Position numbers and translations under genes: made by a program. A stretch of 62,690 nucleotides of DNA, filler included, from Choristocarpus tenellus KU-1152 (lineage: Eukaryota; Protista; Phaeophyceae): the NCBI GenBank assembly GCA_964200185.2. It is 11 parts of 11 records of this genome, joined end to end, with 100 filler letters (N's around TTAATTAATTAA, not from the genome) between each part and the next. Parts side by side here need not be neighbours in the genome. Positions count along the whole stretch, not along the records: positions 32,860 to 41,719 come from CAXNAD020004251.1; 10 more parts are not named here. One strand, written 5' to 3'. A model generated the notes under the pieces. That model was not told the origin of the DNA, did not search any database, and saw nothing but the letters and a program-made list of their open reading frames with translations. Positions 1-62,690 of the stretch are shown here, piece by piece; position 1 is the first letter of the stretch; the number at the start of each line of letters is the position of its first letter.

Positions 1-116
1 CCCCCCAAAAAAAAACAGAAACACAAAAGGAGTAATATATATATTATATATTATACATATACATTATACATTATACATTATATATATGTGTATGCTTTCT
101 TCCAAGTATTACTTAC

Positions 117-395
117 CTTGGGGGGGAAGAGAGATCGTGTGATATCGCTGTGTGCCCCAGAGGCCAAATCATACAGGTCCCGGAAGAGGTCATCCTTGTT
201 GGTCATGACAAACCCTCCACAGTCATAAATGACATCACCTGCATAGTGTACCACTGTGAATCGGTTTGGGTTGTTTCCTGCTCCCTTCAGGCATGGACTG
301 GCTTGGTTATTGGTCTTGACCTTGCCCAGCCATGCTTGGTCTGATCCCTTAGGTATCTTCACCTCCTCATCCAGTAGGTTCATCAGGCCATATGG
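117..395 (-). CDS. Myosin exon
   Basis: ctgtag| [19 protein letters not shown]...[25 protein letters not shown]...LFPPK |gtaagt; 279 nt. Confidence 0.93.
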
Positions 396-1009
396 CTACA
401 GGGGCCATTGGCATTGCCACCAGAGTCACCACCAGTGGAGAGGGAGTGCAAGTGGAAGAGGGATGAGGATATTAATGGAGCAACTTTGACTGCTTCACAT
501 CAATAATATTACTACACATTAAGGGATAGGCTTAGGGTGCATGGTCCTTTCATGTACTGTATGTAATGCACAAGTACACAGCCTTCTCTTTTTGGTGTCC
601 ATTTCTGTCAAACAGAAAGCAAACTACAATAAAAATAAATAAATAAATAACCCTAACGTATAAAACAAACCTTCTTTTCAATGAGGTCCACCACAGGCTG
701 ATTGTCAATAAAGTGGATATGCTCAAAGTGAATCTGTTCGTTTGTATACACAGTCTCCTCCTCCTGGAACGTGTGTCTGTGGAACAGTAAATTGCCCCAT
801 AGCACAACCCCGTAGCGCCCCGTAGCATAGCGAAGGGATGAATTAATATGGACGCCATAGAAGGGTGCGAAAAGTGACAAAGGGAGGTGGGGTCAGCATA
901 CACAAAGTTTCTACTGCACAAGAGAATGGTTTCACCACAAGGTGTACCTTTATTACTACACAAAATTTAAAAACAAGACTATGCCATGAAAACATCGAAG
1001 GAGCTTGAC

Positions 1010-1061
<52 letters not shown>

Positions 1062-4000
1062 ATCTCCATTGTCTCATGACAAAGCCTTACATAATATTAA
1101 TAGTATCATTATCCATAGGGCCCTACAGTTGTCATACTATTACAAAGTAATCAGAAGACCCATACATAAATAACATCTAAAAACCAGAGCATTAAATAGG
1201 GGCATTTCTACCTACAGACCACAGACTAATTCAGTTATTTCCGGATTTCAGTCAACATGGAAATTGGTAGACGGTGGAGTGGTATGACGTTGAACAGTAT
1301 AAGAAACATTTACCGTGAATGGTGTAAGGAATTACATACATACCACCAATCGGGTTTTTTATTTTTGCCATACCACCCCTATGAAGAAAAAAAACTCTAC
1401 ATTGACATTAACACATTCAACAAGAAATTTCCTACACAGAGAAACATTTATTTTTAATTTGGTTTGTAGGGTTATGATTAGGGTTAGGGTTACACTTCAG
1501 AGTAGTAGTAGCACACTTGGGAACTGAAACAAAAAAAAAAGAAAACCACAATTTTTTGTCCCCTTAAATCTTTGTCTCAAAGTAACTTGACACTACACAA
1601 AACTAAAGATAAACACTAAAGACAAAAACTAAACATCAACACTTGACATAAAAAATAAAGATAAACACTAAAGATAAAACACTAAACATAAACATTAAAG
1701 ATAAAACACTAAACATAAACACTACACCAAACTAAAATCAAACAGGTGTCACAACCTAAGACAAGCCAAGTGTTACATTCTATAGTAGTAGTGCACTGTA
1801 CCTGTTGAAGTGTTGCTGTAGCTTCTCATTGGTGTAGTTGATACATAGCTGCTCAAAACGATTCTTCTCAAAGATCTCAAAACCAAAGATGTCCAGCACC
1901 CCAATGAACTTGTGAGATGGCTCCCCCTTGATATGTCATTTGTTCATTTTGAAATTTACAAAAAGAGTTAGCTACAGTGATGGAACACATACACAATACA
2001 CATGAAAGGTCACAATACATCACCATCACATAACCATCATGTCACCATCATATCACCATCATATCAAAATCAAGTCACAATCACGTCCCAATACATCACC
2101 GCCATATCACTATCACATCGCCATCAGATCACCATCACATCACCATCACGTCACAATCGTATCATATTCATGTTACAGATAGCTACACAACAATAATAAT
2201 AAAAAAAACAAAGGAGGAAAAAAAAAAAGTACCCCCACCTGTCAACAAACATCATCCCTAACCAAAACCCAAAACCTATTTGATTTTCTGATGCAATGAG
2301 TCTTAGAAATACACCAATTGGACCCAAATATTTTGTGAGTACTCTGATACTGCATCAGTCTGCAAGAAGCTGATGGCACTATTTGGGGGTATACCTCATA
2401 TTGTCATCAAATAGTATGATCCGGCATAGTATAATACCATTCCATTGATCCCTGAATATTTTATTTATTAGCTGTCGGAAATATTTTTTGTAAGTAAAGT
2501 TTCCATAATAGCTAATAAATGCAGTACCCTAGAACAACCGGCCCTTTCTATTCGCTACATACAAACGCCATCCCAATCTTGTGACTACCTCTCAAGCTGG
2601 AATAGGGTACACATAGCGTAACCATGTACCATATACCATATACCATATACCATGGAGACACACAAACTCAACTCATATTTATGAGCATTTTTGTATTGTA
2701 ATCATTTGTAACCCCTCTCTTCCCCACCCTCCCCGCTACACACCCACAGGCAACAACCACTACTACAATACGCTCAATAACATTATTTATATTATATACA
2801 CTACTACAATACACTCAATAACATTAATTTTTGTTATATACACTACTACAATACGCTCAATAACATTATTTATTATTATATACACTACTACAATACACTC
2901 AGTAATATTATTTATTATAATTATAAACACTACTACAATACGCTCAATAACATTATTTATTATTATATACACTACTACAATACACTCAATAATATTATTT
3001 ATTATAATTATAAACACTACTACAATACACTCAATAAAATTATTTATTATTATATACACTACTACAATACACTCAGTAACATTATTTATTATTATATACA
3101 CTACTACAATACGCTCAATAACATTATTTATTATTATATACACTACTACAATACACTCAATAATACTATTTATTATTATATACACTACTACAATACACTC
3201 AATAACATTATTTATTATTATATACACTACTACAATACACTCAGTAATATTATTTATTATAATTATAAACACTACTACAATACGCTCAATAAATTATTTA
3301 TTATTATATACACTACTACAATACACTCAATAATATTATACTCAATATAATTAAAACAAAAACAAAAAAAAATAGAAAATAGAAAAAAGAGCAGAGATCA
3401 CCTGTACAGCAAAGTTAATCCTCCCCACCAGCCAATCAAACATGCTGTCATATAACGCCTTCGCAAGGGCATCCGCAGCACTTCTGGCCATGTCAGGCCG
3501 GTTGAGTGCAAGGGTCACTTCCCCTCTGATATTGATGGCACGGGTTGTCAAGGCCTGAGAGAGTGCCCCAGGGTCTACACGGATGAACCGGGCGGCTGTG
3601 TGGAGTGCCTGAGCACCTGATGCATCCACCTACAGCACATTCAAAATTGATTGGTACACAAGAATTGATTTAATTTACAGAGTAATTCGGATTAGGATTA
3701 GGGTTAGGGTTAGGATCAGGCACATCAAAAAGAGGGAACTTCCTACTGCATCAGATACAGATAGTTAAAACTGTACATGCAAACTGAAGATAATAATAAT
3801 CGTAATAATAATAATAATAATAATAATAATATAGTACAGAAAATAATGATACAAACAATACAGAACATAATAAAAATGATCATTGTAAGATACCACAGAC
3901 AAGTAATCGACAACATAGTATGGAAAGCACTGGTTGTCACTGTCTACCACTTACGAGCATGTACCTTTTGTGAGCATGTACCTTTTGTGAGCATGTACCT

Positions 4001-7000
4001 TTTGTGAGCATGTACCCACTCCATCTGCACAAGTCCATTTATATGCACATAGATCATTTCTCCCAGCACAAGTTTGGTTATACATACACACATCTTATTA
4101 TTTAGAAATCCGTGCATCATTGGTTGTGCACACATATATAATTCCTTACACGTACATATCATTTCCTACACAAACATGTATCATATCCTGCACAAACATA
4201 TATTATTTCCTGCACAAACACATATCATATCCTGCACAAACATGTATCATATCCTGCACAAACATGTATCATATCCTACACACACAAGATATCATTTCCT
4301 ACACAAACATATATCATATCCTGCACAAACATATATCATTTCCTACACACACATATATCATTTCCTACACAAACATGTACATATGTAACAGAAAAAACCA
4401 ACACCTGTTCTGCCACAAAGAGTTGTACCTTTGATTAAGCACCAAAACAACTCCCTATGGAAGTGTATTCCTAACAATCCAAAGCACCACCAAAAGACTG
4501 CAGTTAATACATACATAAGCATACCAATTAACTCTTGAACTGATCAAATAAGAAATTAAGATACTGATTGATTAACATATCAAGATACTAATCAACTAAC
4601 AAATTAAGATACTAATCAGTTGACATATTAAGATACTAAATCAACTAACAAATAAAGATACTGATCAACTAACAAATAAAGATACTAATCAACTAACAAA
4701 TCAAGATACTGATCAATTGACAAATCAGGTCAATCCATTCCGCTGCAACCCCCAATAAAAAAATCATAAAATGTTACCTCTATTACAGTACAGTATAAGG
4801 ACATCATTTAAAAAACCCAGGGAGGAGATCCACAAACGTTTTCCAAGTAGAGTACCCCTTGAGGGCCTCTCTACATGTACTCACATTCTGAATAGTAACA
4901 AACCGATCACATCTACCTCTGGCTCTATGAACCCCTCCCATCCCCCTTCTCCCTCCCCACTACCCCATCAAGTCACAGGTCCAGACCGCACCTGTGATCC
5001 CTCCCCATTTGCCTGAAAGGTGATGTTTCCGAGATGTAACACTGCTGCGCATGTCTCGTAACACCAACACTTCTCCTCCATGCCAACGCCCAACTTGCTG
5101 AAGGCCTGGAACAAAAGTTTTGAATGGTGTCATTGGTCGAAATCCTCACTGTCAATAGTGTTCTTATGACTATTCTATCATTATTGTTCTATTATCATGC
5201 TATTATTATTCTATTCCTATATACTACAAAACTATATCGTACACATCTACCTCATGTTTCTGTTCCACTTCCAGTCCTACAGTTCACAGTTCTGGGCTAA
5301 ACTACATCATTCACTTTTCTATCTTCCCCTCTCAGTCTCCCAACACATACAAGATCCCTCCTCCACCCTTGTCCACACACCGATTCTCCCCCCCCCCAAA
5401 AAAGGTCTCCTCTCACCCCCTTTCTTCCAACTTTTTTATACATTATTAAGATCAACAATAATAGTTCTCTATCACAATAACACATCACATTACCTTGTAT
5501 GTTCCATACAGAATAAAATTCTCAACATGAACTCACGTAGCTCTTTCCAATAACTTTCCTCCACATATACCACATATGTATGTATTTTATGTTATGTATA
5601 TTATGTCTATATATAAGGTCTAATATAAAAATGCAGTAGTGATGAAGTGTGGGAGGGGGGAGAGATTGTAATCTCTCTGTTGTCATACACCATTTCCACA
5701 AGTCCAACACTAGACTTGGACTGAAAGGTTAATTTCACCCACATACACACAAGTCTATATATACCAAGAAAGGCATATCAACACTTCTAGTCTAGAAAGA
5801 ACACTAAATAGGGAAATAGGGTTATCTTTAGGTATATTTTCTATAAAGTGAAAGGGTTAGGGTTAGTGTGTGGTCCAGGATGAACTGTATTTTTACTACA
5901 AATCCTACATATAATTACCACTAATACTACACATATTTACTACTAATATTACATAAAATTACTGCTAATACTATATATATTTACTAATAATACTACATAT
6001 ATTTACTAATAATACTACATATAATTACTTCTAAGACGACACATATTTACTACTAATATTACATAAAATTACTGCTAAGACTACATATATTTACTAACAA
6101 TACTACATATAATTACTTCTAAAACTACACATATTTACTACTAATACTACATATATTGCTAGAAACACAAAAAGGTGCTTGCAAATACTTCCATTTTTCT
6201 TTAGATACTTCAAATATAAAAGTACCCATGGACACACACATGGCATCCCCATGCATTTAGTTTGAAGTTACACCAAGCTCAACGCAGTTGCACGTAGTCC
6301 ATTCAAAGTAACACATTCAAAGTAACACACTCCAGCATGTGCTACACATTGAAACACATTGAAATACAGAGCACACTTCTTTCAAAAGCAACATTTAGAA
6401 AATGAATAGTATGTGTGAATATTCTAACCCTAAGTTCTAACAAAAGCAGTACATGCCTCAAACGTAAACCCTAACCCTAAAAATTATTGAATAACAGCGT
6501 AACTACAATAATGTCAAAATTATACCTCAATCATATAGAATAGAAAACATCATTACTGTCTCAACATGCATGCATTTCGCTAACCCTAACCCTAACCCTA
6601 ACCCTAACCCTAACCCTAACCCTAACCCCAACCCTAACCCCAACCCTAACCCCAACCCTAACCCTAACCCTAACCCTAACTAAAAAGCGGTATTTAAAAT
6701 CACAAGAGAACAAACCATAATTTCTAATGCAACCTAGTCAGGAGGACAGCTCAGTCAATTGCCCAACAATATCTCATAATATTAGCAGCAGAATCAGCCT
6801 TATTATTATTCCCAAATATAATTGTACCATTATTTCTAGATACTATTATTACTAATGTTGTCAGTAGTCAAATTATATATAATTATTACTGTTCTTTTCT
6901 TACTTCTGGATAATATTATTACTAATATTGTAGGTATTTATACAGATATATACATCATTATCGTTCTGTTCTTATTGTTCTTCAATACCCAACACATTGC

Positions 7001-8725
7001 CTCTCATGTTATTCTCAGAATCATTTCAACACAATGTAAACCTCCCAAACAAGGCCTAACCAAGCCAACCAGGCCTTGTTTCATCTATGAGACCCTGGAT
7101 CGTCCCCATTCTAACACATCACACCCAGGCTGGCCTACAGACTGCCCATTTCAAAATATGTCAAGTCCCTGGACAGACCCTGTCTAAGAAGATTTCGTCG
7201 GGACAGTGTGCAATCAATCCAGTCTCATCAAAACAGTTACCCCTGTCTACTATGTAAGGCCCCTGCCCCAAAACACATGCAAAGATCAGGTAACAACGTG
7301 TTGAAATACTTTACTTGTTGAAATATTTTACATGTTGAAATACTTGTTGAAATACTTGTTGAAATAGTCAAGGGAACCAATAAAGAATAAATGTTCTTAA
7401 AAAATATATTAAAAGAGAAAAAACAAAATAAATTTGAGGCATGCACAGACATACATGCAGGCATGCACATTAAAACAAAAAAACACACACACAAAACGCC
7501 TCCTCACATCTTCTACATCAGAAAAGTCCTTCCTGTCATCTATCCCTGGCACAGAGGTGCACCCACTCTCTCGCAGATACCGGAAATGCTCTGGAGAGCC
7601 CAGCTCCAATAACTGGGAAATTTCACTTGTGCACAACTATGAATGAGAGAAGGAAGAGAGGGGATGAGTTGTGTAGGGCAGGGGACAGGATAATGGATGA
7701 GGAAAATATATACATATATATACATGTATTGAATCTGAATCAGGATATAGAACAATGACATTGGTGAGAGTACTGAGGGTACTGAGGGTACAGAGGGTAC
7801 AATATCAAGATGAGGTCACAAATCACACCTCATGCCGTAGTCACACTGACCTAGCCCTAACCCTAACCTCTCACTCTTCACATACAAAATAATGTAAGCA
7901 ATAATTAATACTGAATAACCACACCATTGGAAGATGTACACAATCACAGTACTAATAGTTGGAATGATTTACCCGAACCATTAACCTAACCCCAGTGTAT
8001 CAGTATGTCAGTATATCAGTATATCAGTATATCAGTACAAGTATGTCAGTATATCGGTATGAGTATGTCAGTATATCAGTATGAATATGTCAGCATATCA
8101 GTATGAGTATGTCAGTATATCAGTATGAGTATGTCAGTATATCAGTATGGGTATATCGGTATATCAGTATGAGTATGTCAGCATATCAGTATGAGTATAT
8201 CAGTATATCAGTATATCGGTATGAGTATGTCAGTATATCAGTATGGGTATGTCGGTATATGAGTATGAGTATGTCAGCATATTGGCAATGCAGTGCAAAC
8301 ACGATAATCACTAACTACATCGCACAATAACACACTCATCCACCAACACACACCATGCACAGCTAACCCTAACCTTAATCATACCACCATAAACAGTTAC
8401 ACCAAAAACCCAAAGGGCATTACCTGTTTTTACCTGCCCTCTCCCCCCCCAAAAAAAACTCTCCACCCCCCACCTTCCCCTGCCCCCTCCCCTCAATCAC
8501 CTGGTAAAAGATGTGGAAGTTCCTCTCTCCCCTGGCCTGCCCTCCCACCCTCTGCTTCTCCAGGAGGTAATTCTCAATCCGAGCTCCACATATCTGATTG
8601 CGTGTGTCAAAGTGTACCTCTGTCCAGCGACCAAATCGAGAGCTGTTGTTGTTTCTCAATGTCTTCGCATTGCCAAACGCCTCCATCACAGGGTTGGCAT
8701 GAAGTATACGCTGCTCCACCGCATT
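117..8725 (-). CDS. Myosin heavy chain, motor-domain fragment (7 exons; 5'- and 3'-partial)
   Basis: The exons 8501-8725, 7508-7636, 4992-5105, 3402-3629, 1802-1926, 671-776 and 117-395 all have AG/GT boundaries and compatible phases. The joined translation carries the myosin motifs [22 protein letters not shown] (switch I), [57 protein letters not shown] (switch II), [27 protein letters not shown] and [12 protein letters not shown]. The P-loop exon is not on the contig. Confidence 0.96.
671..776 (-). CDS. Myosin exon
   Basis: cacag| (R)[35 protein letters not shown] |gtttgt; phase 2 start matches the previous exon. Confidence 0.92.
1012..1060. repeat. (AAT)n microsatellite in myosin intron
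   Basis: About 16 perfect AAT units. Confidence 0.95.
1802..1926 (-). CDS. Myosin exon (switch II / relay helix; not in ORF track)
   Basis: aag| [41 protein letters not shown](R) |gtacag; ends in phase 2. Confidence 0.93.
2758..3340. repeat. Intronic minisatellite, 14 units of 41-45 bp
   Basis: The unit CACTACTACAATAC(A/G)CTCAATAACATTATTTATTATTATATA starts at 2758, 2799, 2841, 2883, 2928, 2970, 3015, 3057, 3099, 3141, 3183, 3225, 3270 and 3311. Confidence 0.95.
3402..3629 (-). CDS. Myosin exon
   Basis: ctgtag| [16 protein letters not shown]...[24 protein letters not shown] |gtgatc; 228 nt. Confidence 0.93.
3955..4725. repeat. Cluster of three short intronic minisatellites (17-bp, about 23-bp and about 24-bp units)
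   Basis: GAGCATGTACCTTTTGT repeated about 4 times (3955-4015); TATCATATCCTGCACAAACA-type units (about 4155-4380); AAGATACTGATCAACTAACAAAT-type units (about 4557-4725). Confidence 0.85.
4992..5105 (-). CDS. Myosin exon (not in ORF track)
   Basis: ttccag| [38 protein letters not shown] |gtgcgg; 114 nt. Confidence 0.9.
5900..6155. repeat. Intronic minisatellite with a unit of about 22 bp
   Basis: Repeated CTAATACTACACATATTTACTA variants. Confidence 0.85.
6581..6680. repeat. Interstitial telomere-type (CCCTAA)n tract
   Basis: About 16 CCCTAA/CCCCAA units inside a myosin intron; a second shorter tract lies at about 9456-9493. Confidence 0.9.
7508..7636 (-). CDS. Myosin exon
   Basis: catag| [43 protein letters not shown] |gtgagg; 129 nt. 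Confidence 0.9.
7993..8282. repeat. Degenerate CAGTAT/GAGTAT microsatellite array in myosin intron
   Basis: Mixed 6/8-bp units (CAGTATGAGTATGT, CAGTATAT). Confidence 0.85.
8501..8725 (-). CDS. Myosin exon (switch I)
   Basis: ttcag| [34 protein letters not shown]...ERNFHIFYQ |gtgatt; 225 nt. Confidence 0.95.
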
Positions 8726-9590
8726 CTGAAAAACACAAACATACAAACAAACAAAAAAATATATATATATATATATATACGAATCAAGATAGAATCATCA
8801 AAAAAAGAAATCGGAACAATATCCGCATTCAAAGTTCAAAGAATGGTGAGGGAAGGGGGGTTTTGTTGGTCAAGAGAGGGGTCTAGCCCAAAATGGCAAT
8901 AATCCCTTCCACATGGACTGTTTATGGGAGTGAAACATCACCAGTAGTTGAGTGTGCACAATTGATTTATTATTTTTATTGTTAGGGTTGGTACTATTAT
9001 TGCTATTATTATTATTACTACTACAACTCAATTATTATTATTGTTACTTGAACCAAGGGATATGAGGCAATGATGACTATTCCTTGTTTCCATGTACTCA
9101 TAAATTCCAGGAAGGACACATAGTTGCATTAAATAGTTGGGGTATCAGTAAAGTTGTGTTACCTGGCCTTCCACTTTTTTTGAGACATCAACGATGTCAT
9201 TTTTTATCACTGTAACTGTAACTGTCAGCAATGGAAACAAACCAAAGTCACCCCTAACACATCATCTCATCTCACAGGAACCATCACCATAAACACCCCA
9301 ATTAACACAATCACACAGCAGAAATACCCACACAAACATCCACAGACTAGAGACTTGAGAGCATAAAGCCATCCCAACCAATGTGTGCATTACACCACCC
9401 CCCTTCCTCATCATCACAGTCCACTTCCACTGTACTTGTTCTTGTTACACTTTTACCTAACCCTAACCCTAACCCTAACCCTAACCCTAACCCTTCCTGA
9501 CCAAAATCATGGCCCCCTTCACACAGCCCTAATCCCCCCCCCCCCCACAATAATCTCCTGTAGTAATATTAGTACAAACACCATTCCAAG

Positions 9591-9690
9591 NNNNNNNNNN
9601 NNNNNNNNNNNNNNNNNNNNNNNNNNNNNNNNNNTTAATTAATTAANNNNNNNNNNNNNNNNNNNNNNNNNNNNNNNNNNNNNNNNNNNN
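9591..9690. other. Artificial contig-joining spacer (44 N + TTAATTAATTAA + 44 N); first of 10
   Basis: Identical 100-nt six-frame-stop linkers also occur at 14046, 17414, 21797, 24924, 32760, 41720, 48743, 56876 and 59495. Confidence 0.99.
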
Positions 9691-9764
9691 TGGAGGAAGC
9701 GGATTGGTCTGTTGGAGGAACTCCTGCCGTTCACCGATTTCATACCCACTGCCTCTTCGTCTTG
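9691..9764 (+). CDS. Partial exon of a small conserved membrane-type protein (EELLPFTDFIPT motif)
   Basis: WRKRIGLLEELLPFTDFIPTASSS(W) is followed by a strong gtgagt donor. It resembles the E-E-x-L-P-x-T-D-F-I-P-T motif I recall from small hypothetical proteins of algae and Bacteroidetes. Truncated by the contig start. Confidence 0.45.
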
Positions 9765-9975
9765 GTGAGTAATTAAAAAAAAAAAAATGATATGCAGAGA
9801 GTATTCGTGAAGTGTTGGTTGTAGTCTCCCCTACTGTGTAGGCCTTGTATTGTACCGCTAGTTTTTAGAGATAGGGTTAGGGTTATATATGGTAGTTTAG
9901 TAGATTGCGAGCTTTAGTAGGACCTCATCGGAGGGATGGATATCACGTTTCAATGTACTCGGGAGTAGTTGCATA

Positions 9976-10276
9976 GACCCGAAATGTTTAAGATGGATCG
10001 AGTTTTGCCCTGTTTGTCCGTTTGGGGCTTGGCTTCCCACAGGTTTTTAATGCCCTGTTTCGGTTTTCTGTGTGAACACAGTTACCCTAACCCTAAAATG
10101 TATACGACTAGAATATGAAAAAGGTGTGTTCGGAGAAAGGATGTTGACACTTGCTATAACAAACAAGACAGTCAAAATTGCATTAAAATTGCGTCAAAAT
10201 TGCATCAAAATTGCAACATTGGATTAATGATCCTGAGTGGACGCGGCCCCACCCACCCTCTTAAATGCTTTGACTC
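9976..10276 (+). mobile_element. MITE family A, old degenerate copy
   Basis: Shares GAGTTTTGCCCTGTTTGTCCGTTTGGGGCTTGGCTTCC, AAGGATGTTGACACTT and CAAAATTGCAACATTGGAT with the intact copies; ends in TTTGACTC. Confidence 0.75.
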
Positions 10277-13200
10277 ACATCCAGTATATTTTTTGTCTGG
10301 TGTAGTGCAGATTGCAATTAAAAAATTAGCACAAATAGGGATGCATATGTGGCGGGTTTCCTCTTGTAGAGAGTTATGCACATATGTGTATGTATGTATG
10401 TATGTAGTAGTAGCACCATATTTGTGTGTGGGTGCGTGTGAGTGTGTCTTTTTGAGACAGCAGTGGTAGTGGCGGAAGGGTATTGGTTCGTTAGTGTGCA
10501 AGTTATGAGACAAGTGATGAAGTGCAGATGACATGAGTATGGAGGTAGGGCGTTATGATTGTCACAAACGAACACTGGAAGGCGTGTTGTTTGGGAGTGT
10601 GTGAGGCTCGTTACATTTACATTATATTCATTGGAGTTTTGCGTGTACTTTGGACTACTTGTAAGTGTTAGTGCTTTCAACTACATAGTGGTGTATTTCA
10701 AGTCTGTTACATAGGTGGGGGGTGTACAGGCAAAGATCAGGATATTATGAACTCGTTGTGATTTGTGTGTGTACCTTTTCCATCTATCCATACAGATAGT
10801 GAGGAGTCTCATTGCATCCTGTTCACAAATGTCTGTCCTTGTGTTCCTCCCTGCTGACATGGCTTCTTTTTTTTGTATGTCCCCTCTGGTTGTGGTTATC
10901 TGTCCTTGGGACGGAATTGGCTGCTCCTTTTCACTGGGATCTTGATCCTGCCCCAGGGTGATAGAGAATAGTCCACTGATTCTAGCAAAGGTAGAAGAGT
11001 TTTTTGTTGCACGAGGTTAAAAGAGGCAGTTTTTTTTACATAATAGTAGGTTGGTGTACCATGGACAACTGTGGATGACAACCCTTTCCACCTGCTAGGT
11101 GGGCAAGAGCATCCCATTCTACTGCTCTGTAGATAGACTTCGGGACAGTGTTTATATAGGGAATGATAGTCTTCAGGATTGTGGTCCAGGAGGAGGCTGT
11201 GCATGAATGGCCTGTGGTGTGTTGATGAGAGGTTGTGGTTTGATTTGAGTGTTCTTGGTGTGTATTTTTATGTAGTATTGATGTATGTGATATATGTGGT
11301 TGGGTCTTGATGAGGTGGGTAAGAGGGAGGGGGTGGGATTGCCATCGAATTAACGATAATATTGTGGGTAAAGGAAGGAAGCAGCATGAGTTAATTCTGG
11401 AAACAGCACACGGAGAGGTAAAAGAAGACAGTGGGACGAAGCAAAGGTAAGGTATGAGATAATGTCGCTCACATTCTTCTACTAGCCAAGATGGCGATTT
11501 TGATTGTGTGTGGAATGGTGATACCACCTTCCTTGCTTGGTATGCGTTTGGATGAATAGTGAGAGCTGGTGGGATTTTGGCATGCTAGGGGCCTGGTTCT
11601 CCTGATGTTCTGTGTTTTGTCGGCTTGGAGGCGTATGTGGCACTGTTTTTATTTATTTATTTATTTATTGGAAGAGGTGCTTGTTGTGCGGTCTGTACTG
11701 CCAAGAAAGCAGGCTAGTTTTTTTTTTCTTTAGAAGAGGTAGCTAATGAACCAAATCCCTGAGATGCTTTCTTCGCCAAGGTTGTGAGGACAGTAATCTT
11801 TTTTATGCTGGAAATACGCCTCCTTGGAGAGGTGGTGTTATTATTAACTGGGCATATGTTTGACTATGTGAGAGACTGCATACATACATGTTGTAGATTG
11901 AGGTCTTCAGTCTGGGCCATTTTGGGATTTTGGTATAATTTGTAGCAATGGTAGAAAGTGGACATTAGAAGGAGTTGGATTGGATGGTGCAATTGGTCAA
12001 GACTTCCTAGTTGTTGAGAGGTATGTTCATCACACGACAGTCTGTCTTCTTTCTTGTCTGTTTACTGCATCTGTCCCTCAAGTAATAGTGAGGTGCACTG
12101 AGTCGTGGGTGACAGGTATGACTTTTGTGAGGGATTGGCAATCAAACAATGTTGTGGTTGCAGGAAATCAGCTTCTTCTGTGATGATTTGCGTAAGCAAG
12201 GAGACGTGTTGCTGTCTCTATAGTACTCAAGGTTTATTGCTGTGTAGAGATCAGTCGAGTAAGTCACTCTCTAAATGACTGCAATATACCTTGGGCGGGT
12301 TTTGTCAGAATCGAAAGAGGTCACTGTTTTATGGGAGGAGGCAGTGTGTGACAGTGTGCTAATGGATGAGAGTCAGTATGACAACAGTAAAGAAGAAATA
12401 TAATGGTTGTTTTTACTGTGCGCTGGAGGAAGGGAAGAGTTCATAGTTCGGAAACGAAGATCACAATTGATTATTTTTTGTTGTACAAGGGTGGCGAGAG
12501 ATAAAAGGGTTGATTTGTTAAAAGAGACAAATGAGGTGGACATAGGGTGGTGTTGCTGGTAGTTGCTGGTAGTTGCTGTATAGTGCTTAAGGATAAGTAC
12601 TCAATACGTAGGTATCCAAATACAACACACACGGCATTTTGAAATTGAAAGATCAACAGATGGACAATGTTTTTGTATTTCCTGAGGATGCTTGTGCTTG
12701 GAAGTATGTGTATCTTATATATATATATACCACGTACAATTTTGTATGAGTGGGTGTGACAAGCAATGCATTGTCCACATCATGTATACATATTGTAAGA
12801 ATATTCAAAACCAGAGGTTCATGAAAAGAAGTCTGTCATTGAAGGGGTTTGAACGCCCAGAATTCATCAAGGAACGGCCTCCATTAATCATTGAGCCACG
12901 AGGACCCAATTCACATCTCGTAGACATCGATGCGACAGACTGCACGCATGGAATGTGGTCATTGTGGCCAGTCAACAAGGTGGTATGGTGTGGGACAAAC
13001 GCATCTCAAGGCTGCCCAGGAGGCAGCCTCGAGGAACCTTGTTACGCAAGAGAATTATGAGGGGCTTCCATGGCCCTTTCAGCCAAGACTCTAGATGACC
13101 TGTTCATATTGCTCTCTAAACTTTCAGAAAGAAGTAGAGGTCATAATTTGTTATCAGGAGAGGAGTCCAAATTGACGTGAGTGATAAGTTGAAAATTAGT

Positions 13201-13993
13201 TGGGTGTACTACATATTGCGCTTGTACACTACTACCCTAAGGATATGTTGTCAGTGGACCCTGCACCTCACACACTTCAAATTGGAAGTGTGTATTTGCA
13301 GTGTTGATATGTTCAACTTGTTGGCAGGTGCACACTGTGATTGCAGGATATGGATAAGGATCGTGAAGCCACAGAGGAGCTAGTTAGAGAAGTATGTGTA
13401 TGTGTGGGTGGATGACCAGGTTTCAGAGACATGGTGGTCAGAGCATATTTTCTTGTTGTGGTTTAGTTAGCTCGTGCATTTTACATGGAAATAGCTTATC
13501 ACTGAAAGGGGAACGTTGAATCAACAGAGAATGGTGACATAACTTTCAGGGAGAGGTGTTGTTGGGGGCTTCAATCGCCTCATTAGTAGTTGTACTACTA
13601 CTCCATGTACACACCCCTCACAGGAACCAGCCTCTAGTACATGTACCATGGTCCTCTAACTGGCAATAAAACATAGATATGTAAATATGTTACTTTTTCA
13701 CGCCTGCTCTATGGAGATGGAGGCAATCTTACAGTATATATATGATAAAAGCCCTATTGTCAACTACAGGAACAAAACACAACACATACTTCCAGTCACA
13801 ATAAAAATGATTTCAAAATGGCCTCCAGTTACAAGAAAAATGTAAACGCAAATTCTATACAACAGTTGGGCACAAGTGTATCATAGGCAAAGAGGTTGGT
13901 AGGGCCAACATTTAACCTGTCAAGTATGCCTCCAGCGTTGGAGACTTTCTCTTGAAGTACAGTCCTGTCTGCAATTCATACTAGCATGGCAAT

Positions 13994-14045
13994 GGCTCAA
14001 AGTAACTGGGGGGGTTGGGGGGGGGGTCTCCACCAGAGTGTCCAT
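13994..14045 (+). mobile_element. MITE family B left end (broken at contig end)
   Basis: GGCTCAAAGTAACTGGGGGG...GGTCTCCACCAGAGTGTCCAT matches the left end of the 60921 copy. Confidence 0.7.
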
Positions 14046-15348
14046 NNNNNNNNNNNNNNNNNNNNNNNNNNNNNNNNNNNNNNNNNNNNTTAATTAATTA
14101 ANNNNNNNNNNNNNNNNNNNNNNNNNNNNNNNNNNNNNNNNNNNNCAAACCCATCCTCCATAGTATACTCCATCCTCAATTTTGGTGAGAGGCTGTTCAT
14201 TGTGGATCCAGATGTGGACGATTCAATGAATAGGCTGTGCTTTTATCGCCATACTACCAATGAGGAGGAGGTAGTCTCGAGGGCACCAGTGATAATGAGC
14301 CTGTCATTGTGTTGATTTGGAGGCAAATAAGGCCAAATGAAGAGTGGATCAGAACATGCCTGCCACATTCTCCACAACAAGATGAGATGGAGTTCTTCTG
14401 TACTTTTTCTTTAAGATCAGTGATGCAGACGGATACTAGAGAGTTCCTTGACTGGTAGGTGTTGTGATATGTTGTTCCAGATCTTGCACCAATCAATGTT
14501 TTAAGATGCATACACATGTTAAAATTAATCCCATTGAAAAAATGTCATACTTTAGTGAGTAATATAAGTCATTAAGCTGTGGACCACACCAAAGATGTTG
14601 CAGGTTCCTTTTTGGTGGTCTAGATTCTCAACACCTCAAGAGGGCAGACATAAGGGAGGATGTTTTGCTGGGCCTCGACTACTAGGAAAAAATTCCCATA
14701 GATGTCATAAATCCCTAAATACATACGGTGCATCCATGTGCAATGTTGTCCACAACATCCACACATTTACCTCAACACCAGACACCAACCAAGGTGGCAG
14801 CACCTTGAGAGTATGTATCATTTCTATTGGAATCATTGGTATGAAGATGTGGGGTGCATCGAAATATTCTGGTATTATTCATGTTACGACATCTCGATAT
14901 ATATGTAGTAGTGGAGGATATCAGACAAGGCAAAAACTGTGTAGGGGGCAGTCATGGGTTGAAGTAGGCGTCACCTCACATCTCATGGGACCACACTTTT
15001 CTTAAGAAATGCGAGTTTTTGAATTGTTAGTCATTATTTGAAATAACGACGAGTTAAAGGCGTGTTAGGGTGAAAAGAGCGACACATACATACATGAGTG
15101 GACTTTTTTATCTTTCAAAGACGATCATGGATGGAGTCAGTGAATTACACATTGTGGTCAGTAAGGGATGTCAATGAATGGAATGGGATGTCAATTGACA
15201 AGATACGGTAATCATCGAAAAGTGAGTCAATAAGGTATATTTTGTTGGGATGCAAAAAAATGAAATCAAATATGCCTTAAAAGGGTACCTCTACTACATG
15301 CCTCTTCGGCTCTGTGACCAGCCCCAGAGCACGATCGGTTGTTCTTAG

Positions 15349-17183
15349 TGTATCGATCCTGTTAAGGCAGTTCGAACTCTCAGAGTCGCGATGGGACTGA
15401 TGGACGAGGTTGGACTAGTACCCACTCCAAGGAAGGTTAGTGATGTTAATTGTTCACTAAAGGATGCTCATCCTTCTTCCAACCTCTGCGCCTCAGAAGT
15501 CCCAACAGGCCTAAACCCAGTCGACAATGTTTTATGGGCACCTATGTCAGTAGGGCTCACGGAACAGGCAGTAGTGTCGCCGACATCGAACCAGGTGAGG
15601 ACCACATGACCTATTTTTTCAAACGTGTTTGTCGCCGTTTTCCTACTCGATGCCTTGGATGGAGATGCCAAATGCTGCCTACTGTAACCATCTCTGACTT
15701 GACTTGTGCAGGATGAGAACGTAGCAATGGCAAATCACCTGCCAACAAGCACCCCCGTTGCAGACTCTACTGTTCCACGGATCTCGTGCACCGCCGCTGC
15801 AAAGAAGGCGCATCGACAAGAGGTGTTGGAGCTGCGTGCTCGAGGAAAGGAGCTGGACACTCGTCTCAAGACCGCGAAAAGCGACTTGGAAGTGACTCGT
15901 CACCGTCAGGAGTTTTTGCTCGAGGAGGCTGATCAGGTCGGGTTTGAGTATAGAGCTATACCTTGCGTTTATAATTGTGCTCGGGAAATGAAAATCAGTC
16001 GCCTGCCTTTATGATTCTGAAAATTTGGCTTAATACCTGGGAGGACCCAGTCCTTGATAGCTCCCTCAAATAAAGATGGGAGATTCTGAAAATCCTACTG
16101 CACCACTACTGCTGTAGGAAATTTTCGTGGAACCGGTTTGGAAACCTTCATACCTGCAGTCATCGATGCATTAAATCGCCTCGACGCATCTGGATATATC
16201 CATGAGACCATCGTCCTCACATACGTCTAGTTCCCCTTCATTATTTCCCTCTATCAGTGCATTCCTTGTGTAGTTGAACTAGAGGGAGTCGAACTCGACA
16301 TATGCAGGCCAAAGAGTGATGCTGTGTCTACAGACCAGATGGTGGTGAATCGTGCGCTCAGATGCGATAATTATGAAGGAAGTTACCGAGTTCACTGCAT
16401 GAATAAGCCCCCTGTAACCCACCACTCCACCCACTCCCAACTGACCAGGCAAGGGTGTACGGCGCAAAGCTGGCAAGGGAGATGAAGCGCGTCTCTTGCA
16501 TCAAGGAGGCTCTCTCCAAGGACCAACAAGCCGCTCTAGGTGAACTATGCAGGCACCTGGAAGCTATGCAGAAGATAGAACATGCTGAGGCCTTGACACA
16601 TCAGCAGAACAAGTCATTGGAAATTGCACTGCGGGAGGATATTGAGGAGCTTAATCTAAACCTCACTGGCAGTACCACTCATGATAAATTTTCTCGTAAG
16701 GTGGGGGAGGGAGAGGGAGAGGTGGCAGGGGAGGGGATGGGTGGAGACGGAGTGGGAAGCCGAGAGGGCAGAGTTGGTGGTGGTGGCAGCAAACACCAAA
16801 GCAGAGGGAGTTCAGTGGCTGAACTCATGTCTGGGATTGAAGCTGCTTGGGAAGCGGCAGTGATGGAGAGGGAGGGGTTGGCAGTCAATCTAGCAAGACT
16901 GAATATTGATTTTTCTCGGCGTCAACACCTTCTGGACAAGGTCCCCTGCCAAGCAGAGCTGCTCGAGTACCTGATGCGGTTCGAGGAGCTTCACAAGCAT
17001 GCTGGGGCAAGGGAAACTGAGCTACAGCAATGCCAGGGAGGGCTGGCGTCGCTAGGGTTGACAAGGGAATTCATGGCCAAGGAGGTGAAGTTGTTGGACT
17101 CAGTGGCGGGGAGCCTGGAAGTAGCCTTCCAGTCTAGGGCGTCTCGAGAGGAGTTCCAGCGTCAGTTTAAAGGCGTTGTTCAG
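15349..17183 (+). CDS. CCDC93: Coiled-coil domain-containing protein 93 (CCC/Commander complex subunit), partial, 3 exons
   Basis: Exons at about 15349-15594 (start uncertain), 15712-15936 and 16449-17183 join in phase 0 at canonical GT/AG sites. LDKVPCQAELLEYLMRFEELH...FMAKEVKLLDSVAGSLEVAFQSRASREEFQRQFKGVVQ parallels the CCDC93 C-terminal pattern D-x-P-x-R-x-EL-x-QY-x-x-RF-x-EL...EKE-x-x-LL-x-SI...R-x-x-F-x-x-Q. Confidence 0.8.
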
Positions 17184-18021
17184 GTGAGGGGTTCATGATG
17201 GGAAAAGGAGAGCAGGAGAGAGGATCATGTCTCAGCAATTTTTTTTTTAGGAACTGCATTATTTCCAGCTTGTGAATAAAGAAGACAAGCACAGACTACT
17301 TGGATGGTGAGAAAAAAATTGGTTGTAGGTTGTGTTGGAAAAAAAATTGGGGCACTCCTTTGAAATTCAGTAGGAGGGCTATGCAGTATTCGATGCTCTT
17401 GCACCTCAAGATGNNNNNNNNNNNNNNNNNNNNNNNNNNNNNNNNNNNNNNNNNNNNTTAATTAATTAANNNNNNNNNNNNNNNNNNNNNNNNNNNNNNN
17501 NNNNNNNNNNNNNAATGCTACTAGCATCAGATATGTTGGCAATTGAAAGCATACTTTTGCATCTATAATTCGTTTGTACATTATATATTTCATAAAGGAC
17601 AAACCATATTGAAGGAGGCTCAAAATCGAGGATGGAGGATGAGTTTGACCCAAATGGTGCACGGAAAGTGTCCATGTGTTTTTTTGTAAATGTTGCGGCA
17701 CTTTTTAAGTGTCCCTTTTTGAATGGGAATCCATGGTGGTAGTAGGACAGTGTGTGGGGGGCGGCAATGATTTCGTTTGATCTTTGCACACATGTATTAT
17801 GCCCTGCGTTGGATTGCTTGCTTGAATAATTAGTGCGGTCGGTGGAGTTGTTTGACTGTCGATGGTGGAGGTGGTAGAAAAAAATAGTACTTCGAAGTAG
17901 TTTTTGGGGGGGCGGCGTTTCATCGTCATTATGGATGGTTGACTGAGAAGAAGTGTTATTTTCCCATAATATTAAATTGTTTATCAATTATTGCTATCGT
18001 CTCCAAGTAGAAGAAGAAGCT

Positions 18022-18152
18022 GTGCAAATTACGTTGGGAGGTAATGCTATTTGTTAGTAGTGAAGATAAGAAGGTGTGAAGCCTCACACCCCCTTTGCTC
18101 AACATGATCACATGGTTGAAATTAGAAGAGTGACCTTTGCGGGGTCTCTTCT
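18022..18152 (+). repeat. Dispersed repeat of about 130 bp (second copy about 21512-21650)
   Basis: TGCAAATTAC(G/C)TTGGGAGGTAATG..TAGTGAAGATAAGAAGGTGTGAAGCCTCACAC..GAAATTAGAAGAGTGACCTTTG occurs twice in contig 4. Confidence 0.85.
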
Positions 18153-18405
18153 GAGCCAAAGTATCTTAAAGGGTAGAGCCGCGTCCATTTGGGGGCCAAA
18201 TTCCATTGTTGCGATTTTGATGCAATTTTGACTATCGTGTTTGTTAGGTCAACATCCTTGTTCCGGACCCACCTTTTCATAGCGTATACATTTTACCTAC
18301 TCAGAAATATTTTGGAGTAGGTGAAAGTCGTATAAACCCCAAGGGAAATCAAGCCCCAAATCGACAAACCGGGCAAAACTCGTACCCTCTAAGATACTTT
18401 CACTT
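18153..18405 (-). mobile_element. MITE family A copy
   Basis: Terminal inverted repeats (TIRs) GAGCCAAAGTATCTTAAAGGGTA...TACCCTCTAAGATACTTTCACTT; internal sequence colinear with the 55151 copy in reverse. Confidence 0.9.
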
Positions 18406-21400
18406 GTGATCATGCCAATCATGCACAGAGTGCTCGGTACGCACCACCATGCACACCACGCATGAACTGCTATCACACCAATGGCCTCATGAAGCCCTTT
18501 TCAGCAGTCTCCAGTCTCTCGAGCAAACTACAACAGTCTGTAGGGTTGGAAGCATAATAGCCAACCTTGAATTTCAATCCGCCTCACGCACTCCTGCCAT
18601 CCATATCCCTTCCTCAAAAGGGGAGGGTTAACCCACCTAATTGATGCGGTCCAACTCAAGCGTACCACCCAAGGATTGATTATAACAATAACGTGGAAGT
18701 GGCGGAGCTTTGTGTTGGTCTTTGATTTTATAATCCCATAGAAATACAGAGCCCCCACCTCGTACAGTGTGTGGTGTATGATGCCCAGCCCCGCCCATCA
18801 TTTCCAGTCTTGTGAAGAGGAATAAATGAAAAGCAACAAATACTCGAGAAAGCAACGGGTAGGCACAACCCTGTCCTCCAGCACACACCAGCACAAATAC
18901 CTAAGAGATGTAGCCATACTAAGTCTTGTGTAATGCCAATTGGTCGCAAAGTTCTTAACTTCTACAGCCACGAATGGGATGTACCACTCAATTTGCAGAC
19001 CGGGGAGTGGTATCTGGGGACCGTGCCCTCTCACATACCCCCAAATCCAGTATCAATCTCCATAGCGCCACAGAGCCCTCTTCAGAGATACAAACCATGG
19101 TATAATGCTACATAGAGTGCCACCGTAGCCTTCTCAAGAGTGCTCGAGTTTACTACAGGTTTTGCTAGAGAGCAGGCTACAGCATTTCACATATACAGTA
19201 AGTGGCCTTGCAGTCGTTGTGACTGAAGCACAGCAAGCCAATTTCTTAAACCTTTAGAGCCCTCGGACTGAACACTATACCCTAACCTACTCCTGCAGTA
19301 AGTGTGTCAGGTACCTACATCTTTTTGTGAGGGAGAATACACAGACCTTTCTACATGAAACCTCTTATCCAGTCGGGGCTCACCATCCGTCTGACACACA
19401 CAGTCTACGTCACACAGACAGAAATTTTGGACAGATGGAGGTTGGGCTGTACGTACTGCTGGTGCTACACAGTGGCACGCCCTGTGAAAATCAACACACT
19501 CATCGCCCCGTTGCTTCCTTGGGGCACATGTGCATAGCGACTTCATCTTTTGGGTGTTCTTCCTAGAGACAGGTATAGCATTCATTAACTAAACCCTAGC
19601 CCAGGAAACTTGCAGCCATCTGAACAACACCGGCTATTTGCCTGTACGATACGCTAGGGGTAAGGATGGAGAGGAGCAGCGGTAGCAAACCATGTGGATT
19701 AGGCAATAAAGCGTGCCAAATATGTAGGAAACATTGGCAGTTGAGGACTTGAGACATCAAACAACACATTGGAACTACACAATATTCCAGTCCCCAGGAA
19801 AAGAGGATGCACTCGTACTGCACTTGCTGTCTCCTACAAACCTGGAAAGGAGTCTGTTCGAGGATATGACCTCTCATCCTCTTCGTAGGTATCTCCACAC
19901 CACGAGAGCTTACAAGGAAAAAAAAACTACTGCCCTGGAGCCTACACAAGTACACAACAGACTCACATGCTAGGGCTGACACACAGCCCCCGGACCCTTG
20001 AATCTCAGCAGTGCTCGGGAAGAGGTGGCGACATACTCTTGAATCCTCAAGATGTGTGGCAACCTGCCGCGCTTGCTTCAGATTGAATAGGAACTTGCTG
20101 TGATCCTCATCGCATCCACGTTCAAAGGGGCAGCAACCGCCGCTCGAATTCAGGACCTCTGACTACTGGGTACTTACACGACCCCATACCCAGCACTGTC
20201 CTTCATCATTCCTCTCTGCAATTCTCTCTCATCTCTGCGGCAGGATCAGATCACCCCCTATCCATTGCTTTATGTCCCCGTCCCCCCTCGAGCGATTGCA
20301 ACCTTGAAGCGTTCCCCACACAACCTATCGGACCATCAGATTCTGAGCCCCAACGGCTTGGGGGCCACCACTTTCAACAGCAATGACTGCCGTCAAAGGT
20401 TTGACCTTGACCATATCCGGCACGCAATCCGCTTGTTTCTCAAAAACCACCCCTATCATCCACTCAAGAGCTACCACAGCCAAGAGGCCCGAGGCGCCCA
20501 ACAACTGCAAGTCATAGGACAAAAACGTATTCTGTGGGTACGTCTGCAAAGAAGTGGCACCTTACATGGGAGAAAATCCAACATCCCGACGGTAAAGTGA
20601 CGCATTTACAGGCTCAACACTACTGCGTGGAATGGGAATACAAACTGCAATCAAATCAAGCCCAGGAGGTTGGCTGTTGTTCCATTACAAGCAGTACCAC
20701 AACTTGCTCTGGAAAAGACGATGCAAATCTTAGGTTCTCTGTGTTCCAGCTGATGAGGGGGCTCGAGTTACATCACCAGGTGAATCTCTGTCAGGCACCG
20801 CAGCTGATAAACAATTCAGCAGCTTGCCAGCCTTTCCCAGTCTCCTTTCCTTACGCATTGTGGTCCTGGAGTAAGACCTGATACATAGTGCCGTAGCAAG
20901 GGCACTAGGTTGATTAGCGATGTACGGCAGGTTGGCTCAAGCCGCCAGGCCAAACTTCCGACCTCTGCCTCCTCGTTACAGTTTATACCATACTTAGCTC
21001 GCTCCCAACCTAGATGTAATCCGGAGTACAAATATGATGGGAAGGGCGAAAAGAGTGGACCTTATCCAAATGTTAGCGATCTTAGAAAACTTGAGGTTTT
21101 CTCGCTTCTGCCATACTGCTCTCTTAGCGGACATCAAAACGGATGACAATGAGGTCGTCAGTCGTTCCAAAGGTCTTGCCGCATGTACAGACTGAGTGAC
21201 CCTTTCAGTCGCCCGACCTTTTCTTGTTTCTAGCGCATCCCAACCTGCAGGTTCACTGCTTCTTCAAGACACTTTGGCGGGGGTCCCGATATATATAAGG
21301 TTGAGGTATCGCTACACGGGTCTCTAACAGAGTTCGACTTTGTTCAAACCAACTCTTAACCTACCTTACACATGAGATTAAAGCTATGGATGAAGCAAAC

Positions 21401-21896
21401 CCTTAACATGTGTGTTCTATGTCATGGTTGATAAGAGAGCAGAGGGAGTACAGTAACCAAGGATCACACTACGGCGATCTCCATCGCGTGCGTGGACACA
21501 CGCATAATATCATGCAAATTACCTTGGGAGGTAATGATATTTGTCAGTAGTGAAGATAAGAAGGTGTGAAGCCTCACACGACCCCTTTCGCCGAACGTGA
21601 AAAGAATGGAAGATTGAAATTAGAAGAGTGACCTTTGTGGGGTGTCTTCTCAGTGTTTATTTACTATTATTGTGTATCCGCTATCTATTTCAAAGTAGCG
21701 AAAGGGAACGAATAATAAACAAATTCCATATATAATCTGGATGTACTATCTCATTAGTTACATCACATGGATTCAATCGAACACAATCATCTCATANNNN
21801 NNNNNNNNNNNNNNNNNNNNNNNNNNNNNNNNNNNNNNNNTTAATTAATTAANNNNNNNNNNNNNNNNNNNNNNNNNNNNNNNNNNNNNNNNNNNN

Positions 21897-22011
21897 TTTA
21901 CCTACTCCTGAACATTTTGGAGTAGGAAAATGTAACAAAAAACCCCATGGGAAGCCAAGCCCCAAATGGACAAACATGGCAAAACTCGTATCCTCTAAGA
22001 TACTTTCACTC
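21897..22011 (-). mobile_element. MITE family A half copy at contig start
   Basis: Internal palindrome plus CCCCAAATGGACAAACATGGCAAAACTCGTATCCTCTAAGATACTTTCACTC. Confidence 0.85.
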
Positions 22012-23003
22012 AGCACGACCTTGACAAGTTCAAGTCCGAAACGAGCGCCGCCAACGAGAGAGCAGTCGCCCTTCTCCAGACCCGACCAGGAGGCATCCTA
22101 ATCACATGCACCGCCCTCGGAGACAACCACGATCCGGATTGTATCCAACTCCTCATCAACGAACTCTCCACCTTCTGCAATTTTGCGCTGGCAAAGACAC
22201 CGATAGCTGGTGGCGTACCCACGCCTATACCTTGGGGAGGACCCGACCCAATAGGTGATAAAGAGGAAAAGGAGACGCCATCGCCTAACCTTACAGTAGG
22301 TGCGGGAAGCGGGACACTACATGCGGGAAGGCATCCAACCACACCCTCGGAACACGACTCTGAAGGCAATGGGGACCGACCTGATTGTAACGCTTTGTCA
22401 TGTCCAGAGGAAGATGTCTGGGAGGACGTGGGGGGGCGGCTAGGCACGGACTTAGAGTCCATGCCTGTCAGGAGTGACCCCGGAATGTCCCCAAACGTCC
22501 ATGCGGTGGGCAGCAGCAGCGATGAGTCCATTGATCCCGACCCAATGGGTAGAGGAAACAGGAATGACGATACTGTGGAGCGAAATGCAAACTATGCCCA
22601 TGCCGAGTCAACAACACCAAGGGTTGATTTGACGTCATCAGGTTACTTGCATAGGGACAAGCCTTCCGCAAAAGGTAAATGGGAGGCCAAAATGACGGTA
22701 ATTACGAAGAAGAGGTTGGGAGAAGGTGCTGAACGGATGAGACCGTTCAAACAGTCTCGTGGACATGACGGTAGAGATTTAGAGCCTAGCTTTTGCTTTT
22801 TTGCGGACGTCTTCGCTTCTACCAGAAAGGGCAGAGACGCGGAAAATGCAGCGCCATCTACTACAAGGCATGAGGATGACGACAAAACGTCCGTGCATGG
22901 TGATGACAACTGCGTGACAGAGGACGCAGTCGACTCCGGCGATGCATCCGTCGTGGGGATCATCGAAGCCTTCATGGAGGCATGCGTTACCGAGCTCCTA
23001 TGA
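22011..23003 (+). CDS. Uninterrupted reading frame of about 330 codons, function unknown (probably transposon-derived), 5'-truncated by a MITE
   Basis: The frame of track ORF 22395-23003 stays open upstream to the MITE end (QHDLDKFKSETSAANERAVALLQTRPGG...). It is GC-richer than the flanks, and I recognise no domain. Confidence 0.35.
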   Translation, partial: QHDLDKFKSETSAANERAVALLQTRPGGILITCTALGDNHDPDCIQLLINELSTFCNFALAKTPIAGGVPTPIPWGGPDPIGDKEEKETPSPNLTVGAGSGTLHAGRHPTTPSEHDSEGNGDRPDCNALSCPEEDVWEDVGGRLGTDLESMPVRSDPGMSPNVHAVGSSSDESIDPDPMGRGNRNDDTVERNANYAHAESTTPRVDLTSSGYLHRDKPSAKGKWEAKMTVITKKRLGEGAERMRPFKQSRGHDGRDLEPSFCFFADVFASTRKGRDAENAAPSTTRHEDDDKTSVHGDDNCVTEDAVDSGDASVVGIIEAFMEACVTELL

Positions 23004-24239
23004 TCAGCAACAAAACCCGCTTCATTGCAGTACCGAGTACAAACCCCAATCCTTACCCAGGTCATATAGGACCATGGGTTCAGGCTCCTAAAGGCCGGCA
23101 GAGCAGCCAAAAATCTTGTATTCGGGGATGACTGCTATGTCCATGAGCCCACACAGCTAAAACTCCACGGCCGTGGAGGGAAGCCCAGCAGCACGTTGCG
23201 TCCGGAGCATGTGGAAGCACTCCATGAAAGGAAGGCCATCTGCATGAGCCTCGTGAAGCCCAAACCCTGGAACGACAGGTACTCCACGTGCCTAAATCTC
23301 TGGCACCTTCAAACCGAGGCATACCCGAATCTTGTAGAGTAGTGGGAGAAGGGTGAGGAATGCTATTTCGAAACCGCCCACCAATTGAAATAGGGCTTCA
23401 GTTGTTTCAGTGTTTTGTTGAAGTACGGGTCGAGTTATTTGTGTCTGATTGGTGCATCAGTGCACCTTGCCTTGGTGTCCGACTACCATGTTCATACAGT
23501 TTCCATTCGATGGGTTATGCATTTACACAGTGGTATTGGATACATTGCTACCAGTCAGAGGTGTCAGTGTATCAGATATGATACTCATCTTGAGGATTAG
23601 ACCTGTGTTCTTGTTTGTTTACACAGAGCGTGTCTAATACAAGGTTCAGACTACTGAAATATAATACATTTTTAAACAACTCTTCTCCATCTTTTCCACT
23701 AAGTTTCCAATCAATTCACCAAGGCCTGCGATGGATACGTTGTCTTCTTACCAGCCGCTAATTATTCCGTGAACCCTACTACCTAGATCCCCCCTGCTTC
23801 TCAATACTCTATGCACCATCTCATACTTTGTCTAAGTGTTGACAAACGAGGGTCGATCTCGTCCTCCTTCAAATATTGGAGGATCATATGCCGAAGTCCT
23901 CGCCCGATGCTCCTAAGCACAACACCAACCCTGAACCTACCCCAAACACGTGCCATGAACTCGACAAATGGCCTAGATCTCCACCCTCACACACCGACAC
24001 TAACCATAATATTACCCTAACACTTACACTGAGCCCATCTGCATCTCGTGGCAACCTAAAATAGACAAGAGTCTTACATGAATTACGTAGCAGTGTCGTC
24101 ATCGACCTTACTTACACCAAACCAACCCTAGCTCATCAGGATTTATTCAACCCACTAACCCTAACCTAGAACCAAGGGAAGTATATCTTGAGATACTTCC
24201 AGCGAAACGTACGACAATGGACCTTGACCAATAACCCTT

Positions 24240-24923
24240 TGTGAACACTTCCAGAATCCGTCGACACATTGCATCAAAGAAACACTACACTAACCTGAAA
24301 GCGAAACCTGACCCTTTTCCCTTCCTTCATGCCAACAACTTTAACCCTAACACCCTGAGCGACAATCCCGTTTGTGTACATATTAAATCCGACACATGCA
24401 AGAAAATAAACGAAATACTAAATTTAAAACAGTCTTGGTATATGTTTTAGTTCCTCTTGCACACACTGGGAGAACAGGCCCTAACTGACAGTCCTCTTTG
24501 TGTACATACCAGACACGACTCATGCAAGCAAATAAACGAAAAAGTTAACCTCGAAACAGTCCATGGTCTCTTTTTCAATTCTTTGTGCTAACACTGTGAA
24601 AACACACCCTAACAGACAGCCCTCTTTATATGCTAACCAAATCCCACTTATGCAACCAAACAAACCAATAACTAGCCCTGAAACAACCAATGGCATATCT
24701 CTCATTCTTCATCCTAACTGTACGACCAACATACACCAACCAATAGGCCTGTTTGAACATATTCGAAATCCGACACATGCAAACGCCGAAGTCCTAACCA
24801 AGCCCAAATAAATGGTGGCATATATTCCCATTCCTCTTGCGTACGCAAAGACAGAAGGGAACCTAACCAACAGTCTTATTTTTTTTGCCCACATTTCAAA
24901 TCCGACACGTGCAACCAAATCAC
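24240..24923 (+). repeat. Degenerate tandem array with a period of about 130 bp (6 units)
   Basis: AAATCCGACACATGCAA-like core at about 24256, 24385, 24506, 24639, 24766 and 24898. Confidence 0.7.
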
Positions 24924-25624
24924 NNNNNNNNNNNNNNNNNNNNNNNNNNNNNNNNNNNNNNNNNNNNTTAATTAATTAANNNNNNNNNNNNNNNNNNNNN
25001 NNNNNNNNNNNNNNNNNNNNNNNCCCCCCAGATACTTTGACCCAAACTATAATCAGTCTTGTTATTGGTCTGGTCTCAGCGCTCAAATGTAGACCGTACT
25101 CCATTGGTGTGGAGTTTCTGATATACGTTTATACATAAGGATACATACACACACATCTCAAATGCACTGCAACCCCCATGACTGTGTAGATTGTGTCAGC
25201 AACACCTGACCGTGGAAACTTGCATTCGTGTTCTCTTTGGTATTTACAATGCAGTACATATATAACTTGTACTGAAATTCTGGGTGCAGTTGCCCTCAGA
25301 GTGTGGGACACTAGTTGCGGTATGGTGAACAATACCATATCCCTCGAATCTTTCAGCACACACAAGTGGTAATGTCCGTTTGTCACCAAGCACAAATGTG
25401 AGCTTCCACCATTACAGTGGTACACTTGTGCTCGTTAATGAGCCTTCGATCCATTATTAAGCAGATGCTTGGACAAGCAGAGTCCTCAGACCTTGTTGAC
25501 ATGCACCCAGGAGATATCAGCATCTATTGTAGCCTTGGTTGTAGTTTTGAGTCGTTTGAGTGCACCTTTACGTTTGCCCAGCACAGCATATTCTTGATAT
25601 TACAGTTTGTCGACTTTCACATAT

Positions 25625-26136
25625 GAGCCAAGCCAATGGAGAGGTAGTAGGCAGGGTTAAATTTTGAGTCAGAGTAAGTGAGAGTTAACCAAAGATATTG
25701 ACAAAAATGTGCTTAGATCGGCCTTTGTATGAATGGGAACAGGGACTTTCTTTATTTATTTTTATTATTATTGAACAATAGAGAGATTAACGCTATGAAG
25801 TTAATCTTAGCACTTCTTCCATATAAATATGGATGAATTCCCAAGAGATTAAAAGGGTTGCTTAGAAAGCTAAACGACCAAAATGTGGGTACCTCTTGTT
25901 TACTTTGCCTCTTCAAGGGTCCCGATAAAGGGCACAAAAAGACGACATTTGTACAATCGCAAAAAGAGTATTTTTTTGGTTGTGATGTTGCTTTTTGTGT
26001 GGAAAGGGCGGATACCAATTTCGCGTACACTATTGTGCACATAGAACAATTAAATAGAGTGTATTGCACAAGGTAAGAAAGATGGCTTAGAATGCAAAGG
26101 GGTTTAAACCTGCCTATCTCTCCATTGATTTGACTC
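25625..26136 (+). mobile_element. MITE family C copy
   Basis: Imperfect TIRs GAGCCAAGCCAATGGAGAG..TAGGCAGG / CCTGCCTATCTCTCCATTGATTTGACTC; flanks ATAT/ACAT; the 3' half aligns with 39930-40133 and 42872-43129. Confidence 0.75.
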
Positions 26137-26222
26137 ACATTAGGAAAGGCGGCTCATGATGTGTCACAACCTATGGGAAGGACTCGTCTCCCTTCGTAAT
26201 CTTTGACTCCGAGTACAAAGCA

Positions 26223-26469
26223 GACTGAAAGTATCTGGGAGAGGGTGGTAACTGCCCATTTGGGGTCAATTTTTTCATGTCGCGATTTTTGGGTGATGAG
26301 GTTGCATTCACCAGATGGATACTATTCCTGGTTATGACCCAAATGGACACTCTGATGTAGACCCCCCCCCCCCCCCCCCCCCCCCCTCTTGGTTTGCCAC
26401 CTTTTTTTTTCCTCTTTCTTCTTTTTTTTTTTTTTNNNNNNNNNNCCCCCCCTCCAGATATTTTGGGTC
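26223..26469 (-). mobile_element. MITE family B copy with 4-bp TSD AGCA
   Basis: AGCA|GACTGAAAGTATCTGGGAG...CCTCCAGATATTTTGGGTC|AGCA. Confidence 0.85.
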
Positions 26470-27518
26470 AGCAACCCTTTCTATCCCATTTCTCTTCCTT
26501 TTCTACGCTCTACCCAGCATGATCCAGAAATATGTTTTTTTATGTCGCTCTTAATTTTCATATTTCTCAATATATAGAGACACACTTAGCACGATATTTT
26601 GCATGATAGATAGACAGATAGATATCATTACTTTCTTTGTGTATACTTTTAACCTCCTGTTTCATGCATTTACGCCTTCAAGGATGATGGGTTCTGCGGT
26701 CTTGGGGCAAAGAGTCCCATAAGATTTGACGACAATTTCAACCTAATTGATTTTTTCAGGATCCACGTTGGCTGTGGAGCTGCACTGAGTCAGGTGAGTG
26801 AGAGGCATTCCGTGCTCGCCACTGTGTGTTGGTCCTCCACTTGGAGAACTCCTAGTGTTTGAGGTTGTCCCGACGTCTTATGCAACAGGTCCAACATTGT
26901 CAATACTTTACTATACCATATCACTGCACTTTTTCAGATGAGATATCTAGAACAAGTCATGGTGTGAATCACGGGCTTTGCCCATCCAGAGCCTTGCAGG
27001 TCTTTTTGTAACGCTGGAGGTTGCCATCTGTTATTCGTAGAACGTTGAGAGGGGTACTAAAACACTCTGCTAAAACCTGTAGTAATTCAAGTGCTGGGGG
27101 TTGTGAAGGGATGGGTTGCCTCAAATTATGTTACCGAGTAGTTTCTGAGATTAAACACTAAAGTTGGGTTTTAAGAAACTGCAGATAGTACTTGGCATTT
27201 TGTAAAGGATCATTTTCTTGTCTCCAGCTGGTACCCTGTTACTGTGTGGAGCGTTCCTCAAAAAGGACTTGGCCTTAGTTTAACTATCACACTTGTTAAA
27301 ATCGATCAGTCAATACTCGCCTTTGATTCAGTTCGTATTTTTCAAGGTTGGCAAGTGGAATCAACAAAATCTATGTACTGCACAGTATATCACTAATTTG
27401 CTGTAGTGATGGGGCCTGGAAGATCCAGGGTAGGAATGTACTCGGAGTATCATAGATTTATTGTATGGTTTAGCGATTTGGAAAAGCTGGAATTTATTAA
27501 CCCCTGGTGCCGACCTCT

Positions 27519-28018
27519 GTGCCAGAGTAAATGAGAGGTACCCAGCTCTTACAATTTTGCATTTAAGCCTGTTTTGCGATCTTTTGCATTTCGCACATAT
27601 TTCTATGGATGAAATGCTATTTTTGACTTGAGAGCGTTGATTTCTCTATTTGAAACTTTTCGACAGAAGACAGAAATATCCTGTCCGCATTTGCAAAAAA
27701 AGCCGAATTTTGCGGATAATTATCAGCATCCGTAAAATGCAACTCTGGGTACCTCTCCTCGACCCAAACCATTTGATAGGGTAGGAGTTTTGCCCTGTTT
27801 GTTCGTGTTCGGGGCTTGGCTTCCTATATTACCCATTTAATGCCCTTTTTCGGTTTTCTGTGTTAACACAGTTACCTAAAATGTCTACAACTATGGAAGG
27901 TGTGTCACGCTAACAAACACGATAGTCAAAATTACATCGCAATCGTAACATTGGATTTTGGACCCCAAGCGGACGTGGCCCTACCCTCTTAATTGCTTTG
28001 ATTCGTTTACTTTGATTC
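27519..28018 (+). mobile_element. MITE family D copy with a family A copy (27761-28004) nested in its right TIR
   Basis: TCT|GTGCCAGAGTAAATGAGAGGTACCCAG...CTGGGTACCTCTC-[family A]-GTTTACTTTGATTC|TCT; body homologous to 59663-59911. Confidence 0.75.
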
Positions 28019-31000
28019 TCTTGGGCAGTAAAAACTTGGCGACAGGGTTGGTATTAATGGTATTGGTTGTCCATGGTAATATGGTTGTTGGCAAGGGAAA
28101 AAGGATCAAGGGGTCTTGAATCCTGACCTTGTCTCTCTTTTCCCTTCTACCTAACTTTAACCTGTTTCTAAACGCGATCCATGCCCTGACGAACAATTTG
28201 TCTAGTAGCATAAATGTACGGCCATTACAATCTTGACACCTTGTACACGACACAGATTGCCAAGCATGGAGACAGCCCGTTGCTTGTTGCCTTCACGAGC
28301 AGGATGACTGCGCTAGCATTTAACCCGATTGGCAAGTCCACTGGAGAGGTCTCTTATGAGGCCTCGTTGGGTCAGGCCGTGCACTGGCATAAATACATCC
28401 ACCAAGCTCACCCACTCATCGACATGGAGGCAAGAGAAGAGTGGTGTAGAATGTCATGAGTGTATTTTGTGGACTGAGGGGTTCATGCAGACTCTGGTCA
28501 AAAGAAATCGATGGGATGGTTTTTGGGAGTGCAGAGGACAAGGCACATTTGCACTTCCCTACTTCATCTCTGGCACTGTGACTCTTTGGGCTTTTTCATG
28601 TACCATGCACTGGATCCGTGGGTCAAATACCGAGATCCAATCAATTAACCGTGACTATCACGAACAGGAGTCGTGCTAGACCCCTCTGCTCATTGACACT
28701 AAGGCAGCGTGTGTTCTTGAATATTTCCTCTTGGACGCATGGCGGATTTGATGTGCTAGAGCAAGATGGCTTCATATTGATTATGTATGTTAGGTTTACA
28801 ACATGTCGCTTGTCACAATTACAATGACGAAACAAGAGAGACTCCCAGGCTTACCTTATCATGTTGGGATTGTAATCGTTTACATTAGCTAGGTGTTAGA
28901 CTGGAACTTTTTATTACTATGTATCAGAAACAGAACACGTCGTAGGATATAATCTAAGGAAGGCATATGGAATATGATGTCTAATCTAGTATATGCAGGG
29001 ACCGTTGAACACATCAACATCCAATCGGTAGATCCATCACTCGTTTTTCCTGTCTATTACCTATCCTACCACTAGTGTTGTTTAGAGTGCATTAGCAACA
29101 ATCACTACAAATATGCTTGAGTTTTGGTCATTGAAACTGCAAGGATTGTCGAAAATTTGGTGGGGGAAAGAGTAGGAGTAGGTCTATTGTAGATACGACC
29201 ACCCTCAAATATTGCATATATTTTGGTTTTGATCTCCTTCGGGTCTATCCGACCGTGCACACGTAAATTGTTGTCGTGTTCCATTCAGGTGTGCATCAAG
29301 TGTGACGAGGACTTCACCAGGTATCTATCTATTTTCAGCTCCTACAGCGGGAGCATTTGCTTTGCTGTTCTTATGCCGCATTCTGCCATCCGATAGTATG
29401 GTTTTCAAAAGTTTACGCTAGAAATTGGAAAGAACTGCGAAATAGGTTGGAAATTAAGTCGTTGATAAAAACACTTTTTTTTTCTTGCTGCACAAAGCCT
29501 TGAAATATGGATTCCCTCATTGAGTATTTTCTATACCTCACCCCCCACATTTCTGCACCCTATATAATCCACCTACCCTCCATGCCTACCTGCTTTCTTT
29601 GGCTGTTTTTCTGTTGCGCTCGACCCTTCGTGAACGTATGCACAACTATGAACTCTTGTTTTGCGCTCTACTCAAAGTGTATATAAGGCATTCCATGCAT
29701 TTGTCAGGATCACCAAGATATTTACTGAGGACAGAAACACACTTCCCCTCAACATTCCCCTCGAGATGCGCTTCACCAAGCACAGTGATAGCCTTCTCTC
29801 TCCTGCATACGGCAAAGAGGCAAGTGGAGAAGGAATTTGAGTCACGAATAACATGCGTATAACTGAACAAAGGGACATATTTTTGTCCACATTCTGCTCG
29901 TCACAGATTGCTTGCTACCTTGGCCTTGTGTCCTATTACATGACATACGCGTATTGAAAAGCATGACAAGAAACCTACTCAGTACATACTTAGGTGATGT
30001 CAATCCTGCAGTTATATTCATGAGCTATCTGTAGGTTTTCAATGGACTATTTTAGTCAAGATTTGACCAAATAATTAACGTTAACAGCTACAGCTATCAA
30101 GTCTATCTCTTCGTTTATGAATAGAATTGTAGCATGAATGGTTTAAACTGTCTGGCTGCTACACTTGATAAGAATGATAGACAAGCACCTTCTGCATTCC
30201 ACTTTGCTCGTCCTTTTCGAATTAGAGAGCAATGTAGCCAAATTGTACTGTTTTTCTTCTTTCCACATATTTACTTGGGTTGTCTTCACAGCAAGGGCCG
30301 TATCACATTTTCGAACCATTTTATGTCACTTCACAAGGTATCTCATTGCACTGGAAACAATTAATTTGAAGAGGTGCACAAATAGAACTAGGTTGTGAAA
30401 GAACACCGGTCGATGAGTGTACAAGGTGAAAATTAGGTCAAATATCCCCGAGGAAGCAAGGATAAAACGGTGACAGTGCATTTAGTTAATATCTACTCCG
30501 AGTAGAAGTTAGTAAGAAGTAGTGCAGTGAAGAGTTGCGGTGGCCACAGGTCGGGATCACCCCCCACAAATATACGGCGAGAAAACGCCTGACAGATTCT
30601 TAAGATGCTTCCCTAGGTCCTCACCCACCTTCGTAGGGCCGATCTAGGTTAGAATCATAACAGTGTACACATTTCTTAGAGGTGAACGACGTTTAAGGGG
30701 GCAGCATTTCCTCTCTATATTGTTATTGTTCAAACAAGTACATTTTCTATGGAGGAGTATTAGCACAATAGCATTCACAACAAGTGTGGCATGTATGGTA
30801 GTTTTAATAATATATATGTTTGGACCCTTGTGTGTGAAAATATTGTTAAACACAGAATAAATTTATCCTCACAAGAATGTCGAACCGTTGATTCAGTTCA
30901 GAGTATATAATCCCAACAATGCTGCTGTGGATATGGTGTTTATTCTCCGAGTTTTCAATATTTTGAGAAGAAAACTAAATTATTACCACCAGTATATAAA

Positions 31001-31719
31001 AAGCTGCAGCGGATACCCAATTTGGTATGATTTTGTATTGTGAATTCCCCTTGTTTTGTCCTCAAACAGCTCTTTGAACTGGTGGACTCAACAACAGAAC
31101 CTCTTCAAAACAGAAGATAATTGCCAAACAATGTGTGGAGGTTTCATAAATCAGACAAAGAGCAAGCTTAAATAAACTTGTGCACATATTATTTTCCCCA
31201 CAAACATTGGAGATGTGTTAGGGGGGGGAATTCAAAAGCAAAGTTTTATGGTGAGGAGTTAGTGGTCGTCAATGCTATGACATCTCCCCAAAATATGTAC
31301 AGTAATGCCCTCTTGAAGACTGTACTCTACGAGTAAGTGTGCCTGCTGCTTTGCTTCTAGCTTAGCTTAGCCTTATTGTGGTGGGCGAGGACCTGGGGAA
31401 GCAGCGATGACAGCCCCTTTCCTGCAATTACCTCCGGTAGATACTCTTCTCCCTACTGCATGAGTGGACAACTCATCCAGACGCTCAGAACTTTCCATTT
31501 AACCGCGAAGGTGTTTGAGAAGACCACACAAAGGGTCAAAAGATCTGTCACAATGGGTGCACTTTCCCGCCTCTGCTACAGGATGAATGTGTGAAATGGT
31601 AGGATGGTTGAACCTCTGCAAAATGGGGTTATGTATAGTGTTGAAAAGGTTACTGACTTCCATGTTCGTGGTAAATGAAATCTCCAGATTAGTCCATATC
31701 TGTTTGCTTCTATTTATTG

Positions 31720-32690
31720 CTTCCACCGTTCGGAATTAAATGTAACGTATCTTTTGTAGCCCCAATGAAGAAGAAAGATTCATATATTCATATTTTATGG
31801 ATGTGTTATGCAGAGACTAAAAGGTTGCCCACCAAAATCTCAGGCGAAATGGGCATACTACACCTAGCTATGATTCCACCCCCGAAGTTCTCCAAAACTC
31901 CATTACAGCACAGTATTTTCACTGCATCCACTGGAGCATTCGAGGGGGCCTTGCCCACCTCAGCCTTTTCCTTGCTAAGAGTTGGAATTTGAAGACGTTG
32001 TCCCCCTTGAATCCCATCACTTCACCGTAGACTACGAAGAGGCTCTTCCAGATGTACTCTAGGGACTCCCGGGGGTACACATTGAATGCCTCCATTGTGA
32101 CCTTCACAAGCTCCTTTGTGTTGGTCACCCCCACGACTTCTTTAGTTGCTGGGTGGAAAGAATCCCAGGTAGTTGATGTTGAGGTCAGGTGAGTTGACTG
32201 GCAGGGACTCTATGACAGTGTCATCCCCCCCCACCTCCTCGATTCCCTCCATGATCCCCCCGTTGATGTGTAGCTTTGCCCCGTCCTGCTGCATGAAGAT
32301 GATGTGTCCTTTCGGCCTAGGCATGCGGGCTTTGATCACCAGGATGACTTCCTCGATCAAGAACTTCTTATACCTCTCCCCATCCACCGTGCCTGGCATA
32401 AGGACCTTGGTGCCATTGGGGCGGTGTTTGCTGGAGCGCTGAGCGACCTTAGTGTCCACAATTGTCCAGATCCAGATTGTCCCATTGAATCACACCATGT
32501 TGGAAAGCTTCCTAGGGCGGGCCACAAGTTCAAGGAACATCACCTCTTTAACGTAATACTTATTATGTGCCGCTGGGGAATTGGGGGGGTCCTCAGTGGG
32601 GTGCAGGTACACACCTTGCCCATTTTTGAGGATATAAAACCACTTCTCGTAAACATGCATCCAGTCACATAGATTATCCACAAATGGTCC
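31720..32690 (-). pseudogene. Plant-type (DD39D) mariner transposase pseudogene with a Stowaway-like TIR
   Basis: Motifs MHVYEKWF (HIDEKWF), EVMFLELVARPR (KVMFL..VARPR), AQRSSKHRPNGT, IFMQQDGAKLH and LPVNSPDLNINYLGFF. There is an in-frame stop at 32490 and a frameshift near 32140. CTTCCACCGTTCGGAATTA at about 31720 resembles the CTCCCTCCGTTC TIR. Confidence 0.88.
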
Positions 32691-34885
32691 ACTTCCCCCC
32701 CTGGGTCAATGTATCTGGGGTGGGGGGGGGGTGGTTTGTGAGGGAACGTCCATTTCGTTNNNNNNNNNNNNNNNNNNNNNNNNNNNNNNNNNNNNNNNNN
32801 NNNTTAATTAATTAANNNNNNNNNNNNNNNNNNNNNNNNNNNNNNNNNNNNNNNNNNNNCCCCCCTCCCAGATACTTTGGGTCGCTTCCTGCAACTCAAG
32901 CTGGATAACATGAGGGTTTCATTGAAGGTTTGTATAGACACATGTGGAGGTAAGGACTTCCCTTCATCAGACTTCCAATGCCTGAAAAATGTGGGTGATT
33001 GGAGGTTTGGGGTCCATGGGACCCAGATAGGAGTGTGACCTGAGATCTAAGTCTGTTGTTGTGTTTATATCTCACCGAAGTGTCTCTCACAACACATCCT
33101 CTTGTGTGCTTAGTCCCTGCACGTACCTCATGTTGCAATAATCTCTTTCTGTTTGTAACCAGAAAATGCACCTGTCTAAAATAATCGTGTACAAAATACA
33201 AAAAAAAAAACATATTGACACTTTATCCCAGTCAATATTAGGGGAAGAAAAGGACAAAAACAAAGCTCAACGAAGAATANNNNNNNNNNATCTTATCCCA
33301 GTCAATTTTGGGTCAAGTCCATCCTCAATGAAAAGCTCCATCTTCAATTTTTGAAATCGGCTGTTCTCTCAGGTAGAGAAATGGGAGAAATGGGAGAAAT
33401 GGGAGAAATATGGGAGATTAGAGGCAGCCATATAATCATTGTCCTATTACATCCATGAATTTCACGGGTTCCACTACCTTCAAAGTCAACCATCCTTCAT
33501 GTGAAATGTATCAATTTTGGTAATTTTTTGCTTACATGAGTATTGTGGGTTCAAACTTCTTCGATAACATACTTTTTTTACAGATACTTTTAGAATGGAG
33601 TAGTATTACAAAATTGTAGTAATTATTATTAAAGTAATTAATACTATTTTTATCAAGAGTAGTGTGAGGGATGAGAGACTGTTGGTTGAAGTTGTAGTTC
33701 AAAGAAGGTAGTGGAAATTGGTTGAGAAAAGGGAAGGATAATAAGGACAATAAAACTTATATTTTTAGAAAGAAAAGTGGTGGAAGAGAAAAAGAGAAGA
33801 GTAAAGATAAGAAAGATTAGAACCCTCACAGAAAAAACATAACACAAAACGTAACGCCAACAGAGATGAAAAAAAACGAAGAAAGGGTGCGAGAGAAATC
33901 AGCTCAACAAGAAAAGAGCATTCAGCAGATAGTAATAATGGTGGTGAGAGTGGCCAGCGACCTCAGCCTGCTGCTTTGGTGTGACGTACATTATTACCTA
34001 TCACACCTTCCTTGGAATGTCATTCAGCCTTCAAGCTTGTTGTGCCTTCATTCACATACTTGTACCACTCCTGGTGGCTAGTGGCCCTGGTGCTCGAACC
34101 CTCACCTCCAATCCCAAACTTGTCAACATTGTGTTGGAGGCATGTTAATCAGTTCTGACCCTGTCCGCCTTGCTTCCGTTTTCCTACGGCAACGTCCCAA
34201 AACATCAATACCCTAAACTGTTGCTTGTTCCCCATGTATGTGAGGATTTGTTCCGGGTAAAATTCTAATATAACCTCTGTTTGCCCACTATTATTGCCTC
34301 CATACTCTCAAACCCACTCCTCATATAAGCTCTTGTACGATTGTTGGTGTATGAAAATTATTAAAAGGAACAGGTGGACGTTCGATGATTGTTTCACTTT
34401 GTGATATCCATGGTTCCCATCTACCTGTAACTATGTAGGATAATTCATTGTTATTTATTTATTTGAATGGAGTATCTTAACTCATAACAATCCACTTTTC
34501 GCGCCCCATATCGCACGATGACGAGCTGCGCGATGAATCAATAATCAGTAGAACCACATCAATGAAAATACAAAATGATATTCTAATATAAAAAAAACAG
34601 AGAAAATATAAACAATCCAGAAAAAAGAACCAACAATTCTTGGAGATGAATATTGAATTGTTGCCCAATTTGTGTGTTCAAGAAAATTGGCGGTATTCTC
34701 AGAACTCCTCATCTTCTCCCTAAACCGCTCTATTTGTTTGTATATTATGTGGATTTAGGTTAACAATTGTGTAGGAGTAGGGATTCCGTTGTATGAGGTA
34801 CATAACCATATATTGGCCACACAAACTACCTGCCACTTCTTCGCCAGCATAACTCTCAGCCTTTGGCAGCTGCTTCCATTAGACT

Positions 34886-37005
34886 ATGTCGGCCACTCAG
34901 ACAGGGACCAAACGCCCAGGTTCTCCAGAGGAGCGCGTAGAGGAACCTAAGAAGGTAGCGATATGGGATAAGGACTCGTGTAAGAGTGCACAAGATGGTG
35001 GGGAGCACGAAGAAAAGAAGCCTGAGGTACATGCAATGTATGTCCCAATGTCTCAAACAAAGTTAAAAGCAACCAGAAATAGTTGGCGTTGACCTGTCGC
35101 TTAGATTCTCTCCCTACTCAATTCTTACGAGGTACTAATCTTAACGTGTCTGTTTCGTTTGGATTTGTAGGACCCCCCCACTCGTAACGGTGTCCAGGTG
35201 GATATCGTGACGCAAGATTCCGACAAGTTACTCCAATTCTTGGTCAAGGCGATTGGAGGCCGAGAATATTTCCGCTTCAAGGAGGAGTCAGGCAAGATCC
35301 TACACCTGGCTGTGGATATCGGGGGTGTGAGCGCTTTCACCGCTGATAAGGGCAACGCCTTTGACAAGGGGGAAGGCGACAAGTACGTTCGCCTGAACTT
35401 GCACACTCCTGAACCCGAGGTTCTTGGAGAAAAGATGGTCAAGGCGGGCTCGACGGTCGTACTACCTTGCGAGAAGCAGTTCTGGGGTTCCACGTAAGGA
35501 TTGCAGGGGTAAAATGTTTCATTCGTCCATCACCGGCCCAGAATCCCCATAAAGTCGTGTGAACTCGGAGTCCTGAGATGTCTCGCAGATAAGATGCACT
35601 CCGCAATTTAATCGCAAAATATGTTCTTATTTGTGTTCATCACCAACAACTACCTCACTCTTGCCTAACCCAATTGCCTTGTCAACGTGCCAGCTTCATG
35701 TGACACACCTATTGGCCTTGTCTCCTCTCCTGAAAACGATGCAGGTATGGGCAGTACAAGGACCCCTTTGGACAGGTCTGGACCTTATGCACCCCTTCAA
35801 GTCCGGCCCAGGATATACCAGAACCACTTCGCCGAAAGGTCGTGCCTTTCATCTCGGTCAAGAACGCCGATGCGTACATTGCATTCCTGAAGGATACACT
35901 AGGAGCTGAGCCCTTGGGACCAGTAGCCAAGACCCCTGAGGGCAAGGTCATGTGTCAGGAGTTGATCCTTAATGGAGGGGGTCTAATTATGGTCGGCGAC
36001 CATTTCGACGATTCCGAGGGAGCTGTTGTCAACATCATCCTCGGACTTGAGCATGGTCAGGCTGCCAAGGTTGCTAAGGAATTTGAGGTCAATGGTGGAG
36101 AAATTGTGGACCCTCCTTCTCTCAAGTTTTGGGGACAGGGTGAGTGCCCTAGGGGTATAAGGCCAGGAGTGTTGATATGATCAGTCACGAAGGGACCATC
36201 ACCCTCTCCCTGATATAGAAAACCTCACAACTTATCTCTTTGCCAAAGTATCCACCTTCCCAAGTATTGCTTTTTATTACTGAGAGAGAGGGAACTTAAA
36301 TGTTGTTGGTAACCTTTTCATATCTCCAAATTCCATTCCCACACGCCTCTGCTGTTTGTTCTCTTGCTAGTGTTCGGTAAGTGCAAGGATCCCCTTGGTG
36401 TGACCTGGTGTCTCAGTGAGCCAGAAGTTGCTGAATACAATGAGGAGGAGAAGGCAATCGATGTCCGCCTGGGTGCTAAGCATGCCTGGAAGTGGTCATG
36501 GGGAGTAGAGGATGTTCCTCGCATGTGCTTCTACGGTGAAGTCCGTTCTGTAGATAAGAAGGAAATTGAGGATGCAATGAGCGACATGATGCCAGCAGCT
36601 CATGGGGCTGCATGCAAGGCTGGTGCCACCATCACAGGGCACCCTGGTGCTATATATTACACATGGGATGAGGGGGAAGGGGGAAACACACGTATCACTT
36701 GTGGACCCATGATAGCTGAAGGGATGCCTGAGGTGGAAGGAGATGGTGTTGGCAGCCGTTCAGTTGGTGGGGGAAAGTATGCAACTGTGACACATGTTGG
36801 GCCCTACAATGGTCTCAAAAAGGCATGGGAATCTCTGTTTGAGTGGGCTGCAGGAAAAGGTCATGAACTGGTCATGCCAGGGTTTGAGTTGTACGAGAAC
36901 AGTCCAACTGATGTGGACGCCTCCAAGCTAAGGACCAAGGTTCATATAACCATCAAAGATAAATCCCCACCCTCTGGTGCTGCCCCCACTGCACCATCTG
37001 GCTAA
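34886..37005 (+). CDS. Complete 4-exon gene, 497 aa: two tandem PhnB-like VOC (glyoxalase/bleomycin-resistance) domains fused to a C-terminal GyrI-like small-molecule-binding domain
   Basis: Exons 34886-35026, 35171-35493, 35745-36139 and 36371-37005 have canonical GT/AG ends and total 1494 nt from ATG to TAA. VOC signatures are KILHLAVDIGG...QFWGSTYGQYKDPFGQVWTL and VVPFISVKNADAYIAFLKDTLG...KFWGQVFGKCKDPLGVTWCL. The GyrI-like signature is GGKYATVTHVGPYNGLKKAWESLFEWAAGKG...FELYENSP...LRTKVHITI. Confidence 0.9.
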
Positions 37006-38479
37006 CTAACACAAGGAACAGTCGCTGTTGAGCTAGAGATGATGGCTTGGTGTGGGAGGGGGGGAATGTAAAATATAGATTTGACTGGACTACTCTCAAC
37101 CCCTTACCAAAATTTACCTCTAGAAATACTTGTGGTGATGGGAACGGATTGCTTTAAGGTCCCTGTGGAAGTGTTGCAACACACCCAAAGTAAGATAGGT
37201 TTGGGTTTGCAGGATTCTGAATTGTATTTTTATATCATGATTGGCTGGATTGTTTTGGAACTGTTGCAGTAGCTATCTCCTGTTTATGCTGCATCTACAT
37301 GGTGTGGAGTAGAATGGGAAGAGGCAGGTGGTTGGTCAGACTCTCATCGGCTTGGCGGCACACCCTTAGATGTAACATAAGTTGAGGATGTGAATTGTTA
37401 GGGAATCCTCCTTCACAACTCCAGGTATAATTTGTTGCTTGCGTATCTGCGCTTTAGTCAACCTTTACAACATTCACATCAATGTAATTTTGTAGTAAGC
37501 TTGTTATTGGAAGGTATTGTAAATAAGCAAGATAGGCTAATAGTTAAGTGTCCAATTGTTCACCTCAAGTCATGCATGTCAGGTCACCAAGTTGGGCAAA
37601 GCCTTTAAAGAATAGTAACGTTGATGCTCTACAATTCTCTAGGTCCATCCACCAGTAAGTAGGTGTCCATCAGCACAAATCATCATAACCCTCCATGTTC
37701 CATCCTCGCAGTTTCACCAATGTGATGTCCTGCATTTACTTCATAAAGAATCCCTTTCCTGAAACCTGGGAGAACGCAGAGTGGAGGAAAGGAAATCATT
37801 TTTTACTTTTTTGGAAGTTCAGAAGTATTATCATCTACCTGTGTTGTTTTGCTCTGTTGTGGAGTGGGCAGTATGGTGTGGCTGAGAGAGAAACCGATGA
37901 GGTAATCATAAATTTAGCTTACACCATGTATAGATGCGGCATCTTGACTGGCCCAATCACCCCCCTATTTTCATTAGCACTACACAGTACAGTAGAGAAC
38001 ATGAAGGTATTTTAATTGTCATAGAGAAGGTTTTGGGTTACAGATGAACTTCTTCAGATGGACAAAAAATTGAGTAAAACAACTTTCCAGTGCGATCAAT
38101 CTAACCTGATGTAAAACAAAAGCTGTCCCCCCCAAATTTTTCCTTTTTTATGGCACTACCCAACACAATCGTAATCAAAAATGATTTTTCTGTCTCTTCA
38201 TGACTGGTGGAAGTTTGCGTGTGATTGTTGTAAATCATAGAGCTTATAGTTTTCAGATAGACAAGGTGTATGAGAGTACTCTGACTTTATCCCAATACTC
38301 TGTACATCATGACACTTTACAAAAAAGGTACTAGTACCTGGACACAAAGTGGTGCGTATCTGTGGTCTTACATACGATACTATCCTTACTTCCTATCTCT
38401 GTGATCATTGAACAGAATGGGAAAATGTACATGGTTTCGTAGTATTGTTCAAATAGTTCTACCAATAGTTCCTAAAAAG

Positions 38480-39400
38480 AGAGAATTGCACAGGTCGCCA
38501 TCATGTGATGGGACTTACAGCAATAACCACACGTACTTACCCACCCAGCCACACCAACTTATTTTCAGGGTCCCCATAATCGCATGTCAAAAAGCGAGTC
38601 TGAAAAATGTAAACGATATTATCCTACCCCCAAAAAGCAGTCATCGCACAATAAAAAGGCTTCCCTCTGCTCTGCAGTAAGCCTTTGTCTTCCCCCAATG
38701 CATAATCCAATTTAAGTAAGAATTCTGGAGCTGATTGGGTGCGTACAATTTCTGGGAATAAACAAACTTGATGCCATGAAAAACATAAAAATAAGAACTT
38801 TGTACGATCAATTGGGGAAAAAAAAGAGAGCATTACTCCAGATATCAACATTAGTCATACCCCAGCAATTAAGACCCTCAAAATATTGATAACAAAACTT
38901 GCAGAGTTGATCAGGAGTTACACTTGAGAAACAGGAATTGTCCACTCATACCAACCTGGTTAACTCAAACCGGTAAGCCTTTCACTGTTCCTACCTCAGC
39001 CAACAGAGCCAACAGGTAGAGTGCTCTTTGATGAAGCACATCTGCAAGGGACCCCAACCTAGACATGCTAATGAAAAAAAATACAACTGAGGTAAATAAT
39101 TAAGAATTTGAACTACAATGACTATAACAACGCATATTGGTCATTCAAATAGAGGACTCTTCTCTTCTATCCTAGAGTGACATGAAGAAAATTACGTTCA
39201 AACTTTACAAAAACGCCTCTATTGACACACACACCATGAATACAGCCAGAATAGACATCCTGAAGACCTATGTCACAACATTTCATGACACACACAACCT
39301 TACGTTTATTGATGTGGCCCCTAGTCCAGACAAGAAATTCATGCCGTTTATCACAAGATGATCTATGAGGAAATTCACATCATCATGTCTATCACTTTGG
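38480..39400 (+). mobile_element. Highly decayed non-LTR (LINE) reverse-transcriptase relic
   Basis: Fragments SPSCDG (compare KSPGPDG) and ISHTPAIKTLKILITKLAELIRSYT*ETGIVHSYQPG (compare RPISLLN..YKI..K.LA.RL......I...Q.GF); many stops. Confidence 0.4.
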
Positions 39401-39929
39401 GATGATCTATTTCCCCTGCTTCCCTGAGGTATGTTACCCGGCCCTCTCCTTAAGCTCCCCCCCCTACAATATCCCTCCTTGCTTCACCTATCACTATTCC
39501 CTTCATCTCTTTTCAAGTTGTACCCTTCCTCATCCTGTGCCTTTTCAACCTTCCTCTCAATATTTAAAAGCTAAGCCCATGTCAGAACATGATCAATGTT
39601 TTTATGGTTCTATGACGGTACCCATACCCCCACATTGATGAGACTCCTGAGCTCCATGAAAAGTGCTCAAGCCTTGCAAAAACAGCATGCATAAGGACAC
39701 CCATGACTTATTCTTCATCACTCCCTACCATCACTACAACACACAGGACGGAAACTTCAGATCATAGACAGGAAACAGAGACTACTACAAATGCACTGTT
39801 GAAGGATCTGTAACAGTACAAAAGCAACAGCACGTTTTGAAATATCATGACTTTCCAAATCAACATTAATGAGAGATCAAAGGTACAACTGCCATTCGGC
39901 GGTGAAAAATAATCCTAGAAAGGGCAAAA

Positions 39930-40133
39930 AGACTTCGTATTGTAGAATTGCAGAAAGAGTCTTTGCTGGATTGAGGTGTCACACATTGTGTGTGTAAAGA
40001 AGGGGGGAATGTTAACTTTGCATACACTATTGTGCCCATAAGGAAATGAAATAGGGTGTACTGCACAGAGTGAGAAAGACTGCTTAGAATGCGCAAGGGT
40101 TCAAACCTGCCTACTTCTCAATTGATTTTCCTC
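39930..40133 (+). mobile_element. MITE family C, 3' part
   Basis: ACACTATTGTGC..AAATAGGGTGTACTGCACAGAG..GCTTAGAATGCGCAAGGGTTCAAACCTGCCTAC..ATTGATTTTCCTC aligns with the other family C copies. Confidence 0.7.
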
Positions 40134-41415
40134 ATTATACTCTCTGATCTTAATGTGATAACTCCCAACTCCCAAAAGTATCTTCAAGATACTACATGAG
40201 ACCTGTTTGCACCACTAAGCAACCTAGGTCTTGCTAACCATACTTTTTGTTTGTCGTCAGGGATACTGTGTTTACAATGAGATGCTCAACAGTAAGTCAA
40301 ACCTTTTGCAGGTATGTTTCCTGTGGTCATTCCCTACAATGCAGAAGTACAAACTCTTCTCCCAACTCAAGAATATGAACAAATTATAAATGTAGCCTTC
40401 ATCTTACAGATAAATGATGTATCCTTGACACACGATTTTTGCAGGACTATCATTTCTCTACCTGTGCAAGCTACATGGGATCACTTCTATGTGAAAGAAA
40501 CCACATCTGGCCCCCTGAGGAACGGCTGCGCTGTTGTTAAGGATGAAAACCCAACATAGAACAGGACAAATACTACTGAGATCAGGATTATTCTTCTGTG
40601 CACCCTAAACCCAATACTCTCAATGGCTTTTTTTGAGACTGCTCACGAAGGTTTTGAACCGCATCAACATCGATACTCCACAGGACACAAGAGTTGGTAC
40701 AAACTTTCATACCAAACGTTATCACAAATCCGAAGAGATGTGTGAACTATCATCAGTTAAATACAAATATTTCAAGTAATATCTCTTCTCATTCTCTCTG
40801 CAAAATAATTCACAAGCTCCAAAGCTGCTTTAAAAATTTGATGTCCGCAAGGCGAAATATCTTGTATGTGAACGCCGATTCAACAGATCTTACATCTCTC
40901 TTGGTCAGATCGCCACCTACAGCATTGTGGTTGCAACCAACACGGCCTTCAATCCGTCCCAACAAAAAAATGAGACATAAAGATATGGATGACGAATGAG
41001 AAAAAGTAGGAATGAGGCTGGATGCGGCCTAGATTTGATAAACTGTGGGCACATCTGTTTTTACACTCATGCATTAAAGGTCTGCTCTGCACCTTGTCCC
41101 TTGGAACTAGTGACCCTTGAACAGAAGTGTTGCAATATTACTAGACACATTACATGCAGATTTAATACCTGTTCCAAAGTCCACCCAAGTTCATGGATCC
41201 AATGCCAACATGCGCCACATTTTCCACACCATGTTGTGAGCTTCTTCCTTGGTAGGCATCTAATGCCAAGCTCCAAAAGTGGCACGTAAGTGGTATTCAG
41301 CCTGTGGGGCAGTAATCAATCCCCCTGCAAAACAGCAAGAGAACTGTGCTCAAATTAAAGTTGCTGTGAGTCTGAGGCAATTGTAGCGTGGTTGGAATGC
41401 TCAAGTCAGGCACCA

Positions 41416-41417
<2 letters not shown>

Positions 41418-41462
<45 letters not shown>
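41418..41462. repeat. (AG)n microsatellite
   Basis: About 22 perfect AG units. Confidence 0.95.
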
Positions 41463-41465
<3 letters not shown>

Positions 41466-41819
41466 TCCAGAATATTTAAAACATCTTAAGGCAGGGAAGG
41501 GGAGCCAGTACACAACTGGTGAGCTGACTGCCCCAGCAGGTAAAAAAAAAATGGAACAAAGTGGAGCACACTCAGCCTATCGATGCACAACAGCGGTTGT
41601 GCAATAGTGTACACCAGAACAGCGCAGCAGAGGTGGATGTACCCCGCCAGTATCTGCAGACGAATATGCAACAAGAAACATCCCACACATGTGAAAAAAA
41701 AAAGTCTCAAGCCCGAGGGNNNNNNNNNNNNNNNNNNNNNNNNNNNNNNNNNNNNNNNNNNNNTTAATTAATTAANNNNNNNNNNNNNNNNNNNNNNNNN
41801 NNNNNNNNNNNNNNNNNNN

Positions 41820-41923
41820 CATCCAACACATGCAACCAAATCACACAGAAATCGTGACATGGAAAAATGGACCCCAAATGGACAAACAGGGCAAAACTCA
41901 TACCCTCCAAGATACTTTCACTC
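41820..41923 (+). mobile_element. Chimeric MITE end (family B interior + family A terminus)
   Basis: The B-type CATCCAACACATGCAACCAAATCAC..AAATCGTGACATG is joined through CCCCAAATGGAC to the A-type AAACAGGGCAAAACTCATACCCTCCAAGATACTTTCACTC. Confidence 0.75.
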
Positions 41924-42314
41924 AATGTGATGTGGGAGGTGTCTTGAAACTAGTGTTTTAGTTATATAGTGTCATAGTGTGTGTCTCTGGTTGGTGGGTC
42001 CATGTGACAGCTTAACTTGAACCTCACAGCAATCCATGATTATTAGAAAAGACTCTAGCTTCCTACGTATGTATGTACCAATCACAGTATTTTTGTGTGC
42101 CAGCAACAAGTTGATTTTCTTTTTGAGTTGTGACTTCACAGACTAATCGCCAAATAGATATAGACCTAGCAATGCATATGAAATGCAGTCTGAGATGTGA
42201 ATATTCAACAGAAAAACCTGTATTGTGAGTCATATGTATGTGTGTATTATGTGTGTATGTCTACACAACCTGTACACAATGTAGACCTCTAAGCCCTGTT
42301 GTCCCAAAATTCAG

Positions 42315-42491
42315 GTGAACGAGCAGCAAGTCCTCTTCAGTCGGCTCTGGACACAGTGTCAGGATTGCCAAGGTTCCTTTCACCAAGATGTGTTATGCTC
42401 AAACAGGGACTGTCCTATATTTTACAAGCGCAAGAAGGTTCAGATTGACTTGAAAGAAGCACAGGAACAGCTTGACCGATTTGCATGGTAG
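42315..42491 (+). CDS. POLD1: DNA polymerase delta catalytic subunit, last exon (CysB metal/Fe-S motif); absent from ORF track
   Basis: ttcag| [58 protein letters not shown] matches the Pol delta C-terminal [28 protein letters not shown] motif. Confidence 0.95.
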
Positions 42492-42871
42492 TACAATTGC
42501 ACCTTGAACTATTCCCAGGTCAAACACAAACTGTATTTGACTTTTTTGTGTAAATTTCAGCCTCTCTACTCCACTACTAGAGCTCTAATACTCCTGTAAC
42601 TACCAATGTATTATTGACTGTTATTCAATTGTAGCAACTACTCCTGGGACAATCCACACCAACCTGAACCTTGGCTACTGCTCTCTCTCTCGTCTCAGAA
42701 ACACCCTTTACTCCTACGCAGTAAAGACTGCCACGCAAAGTTTACAATGGCTTGCCCTTCATTCCATGATAGCTGAGTGCCTGGGCTGTTGGTTGTTTTA
42801 TGTGATACTCTCCACAAAGCTAAGCGCATATACATGTATGTATTGGACAAGGCACGTGGCATTACTCAATT

Positions 42872-43129
42872 GAGTCAAAGTAATTGAGAGGTAGGCAAGG
42901 TTGCATTTTAAGGATCCTGAGAAATAGCAAGAAGAAGAAACTTGGTACAACTGCAGAAAGAGCCTTTTCTGAATTGTGGTGTCACTTTTTTGTGTGGAAA
43001 GGCGGAATATCAATTTTGTGCACAATATTTTGTACATAAATCAATGGAATAGGGTATAATGCACAGGGTAGCAAAGATAGCTGAAAATGCAGAAGGACCA
43101 AACTTGCCTACCTTTCAATTACTTCGGTC
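42872..43129 (+). mobile_element. MITE family C copy
   Basis: TIRs GAGTCAAAGTAATTGAGAGGTAGGCAAG / CTTGCCTACCTTTCAATTACTTCGGTC. Confidence 0.8.
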
Positions 43130-43640
43130 AAACGAAGACTTCCTGCCCATCCATCCCACAACTAGCGGGGCTTATCCTCATCACCCTGATTAGGGCTATC
43201 CCTTTTTCTCCATCAAATTTTGAAGTGGTTAATGAATACACTAGCCTTGGTACTTGACCACATGGCACTACAACATAACTTGAAGTTAGGTGGCTACTGC
43301 CCAATCTGTTCTCCTCCATACCTCCTAAGTGATGTGGTTTGTGGGCAAAGTGCATATTGCTGTGGCAGTTGTTGATCAGTATCATCTTACATAGTATATA
43401 GTATCACCTTGAGCACCATTGAATTTTTTTTTGTGTAGAGACTTTGTAGACACTTCACTCAATTCGTCTCTTGTAAGTACAATTTTCAACACTGTTGTGT
43501 TCAGGTGGTATTCTTCTCCTTTTCATGTGAGGCAATTTAAACCAAATTTACTTAAAGATGTAATACATTCACAGAGTTTGAGTTCGATGCTTGAAGTGAT
43601 TCTATGGTATTGTTTTCTTAGAAACGAAACATTGTTGCTT

Positions 43641-43893
43641 GAAGTATCTTAGAGGGTACGACCTTTGCCCTGTTTGTCCATTTGGGGCTTGGCTCCCCGC
43701 GGGTTTTTATGACATTTTAACTACTCCGAAATGTTTCGGAGTAGTTAAAATTTATACATTATGAAAAGGTGTGCCCAGAACAAGGATATTGACACTTCCT
43801 AACAAACTCGATAGCCAAAATTACATCAAAATCACAACATTGGATTTTGGTCCCCAAACAGATGTGGTTCTACCCTCTAAGATACTTTGACTC
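43641..43893 (+). mobile_element. MITE family A copy
   Basis: AAGTATCTTAGAGGGTA...TACCCTCTAAGATACTTTGACTC; perfect internal palindrome at 43714-43751. Confidence 0.9.
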
Positions 43894-44889
43894 TTGATCC
43901 ATTGTATACCCTCCATTACCTTTGCCTTCTTAATCTCCACGTTCAACCTTCGTGTGCCAACATTGCCATATAATACTGGTGGCTGTTGCACTGGGTTCAA
44001 GAAGTGGTAGTAACGGGACAATTACTGGACCAGTAAGGAATTTATTGGCACAAAATTATCATAGAATTATCTTCCTTCAGAACAAAAAGTGCCAATTGCA
44101 TAGTTAGCTATGGAATGTATCTTTGCATGCAATGGACAAATCCAGATTTGGCATTGCACCTTGTAAGGTGTTCACAGTCTCTTCTCACCAAAATGTTGGG
44201 AACATGTGATTTTTAATTGGAAAGGGGTTTGATCTTGAAGAGTGGTGCAAAACGATCAAGCAGGTCACACCTACTACTTGGAAATATGGTGACCAAACTC
44301 AAAATACAATTTTGAATGGTGCCTTTAAAATCCAGTACTAATTATTGATAGTGCGCGAAGCCTGCACTACATATATGCAAGCTTTTTTCGCTCTTCGTGT
44401 TTGTCTCCAGGTTCTCACTGTATGAGAAGTTTGTAAACATTTGGATATGAGATGCAACTTATCCATGGACCTCTCTCCTCCTCTCCTTTCCCTTCTGTAC
44501 AACAGTATATGGACATTGAGCTTGAAGGACCTTGGAAGTTCAACAGATAAGAGCATCTCATACACACCCATACACATAAAACATGGTTATGGAGATAATA
44601 ATCAGCACTGATTAAACTGTACAACTTCTTTCATGTGCTCAGATGGTGCTGATCTCCTGTGTACTCCTTTTGATGTTTCTCACCTTCTGGTCTGCTAAGA
44701 CTTCTCTTGTACTTCAACGTACTCAAATACACACAGAGGTACATGTAGGTCTTGTGAGCATATTTCTCAACCACTGACACTTCCATCCCACTAGTAAGGG
44801 TAAAGCTCAGGGGCAATGTAATATATTCCACAGTATTAGCAGGGTATAGTTACACAGTTGTCTCACCCTCAACTTGGAGCGCCCTCATA

Positions 44890-45090
44890 ATAATTCAATG
44901 GGTTAAGTTCGCACTGATATCGGGGAAGTATCAATCACTCCCCACCCAGTCTCTCCACCAAGAAAACAAGGCTAGGTTTTACGGCTACTCCACAATCACA
45001 TGAATCATGCTCAATGATGGACCCTTGTCCTTTCCATTCTTGGTCATACAAGGCACAAGGGGACCCCTCTCACACAGGCACTATCTAAAG
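44890..45090 (+). mobile_element. Decayed LINE RT fragment (motif B region)
   Basis: IMLNDGPLSFPFLVIQGTR/AQGDPS resembles V.VNG..S..F.V..GVRQGDPLS across a frameshift. Confidence 0.3.
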
Positions 45091-45259
45091 CCAATGGACT
45101 TCCCCACATACTCAAATTTTCTTGAGGTTTTGTAAATCAAAGGGTGACTCATCTCCTGCTTAGAATGTTAGTCATTGCCTACAACCCTTCTTCATGGCCA
45201 GAGTATCTGTTAAAAGAGGACGGTGTCAATCATAGCAGAAAAGTACTTCCCTTCTTGTG

Positions 45260-45517
45260 GAGGCGAAGTACCTTGGAGGGTAGAGCTGCGTCCATATGGG
45301 GTCCAAAATCCAATGTTGCGATTTTGATGTAATTTTGGCTATCGAGTTTGTTAGGAAGTGTCAATATCCTTGTTCTGGACACACCTTTTCATAAAGTATA
45401 CATTTTACCTACTCCTAAACATTGTGGAGTAGGAAAATGTAATAAAAAGCCCATGGGAAGCCAAGTCCCAAATGGATAAACAAGGAACAACTTGTACCCT
45501 CTAAGACACCTTCACTC
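45260..45517 (-). mobile_element. MITE family A copy with 3-bp TSD GTG
   Basis: GTG|GAGGCGAAGTACCTTGGAGGGTA...TACCCTCTAAGACACCTTCACTC|GTG. Confidence 0.88.
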
Positions 45518-45520
45518 GTG

Positions 45521-46930
45521 GTCACCATGTTCGATGTTCGTATTAGATACACGAGGTGGCCTTGATTCGAAATAGTCATGGCATGATGACCAGTCAAAGG
45601 AGCACACCGCCCAAAAGGTGGGGTACATAGAGGCTACAATATCCAGCACATTAGACATGTGACAAAGCATCTCCTCCACAGTCCAGAAGCCCTCCTTGTT
45701 CATCCCATATTCGAAGTTGTAAGACAACTATATGCCATTGTTATCCTGTTAAAGCCTGTCAATTTTACGAAACTGCTCTGTATTCTTTCTATCCCCACCA
45801 GCTGCAATGTCGGCAAAACTAGCAGCCTTACCTATTGAGCATTCAAGATTTACGGCCTGTGATCACTTTATCTATGATTTACTGAATCCAGATGTATTGA
45901 AAGTCTTGTATAACTTAAGCAACTACCGTAACATATTTGAAATACAAGAGATGCTCTACTTATCGCTGGTTTCATGAGACACCAAAACATCATCAGTAGA
46001 GCTCTGTGAAGTTGGTCTGTGAATACTGCAGTTGTATTCACCCTCCTATGCATAATAATCACGCTACTACTTGAGGCCAAGAAAACACATAGCACGTAGG
46101 CTTACCTCTGCTTCCTTGACATGGTATGCCGTTGTGTCAATAAAGCAGGTTGATGCGTACTCCCAGACACCATAAATCTTCTCCCCTCTCCTTTTTTCTT
46201 CAGTCCATGCCGCCCCGTGTTCCCCCCATCACGAGCTAGACGTACATCGCTGTAGTAGTGGCGGTATGCATTTAGGGGAAGAATAACTAATGTTCAACTC
46301 TCAATCAGAGTGCTTTCCGACGCCTTATTCAGAACGGTCTGGTGTTTAGAGTGCATACTGTAGATATTAATTGATGATGGAAAGCAATTTACACTTGTAG
46401 ATATCTTCATCTTGCCAAAGAAAAAGATCCTACTTTCTGTCTTGTCTGCCTCCACGAATTATCTCTTCCTTGTAATCCTATCCATCAGTGCATGGCAGTT
46501 GAGATCCTATAAGACCGAACTCCTCCACAGCTACCCATACCAAACACTCTCCCACAACCTCGTCCTGCACTTTTCAAGCATCAACTTCCTGCTCATTCTC
46601 CACTATTCTCCATCTATCAGCCTCTTCTGGTGATGCTTTGATCTACACTCTGGCATTCTCCTGCCTTTCCATGTACTTGAGCAAGTATTTGTCTTGACAG
46701 TATTTCAGTACATCATAACAAACATGCTCGTCGTAATATAGGCCACCCTTTGCACTACCGTAGCAAGCAAGCTTATGGAGCCTACTTTCACAGATACAGT
46801 AGCATATGGTGCCATCCTCTACACTATCTTGGATGCACTAAGGTCTCAAAATGGATTCATTCAACCGTCACCTCCATGGCAAATTCTGGTAAGATCTCGA
46901 TATTGATAAACTTTACCAAGTCTAGAGTTG
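45521..46930 (-). pseudogene. Decayed IS630-Tc1-mariner-related DDE transposase
   Basis: KGGLYYDEHVCYDVLKYCQDKYL at about 46680-46750 (compare KKG.Y.DGHER.DV..YR). FEYGMNKEGFWTVEEMLCHM...YPTFWAVCSFDWSSCH at about 45580-45717 (compare G.N..GYW...FD.SS.H). Many stops; cut by a MITE. Confidence 0.6.
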
Positions 46931-48049
46931 TGTTTTGACCCTCTTTTTGCTTATTATCCACTCCATGCACTTTTTTTTGTGGGACTCACGAATGAGTAAC
47001 CATGCCCTCAGGTCACTGCCTTTTTTACATTTAAAAAGAACTACTAGAAAGGTCTATTGTTTATTTGATCAATTATACATTTATTTTTGAGGGTGCTGTA
47101 CTTCCAAACTACTCTCTTCCACTACTACTGACTGACTACGCTCTACTCCGACTCGGGAGCTTATGGTGCATTTCAGCCATCCATGGTATTCTGCCCTGCA
47201 TCCACCTTCACTCAGATGTGGCAGGAAAATGATGAGCTGTACTACACATTATTGTGTTACAGGGATACAACTTGTTTCTTTTGGTCTCAAATGATGAGAA
47301 CATGTTCTCTGGGTCTTCTTACCTGTGAAGGAGTGGTCAAAACAAGGTGGGCAGGTTTGACCAATTGTGAAAAGCCTCAAGAAGTCCTTTTTTCCAGTCA
47401 AAACTTCATGAATGAGCCAGTCATTGCGAATAACCTCCAGTCTCATTATTCAGTGTAAGCCATGTAATCTGTATCATCCATCCATGCCAACTGTGTGGTC
47501 TACCAGACGGCCTTACCAGGAGTAACTGGAAGTCTGTACTAGAAATGACACAGATAGATGGGCCAATTAATGTGTGTGTTTGACATGCCACTGTATGCTT
47601 AACCCCGATCCCTTGTCTCCCTTCTTCACGTTCTTGAAGAAGTCTCAAAAAGTCACGCTTTGCCCAGGCTTAAATCGTTAGAGGTGGTTCCTCCACTGGT
47701 CTGTGGTCGATCTGGGGCTCTCCCAACTGAATGTCAGCGCCAGCAAAGTCAGTGTTCTCCACACCAGTCGGTGTCACATATAGTCTCGTTGCCAAGTCTT
47801 GACATCATGTTGTGTATATATGTCGTAATAAGTAGTTTAAAGTATCAAACCGGAGACTTATACCTGGTGTGTCTCATCTCTTACCAATTTTGCTTGTGTT
47901 CTACTTTCTTTTGCCGTTCTGTGATTACTTGCGACCTGGACCTCATCAGGCTCCACTTCAGCCTCGTTTCCATAGCGTAAACAGTATATCTTCGTCATCA
48001 CCGTATATTAAAATGTTCTAGGTGTGGTAAGGCACACACCCAGCAAATA

Positions 48050-48170
48050 TGTCCTCAAAGCATCTCCAAACTCAACTGAAGCCCCTACAGGCTCCCAGAC
48101 AGGTTCATAGCCAAGCCAAGCAAATACATAATGAGTTGTGAGTTGTGAGACATTGTGATGAGCAGGGTTC
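48050..48170 (-). pseudogene. Chromodomain-like relic, probably from a retroelement
   Basis: HYVFAWLGYEPVWEPVGASVEFGDALRTY fits the Y-x3-W-x-GY...WEP chromo pattern. Confidence 0.4.
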
Positions 48171-48674
48171 CTAGATCGTCTGACTGGTTTGTATATTACC
48201 TCCTATTCAAAATAGAAAAATAAGCATAAAGATCAAACTCTTTCGGATATGATCCCAGTTTTTTTTTTTTCATGAAAACTGAGCATATTAACCCGTTATC
48301 TTATTCATAGTACTACGTAGACACAAATTTCATCACGGAAACACCCCACTTCATTAATACCACTCAGCAACGAAGACCCTCTCTTAAATGTTACAAATTG
48401 AAAGCATCTACACAGAAGTAATAGATAACTGACAGTGAAAATAATGGTGTAAGATAATTGACTTGGAAAATTCGTTTCACTCGATAAATGTCGAAACATG
48501 TGTGGAACGCATGCACTGAGCCGCGCGATTCGCTAACATTCCCATCAAGACCACGCAGCGTACAGTTGCACGAAAATATTCAATCCAATAATGCCACCTC
48601 AAATTTCGATTTCGATTTATCGTGAACATGTAAAATAAATAGTAATGTAGGTCCTTGTGGCTCAGTGGTTAAAA

Positions 48675-48742
48675 CAGGGGATTCTCAAAATTGAGGATGG
48701 AGCGGGACTATGAGGATGGTTGTTCTGCGAAAACGGTCTTAA
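48675..48742 (+). mobile_element. hAT-like element terminus (dispersed repeat)
   Basis: CAGGGGATTCTCAAAATTGAGGATGGAG..GAGGATGG; related ends at 14146-14195 (-), 17611-17660 (+) and 33305-33363 (-). Confidence 0.45.
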
Positions 48743-49062
48743 NNNNNNNNNNNNNNNNNNNNNNNNNNNNNNNNNNNNNNNNNNNNTTAATTAATTAANN
48801 NNNNNNNNNNNNNNNNNNNNNNNNNNNNNNNNNNNNNNNNNNCCCCCTGAGATACTTTGACCCAGAACACAATTGATTCAAGTTTGTAGTAACTGTTTAC
48901 CCTATGTGTCTATTCGTTTGAAAAATCACCTCCACATTCCTGCTTTTTTGTAGGATAGGATTCCGCCCCAACGAACCTCCACTGTAGAAAAAAAGGTGTT
49001 TGTGCAGGTGGACAGGGTCTTAAATAGTCCCAATCAACGTGCTTATGTGTTGCGTGTATCAG

Positions 49063-49394
49063 GTGCAGGGGCTGTGTACGGATATGACGCTGTGGGATCG
49101 TTTGAACGAGTGAGGGTAGCATGTGCAGGAGCAGGACTGAGTCTAATGCAGCCGGTGTTAGACAAGCTTGACGTTGCTCCTGCTGAAAGTAGTGAAATGA
49201 GGAGGGGAAGAGAGGGGAGTTTTCTGGAGGGGAAGGCAGTAGTGGCGGCAGGCTTAGAGGAAGCATTAATGTTGGTAAAAGGGGCTTTTGCTGCTGCAGG
49301 GGAGCGAGAGATTAGCCTTGGAGATGAGGTAGAGATCGTGGTGGTCACAAGGGGTGGGGTGAGGCGAGAACGCATGCAACTGAATAGTCATTGA
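49063..49394 (+). CDS. PSMB1: Proteasome beta6 (PSMB1/PBF1-like) subunit, last exon, divergent
   Basis: atcag| GAGAVYGYDAVGSFERVRVACAGAGLSLMQPVLD...EEALMLVKGAFAAAGEREISLGDEVEIVVVTRGGVRRERMQLNSH* parallels the beta6 pattern G.GAVY.FD.VGSY.R....A.G....L.QP.LD...A..LVKD.F.SA.ERD..TGD. Confidence 0.8.
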
Positions 49395-52300
49395 GGGGGG
49401 GGTACTGGTTGTGGATACTAAGGTTTCTCTGGAGGTGAGAGGCGTGTCCCAAATGTGGGCCAAGGTGGAAGCCAAAGTGGACGCCTTTAGCTTTCCTCAT
49501 ATAGCTTACACTGTGCGTGACTTGTAAGCAGCAAGTTCTATGCAAACCCTATCATATTGTACAGCTACGAAGTATTTGCAATAGAAAAAGTGCTAGTCCT
49601 TTTGTGTACAGACGCAATATATTGTATGCGTAATGGTATCATGTATTTATGTGTTTGTGTTTCATTGTGCTCATGGCATTCACCAAAGCACAACCCACCA
49701 CCCCAGAGTGTCCCTGGAACCTTTCCGTGTATGTGTGGTCTGAACGGCTATACCAGCCAACAAGACTCATGAAGCTCCTAGAGTGAACTGAGCTGTGATA
49801 TCATGCTAGGGACCTACCCATATTTCCATCAGCGCAAGTCCACTATGTTCTGCCGAAGTTCAGAACATGAACATACTGAGAAAGGGTGTTTGCTATGAAG
49901 AGCAAGTTGCCAACTATTGAATAGTCCGGGAAATCCTCAATTCCCATCCATTAAAACATAGAGGATGGTATGAAAGTATGGTGTCAATTGATGGCAGCAC
50001 GATACTTAGCTTAGAGACTATCAATGCTTTTCATTTTTTCGCACAAACAGGTATACCATACTACCTAGTGTCATCTTCATTATGTTTTTCCTTGATATAT
50101 AGACCCAACCAACAATCGAGTACCCGTCCTAATAATTTGCACAATCATCAACTACCACAGTGTATGGAATTAGGCAGTGCACTAATTGGATTATCACAAG
50201 TTTGTTTGATCGCCTTGAACCCATGATCAGAGACCCTTCCATTTTGCCAAAGGTGTTAAATGGTTGATCCTAGTGAAGGAGGAGGGGGTTCACAGAACAG
50301 AAAGGTGACCTGCAATGATTGGTATTGTGGCCCTGATACATCATGTAGCTGTGTCCCAGTTCCATTTACTCTCTCCCCACATTCTTATCCGGTTGTTGGT
50401 TGACCAATATTGTTGACTGCAAGGGAGAGTTGATGCAACAGATCCAGGCCCTCTGGAGTGGCTTCATGGAGTGAACTAAATACTTGAGCATATTAGTTGT
50501 GACCAATCTATACTAAATGGGTACAATACTGGAGCCTATTAGTGTAGTGTATATTGCTCTATACCAGAATTGCGTTTTGACATGAGAAGAGGAAGCAGCA
50601 TCTCTTCACCCTGATCAAGGACTGAAAGACAGGAGGGCGGTTCATAGGATCTGTATTCTCGTCCTTAACACGTTTTTAGTCTGTTCCTACAAGGTGTACT
50701 CTTCTGAAGTGCGGTGGAAAGACTTATTACAGTGCCTTGAAATGACCCCAGTCTGAAGATCAGGATCTGGCATCCCATCTCCTCCAGCAAGCTGAACCTA
50801 ATGGACCCTGATAGTAGTGATTGATCTTCATCATACAGATGGGCGAGGTAGGAACTACGTGCAGATGGGGTATGTTACTATGTGCATTGCTACATATTTA
50901 TATATGGAGAGAGAGAGATTTGAGAAACTCAGTTTACAGTTCACGGGTCTTCTTTTGATTTTGTATTTTTTCTTGAAGTGATTGCTTGTGGTTCCTCCCT
51001 TGTATAGCACTGTATGCGCCAAATTGATAATTCACGCACACAAGCGTTAACACACGTTTGCAAAGTGTGAATGTCCTTGTGGCAAAATGGTTAATGGAGA
51101 CCTCTTCCTGACACTAGGCAATTTGCTAGGGAGTATATCTGCACTGAGCTGGGGAGTATCATGCGATATATTTTGTATCACAAGGAGGTGACCAAATATC
51201 ACAAGGAGATGAAGGAAATGAGACGCATACGGGGGGAATCCCGATCAGTGACAGTGATGGAGGCAGTACAATTGGCTGCAGTGCAACAGCTAATTGCAGT
51301 AGTTTGTATGAGAAGTGGTGTAGTGTGTAGCGCCTCTATGGCGGATGGGGATAGTCCCAGGACTAAAGTGAAGAAAATAATCGTAGAACAAATTGTAGTA
51401 AGGGAAATTAAGAAATGCTTATCCGAGAAACAAAACGTACCTGCCATGCGGTTGACACATTACTCCAGCAAGACAGCAGCTCTCTGACCGCATTAAAGAA
51501 ATTCTGTCAAGCGGCCAGCTCAGATGTCCCACAAATAAGATCTTCCATTATTCAAAAGATATCAATGTTCATTGTCGCTACTGCTGAGGTACTCTGGAAG
51601 TCGGACAAATCACGATTTAACTCATTTGTGCTTCAGAAATCAGTAGGAAAAATATGTGCACAAATATTTTTATGTGCATGTTGAAGAAATACACATTATA
51701 TCTACCTAGGAACCTTTTACCACAAATCATATATCGAATAGAACCGAGTGTTGAGGAATGATGTTCAACTTTCGATTTGTCAATATAACCTTGTTAGATA
51801 CCAAATTCACATGATTTTATACATATGCTTAAGTGATTTGTTCCTATGTGTCAGAGAAGAAAACTATTATCCCTGATCTGTCACTAGGTCATGTTGGTGT
51901 ACAAATCTGAAGCATTGATTTAACAAGAAAGAACAATCTTGGCCAAATATTTCTTTGTGGTTTATTTTTAAAGAATATTGTATACAAATCTTACGCTGTT
52001 GTAATTACATAGAAAAGAACATTACGTACAAATCTTAGGTTACTACTACTCAATTGCATAAAAGGTGAGTACTTGTTTCCCTTGTTCTATGGTAGTATTA
52101 ATTATACCCCCCCCTACTAAACCCACTCGTTGTGGAAGCCCCAGTAGGGTCCTGGCTGACATGTCGTCTCTAGTGAATCATCCTTAACTTAAATGTATAC
52201 TGTAGTATTATTCTGCCCTCTGACCATTTTGCAGATTTGTTGGGTGGAAAGTCAAACCAATGTCACAAGGACCTTGCTAAAGGTAACACTTGTCGTAAAT

Positions 52301-53399
52301 GTGAAAGATCTCTCAAAAATCTATTTACTATTTGAATACCAGGTCATTTAAATATGTTGAAAACATGTACCTCTACATAGTATTCAGTATATTGTATTCA
52401 GTGCTGCTTTTCATGTACTGGTACCACCACTACTATACTAAAAACACAGACGTTTTGCTTTGCAAACAAACTCTGGATTAAATTAATTAGCTTCTTAGGT
52501 TAACATCCACTCCACTCGTCCTCAAACCTTGCCACACCAACTCTGCGAACACTTTGCGCTTTACCACTTACTAGCCAGTGCGGTGAATTCAAGCCACTGG
52601 TTTTCAAACACAAAACAATCCAGTCATCAACCAATGCGACCAATCTTTGTCACTGGTTTCCAATCACCATACAATCCGGTCACCAACCAATGGGGCCAAT
52701 TTCCGCCAATTGGTATCCAATCACCAAACAATACAGTCAATTTTCTTGAATCCACTCTCACGCAAATCCCCGCAAAACGCTATTAACCTCCATCCATGAC
52801 ACTGTGCAATCCTCCACAACACTCCACATTCATTCCAGAACACCCCCCAACCATCCCCTCCCATACCATACCGTGCTTTTGAACTAGAAGACATCTACCC
52901 CAACCGGATTTTGCTTTCCCCCCCCCAACATTCCACTCAATCATGAGGTTTTAGTAGGGTGGATAGGTGAGAAAGACTTGCTCGAACGTTACCGTGCTGA
53001 CAATTATGTGCAAATTCGGATTTTGTATAAATGTGTGTAGGAAAGTTTCTTAATTCTGTCGAGATTCTTGAAGCAGTAGATAAATCAACGGTCTCAGGTC
53101 ATCTTGATATACTTCAATCGTAGAAGTAAGGACGAGTTGCAAAATATGAGAAAGGTTACTTAAAATGTGAAACGGCAAAACCTGGGTACTTCTTATTTAC
53201 TTTGGTTCTTACCCGTTTATGAAGCATGTACAAATATTTTTAGGTACCACTCTCCTATCTGCGAAAAAGGTGCACAAACAATTTCCTAGTATAAATACAC
53301 TGATTTTAATCCCTTCACGATGATTTGCTTTTGTGAACACAAATTGTACAAATCACAGTGTATTGATTTGTCAGCATCTTTTCGTGTCTTCAGAAGATT

Positions 53400-53770
53400 T
53401 GCCCTACACCACTCTGAGAGAAGTTAATGGATACAAATGATCCGGATCCACAAATGAAATGAGACAACTCCTCAATCTTTGATTTGTGAGGATGTGCCCC
53501 AACGTGCATAACTCTCTGTCGGAAATTGATTTGTCCGACATGTGAAGTATTCCAAGTATTACACTCCCCGAGTACAACATAAGCCAAACAGCCTCAATGG
53601 GTGTGTAAAACATATCAAACCCATCATTAATTTGCACGTGACACAGGCAAACAACATGGGCAGTGCTGCCTCCAATTCCCAGTGACACCCTCACCAGTAG
53701 ATGATGCCATGGAGTATTTCAAAATTAATGCTCATACCCCATCTACTTGTTTAGCACACAACCTCACACC
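53400..53770 (+). pseudogene. Possible PIF/Harbinger transposase C-terminal relic
   Basis: Weak: CEVFQVLHSPST (compare FN..HS..R) and TCLAHNL (compare C..LHN); many stops. Confidence 0.25.
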
Positions 53771-53901
53771 ACTGATCATGCATAAGTGGTTAACACTGCA
53801 TTCACTCCTGGGCCCTTGTCCTATGTTTGCCTGCATTCTTGTTTTCTCTTACTGATCCAATCTTTCTTGTGACCATCCTCCTTCAACCCAATGCTTGCAC
53901 T

Positions 53902-54085
53902 GGCTTTAAAGTATCTGGGCGGGGCGGGGCGGGGCGGGGCGGGGTCTACACCAGGGTGACCAATCGGGCCCTGACCAGGAGAAGTGCATTTACATTATCC
54001 ATCCGATGCATGCAACCAAATCACCCAAAAATCGCAACATGGGACCCGAATGGACAGCCGCTACCCCCCCCAGATACTTTGAGTC
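53902..54085 (+). mobile_element. MITE family B copy with 4-bp TSD CACT
   Basis: CACT|GGCTTTAAAGTATCTGGGCGGGG...CCCCCCCAGATACTTTGAGTC|CACT. Confidence 0.88.
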
Positions 54086-54330
54086 CACTACATCGTGCAA
54101 GTGCTACCCCCTCAGACCCAGAGGGTCATGGCGCTCTGACCATCAGTTCTGGTTAGGCCCACCTGGTGACTGTGGAGTGAGATCTAAGCGAGGGTTATAC
54201 CGCCTGATTGACCGGGGCACCCTATTGGGTTTGGTGGAGGACACCACATTGCCATGACAAACTCGTGCACAGAGGTCTGCTACATTTGCCGCTCAATTGC
54301 TTTCCGAGTTATCAGGAGCGATGGTACCAT

Positions 54331-54601
54331 GAGTGAAAGTATCTTAGAGGGTACGAGGTTTGCCCTGTTTGTCCGTTTTTGGGGCTTGGCTTCCAACAGT
54401 TTTTTTAATGACATTTTCCTATTCCGAAAGTTTCGGAGAAGGTAAAAAGTATACGTTTTAGGAGTAGGTATCTCGTGTATGTCCGATACAAGGATGTTGA
54501 CACTTCCTAACAAACTTGAAGCCCAAAATTACATCAAAATCGCACCATTGAATTTTGGCCCCCAAATGGACACGACTCTACCCTTTAAGATACTTTGACT
54601 C
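54331..54601 (+). mobile_element. MITE family A copy (TSD CCAT/CCGT)
   Basis: GAGTGAAAGTATCTTAGAGGGTA...TACCCTTTAAGATACTTTGACTC. Confidence 0.92.
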
Positions 54602-55150
54602 CCGTGCCTGTGCCGGTCATGGCCTCCACATTGTTTGGTTTGATGCAAATTGGATAGTTATCATATCAAGAAGGTTAGGAGGATCAAGACCAACCGTAGA
54701 AAGAACACACAATATCTAGTTAACTCAAAAGTTGTAGACAGTTTTCCAATTCTCTTCACTCCATTTTTTTTCCTTGAGAGTTTCACAGATACTTAGGATT
54801 GTTCCTTATATCTTGACCACCTTGACAGTGCTAGCCTAGACAATGCTGCTGCTGCAACTTTGCTTCTTCCTAGATATATCTACTTTGACTAAACCTGAGC
54901 ATTATTTCAACTTTTTTTGTAGCGTCCCCCATGGAACACCTGAGTTTGTCAAAGAGACCCTTAGCATGGAAAAGTTGCGCTCTGACTGACATCCTGTAGC
55001 ATCCATCCCGTAAAAGAGACGGGCAAGCAGTGCAATGTGCAGCATGTTGGGAGTATGACCACCTGCCCTGACTTTCGGCCAAGCACTGGAGCAACACTTC
55101 TTCCAGTACGGAAGGAATCGGAGCCATTAAGGTTCAAATCCTCCCACAAT

Positions 55151-55409
55151 GAGTGAAAGTATCTTAGAGGGTACGAGTTTTGCCCTGTTTGTCCATTTGG
55201 GGCTTGGCTTCCCTCGGGTTTTTTTATGTCATTTTCCTACTCCAAAATATTTCGAAGTAGGTAAAATGTATATGTTATGAAAAGGTGTATCCGCAATAAG
55301 GATATTGACACTTCCTAACAAACACGATAGCAAAAATTACATCTAAATCGCAACATTGGATATTGACCCCCAAATGGACGCGGTTCTACTCTCTAAGATA
55401 CTTTGGCTC
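55151..55409 (+). mobile_element. MITE family A copy with 4-bp TSD CAAT
   Basis: CAAT|GAGTGAAAGTATCTTAGAGGGTA...TACTCTCTAAGATACTTTGGCTC|CAAT. Confidence 0.92.
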
Positions 55410-56492
55410 CAATACGACAAGGTACTCTCCCAGCTGCTACTTTATTGCAAGTTGAGATGGTGGAGCACCTATCCACACACAAAATGTGGCATGAGCAGCT
55501 TCTCTGCCCCCCCTTTCCAACTTCTGCAAACGCTTGGTCACACTCCGTATGTTAGCCATTCTTGACGACCAAGACGGCATACGTCAGGATTATGTGGTCT
55601 CTCTTGGGGGGATTGAGCTTTGCAAATTAATCCACACCACTGATCCTCTAGTGGAAGACTTTCCCATCTTGGAGGGCTCAATAACAGTCGCCATCGCCCG
55701 TTCTGCACCTTGATCCCGAGTTGAGAAATCAATTTGAAAGTAAGCCTCTCTGACCCTGCTGCTGTGCTGCCAGTCCCTGAAGACTCCATCTTATCAATGT
55801 CTATGAGAGCATTCACATGAGAGGATTCATCCTCCAACGAAGAAGAAAACTCGTCATTATTGTCAATTCCCCTTCCCTCGGTACTTTACACAACATTTTC
55901 CACCTCCATTATTCAGTCAAAAAAGGAAAAGGAGAAAGAGTGACCCTTACTACTGGTCGCTGTTATGCAGTAGTACAGTTGTTATGCACCTTACGTACTT
56001 CTGTCTATTTGTTGTTATGGTGGTGTGATTGCGTAATTGTTTGTGTGATCAACTACAATAACAAAACCCAGAACATCTCAGACAAAAAACCAAAAATAAT
56101 AAAAAAATAAACGTCAAGAAAATAATAATCTATTGTGGACCATGTATGTTGCGTGCTACTTCGAAGTACTATTATAACATTAAGTAGATGGATAATTACT
56201 GTAGTTAGAAGTATGTATGTTATCATACCCTTTGACATTTTGTAGATGTATCAGGGGAAAAACAAACCTACATCGTATGGACCCCTCCAAAATATCAGTT
56301 ATCGTTAATGCAAAAATTAACTCTCTAGAAATGATTTACTATTTGAACAACACAACAATGCTCCCATAAAGGTTGGGAACTACAATATGATGTGGACACT
56401 GCTGCTATACCTCTATCCTAGCTTTGCCCTACAAAGGTCGGCAAGTAGCCAGGGAGTCAGCCCAATAATCTGATTGGCCCCTTTTTGTTCTT

Positions 56493-56875
56493 TTGCCTGG
56501 TATCTCTAGCTTGAAACGCAGGGCATGGCTCGAGAGAGCAACTTGTACAGTGACAGGCGCTATTCGTCTCAAATGGGACTCGACAGCCTCTTTCCTATCG
56601 TATCCTCCTGCCCCTCTCCCCTCTATTGCTATATACAATATGGAAGATGGTAGCCCATTCACAGTGGACAGGAATTTCCGCATGGATCTGGTCTTCCATG
56701 CTGTCGCACTAACGGACGCCAGATCAGCTTCCTGCCGTGACAAAGGACTCCTGCTAGATGCTACGTTTACGGAAGTGCAGGCAACCTCCCACCTTCCCCA
56801 CTCATCCACCAGCAATGGTGTAGCTGCTGCTGCAGCTGAGGCGCGAAAGCGCACCCACTACGAGGACTCTTTTGG
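56493..56875 (+). mobile_element. Restriction-like endonuclease (RLE) domain fragment of a non-LTR retrotransposon (CRE-like)
   Basis: RMDLVF...KGLLLDATFTEVQATSHLPHSSTSNGVAAAAAEARKRTHY fits R-x-D...D-(V/A)-T...AA..AE..K..(K/H)Y; runs off the contig end. Confidence 0.75.
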
Positions 56876-57681
56876 NNNNNNNNNNNNNNNNNNNNNNNNN
56901 NNNNNNNNNNNNNNNNNNNTTAATTAATTAANNNNNNNNNNNNNNNNNNNNNNNNNNNNNNNNNNNNNNNNNNNNGGTGTCTGCATTTCCTAATCTACTC
57001 CACCGATGGTGTCTATAGTGTATCAGCAGCACTATCTACGAACAGGTATATGCGTATACATGTATACGTTGGGTGAATCATCACCACAGACAAAGCTTGA
57101 CTTATCGATTCCTCTGGAAATGTCTCCGTCCCGACAACATAAGACAATGAGAGCGCGTCGGTAGGTAGTATTTTCGCCGCCTGCCCTGAGAAGACATGCG
57201 CAGCCACTTCCACAATGTCGCGCCAGCGATGGCCTTGGGGGGCCTCCCCTCTGAGGATGGATAGACCGACTCCAGCGAGGACATCAGTGCACAATCTTGT
57301 GAAGCGGTGCTCCTTGATCTCGTCTGTGAGCTACATATATAGGTGGGCGATCGTGTTCTGTTAGGAACCCGGAAAGAATGTGCTTTGAGGATGGAAGGAT
57401 TTAAGGTTAACAACTTATCGATCTGCAATGACAGCAAGGGTGTTGTTGTATAAACAGTGATGGAGTATGCGATCAATGATTACGGGATCTGTAGGGAGTG
57501 CAAGGTTCGTGTCCATGCGTGGGCTAGGCAAACGTGAGATGATAAGGGCGAAGCGCTATTGTCGTCATGAGAACGGCGTAGCATTTTCCGTGGAGACTGC
57601 TATTTACGAAGATGCGTCGAATGGCGAACCCCGCCGACAGGGAAGGAATATTGAATATGAAACGTACCAATACCATACGCA

Positions 57682-58369
57682 GATGAAAAGGATTTAGGCG
57701 CCGACCTGAGTTAGATGTCGAAAGGGCAACCATGCACAAGTTTGTGTTTGACACAGGGCAGACAGTAATGAAGAAATTTGATTTGTTAGGTTGGACAGTA
57801 AAGGCCATCAATTTCCAGAGCACGGCAAAACGGTTGGGGGTGGTGTGTACCGATTTGGAACAAGAACCCTAAGCAGGAAAATATTAAGTTGAACCGCGAA
57901 AATGAAAGATGAAGATGAAAAGGATTTACGCGCAGACCAAGGGTTAGATGTCGGGAGGGCAACCATGCACAGGTTTGTGTTTGACATAGGGCAGACAGTA
58001 ATGAAGATATTTGATGTTTTTTGACGATAAAGGCCATCAATCTCCAAAGCACAGCAAAACGGTTGGCGGTGGTGTGTACCGATTCGAAACAAGAACCCTA
58101 AGCAGGAAAACATTAAGTTGACCCACAAAAGTGAAAGGTGAAGATGAAAAGGATTTACGCGCCAACCCGGGTTAGATGTCGAGAGGGCAACCATACACAG
58201 GTTTGTGTTTGACGTAGGGCAGACGGCAATGAAGAAATTTGATGTGTTATGTTGGACGGTAAAGGCCATCAATTTCCAAAGCATGGCAAAACAGTTGGGT
58301 GTGGTATGTACAGATTTGGAACAAGAACCCTAAGCAGGAAACCATTAAGTTGACCCACGAAAGTGAAAG
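57682..58369 (+). repeat. Tandem triplication of a unit of about 230 bp
   Basis: GATGAAAAGGATTTA starts at 57682, 57914 and 58143; the units are colinear over their full length. Confidence 0.93.
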
Positions 58370-59662
58370 CATGAGTGCACCAGTTTAAAACGAATAATGC
58401 AATTTTGGAACGTACTTCGAAGTAGAAATTTGGTATGTTCTGCCGGTTGGCAGAAGGCTACCGCGGTTTTATTACTAGGCTACGCGCGAGTGTTGATACC
58501 AACGCGCGAGCTAAATCGAGATTGCGTTGCGATGCGATACGAACCTTATCGGAAATGTTCCGATCGTATCAGAGCCCTAACACGTGCGTATCAATGGTGT
58601 CACCACGTAACATTTGACAGACGGATGTTGTGGTGCGTGGAATTGGATCGTGGAATCTTAGTTCTATTTCGGACCAGTTGTCTGATTACTCTCAACATAT
58701 GTCACTGCAACCCATGTCCCAATTTCGGTTATGTTAGGTTGCATTCATTGGAGTTAATTCTTACGATAGTCGCTGCATTGCCAGTACGTCGACATGATAG
58801 ATGTAAGGTGAAATCTGTCTCTTCGTGGATGGATTAGGTTGAGTGTTCGAGATGTAGGTACTTTATATTGGTTAGGGTTAGGGATAGGGTTAGGATCATG
58901 TGTGTTGCCTTCAGGGCTTACATTGTCAGCGACTGGGGTGGATGGGGTGATTATGGTAGGATGGAGGCTTTGGATGGTGGGCTGCCGACGGGGTATGGTG
59001 TGCATGGCATTCTGACATGGAAGTAAAGAGTTTACACGCTGCTTAGATATTGCCACGGGTGCATACGGTATTTCGACGCCCAGTCAGTGTTGGGTTAGGT
59101 CCAACGTCAAATGCGGTCGGGATCTGCGACACTGGCACAGCTGGTGACAGAAGGTGGTTTATGAACGGTTTCGATCAATCAAATTATAGATGCCAGAGTA
59201 GACATTTTGGTGATACCACTATCAACAGCTGGTGTGTACAAGGTTGTAATGGTGAGAAATACAGGGCATCGGATTTCAAAATGTTGATGATACAGTACCT
59301 ACCCCGATTTTATGCCAAATATTATGAACCAAATCGAAATATATTCATTTTTGTATCGCTTTTTTCGACATGCTAAAAAAAATAGGCTTTTGTACCGGAA
59401 TTCTTGTATTCGGGCGATTTGGCGCAAAATCCCAGAGATATTCACGCGAGTTTGGCGCGCGTGTAAAATTTTCTCGCGAAAAGTGCATTTCTTCNNNNNN
59501 NNNNNNNNNNNNNNNNNNNNNNNNNNNNNNNNNNNNNNTTAATTAATTAANNNNNNNNNNNNNNNNNNNNNNNNNNNNNNNNNNNNNNNNNNNNCCCTTC
59601 AGTGTCTCAATTTTCAGCAGGAGGCGTATAAATATTAGCCACCAGCCTTCCTTGTTGGGAGT

Positions 59663-59911
59663 GACCCAAAGTAATCGAGAGGTACCCAGGTTTTGACAGT
59701 TTCGCATTTTTTTTTGCAGTTCATCATCCATATTTCTTGGATGAAGTTCTAAGTTCGATTTGAGAGAGTTCATTTCTCTATTGTTTGAAACTTTTTTTCG
59801 ACAAAACTCAGAAAATATACTCTATAGATTGTAAAAAAAAATACGAATTTTTCACAAATTTGTCGGCACCCTTAAAATGCAACTTTCGGTACCTCTCGCT
59901 TATTGTAACTC
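59663..59911 (+). mobile_element. MITE family D copy with 3-bp TSD AGT
   Basis: AGT|GACCCAAAGTAATCGAGAGGTACC...GGTACCTCTCGCTTATTGTAACTC|AGT. Confidence 0.78.
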
Positions 59912-60920
59912 AGTTCTCTTGACGTTTTTGTGCAATATAGGCTAGGTAGTCTATAGAGTGTTATGTGTATAGTCACCGGCAGTAAACAATAGAAGTGTTG
60001 ACTAAGTAGATCAAGTGTCAAGGACTTGCTTACATATGTTTAGGATAATAACAGGTTGGAGTCTCGATGGATTGGGTTTCTATTTCAATTTAATATTAAG
60101 TGGCTGACGTAGTGTAACTGTCACAAGCATATTTCTGACATGTTTGCTGACGTACACAATAGACAATAAGAGAGAACGCCGAGGGCAATAGATAACGAGG
60201 CAGAGCACCCCCCCACCTCGAGGGATGTGCTCACTCCGCTAATATACACATCCATACAGTATAATGAAAAGACTCTATTGGAAAAGTTCTCTTTTGCATA
60301 ACTTTGTGCCTCAAAATGACTTATTCTGACCCTCAACAACGATGCTCCACCTCACATGGGAAATTTAATGCCGTACTTGTATTATATAGTACGGTTTACT
60401 GTTTGTCTGTGAACACAATCCAGGTGGTTGTCAGGCGCTGTGGTAGCTCAGAGCGGCTTTCGAAGCGTTGGCAGTGTGCATTCTATGTGATGTGACGGGA
60501 CAAATGACTACTGAAAGCCATATTTTTTGTACAGTTGGGATTTGGTAGATTTGATTGGTGAACACTGAGGAAGAAACGAGCAGTGTGTTGATTAGACAAC
60601 TCTTGAATGAACAGATGATGTTTTGTGATGAGTAGATAAGAGAGTGAGTGATGTTGATTCCTCTTTTTTTTTACCTTTGATAAAGGTTGTGTCTTCAGTC
60701 ACCCCTAGGATAAGGCCAGTAGTGACTCGGTGAATACTCAAAAGTTGTTCTACCGGAATCTGCATAGTGAGAACTTGTTCTTGGGTGAATGTCTATCTGC
60801 CTGGCTTTTCGGTCAGGTTTGGGTTTCATTGCATGTTTTATGTGTGGAATACATATAATATGGGGGAGGGTGTTGTATACAAAAAGGAGTGTGCGCAATA
60901 AACACCTCATCCTTATATTT

Positions 60921-61100
60921 GACTCAAAGTATCTGGGAGGGGGAGGGGGTCTACACCAGGGTGTCCATTTGGGCCATAACCAGGAAAAGTGCACTTACAT
61001 TATCCATCCAACGTATGCAACCAAATACCCCAAAAATCGCGACATGAAATAATTGGCCCCAAATGGACAGCCTCCACCTCTCCCCCAGATACTTTGAGCC
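60921..61100 (+). mobile_element. MITE family B copy (3-bp TSD TTT)
   Basis: TTT|GACTCAAAGTATCTGGGAG...CCCCCAGATACTTTGAGCC|TTT. Confidence 0.88.
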
Positions 61101-61879
61101 TTTGTGGTAGAAATCACCAGAGCATTTGACCGGGCCAGGCAGTTAGCATGGCCACCACCATCCATATGGTCACAGGTTAGTCCGCAGCCCCGCCATGTAT
61201 AAAAGATAAATGGCCGTGGACTTGGTCATGTTTGAGGTTGGATGTACATGGCCGGCCAGCCGCCCCAGTCATGTTGAGTAAGTAATCTGTTGGTGGAGAT
61301 CAAAGCTGTAGTTGATGAGATCTCTGTTGGTAGAAAGGCATGCATGTCATGTGAAGAGAGGTGGAGGAGATGGAGGGGAGGGAAGGAAGGGGGCTATATA
61401 TATATATATATATATATTCCACAGTCACAGGAAGCAGAAGGACTTGGAATGCAGTGTTCTCAACAGGGCCACTACAGTACAGTTGTGGAGTAATTTTTAT
61501 TATTTTCAATAAGGTACAGTACTGTACCCCCAGTTTTAAGGCAACAGCATTGATAATGTTTGAGGCAAATTCTCTTTTTTCCTCAGTAGACCTAGTTCCC
61601 ACCATAGGTCTGTATCGTACACTACAGTCATCCTCTACCATTATCATATGCCCCCCTGGTCTTAGCCCCCGTTCTCCCTACCCCCCACCTGGCTGTTAAT
61701 CATCCCTTTCCAACTGATCTTACTGGAAGGAATGATAACTACATACATTGTTGTTGTAGGCAAGGGGTAGAGAGTGAATTCATCCTGAGTATTCACTTTG
61801 TATACACTTTCGTAATAAAGAGTGTATGTCACCTTTCCAACAGTAATCCCTAACCTTAGCCGTTGCCCTCATCCCACCC

Positions 61880-62110
61880 CTGAATGTGGTGGTGGTTGAT
61901 GATGTGAGCTATCCTTTGGTGGATTTCATTTGTGGTGTTTCCAATGGCAATGCCTCTGCAGGTTTGGAAACCCCTGTGCTCCTTGTGGGTAAGTCTGGGG
62001 TGGGGTATGTAGTGGACAGCTTCAACCTCAATGTTCCTTTCTTCGAATCTAGGGTTTTGAGAGTGCTGGTAGGCGTGTTCAACTGCTTTGTCACAGGAGG
62101 GTTTCTACTC
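61880..62110 (-). mobile_element. Possible decayed LINE RT N-terminal fragment
   Basis: YIPHPRLTHKEHRGFQTCRGIAIGNTTNEIHQRIAHIINH resembles the K...D...YR(P/G)I.L.N...K...RI region. Confidence 0.3.
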
Positions 62111-62640
62111 CTTGGAATGGTGTGAGGAAGTGAGTAGGTTCTGAGATGTGTGTGTGTGGGGTGGAATGGGCGTGAAGTATTTTCCATCAATAGATCAGAT
62201 GTGTATGTCTTGTGTTTTACCAAACCAACATTATTGTGAAAAACATTATGGGTTGAACGTAATACATAGTTGCTTTTGTTATTGTAGCTGAAGTATTTTG
62301 GGTAGGCAGGTAGTTCCTAGGTTAGAATTGTGGTAACATCATGCCTACGTGCACATCACGCATACTATGTGCATGCAGGAAAGTGAATACTTGATACTAG
62401 TACGTAAGAAGTACCAGTATGTAACAGATAGTAATTGGTGTCCAACAATATCTACCCACAGTGTGCAGTAATAGTTGTACTGCACAACAAATAAATACAT
62501 GAACAAATAATTGTAATAGTGGACCTCATTGAAAGTAACATTATAACACATCGCAGGAAATAAACTGGTCGTCATCTTAAAGATAACCCGCCCCCCCCCC
62601 GCCCCCGCCCCCGCCCCCCTCTCTGAATATGAGAACATTT

Positions 62641-62690
62641 GGGTCAAAGTATCTTGGGGGGGGGGGGGGGTTGTGAGGGGGCGTCCGTTT
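62641..62690 (+). mobile_element. MITE family B-type left end at window end
   Basis: GGGTCAAAGTATCTTGGGGGGG...; similar broken ends at 25024-25043, 32703-32759, 32860-32883 and 48843-48863. Confidence 0.7.

Follow-up and report, generated by a model that had tools for sequence, protein, structure and literature searches.

CTR107 of Chlorobium tepidum and the engineered Rho-tag (PDB 5kax, 3e0h, 9rtm, and 9rtl) bind rhodamine dyes and are already in use as dye-binding tags. They are the best solved relatives of a GyrI-like domain encoded in the genome of the brown alga Choristocarpus tenellus, with which they have the HxGPY and ExY pocket motifs in common. Unlike the algal protein, CTR107 and Rho-tag are stand-alone bacterial proteins of ~155 aa without a VOC domain, and the identity over the fold is ~20%. 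The rest of the algal chain resembles the PhnB-type VOC proteins (PF06983; PDB 5kef, 3l20, 1u6l, and 3oms) and the plant protein At5g48480 (1xy7), which have the same C-terminal FWG...D.FG..W motif; profile matches to the PhnB-type structures had E-values of 4e-5 to 6e-5. To our knowledge, the PhnB-type VOC family has no established function and no assigned catalysis. Its members are mostly single-domain homodimers of ~140 aa, whereas the algal protein has two diverged copies (VOC1 and VOC2) and a GyrI-like domain in one chain, and the conserved histidine of the IMHA motif is a cysteine in VOC2. In its two-domain packing, the algal VOC pair is predicted to be like Rv0577 (3oxh).

Small-molecule-binding domains are similarly combined in one chain in bacterial Glyoxalase plus GyrI-like, PhnB-type VOC plus AHSA1, and SRPBCC plus GyrI-like proteins. 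One such Glyoxalase plus GyrI-like cluster in the ESM Atlas (~315 aa, 64 members, Bacteroidota, score 0.86), a lead only and a candidate for kinship, has one VOC domain against two in the algal protein. The cyclopropyl hydrolases YtkR7 and Lin2189 share the GyrI-like fold and the glutamate and tyrosine of the E-x-Y motif with the algal domain (PMC5684135) but are stand-alone prokaryotic proteins of ~210 aa, and Lin2189 matched the family profile with an E-value of only 0.045.

Gene structure and transcript evidence

The window, by which we mean the whole analyzed stretch of 62,690 nucleotides (filler included) from C. tenellus KU-1152, contains the gene on its plus strand at 34886–37005. Reading of the sequence gave four exons separated by GT..AG introns, with exon lengths of 141, 323, 395, and 635 nt adding up to 1494 nt, or 497 codons and a stop in an intact frame. 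The start ATG lies at 34886 and the stop codon is TAA; an in-frame TAG lies two codons upstream, at 34880–34882, and there is no upstream ATG. The 5′ UTR extends at least over 34842–34885, the leftmost RNA-like contig of sequencing run X2 beginning at 34842. The run has no record as an RNA run and was taken as RNA from its depth pattern (450–3200 on exons and 0 on introns).

Exon 1 in its long form (34886–35026, 47 codons) encodes a charged, low-complexity N terminus, while a short form ends at 34954 after 23 codons. Intron 1 (35027–35170) accordingly has an alternative donor that moves its start to 34955. Exon 2 (35171–35493) holds the body of VOC1 and closes with FWGS and two nucleotides of a Thr codon, and the phase 2 intron that follows (35494–35744) is removed in X2 contigs at the joint 35493>35745 (depth 1673, shorter side 255 nt). 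Exon 3 (35745–36139) encodes the VOC1 tail (YGQYKDPFGQVW), a linker, and the body of VOC2; intron 3 (36140–36370, phase 1) is removed at the joint 36139>36371 (depth 1331) and retained in one X2 contig at a depth of 54. Exon 4 (36371–37005) begins with the VOC2 tail (VFGKCKDPLGVTW), from which a helical linker leads to the GyrI-like domain; a Pro/Ala-rich tail then runs up to the TAA.

A preliminary description of this DNA had proposed a single spliced gene of four GT..AG exons with an intact 497-codon frame, and both the reading and the orthologue matches of each exon agree with it. The frame is not due to chance, since each exon matches orthologues at 49–64% identity. The junctions that it predicted recurred exactly in X2 contigs between exons 2 and 3 and between exons 3 and 4, but the observed joint of intron 1 was 34954>35171 (depth 1673), which uses the in-frame alternative donor at 34954/34955 and gives a form of 473 aa versus 497 aa from the long exon 1. 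A second X2 contig (34926–35007, depth 1445) crosses the 34954 donor, and the depth is zero farther into intron 1. This read-through contig fits the long-form donor at 35026/35027, while a joint from that donor is absent among the X2 contigs.

We conclude that this is a real, expressed, intron-containing nuclear gene of C. tenellus; the spliceosomal introns and the algal orthologues rule out bacterial contamination. A public model of the same gene (NCBI, 362 aa) also uses the 35493>35745 junction but is short by ~111–135 residues at the N terminus, so that most of VOC1 is missing, and needs correction there. All searches with the window were run per exon or with this 362-aa protein as the query.

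Domain composition, orthologues, and origin

The GyrI-like domain occupies approximately 36484–36954 on the plus strand (residues 38–194 of exon 4), as delimited by Pfam and PDB matches. Exon 4 matched the Pfam GyrI-like family (PF06445) at 4.9e-13 and 50.1 bits against a gathering cutoff of 26, and the public 362-aa protein scored 48.6 bits against the same cutoff. Searched against the PDB as a single sequence, exon 4 found 9rtm (5.8e-8) and CTR107 (5e-7); with a family profile, the E-values for the GyrI-like part fell to 1.9e-12 and 2e-10, respectively. Sequence reading and alignments placed the H-x-G-x-Y signature of GyrI-like domains, HVGPY, at 36793–36807 and the E-x-Y motif with the conserved pocket glutamate and tyrosine, FELYE, at 36883–36897. 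The H, G, and Y of HVGPY are at least 90% conserved in a 54-sequence alignment (A4), and the H and G are invariant in alignment A6; E441 and Y443 of FELYE are nearly invariant in A4, and one algal lineage has a tyrosine replacing the glutamate (VYIYEN). The FELYE glutamate is the counterpart of the conserved acid known as E253 in BmrR and E185 in Lin2189 (PMC5684135), and equivalents of both E185 and Y187 of Lin2189 are present. The SbmC equivalog NF007451 scored 14.2 bits, far below its cutoff of 179, and we rejected identity with the SbmC/GyrI DNA gyrase inhibitor; its structure 1jyh had a profile E-value of 0.017, and the NCBIfam search gave noise-level matches only.

The FWG motifs of the two VOC domains are present, FWGSTYGQYKDPFGQVW spanning exons 2 and 3 and FWGQVFGKCKDPLGVTW spanning exons 3 and 4. 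VOC1 (exon 2) and VOC2 align collinearly at 25% identity (E 0.001), and in the PDB the profile matched 1u6l (6e-5) for VOC1 and PhnB 5kef (4e-5) for VOC2; the nearest bacterial VOC proteins are of the PhnB type (PF06983). In the public 362-aa protein, Pfam Glyoxalase covered residues 56–166, corresponding to VOC2, at 5.6e-10 and 40.1 bits (cutoff 20.6). Exon 2 alone, from which the intron removes the final strand of VOC1, had no Pfam match, exon 3 alone had none in the homologous-protein search, and neither of the two found anything significant in the PDB when searched singly. Exon 2 shares 64% identity with the Discosporangium VOC1, which Pfam assigns to Glyoxalase_6 (28.6 bits, cutoff 23.6), and Glyoxalase matches the Discosporangium protein in two stretches. 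Across the orthologues, Pfam places a GyrI-like match alongside two stretches of Glyoxalase. Bleomycin- and mitomycin-binding proteins of the BLMA, Sh-ble, and MRD types were absent from PDB matches at E≤0.1 with the profile and at E≤10 with exons 2 and 3, and TioX appeared at a nonsignificant E-value of 1.8.

For structural comparison, we used the AF2 model of the Ectocarpus orthologue (pLDDT 88.7, pTM 0.82); the model of the partial C. tenellus protein was weaker (pLDDT 75.7), including within the GyrI-like region. The orthologue model contains a complete duplicated beta-alpha-beta-beta (SHS2) fold, and Foldseek aligned 162–166 columns of this part to 9rtm, 5kax, and 3e0h with TM scores of 0.80–0.81. 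The VOC pair in turn aligned to the two-domain VOC protein Rv0577 (3oxh) over 268 columns with a TM score of 0.76, and this match and the order of secondary structures indicate paired beta-alpha-beta-beta-beta modules. In the lists of conserved residues, neither VOC domain has an invariant His or Glu within its first strand. Polar residues of VOC1 conserved across brown algae include E50, Y51, R53, H63, and D67 (H63 and D67 in Ectocarpus numbering).

Orthologues with the same VOC-VOC-GyrI-like order and 41–64% whole-length identity to the C. tenellus protein were found in Ectocarpus siliculosus (CBN76982.1, UniProt D8LJ98; 471 aa, named "Glyoxalase family protein" and annotated with PF00903 and PF06445) and, as unnamed products, in Discosporangium mesarthrocarpum (CAN0125187.1) and Sphacelaria rigidula (CAM9577823.1). 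They have the FWG..DPFG..W, HxGPY, and ExY motifs in common with the C. tenellus protein, and 113 alignment columns are invariant in at least four species. The proteins differ in N-terminal length; the N terminus of C. tenellus is hydrophilic and charged, and its MSATQTGTKR aligns with MASNEAGTKR of Discosporangium. All three intron positions of C. tenellus are shared with Discosporangium and Ectocarpus, that of intron 1 lying directly before HPPTRRG in Ectocarpus, as are both comparable introns of the N-truncated Sphacelaria model. The Ectocarpus gene differs in having three further introns, and a partial paralogue lies close to it. In the tree of VOC domains, VOC1 forms one clade across species and VOC2 another (support 97/89 and 100/99), while a sister relation between the two has a support of only 63/42 and carries a long-branch warning.

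As the orthologues share three domains and the intron positions, inheritance of the gene within brown algae is vertical, and the three-domain fusion with its introns was, judging from these sequences, already present in the common ancestor of the sampled orders. Our searches found no VOC-VOC-GyrI protein outside brown algae. The nearest nonalgal GyrI-like matches are fusions with AraC, MerR, or SRPBCC domains or stand-alone proteins, and the nearest VOC clusters are 96–100% bacterial. A scan of genome contigs with FWG-motif patterns gave only single-domain PhnB-type VOC proteins of ~140 aa, none of them extending to a GyrI-like domain; of two longer frames, one was an adjacent ORF and the other a VOC plus AHSA1 fusion. 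A metagenome scan with GyrI motifs gave only distant GyrI-like proteins without a VOC domain (26–36% identity over most matches), and a viral scan had no match. These affinities make it plausible that the domains derive from bacterial-type genes; the VOC tree, having no eukaryotic outgroup and weak deep support, cannot address horizontal transfer.

The preliminary description had named two PhnB-type VOC domains and a GyrI-like domain with the motifs FWG.., HVGPY, and FELYE, and the Pfam matches (GyrI-like 4.9e-13, Glyoxalase 40.1 bits) and PDB profile matches bear it out on the domains. It had called both families mainly prokaryotic, and the architectures of the closest relatives of each domain are indeed of bacterial type. 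It had also considered the architecture undescribed. Literature searches with the accessions, for GyrI-like proteins in brown algae, and for the Ectocarpus glyoxalase family protein found no paper on a VOC-VOC-GyrI family, but the architecture became public with the Ectocarpus genome, as D8LJ98 and CBN76982.1 and in part in the 362-aa NCBI model, and is not a new kind of system. Where that description had envisaged a common and vertically inherited architecture across eukaryotes as counting against it, we found this to hold in part: inheritance is vertical, with shared introns, but among brown algae only.

Proposed function and competing explanations

We hold it somewhat probable that the protein, an orthologue of D8LJ98, is a cytosolic, non-metal, multipocket small-molecule binder combining a PhnB-type VOC pair with a CTR107-type GyrI-like domain. 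The soluble protein, of ~473 or 497 aa depending on the exon 1 donor, would probably be cytosolic because it has no signal peptide. Its VOC pair would form a single-chain pseudodimer of four beta-alpha-beta-beta-beta modules, followed by the complete CTR107-type GyrI-like domain, and small molecules would be bound rather than turned over. The GyrI-like pocket would use a buried glutamate and aromatic residues of the kind with which CTR107 and BmrR bind planar aromatic ligands, often cationic ones. As the residue lists of the VOC pair show no conserved His/Glu metal quartet, the pair probably offers one or two additional clefts, comparable to those of drug-sequestering VOC proteins, and by this analogy it is probably a binder as well. 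The whole would then act as a stoichiometric sponge or carrier, taking up aromatic metabolites of xenobiotic or endogenous origin. Ligand binding had also been put forward in the preliminary description and is a sensible default.

It is possible, though we regard it as rather unlikely, that the protein is an enzyme in which the VOC pair catalyzes a reaction of the isomerase, lyase, thiol-transferase, or a similar type on a small molecule, endogenous or foreign, and the GyrI-like domain captures the substrate or regulates the reaction. Several polar residues are invariant across brown algae in both VOC domains and would fit a catalytic site equally well, and the two-domain VOC matches in Foldseek include the enzymes glyoxalase I, extradiol dioxygenases, HPPD, and AbxF; the identity to these is only 8–15%, however, with rmsd values of 5–20 Å. 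The affinity in sequence is to PhnB-type VOC proteins and not to metalloenzyme subfamilies, and the conserved-residue lists do not show the conserved His/Glu set on the first strands of the VOC modules. Among GyrI-like proteins, too, there are catalytic members (PMC5684135). The role suggested in the preliminary description is that of a laterally acquired genotoxin neutralizer whose VOC domains sequester bleomycin- or mitomycin-type drugs and whose GyrI-like domain hydrolyzes the cyclopropane of yatakemycin/CC-1065-type compounds. Resistance proteins of such kinds occur in both superfamilies (PMC5684135), the algal domain has the glutamate and tyrosine of E-x-Y, and architectures of bacterial type are found in the closest relatives of both domains. 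Nevertheless, the GyrI-like domain groups with the noncatalytic dye binders CTR107 and Rho-tag (2e-10 to 2e-12) and far from Lin2189 (0.045), and the E-x-Y glutamate, a tyrosine in one algal lineage, occurs in GyrI-like domains generally and is not diagnostic. Lin2189 has the buried acids E185 and, as its second catalytic acid, E157, together with an aromatic cage of Y46, W85, W99, F154, and Y187 (PMC5684135); of this set, only E185 and Y187 have counterparts recognized from the motifs of the algal domain. The PDB sequence searches, moreover, returned no bleomycin- or mitomycin-binding protein. We consider the genotoxin role improbable.

There is a small chance that the protein is a carrier or buffer of a metabolite made by the brown algae themselves (phlorotannin precursors, oxylipins, or halogenated aromatics, for example) and not a means of xenobiotic defense. 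The architecture was found only in brown algae and is strongly conserved there, and the exon depths in the RNA-like run are 450–3200, contig depth being a poor measure of expression that cannot rank it; against this explanation, nothing points to a particular ligand. We think it similarly doubtful, if marginally less so, that the protein is a brown-alga-specific innovation that arose from bacterial genes near the origin of the lineage and protects the alga as a broad-spectrum multipocket trap or detoxifier against antibiotics and genotoxins of the surface microbiome. Should sequestration or detoxification of small molecules be its role, the protein would be a lineage-wide eukaryotic case of two bacterial-type drug-binding modules in one chain and would bear on how brown algae cope with dense bacterial biofilms. 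Given its CTR107 and Rho-tag relatives, it might also provide a compact scaffold for ligand-binding tools. With the architecture already in databases and inherited vertically, its importance is limited, and what is gained is a named family that can be put to the test.

Transcription beyond the stop codon

Downstream of the stop codon, a transcribed stretch with no strand assigned covers 37006–41428. Neither an ORF with a Pfam match nor an Rfam match was found in it, Pfam was blank on ten other ORFs of the examined piece, and Rfam was blank across that piece. The stretch is represented by a 5059-nt X2 contig that starts at 36370 and is collinear with the genome to 37500, the end of the stretch examined; from the length of the contig, its end would fall near 41428, at an (AG)22 repeat. 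The stretch represents either a 3′ UTR of unusual length or a separate noncoding or overlapping transcript.

Gene structure and transcription

A reading of positions 34600-37300 reproduced the gene proposed in the preliminary description: four exons on the + strand with GT..AG introns, located at 34886-35026 (exon 1, long form), 35171-35493, 35745-36139 and 36371-37005, the last ending in a TAA stop. The exons sum to 1494 nt, an intact frame of 497 codons plus TAA. The ATG at 34886 comes just after an in-frame TAG (34880-34882), and within the stretch read the transcribed leader contains no upstream ATG. The six-frame ORF list of the window shows the gene as pieces only; its GC content is ~0.50, against ~0.36-0.40 in the flanks. 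The observation of a fusion gene was confirmed.

We compared contigs from three sequencing runs (X1, X2 and X3; one study, one organism) with the window across 34500-37500. X1 yielded a genomic contig that matches the window exactly and may have been its source, and X3 was genomic and of low depth. X2 covered the exons at a depth of 450-3200 and had depth 0 across introns 1 and 2; an X2 contig that keeps intron 3 has a depth of 54, compared with 1331 for the spliced joint. From this RNA-like behavior we infer that X2 is RNA, its record having no entry as such. The X2 contigs contain both the exon 2/3 joint (35493>35745, with 255 nt on each side) and the exon 3/4 joint (36139>36371), and thus transcripts connect the VOC and GyrI exons at the junctions originally proposed.

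At intron 1, the joint observed in X2 was 34954>35171, at an in-frame alternative donor (34954/34955, AAG|GTAGCG) that shortens exon 1 to 23 codons and the product to 473 aa. A separate X2 contig (34926-35007, depth 1445) runs past this donor and fits the one proposed at 35026, but the latter's joint was not seen in X2, nor was there X2 coverage deeper in intron 1. The contig breaks at 35007, adjoining a C>T variant at 35008. The depths of 1673 and 1445 suggest that both exon 1 forms are common, contig depth being a rough guide. The segment 34955-35026 lies between in-frame donors at 34954/34955 and, presumably, 35026/35027, the choice between them meaning 24 charged residues gained or lost (VAIWDKDSCKSAQDGGEHEEKKPE); the N-terminus is long in Discosporangium and short in Ectocarpus. 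Single-base differences between the runs are the C>T at 35008 in X3, synonymous in a His codon of the long exon 1, and a G>C at 37064 in X2, past the stop codon.

The single protein that exon 4 retrieved at 100% identity was P0001 (362 aa), listed at NCBI as an "unnamed protein product" of Choristocarpus tenellus. P0001 is spliced identically at the exon 2/3 and 3/4 boundaries; its first residue is a Met inside exon 2 (MVKAGS...), and it lacks exon 1 and most of VOC1 (~88 VOC1 residues; window 34886-35434). The deposited annotation is N-terminally truncated, and its splicing agrees with the preliminary description; we prefer the longer model because of the exon 1-exon 2 joint in X2 and the alignment of exons 1 and 2 to orthologue N-termini. 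The Sphacelaria model (P0003) looks similarly truncated at its N-terminus.

Two features flank the gene. An RNA-like X2 contig of 5059 nt runs from exon 4 (36370), is collinear with the genome to 37500, where the compared stretch stops, and, judged by its length, would end near an (AG)22 repeat at 41418-41462. The region 37006-41428, where we found no Pfam-positive ORFs or Rfam matches, either belongs to a 3' UTR no shorter than 4.4 kb or represents a separate transcript, possibly antisense or non-coding. At 33223-33317, 10 N (33280-33289) lie between two near-identical 25-mers, 70 nt apart (TTATCCCAGTCAAT...), a pattern suggesting an assembly artefact (a scaffold gap whose edges were duplicated) rather than a biological feature.

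Domain identity and predicted structure

The window exons were searched singly, with P0001 and the orthologues supplying joined sequence. Exon 4 matched GyrI-like in Pfam (4.9e-13) and, in a single-sequence search of the PDB, 9rtm (5.8e-8) and the dye binder CTR107 (5e-7). Exon 3 alone matched Glyoxalase below threshold and exon 2 alone had no Pfam match, since the last strand of each VOC domain falls in the next exon; P0001 matched Glyoxalase above the gathering score (5.6e-10), and exon 2 aligned collinearly with VOC2 (25% identity, E 0.001). Against the PDB, the family profile matched 9rtm (1.9e-12) and CTR107 (2e-10) with its GyrI part, PhnB 5kef (4e-5) and 3l20 (6e-5) with VOC2, and 1u6l (6e-5) and At5g48480 (0.009) with VOC1; SbmC (0.017) and Lin2189 (0.045) also appeared. 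The nearest bacterial VOC proteins are of PhnB type (Pfam PF06983). On these matches, the assignment of two PhnB-like VOC domains and a GyrI-like domain was correct.

The AlphaFold2 model of the complete Ectocarpus orthologue (pLDDT 88.7, pTM 0.82) was stronger than that of the partial P0001 (pLDDT 75.7). In Foldseek, its VOC pair resembled two-domain VOC proteins, best Rv0577 (3oxh, TM 0.76, 268 columns), and its GyrI part the rhodamine-bound Rho-tag and CTR107 (TM 0.80-0.81). Introns 2 and 3 (35493/35494 and 36139/36140) cut the same codon of the VOC repeat, the fifth after the F of FWG, in phases 2 and 1, respectively; either a vestige of internal duplication followed by a one-base slide or independent insertion could account for this.

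Distribution and origin

A full HMMER scan with exon 4 over 1.84 billion representatives gave 1099 matches, of which only the first few covered the VOC tail and linker: P0002 of Discosporangium mesarthrocarpum (464 aa, partial), P0003 of Sphacelaria rigidula (400 aa, N-truncated) and exon-sized fragments on Logan contigs. Searching with P0002 brought in Ectocarpus siliculosus CBN76982.1 / D8LJ98 (471 aa, annotated "Glyoxalase family protein") as well as sequences from Ectocarpus sp. 6 and sp. 12. All these brown algal proteins have two Glyoxalase regions and a GyrI-like one. The architecture, unrecognized in the preliminary description, is that of a brown-alga-wide family already in public databases, a variant arrangement of domains from two known ligand-binding superfamilies.

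By tblastn of each protein against its own locus, the gene is split into four exons in Discosporangium, matching the window gene, and into seven in Ectocarpus, and all three window intron positions (before (D/H)PPTR, in the fifth codon after FWG in VOC1, and after FWGQ in VOC2) are common to the orthologue loci. The alignment has 113 columns that are invariant among four or more species; VOC1 sequences of the different species group in one clade and VOC2 sequences in another (support 97/89 and 100/99). These comparisons indicate that the three-domain gene and its introns already existed when Discosporangiales diverged from the other orders sampled and that the gene is maintained under constraint. 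Ectocarpus has a second gene end (L047:1-596, FN649740.1) some 7.4 kb upstream of its orthologue. It corresponds to CBN76980.2, "glyoxalase family protein (Partial)," and its GyrI-like C-terminus shares 97% identity with residues 317-471, which suggests a recent tandem duplication.

Outside the brown algae, the next GyrI matches (E ~1e-15 and weaker) were stand-alone domains or AraC-, MerR- or SRPBCC-GyrI fusions, and none of the 53 multi-domain GyrI matches scanned had a VOC domain. No VOC-GyrI fusion was found in bacterial genomes, metagenomes or viral contigs, a weak negative given the narrow motif patterns. One ESM Atlas lead (score 0.86) is a bacterial cluster of ~315 aa and 64 members with Glyoxalase and GyrI-like domains. 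In the Atlas, the VOC half lies closest to bacterial clusters of PhnB type, some of them tandem forms of 245-270 aa. Bacteria thus appear to possess the component domains and even two-domain arrangements of them. According to the Phaeoexplorer paper (10.1101/2024.02.19.579948), around 1% of brown algal genes are HGT derived, mostly from bacteria, and domain fusions were frequent in the early brown algal lineage; that paper does not mention the VOC-VOC-GyrI family. A bacterial origin is plausible. A Candidatus Gottesmanbacteria MAG encodes a PhnB-type VOC + AHSA1/SRPBCC fusion (L014:2983-3885), and SRPBCC + GyrI-like fusions also occur (P0058, P0090 and others); bacteria seem to recombine VOC, SRPBCC and GyrI-like ligand-binding domains freely.

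Putative function

Literature searches found no paper treating the family. The gene had been interpreted as laterally acquired and its product as binding or neutralizing microbial genotoxins. This was supported in part: the two PhnB-type VOC domains and the GyrI-like domain stand, but Lin2189, a cyclopropane hydrolase of GyrI-like fold, matches the family profile far more weakly than the non-catalytic dye binders. The GyrI domain retains HVGPY and the glutamate and tyrosine of FELYE; this acid is general to GyrI-like binders (PMC5684135) and no marker of cyclopropane hydrolases, which also require E157 and an aromatic cage. The best reading is a non-catalytic, multi-pocket putative small-molecule binder. 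Its main rival is an enzymatic VOC pair; in the conserved-residue list, the PhnB-type VOC domains have no obvious metal quartet. Given its charged, hydrophilic N-terminus, the protein is probably cytosolic. One related lineage (P0006/P0155, Logan contigs, L003) has VYIYEN, with a tyrosine in place of the conserved pocket glutamate, compared with FELYEN or VEVYEN elsewhere.
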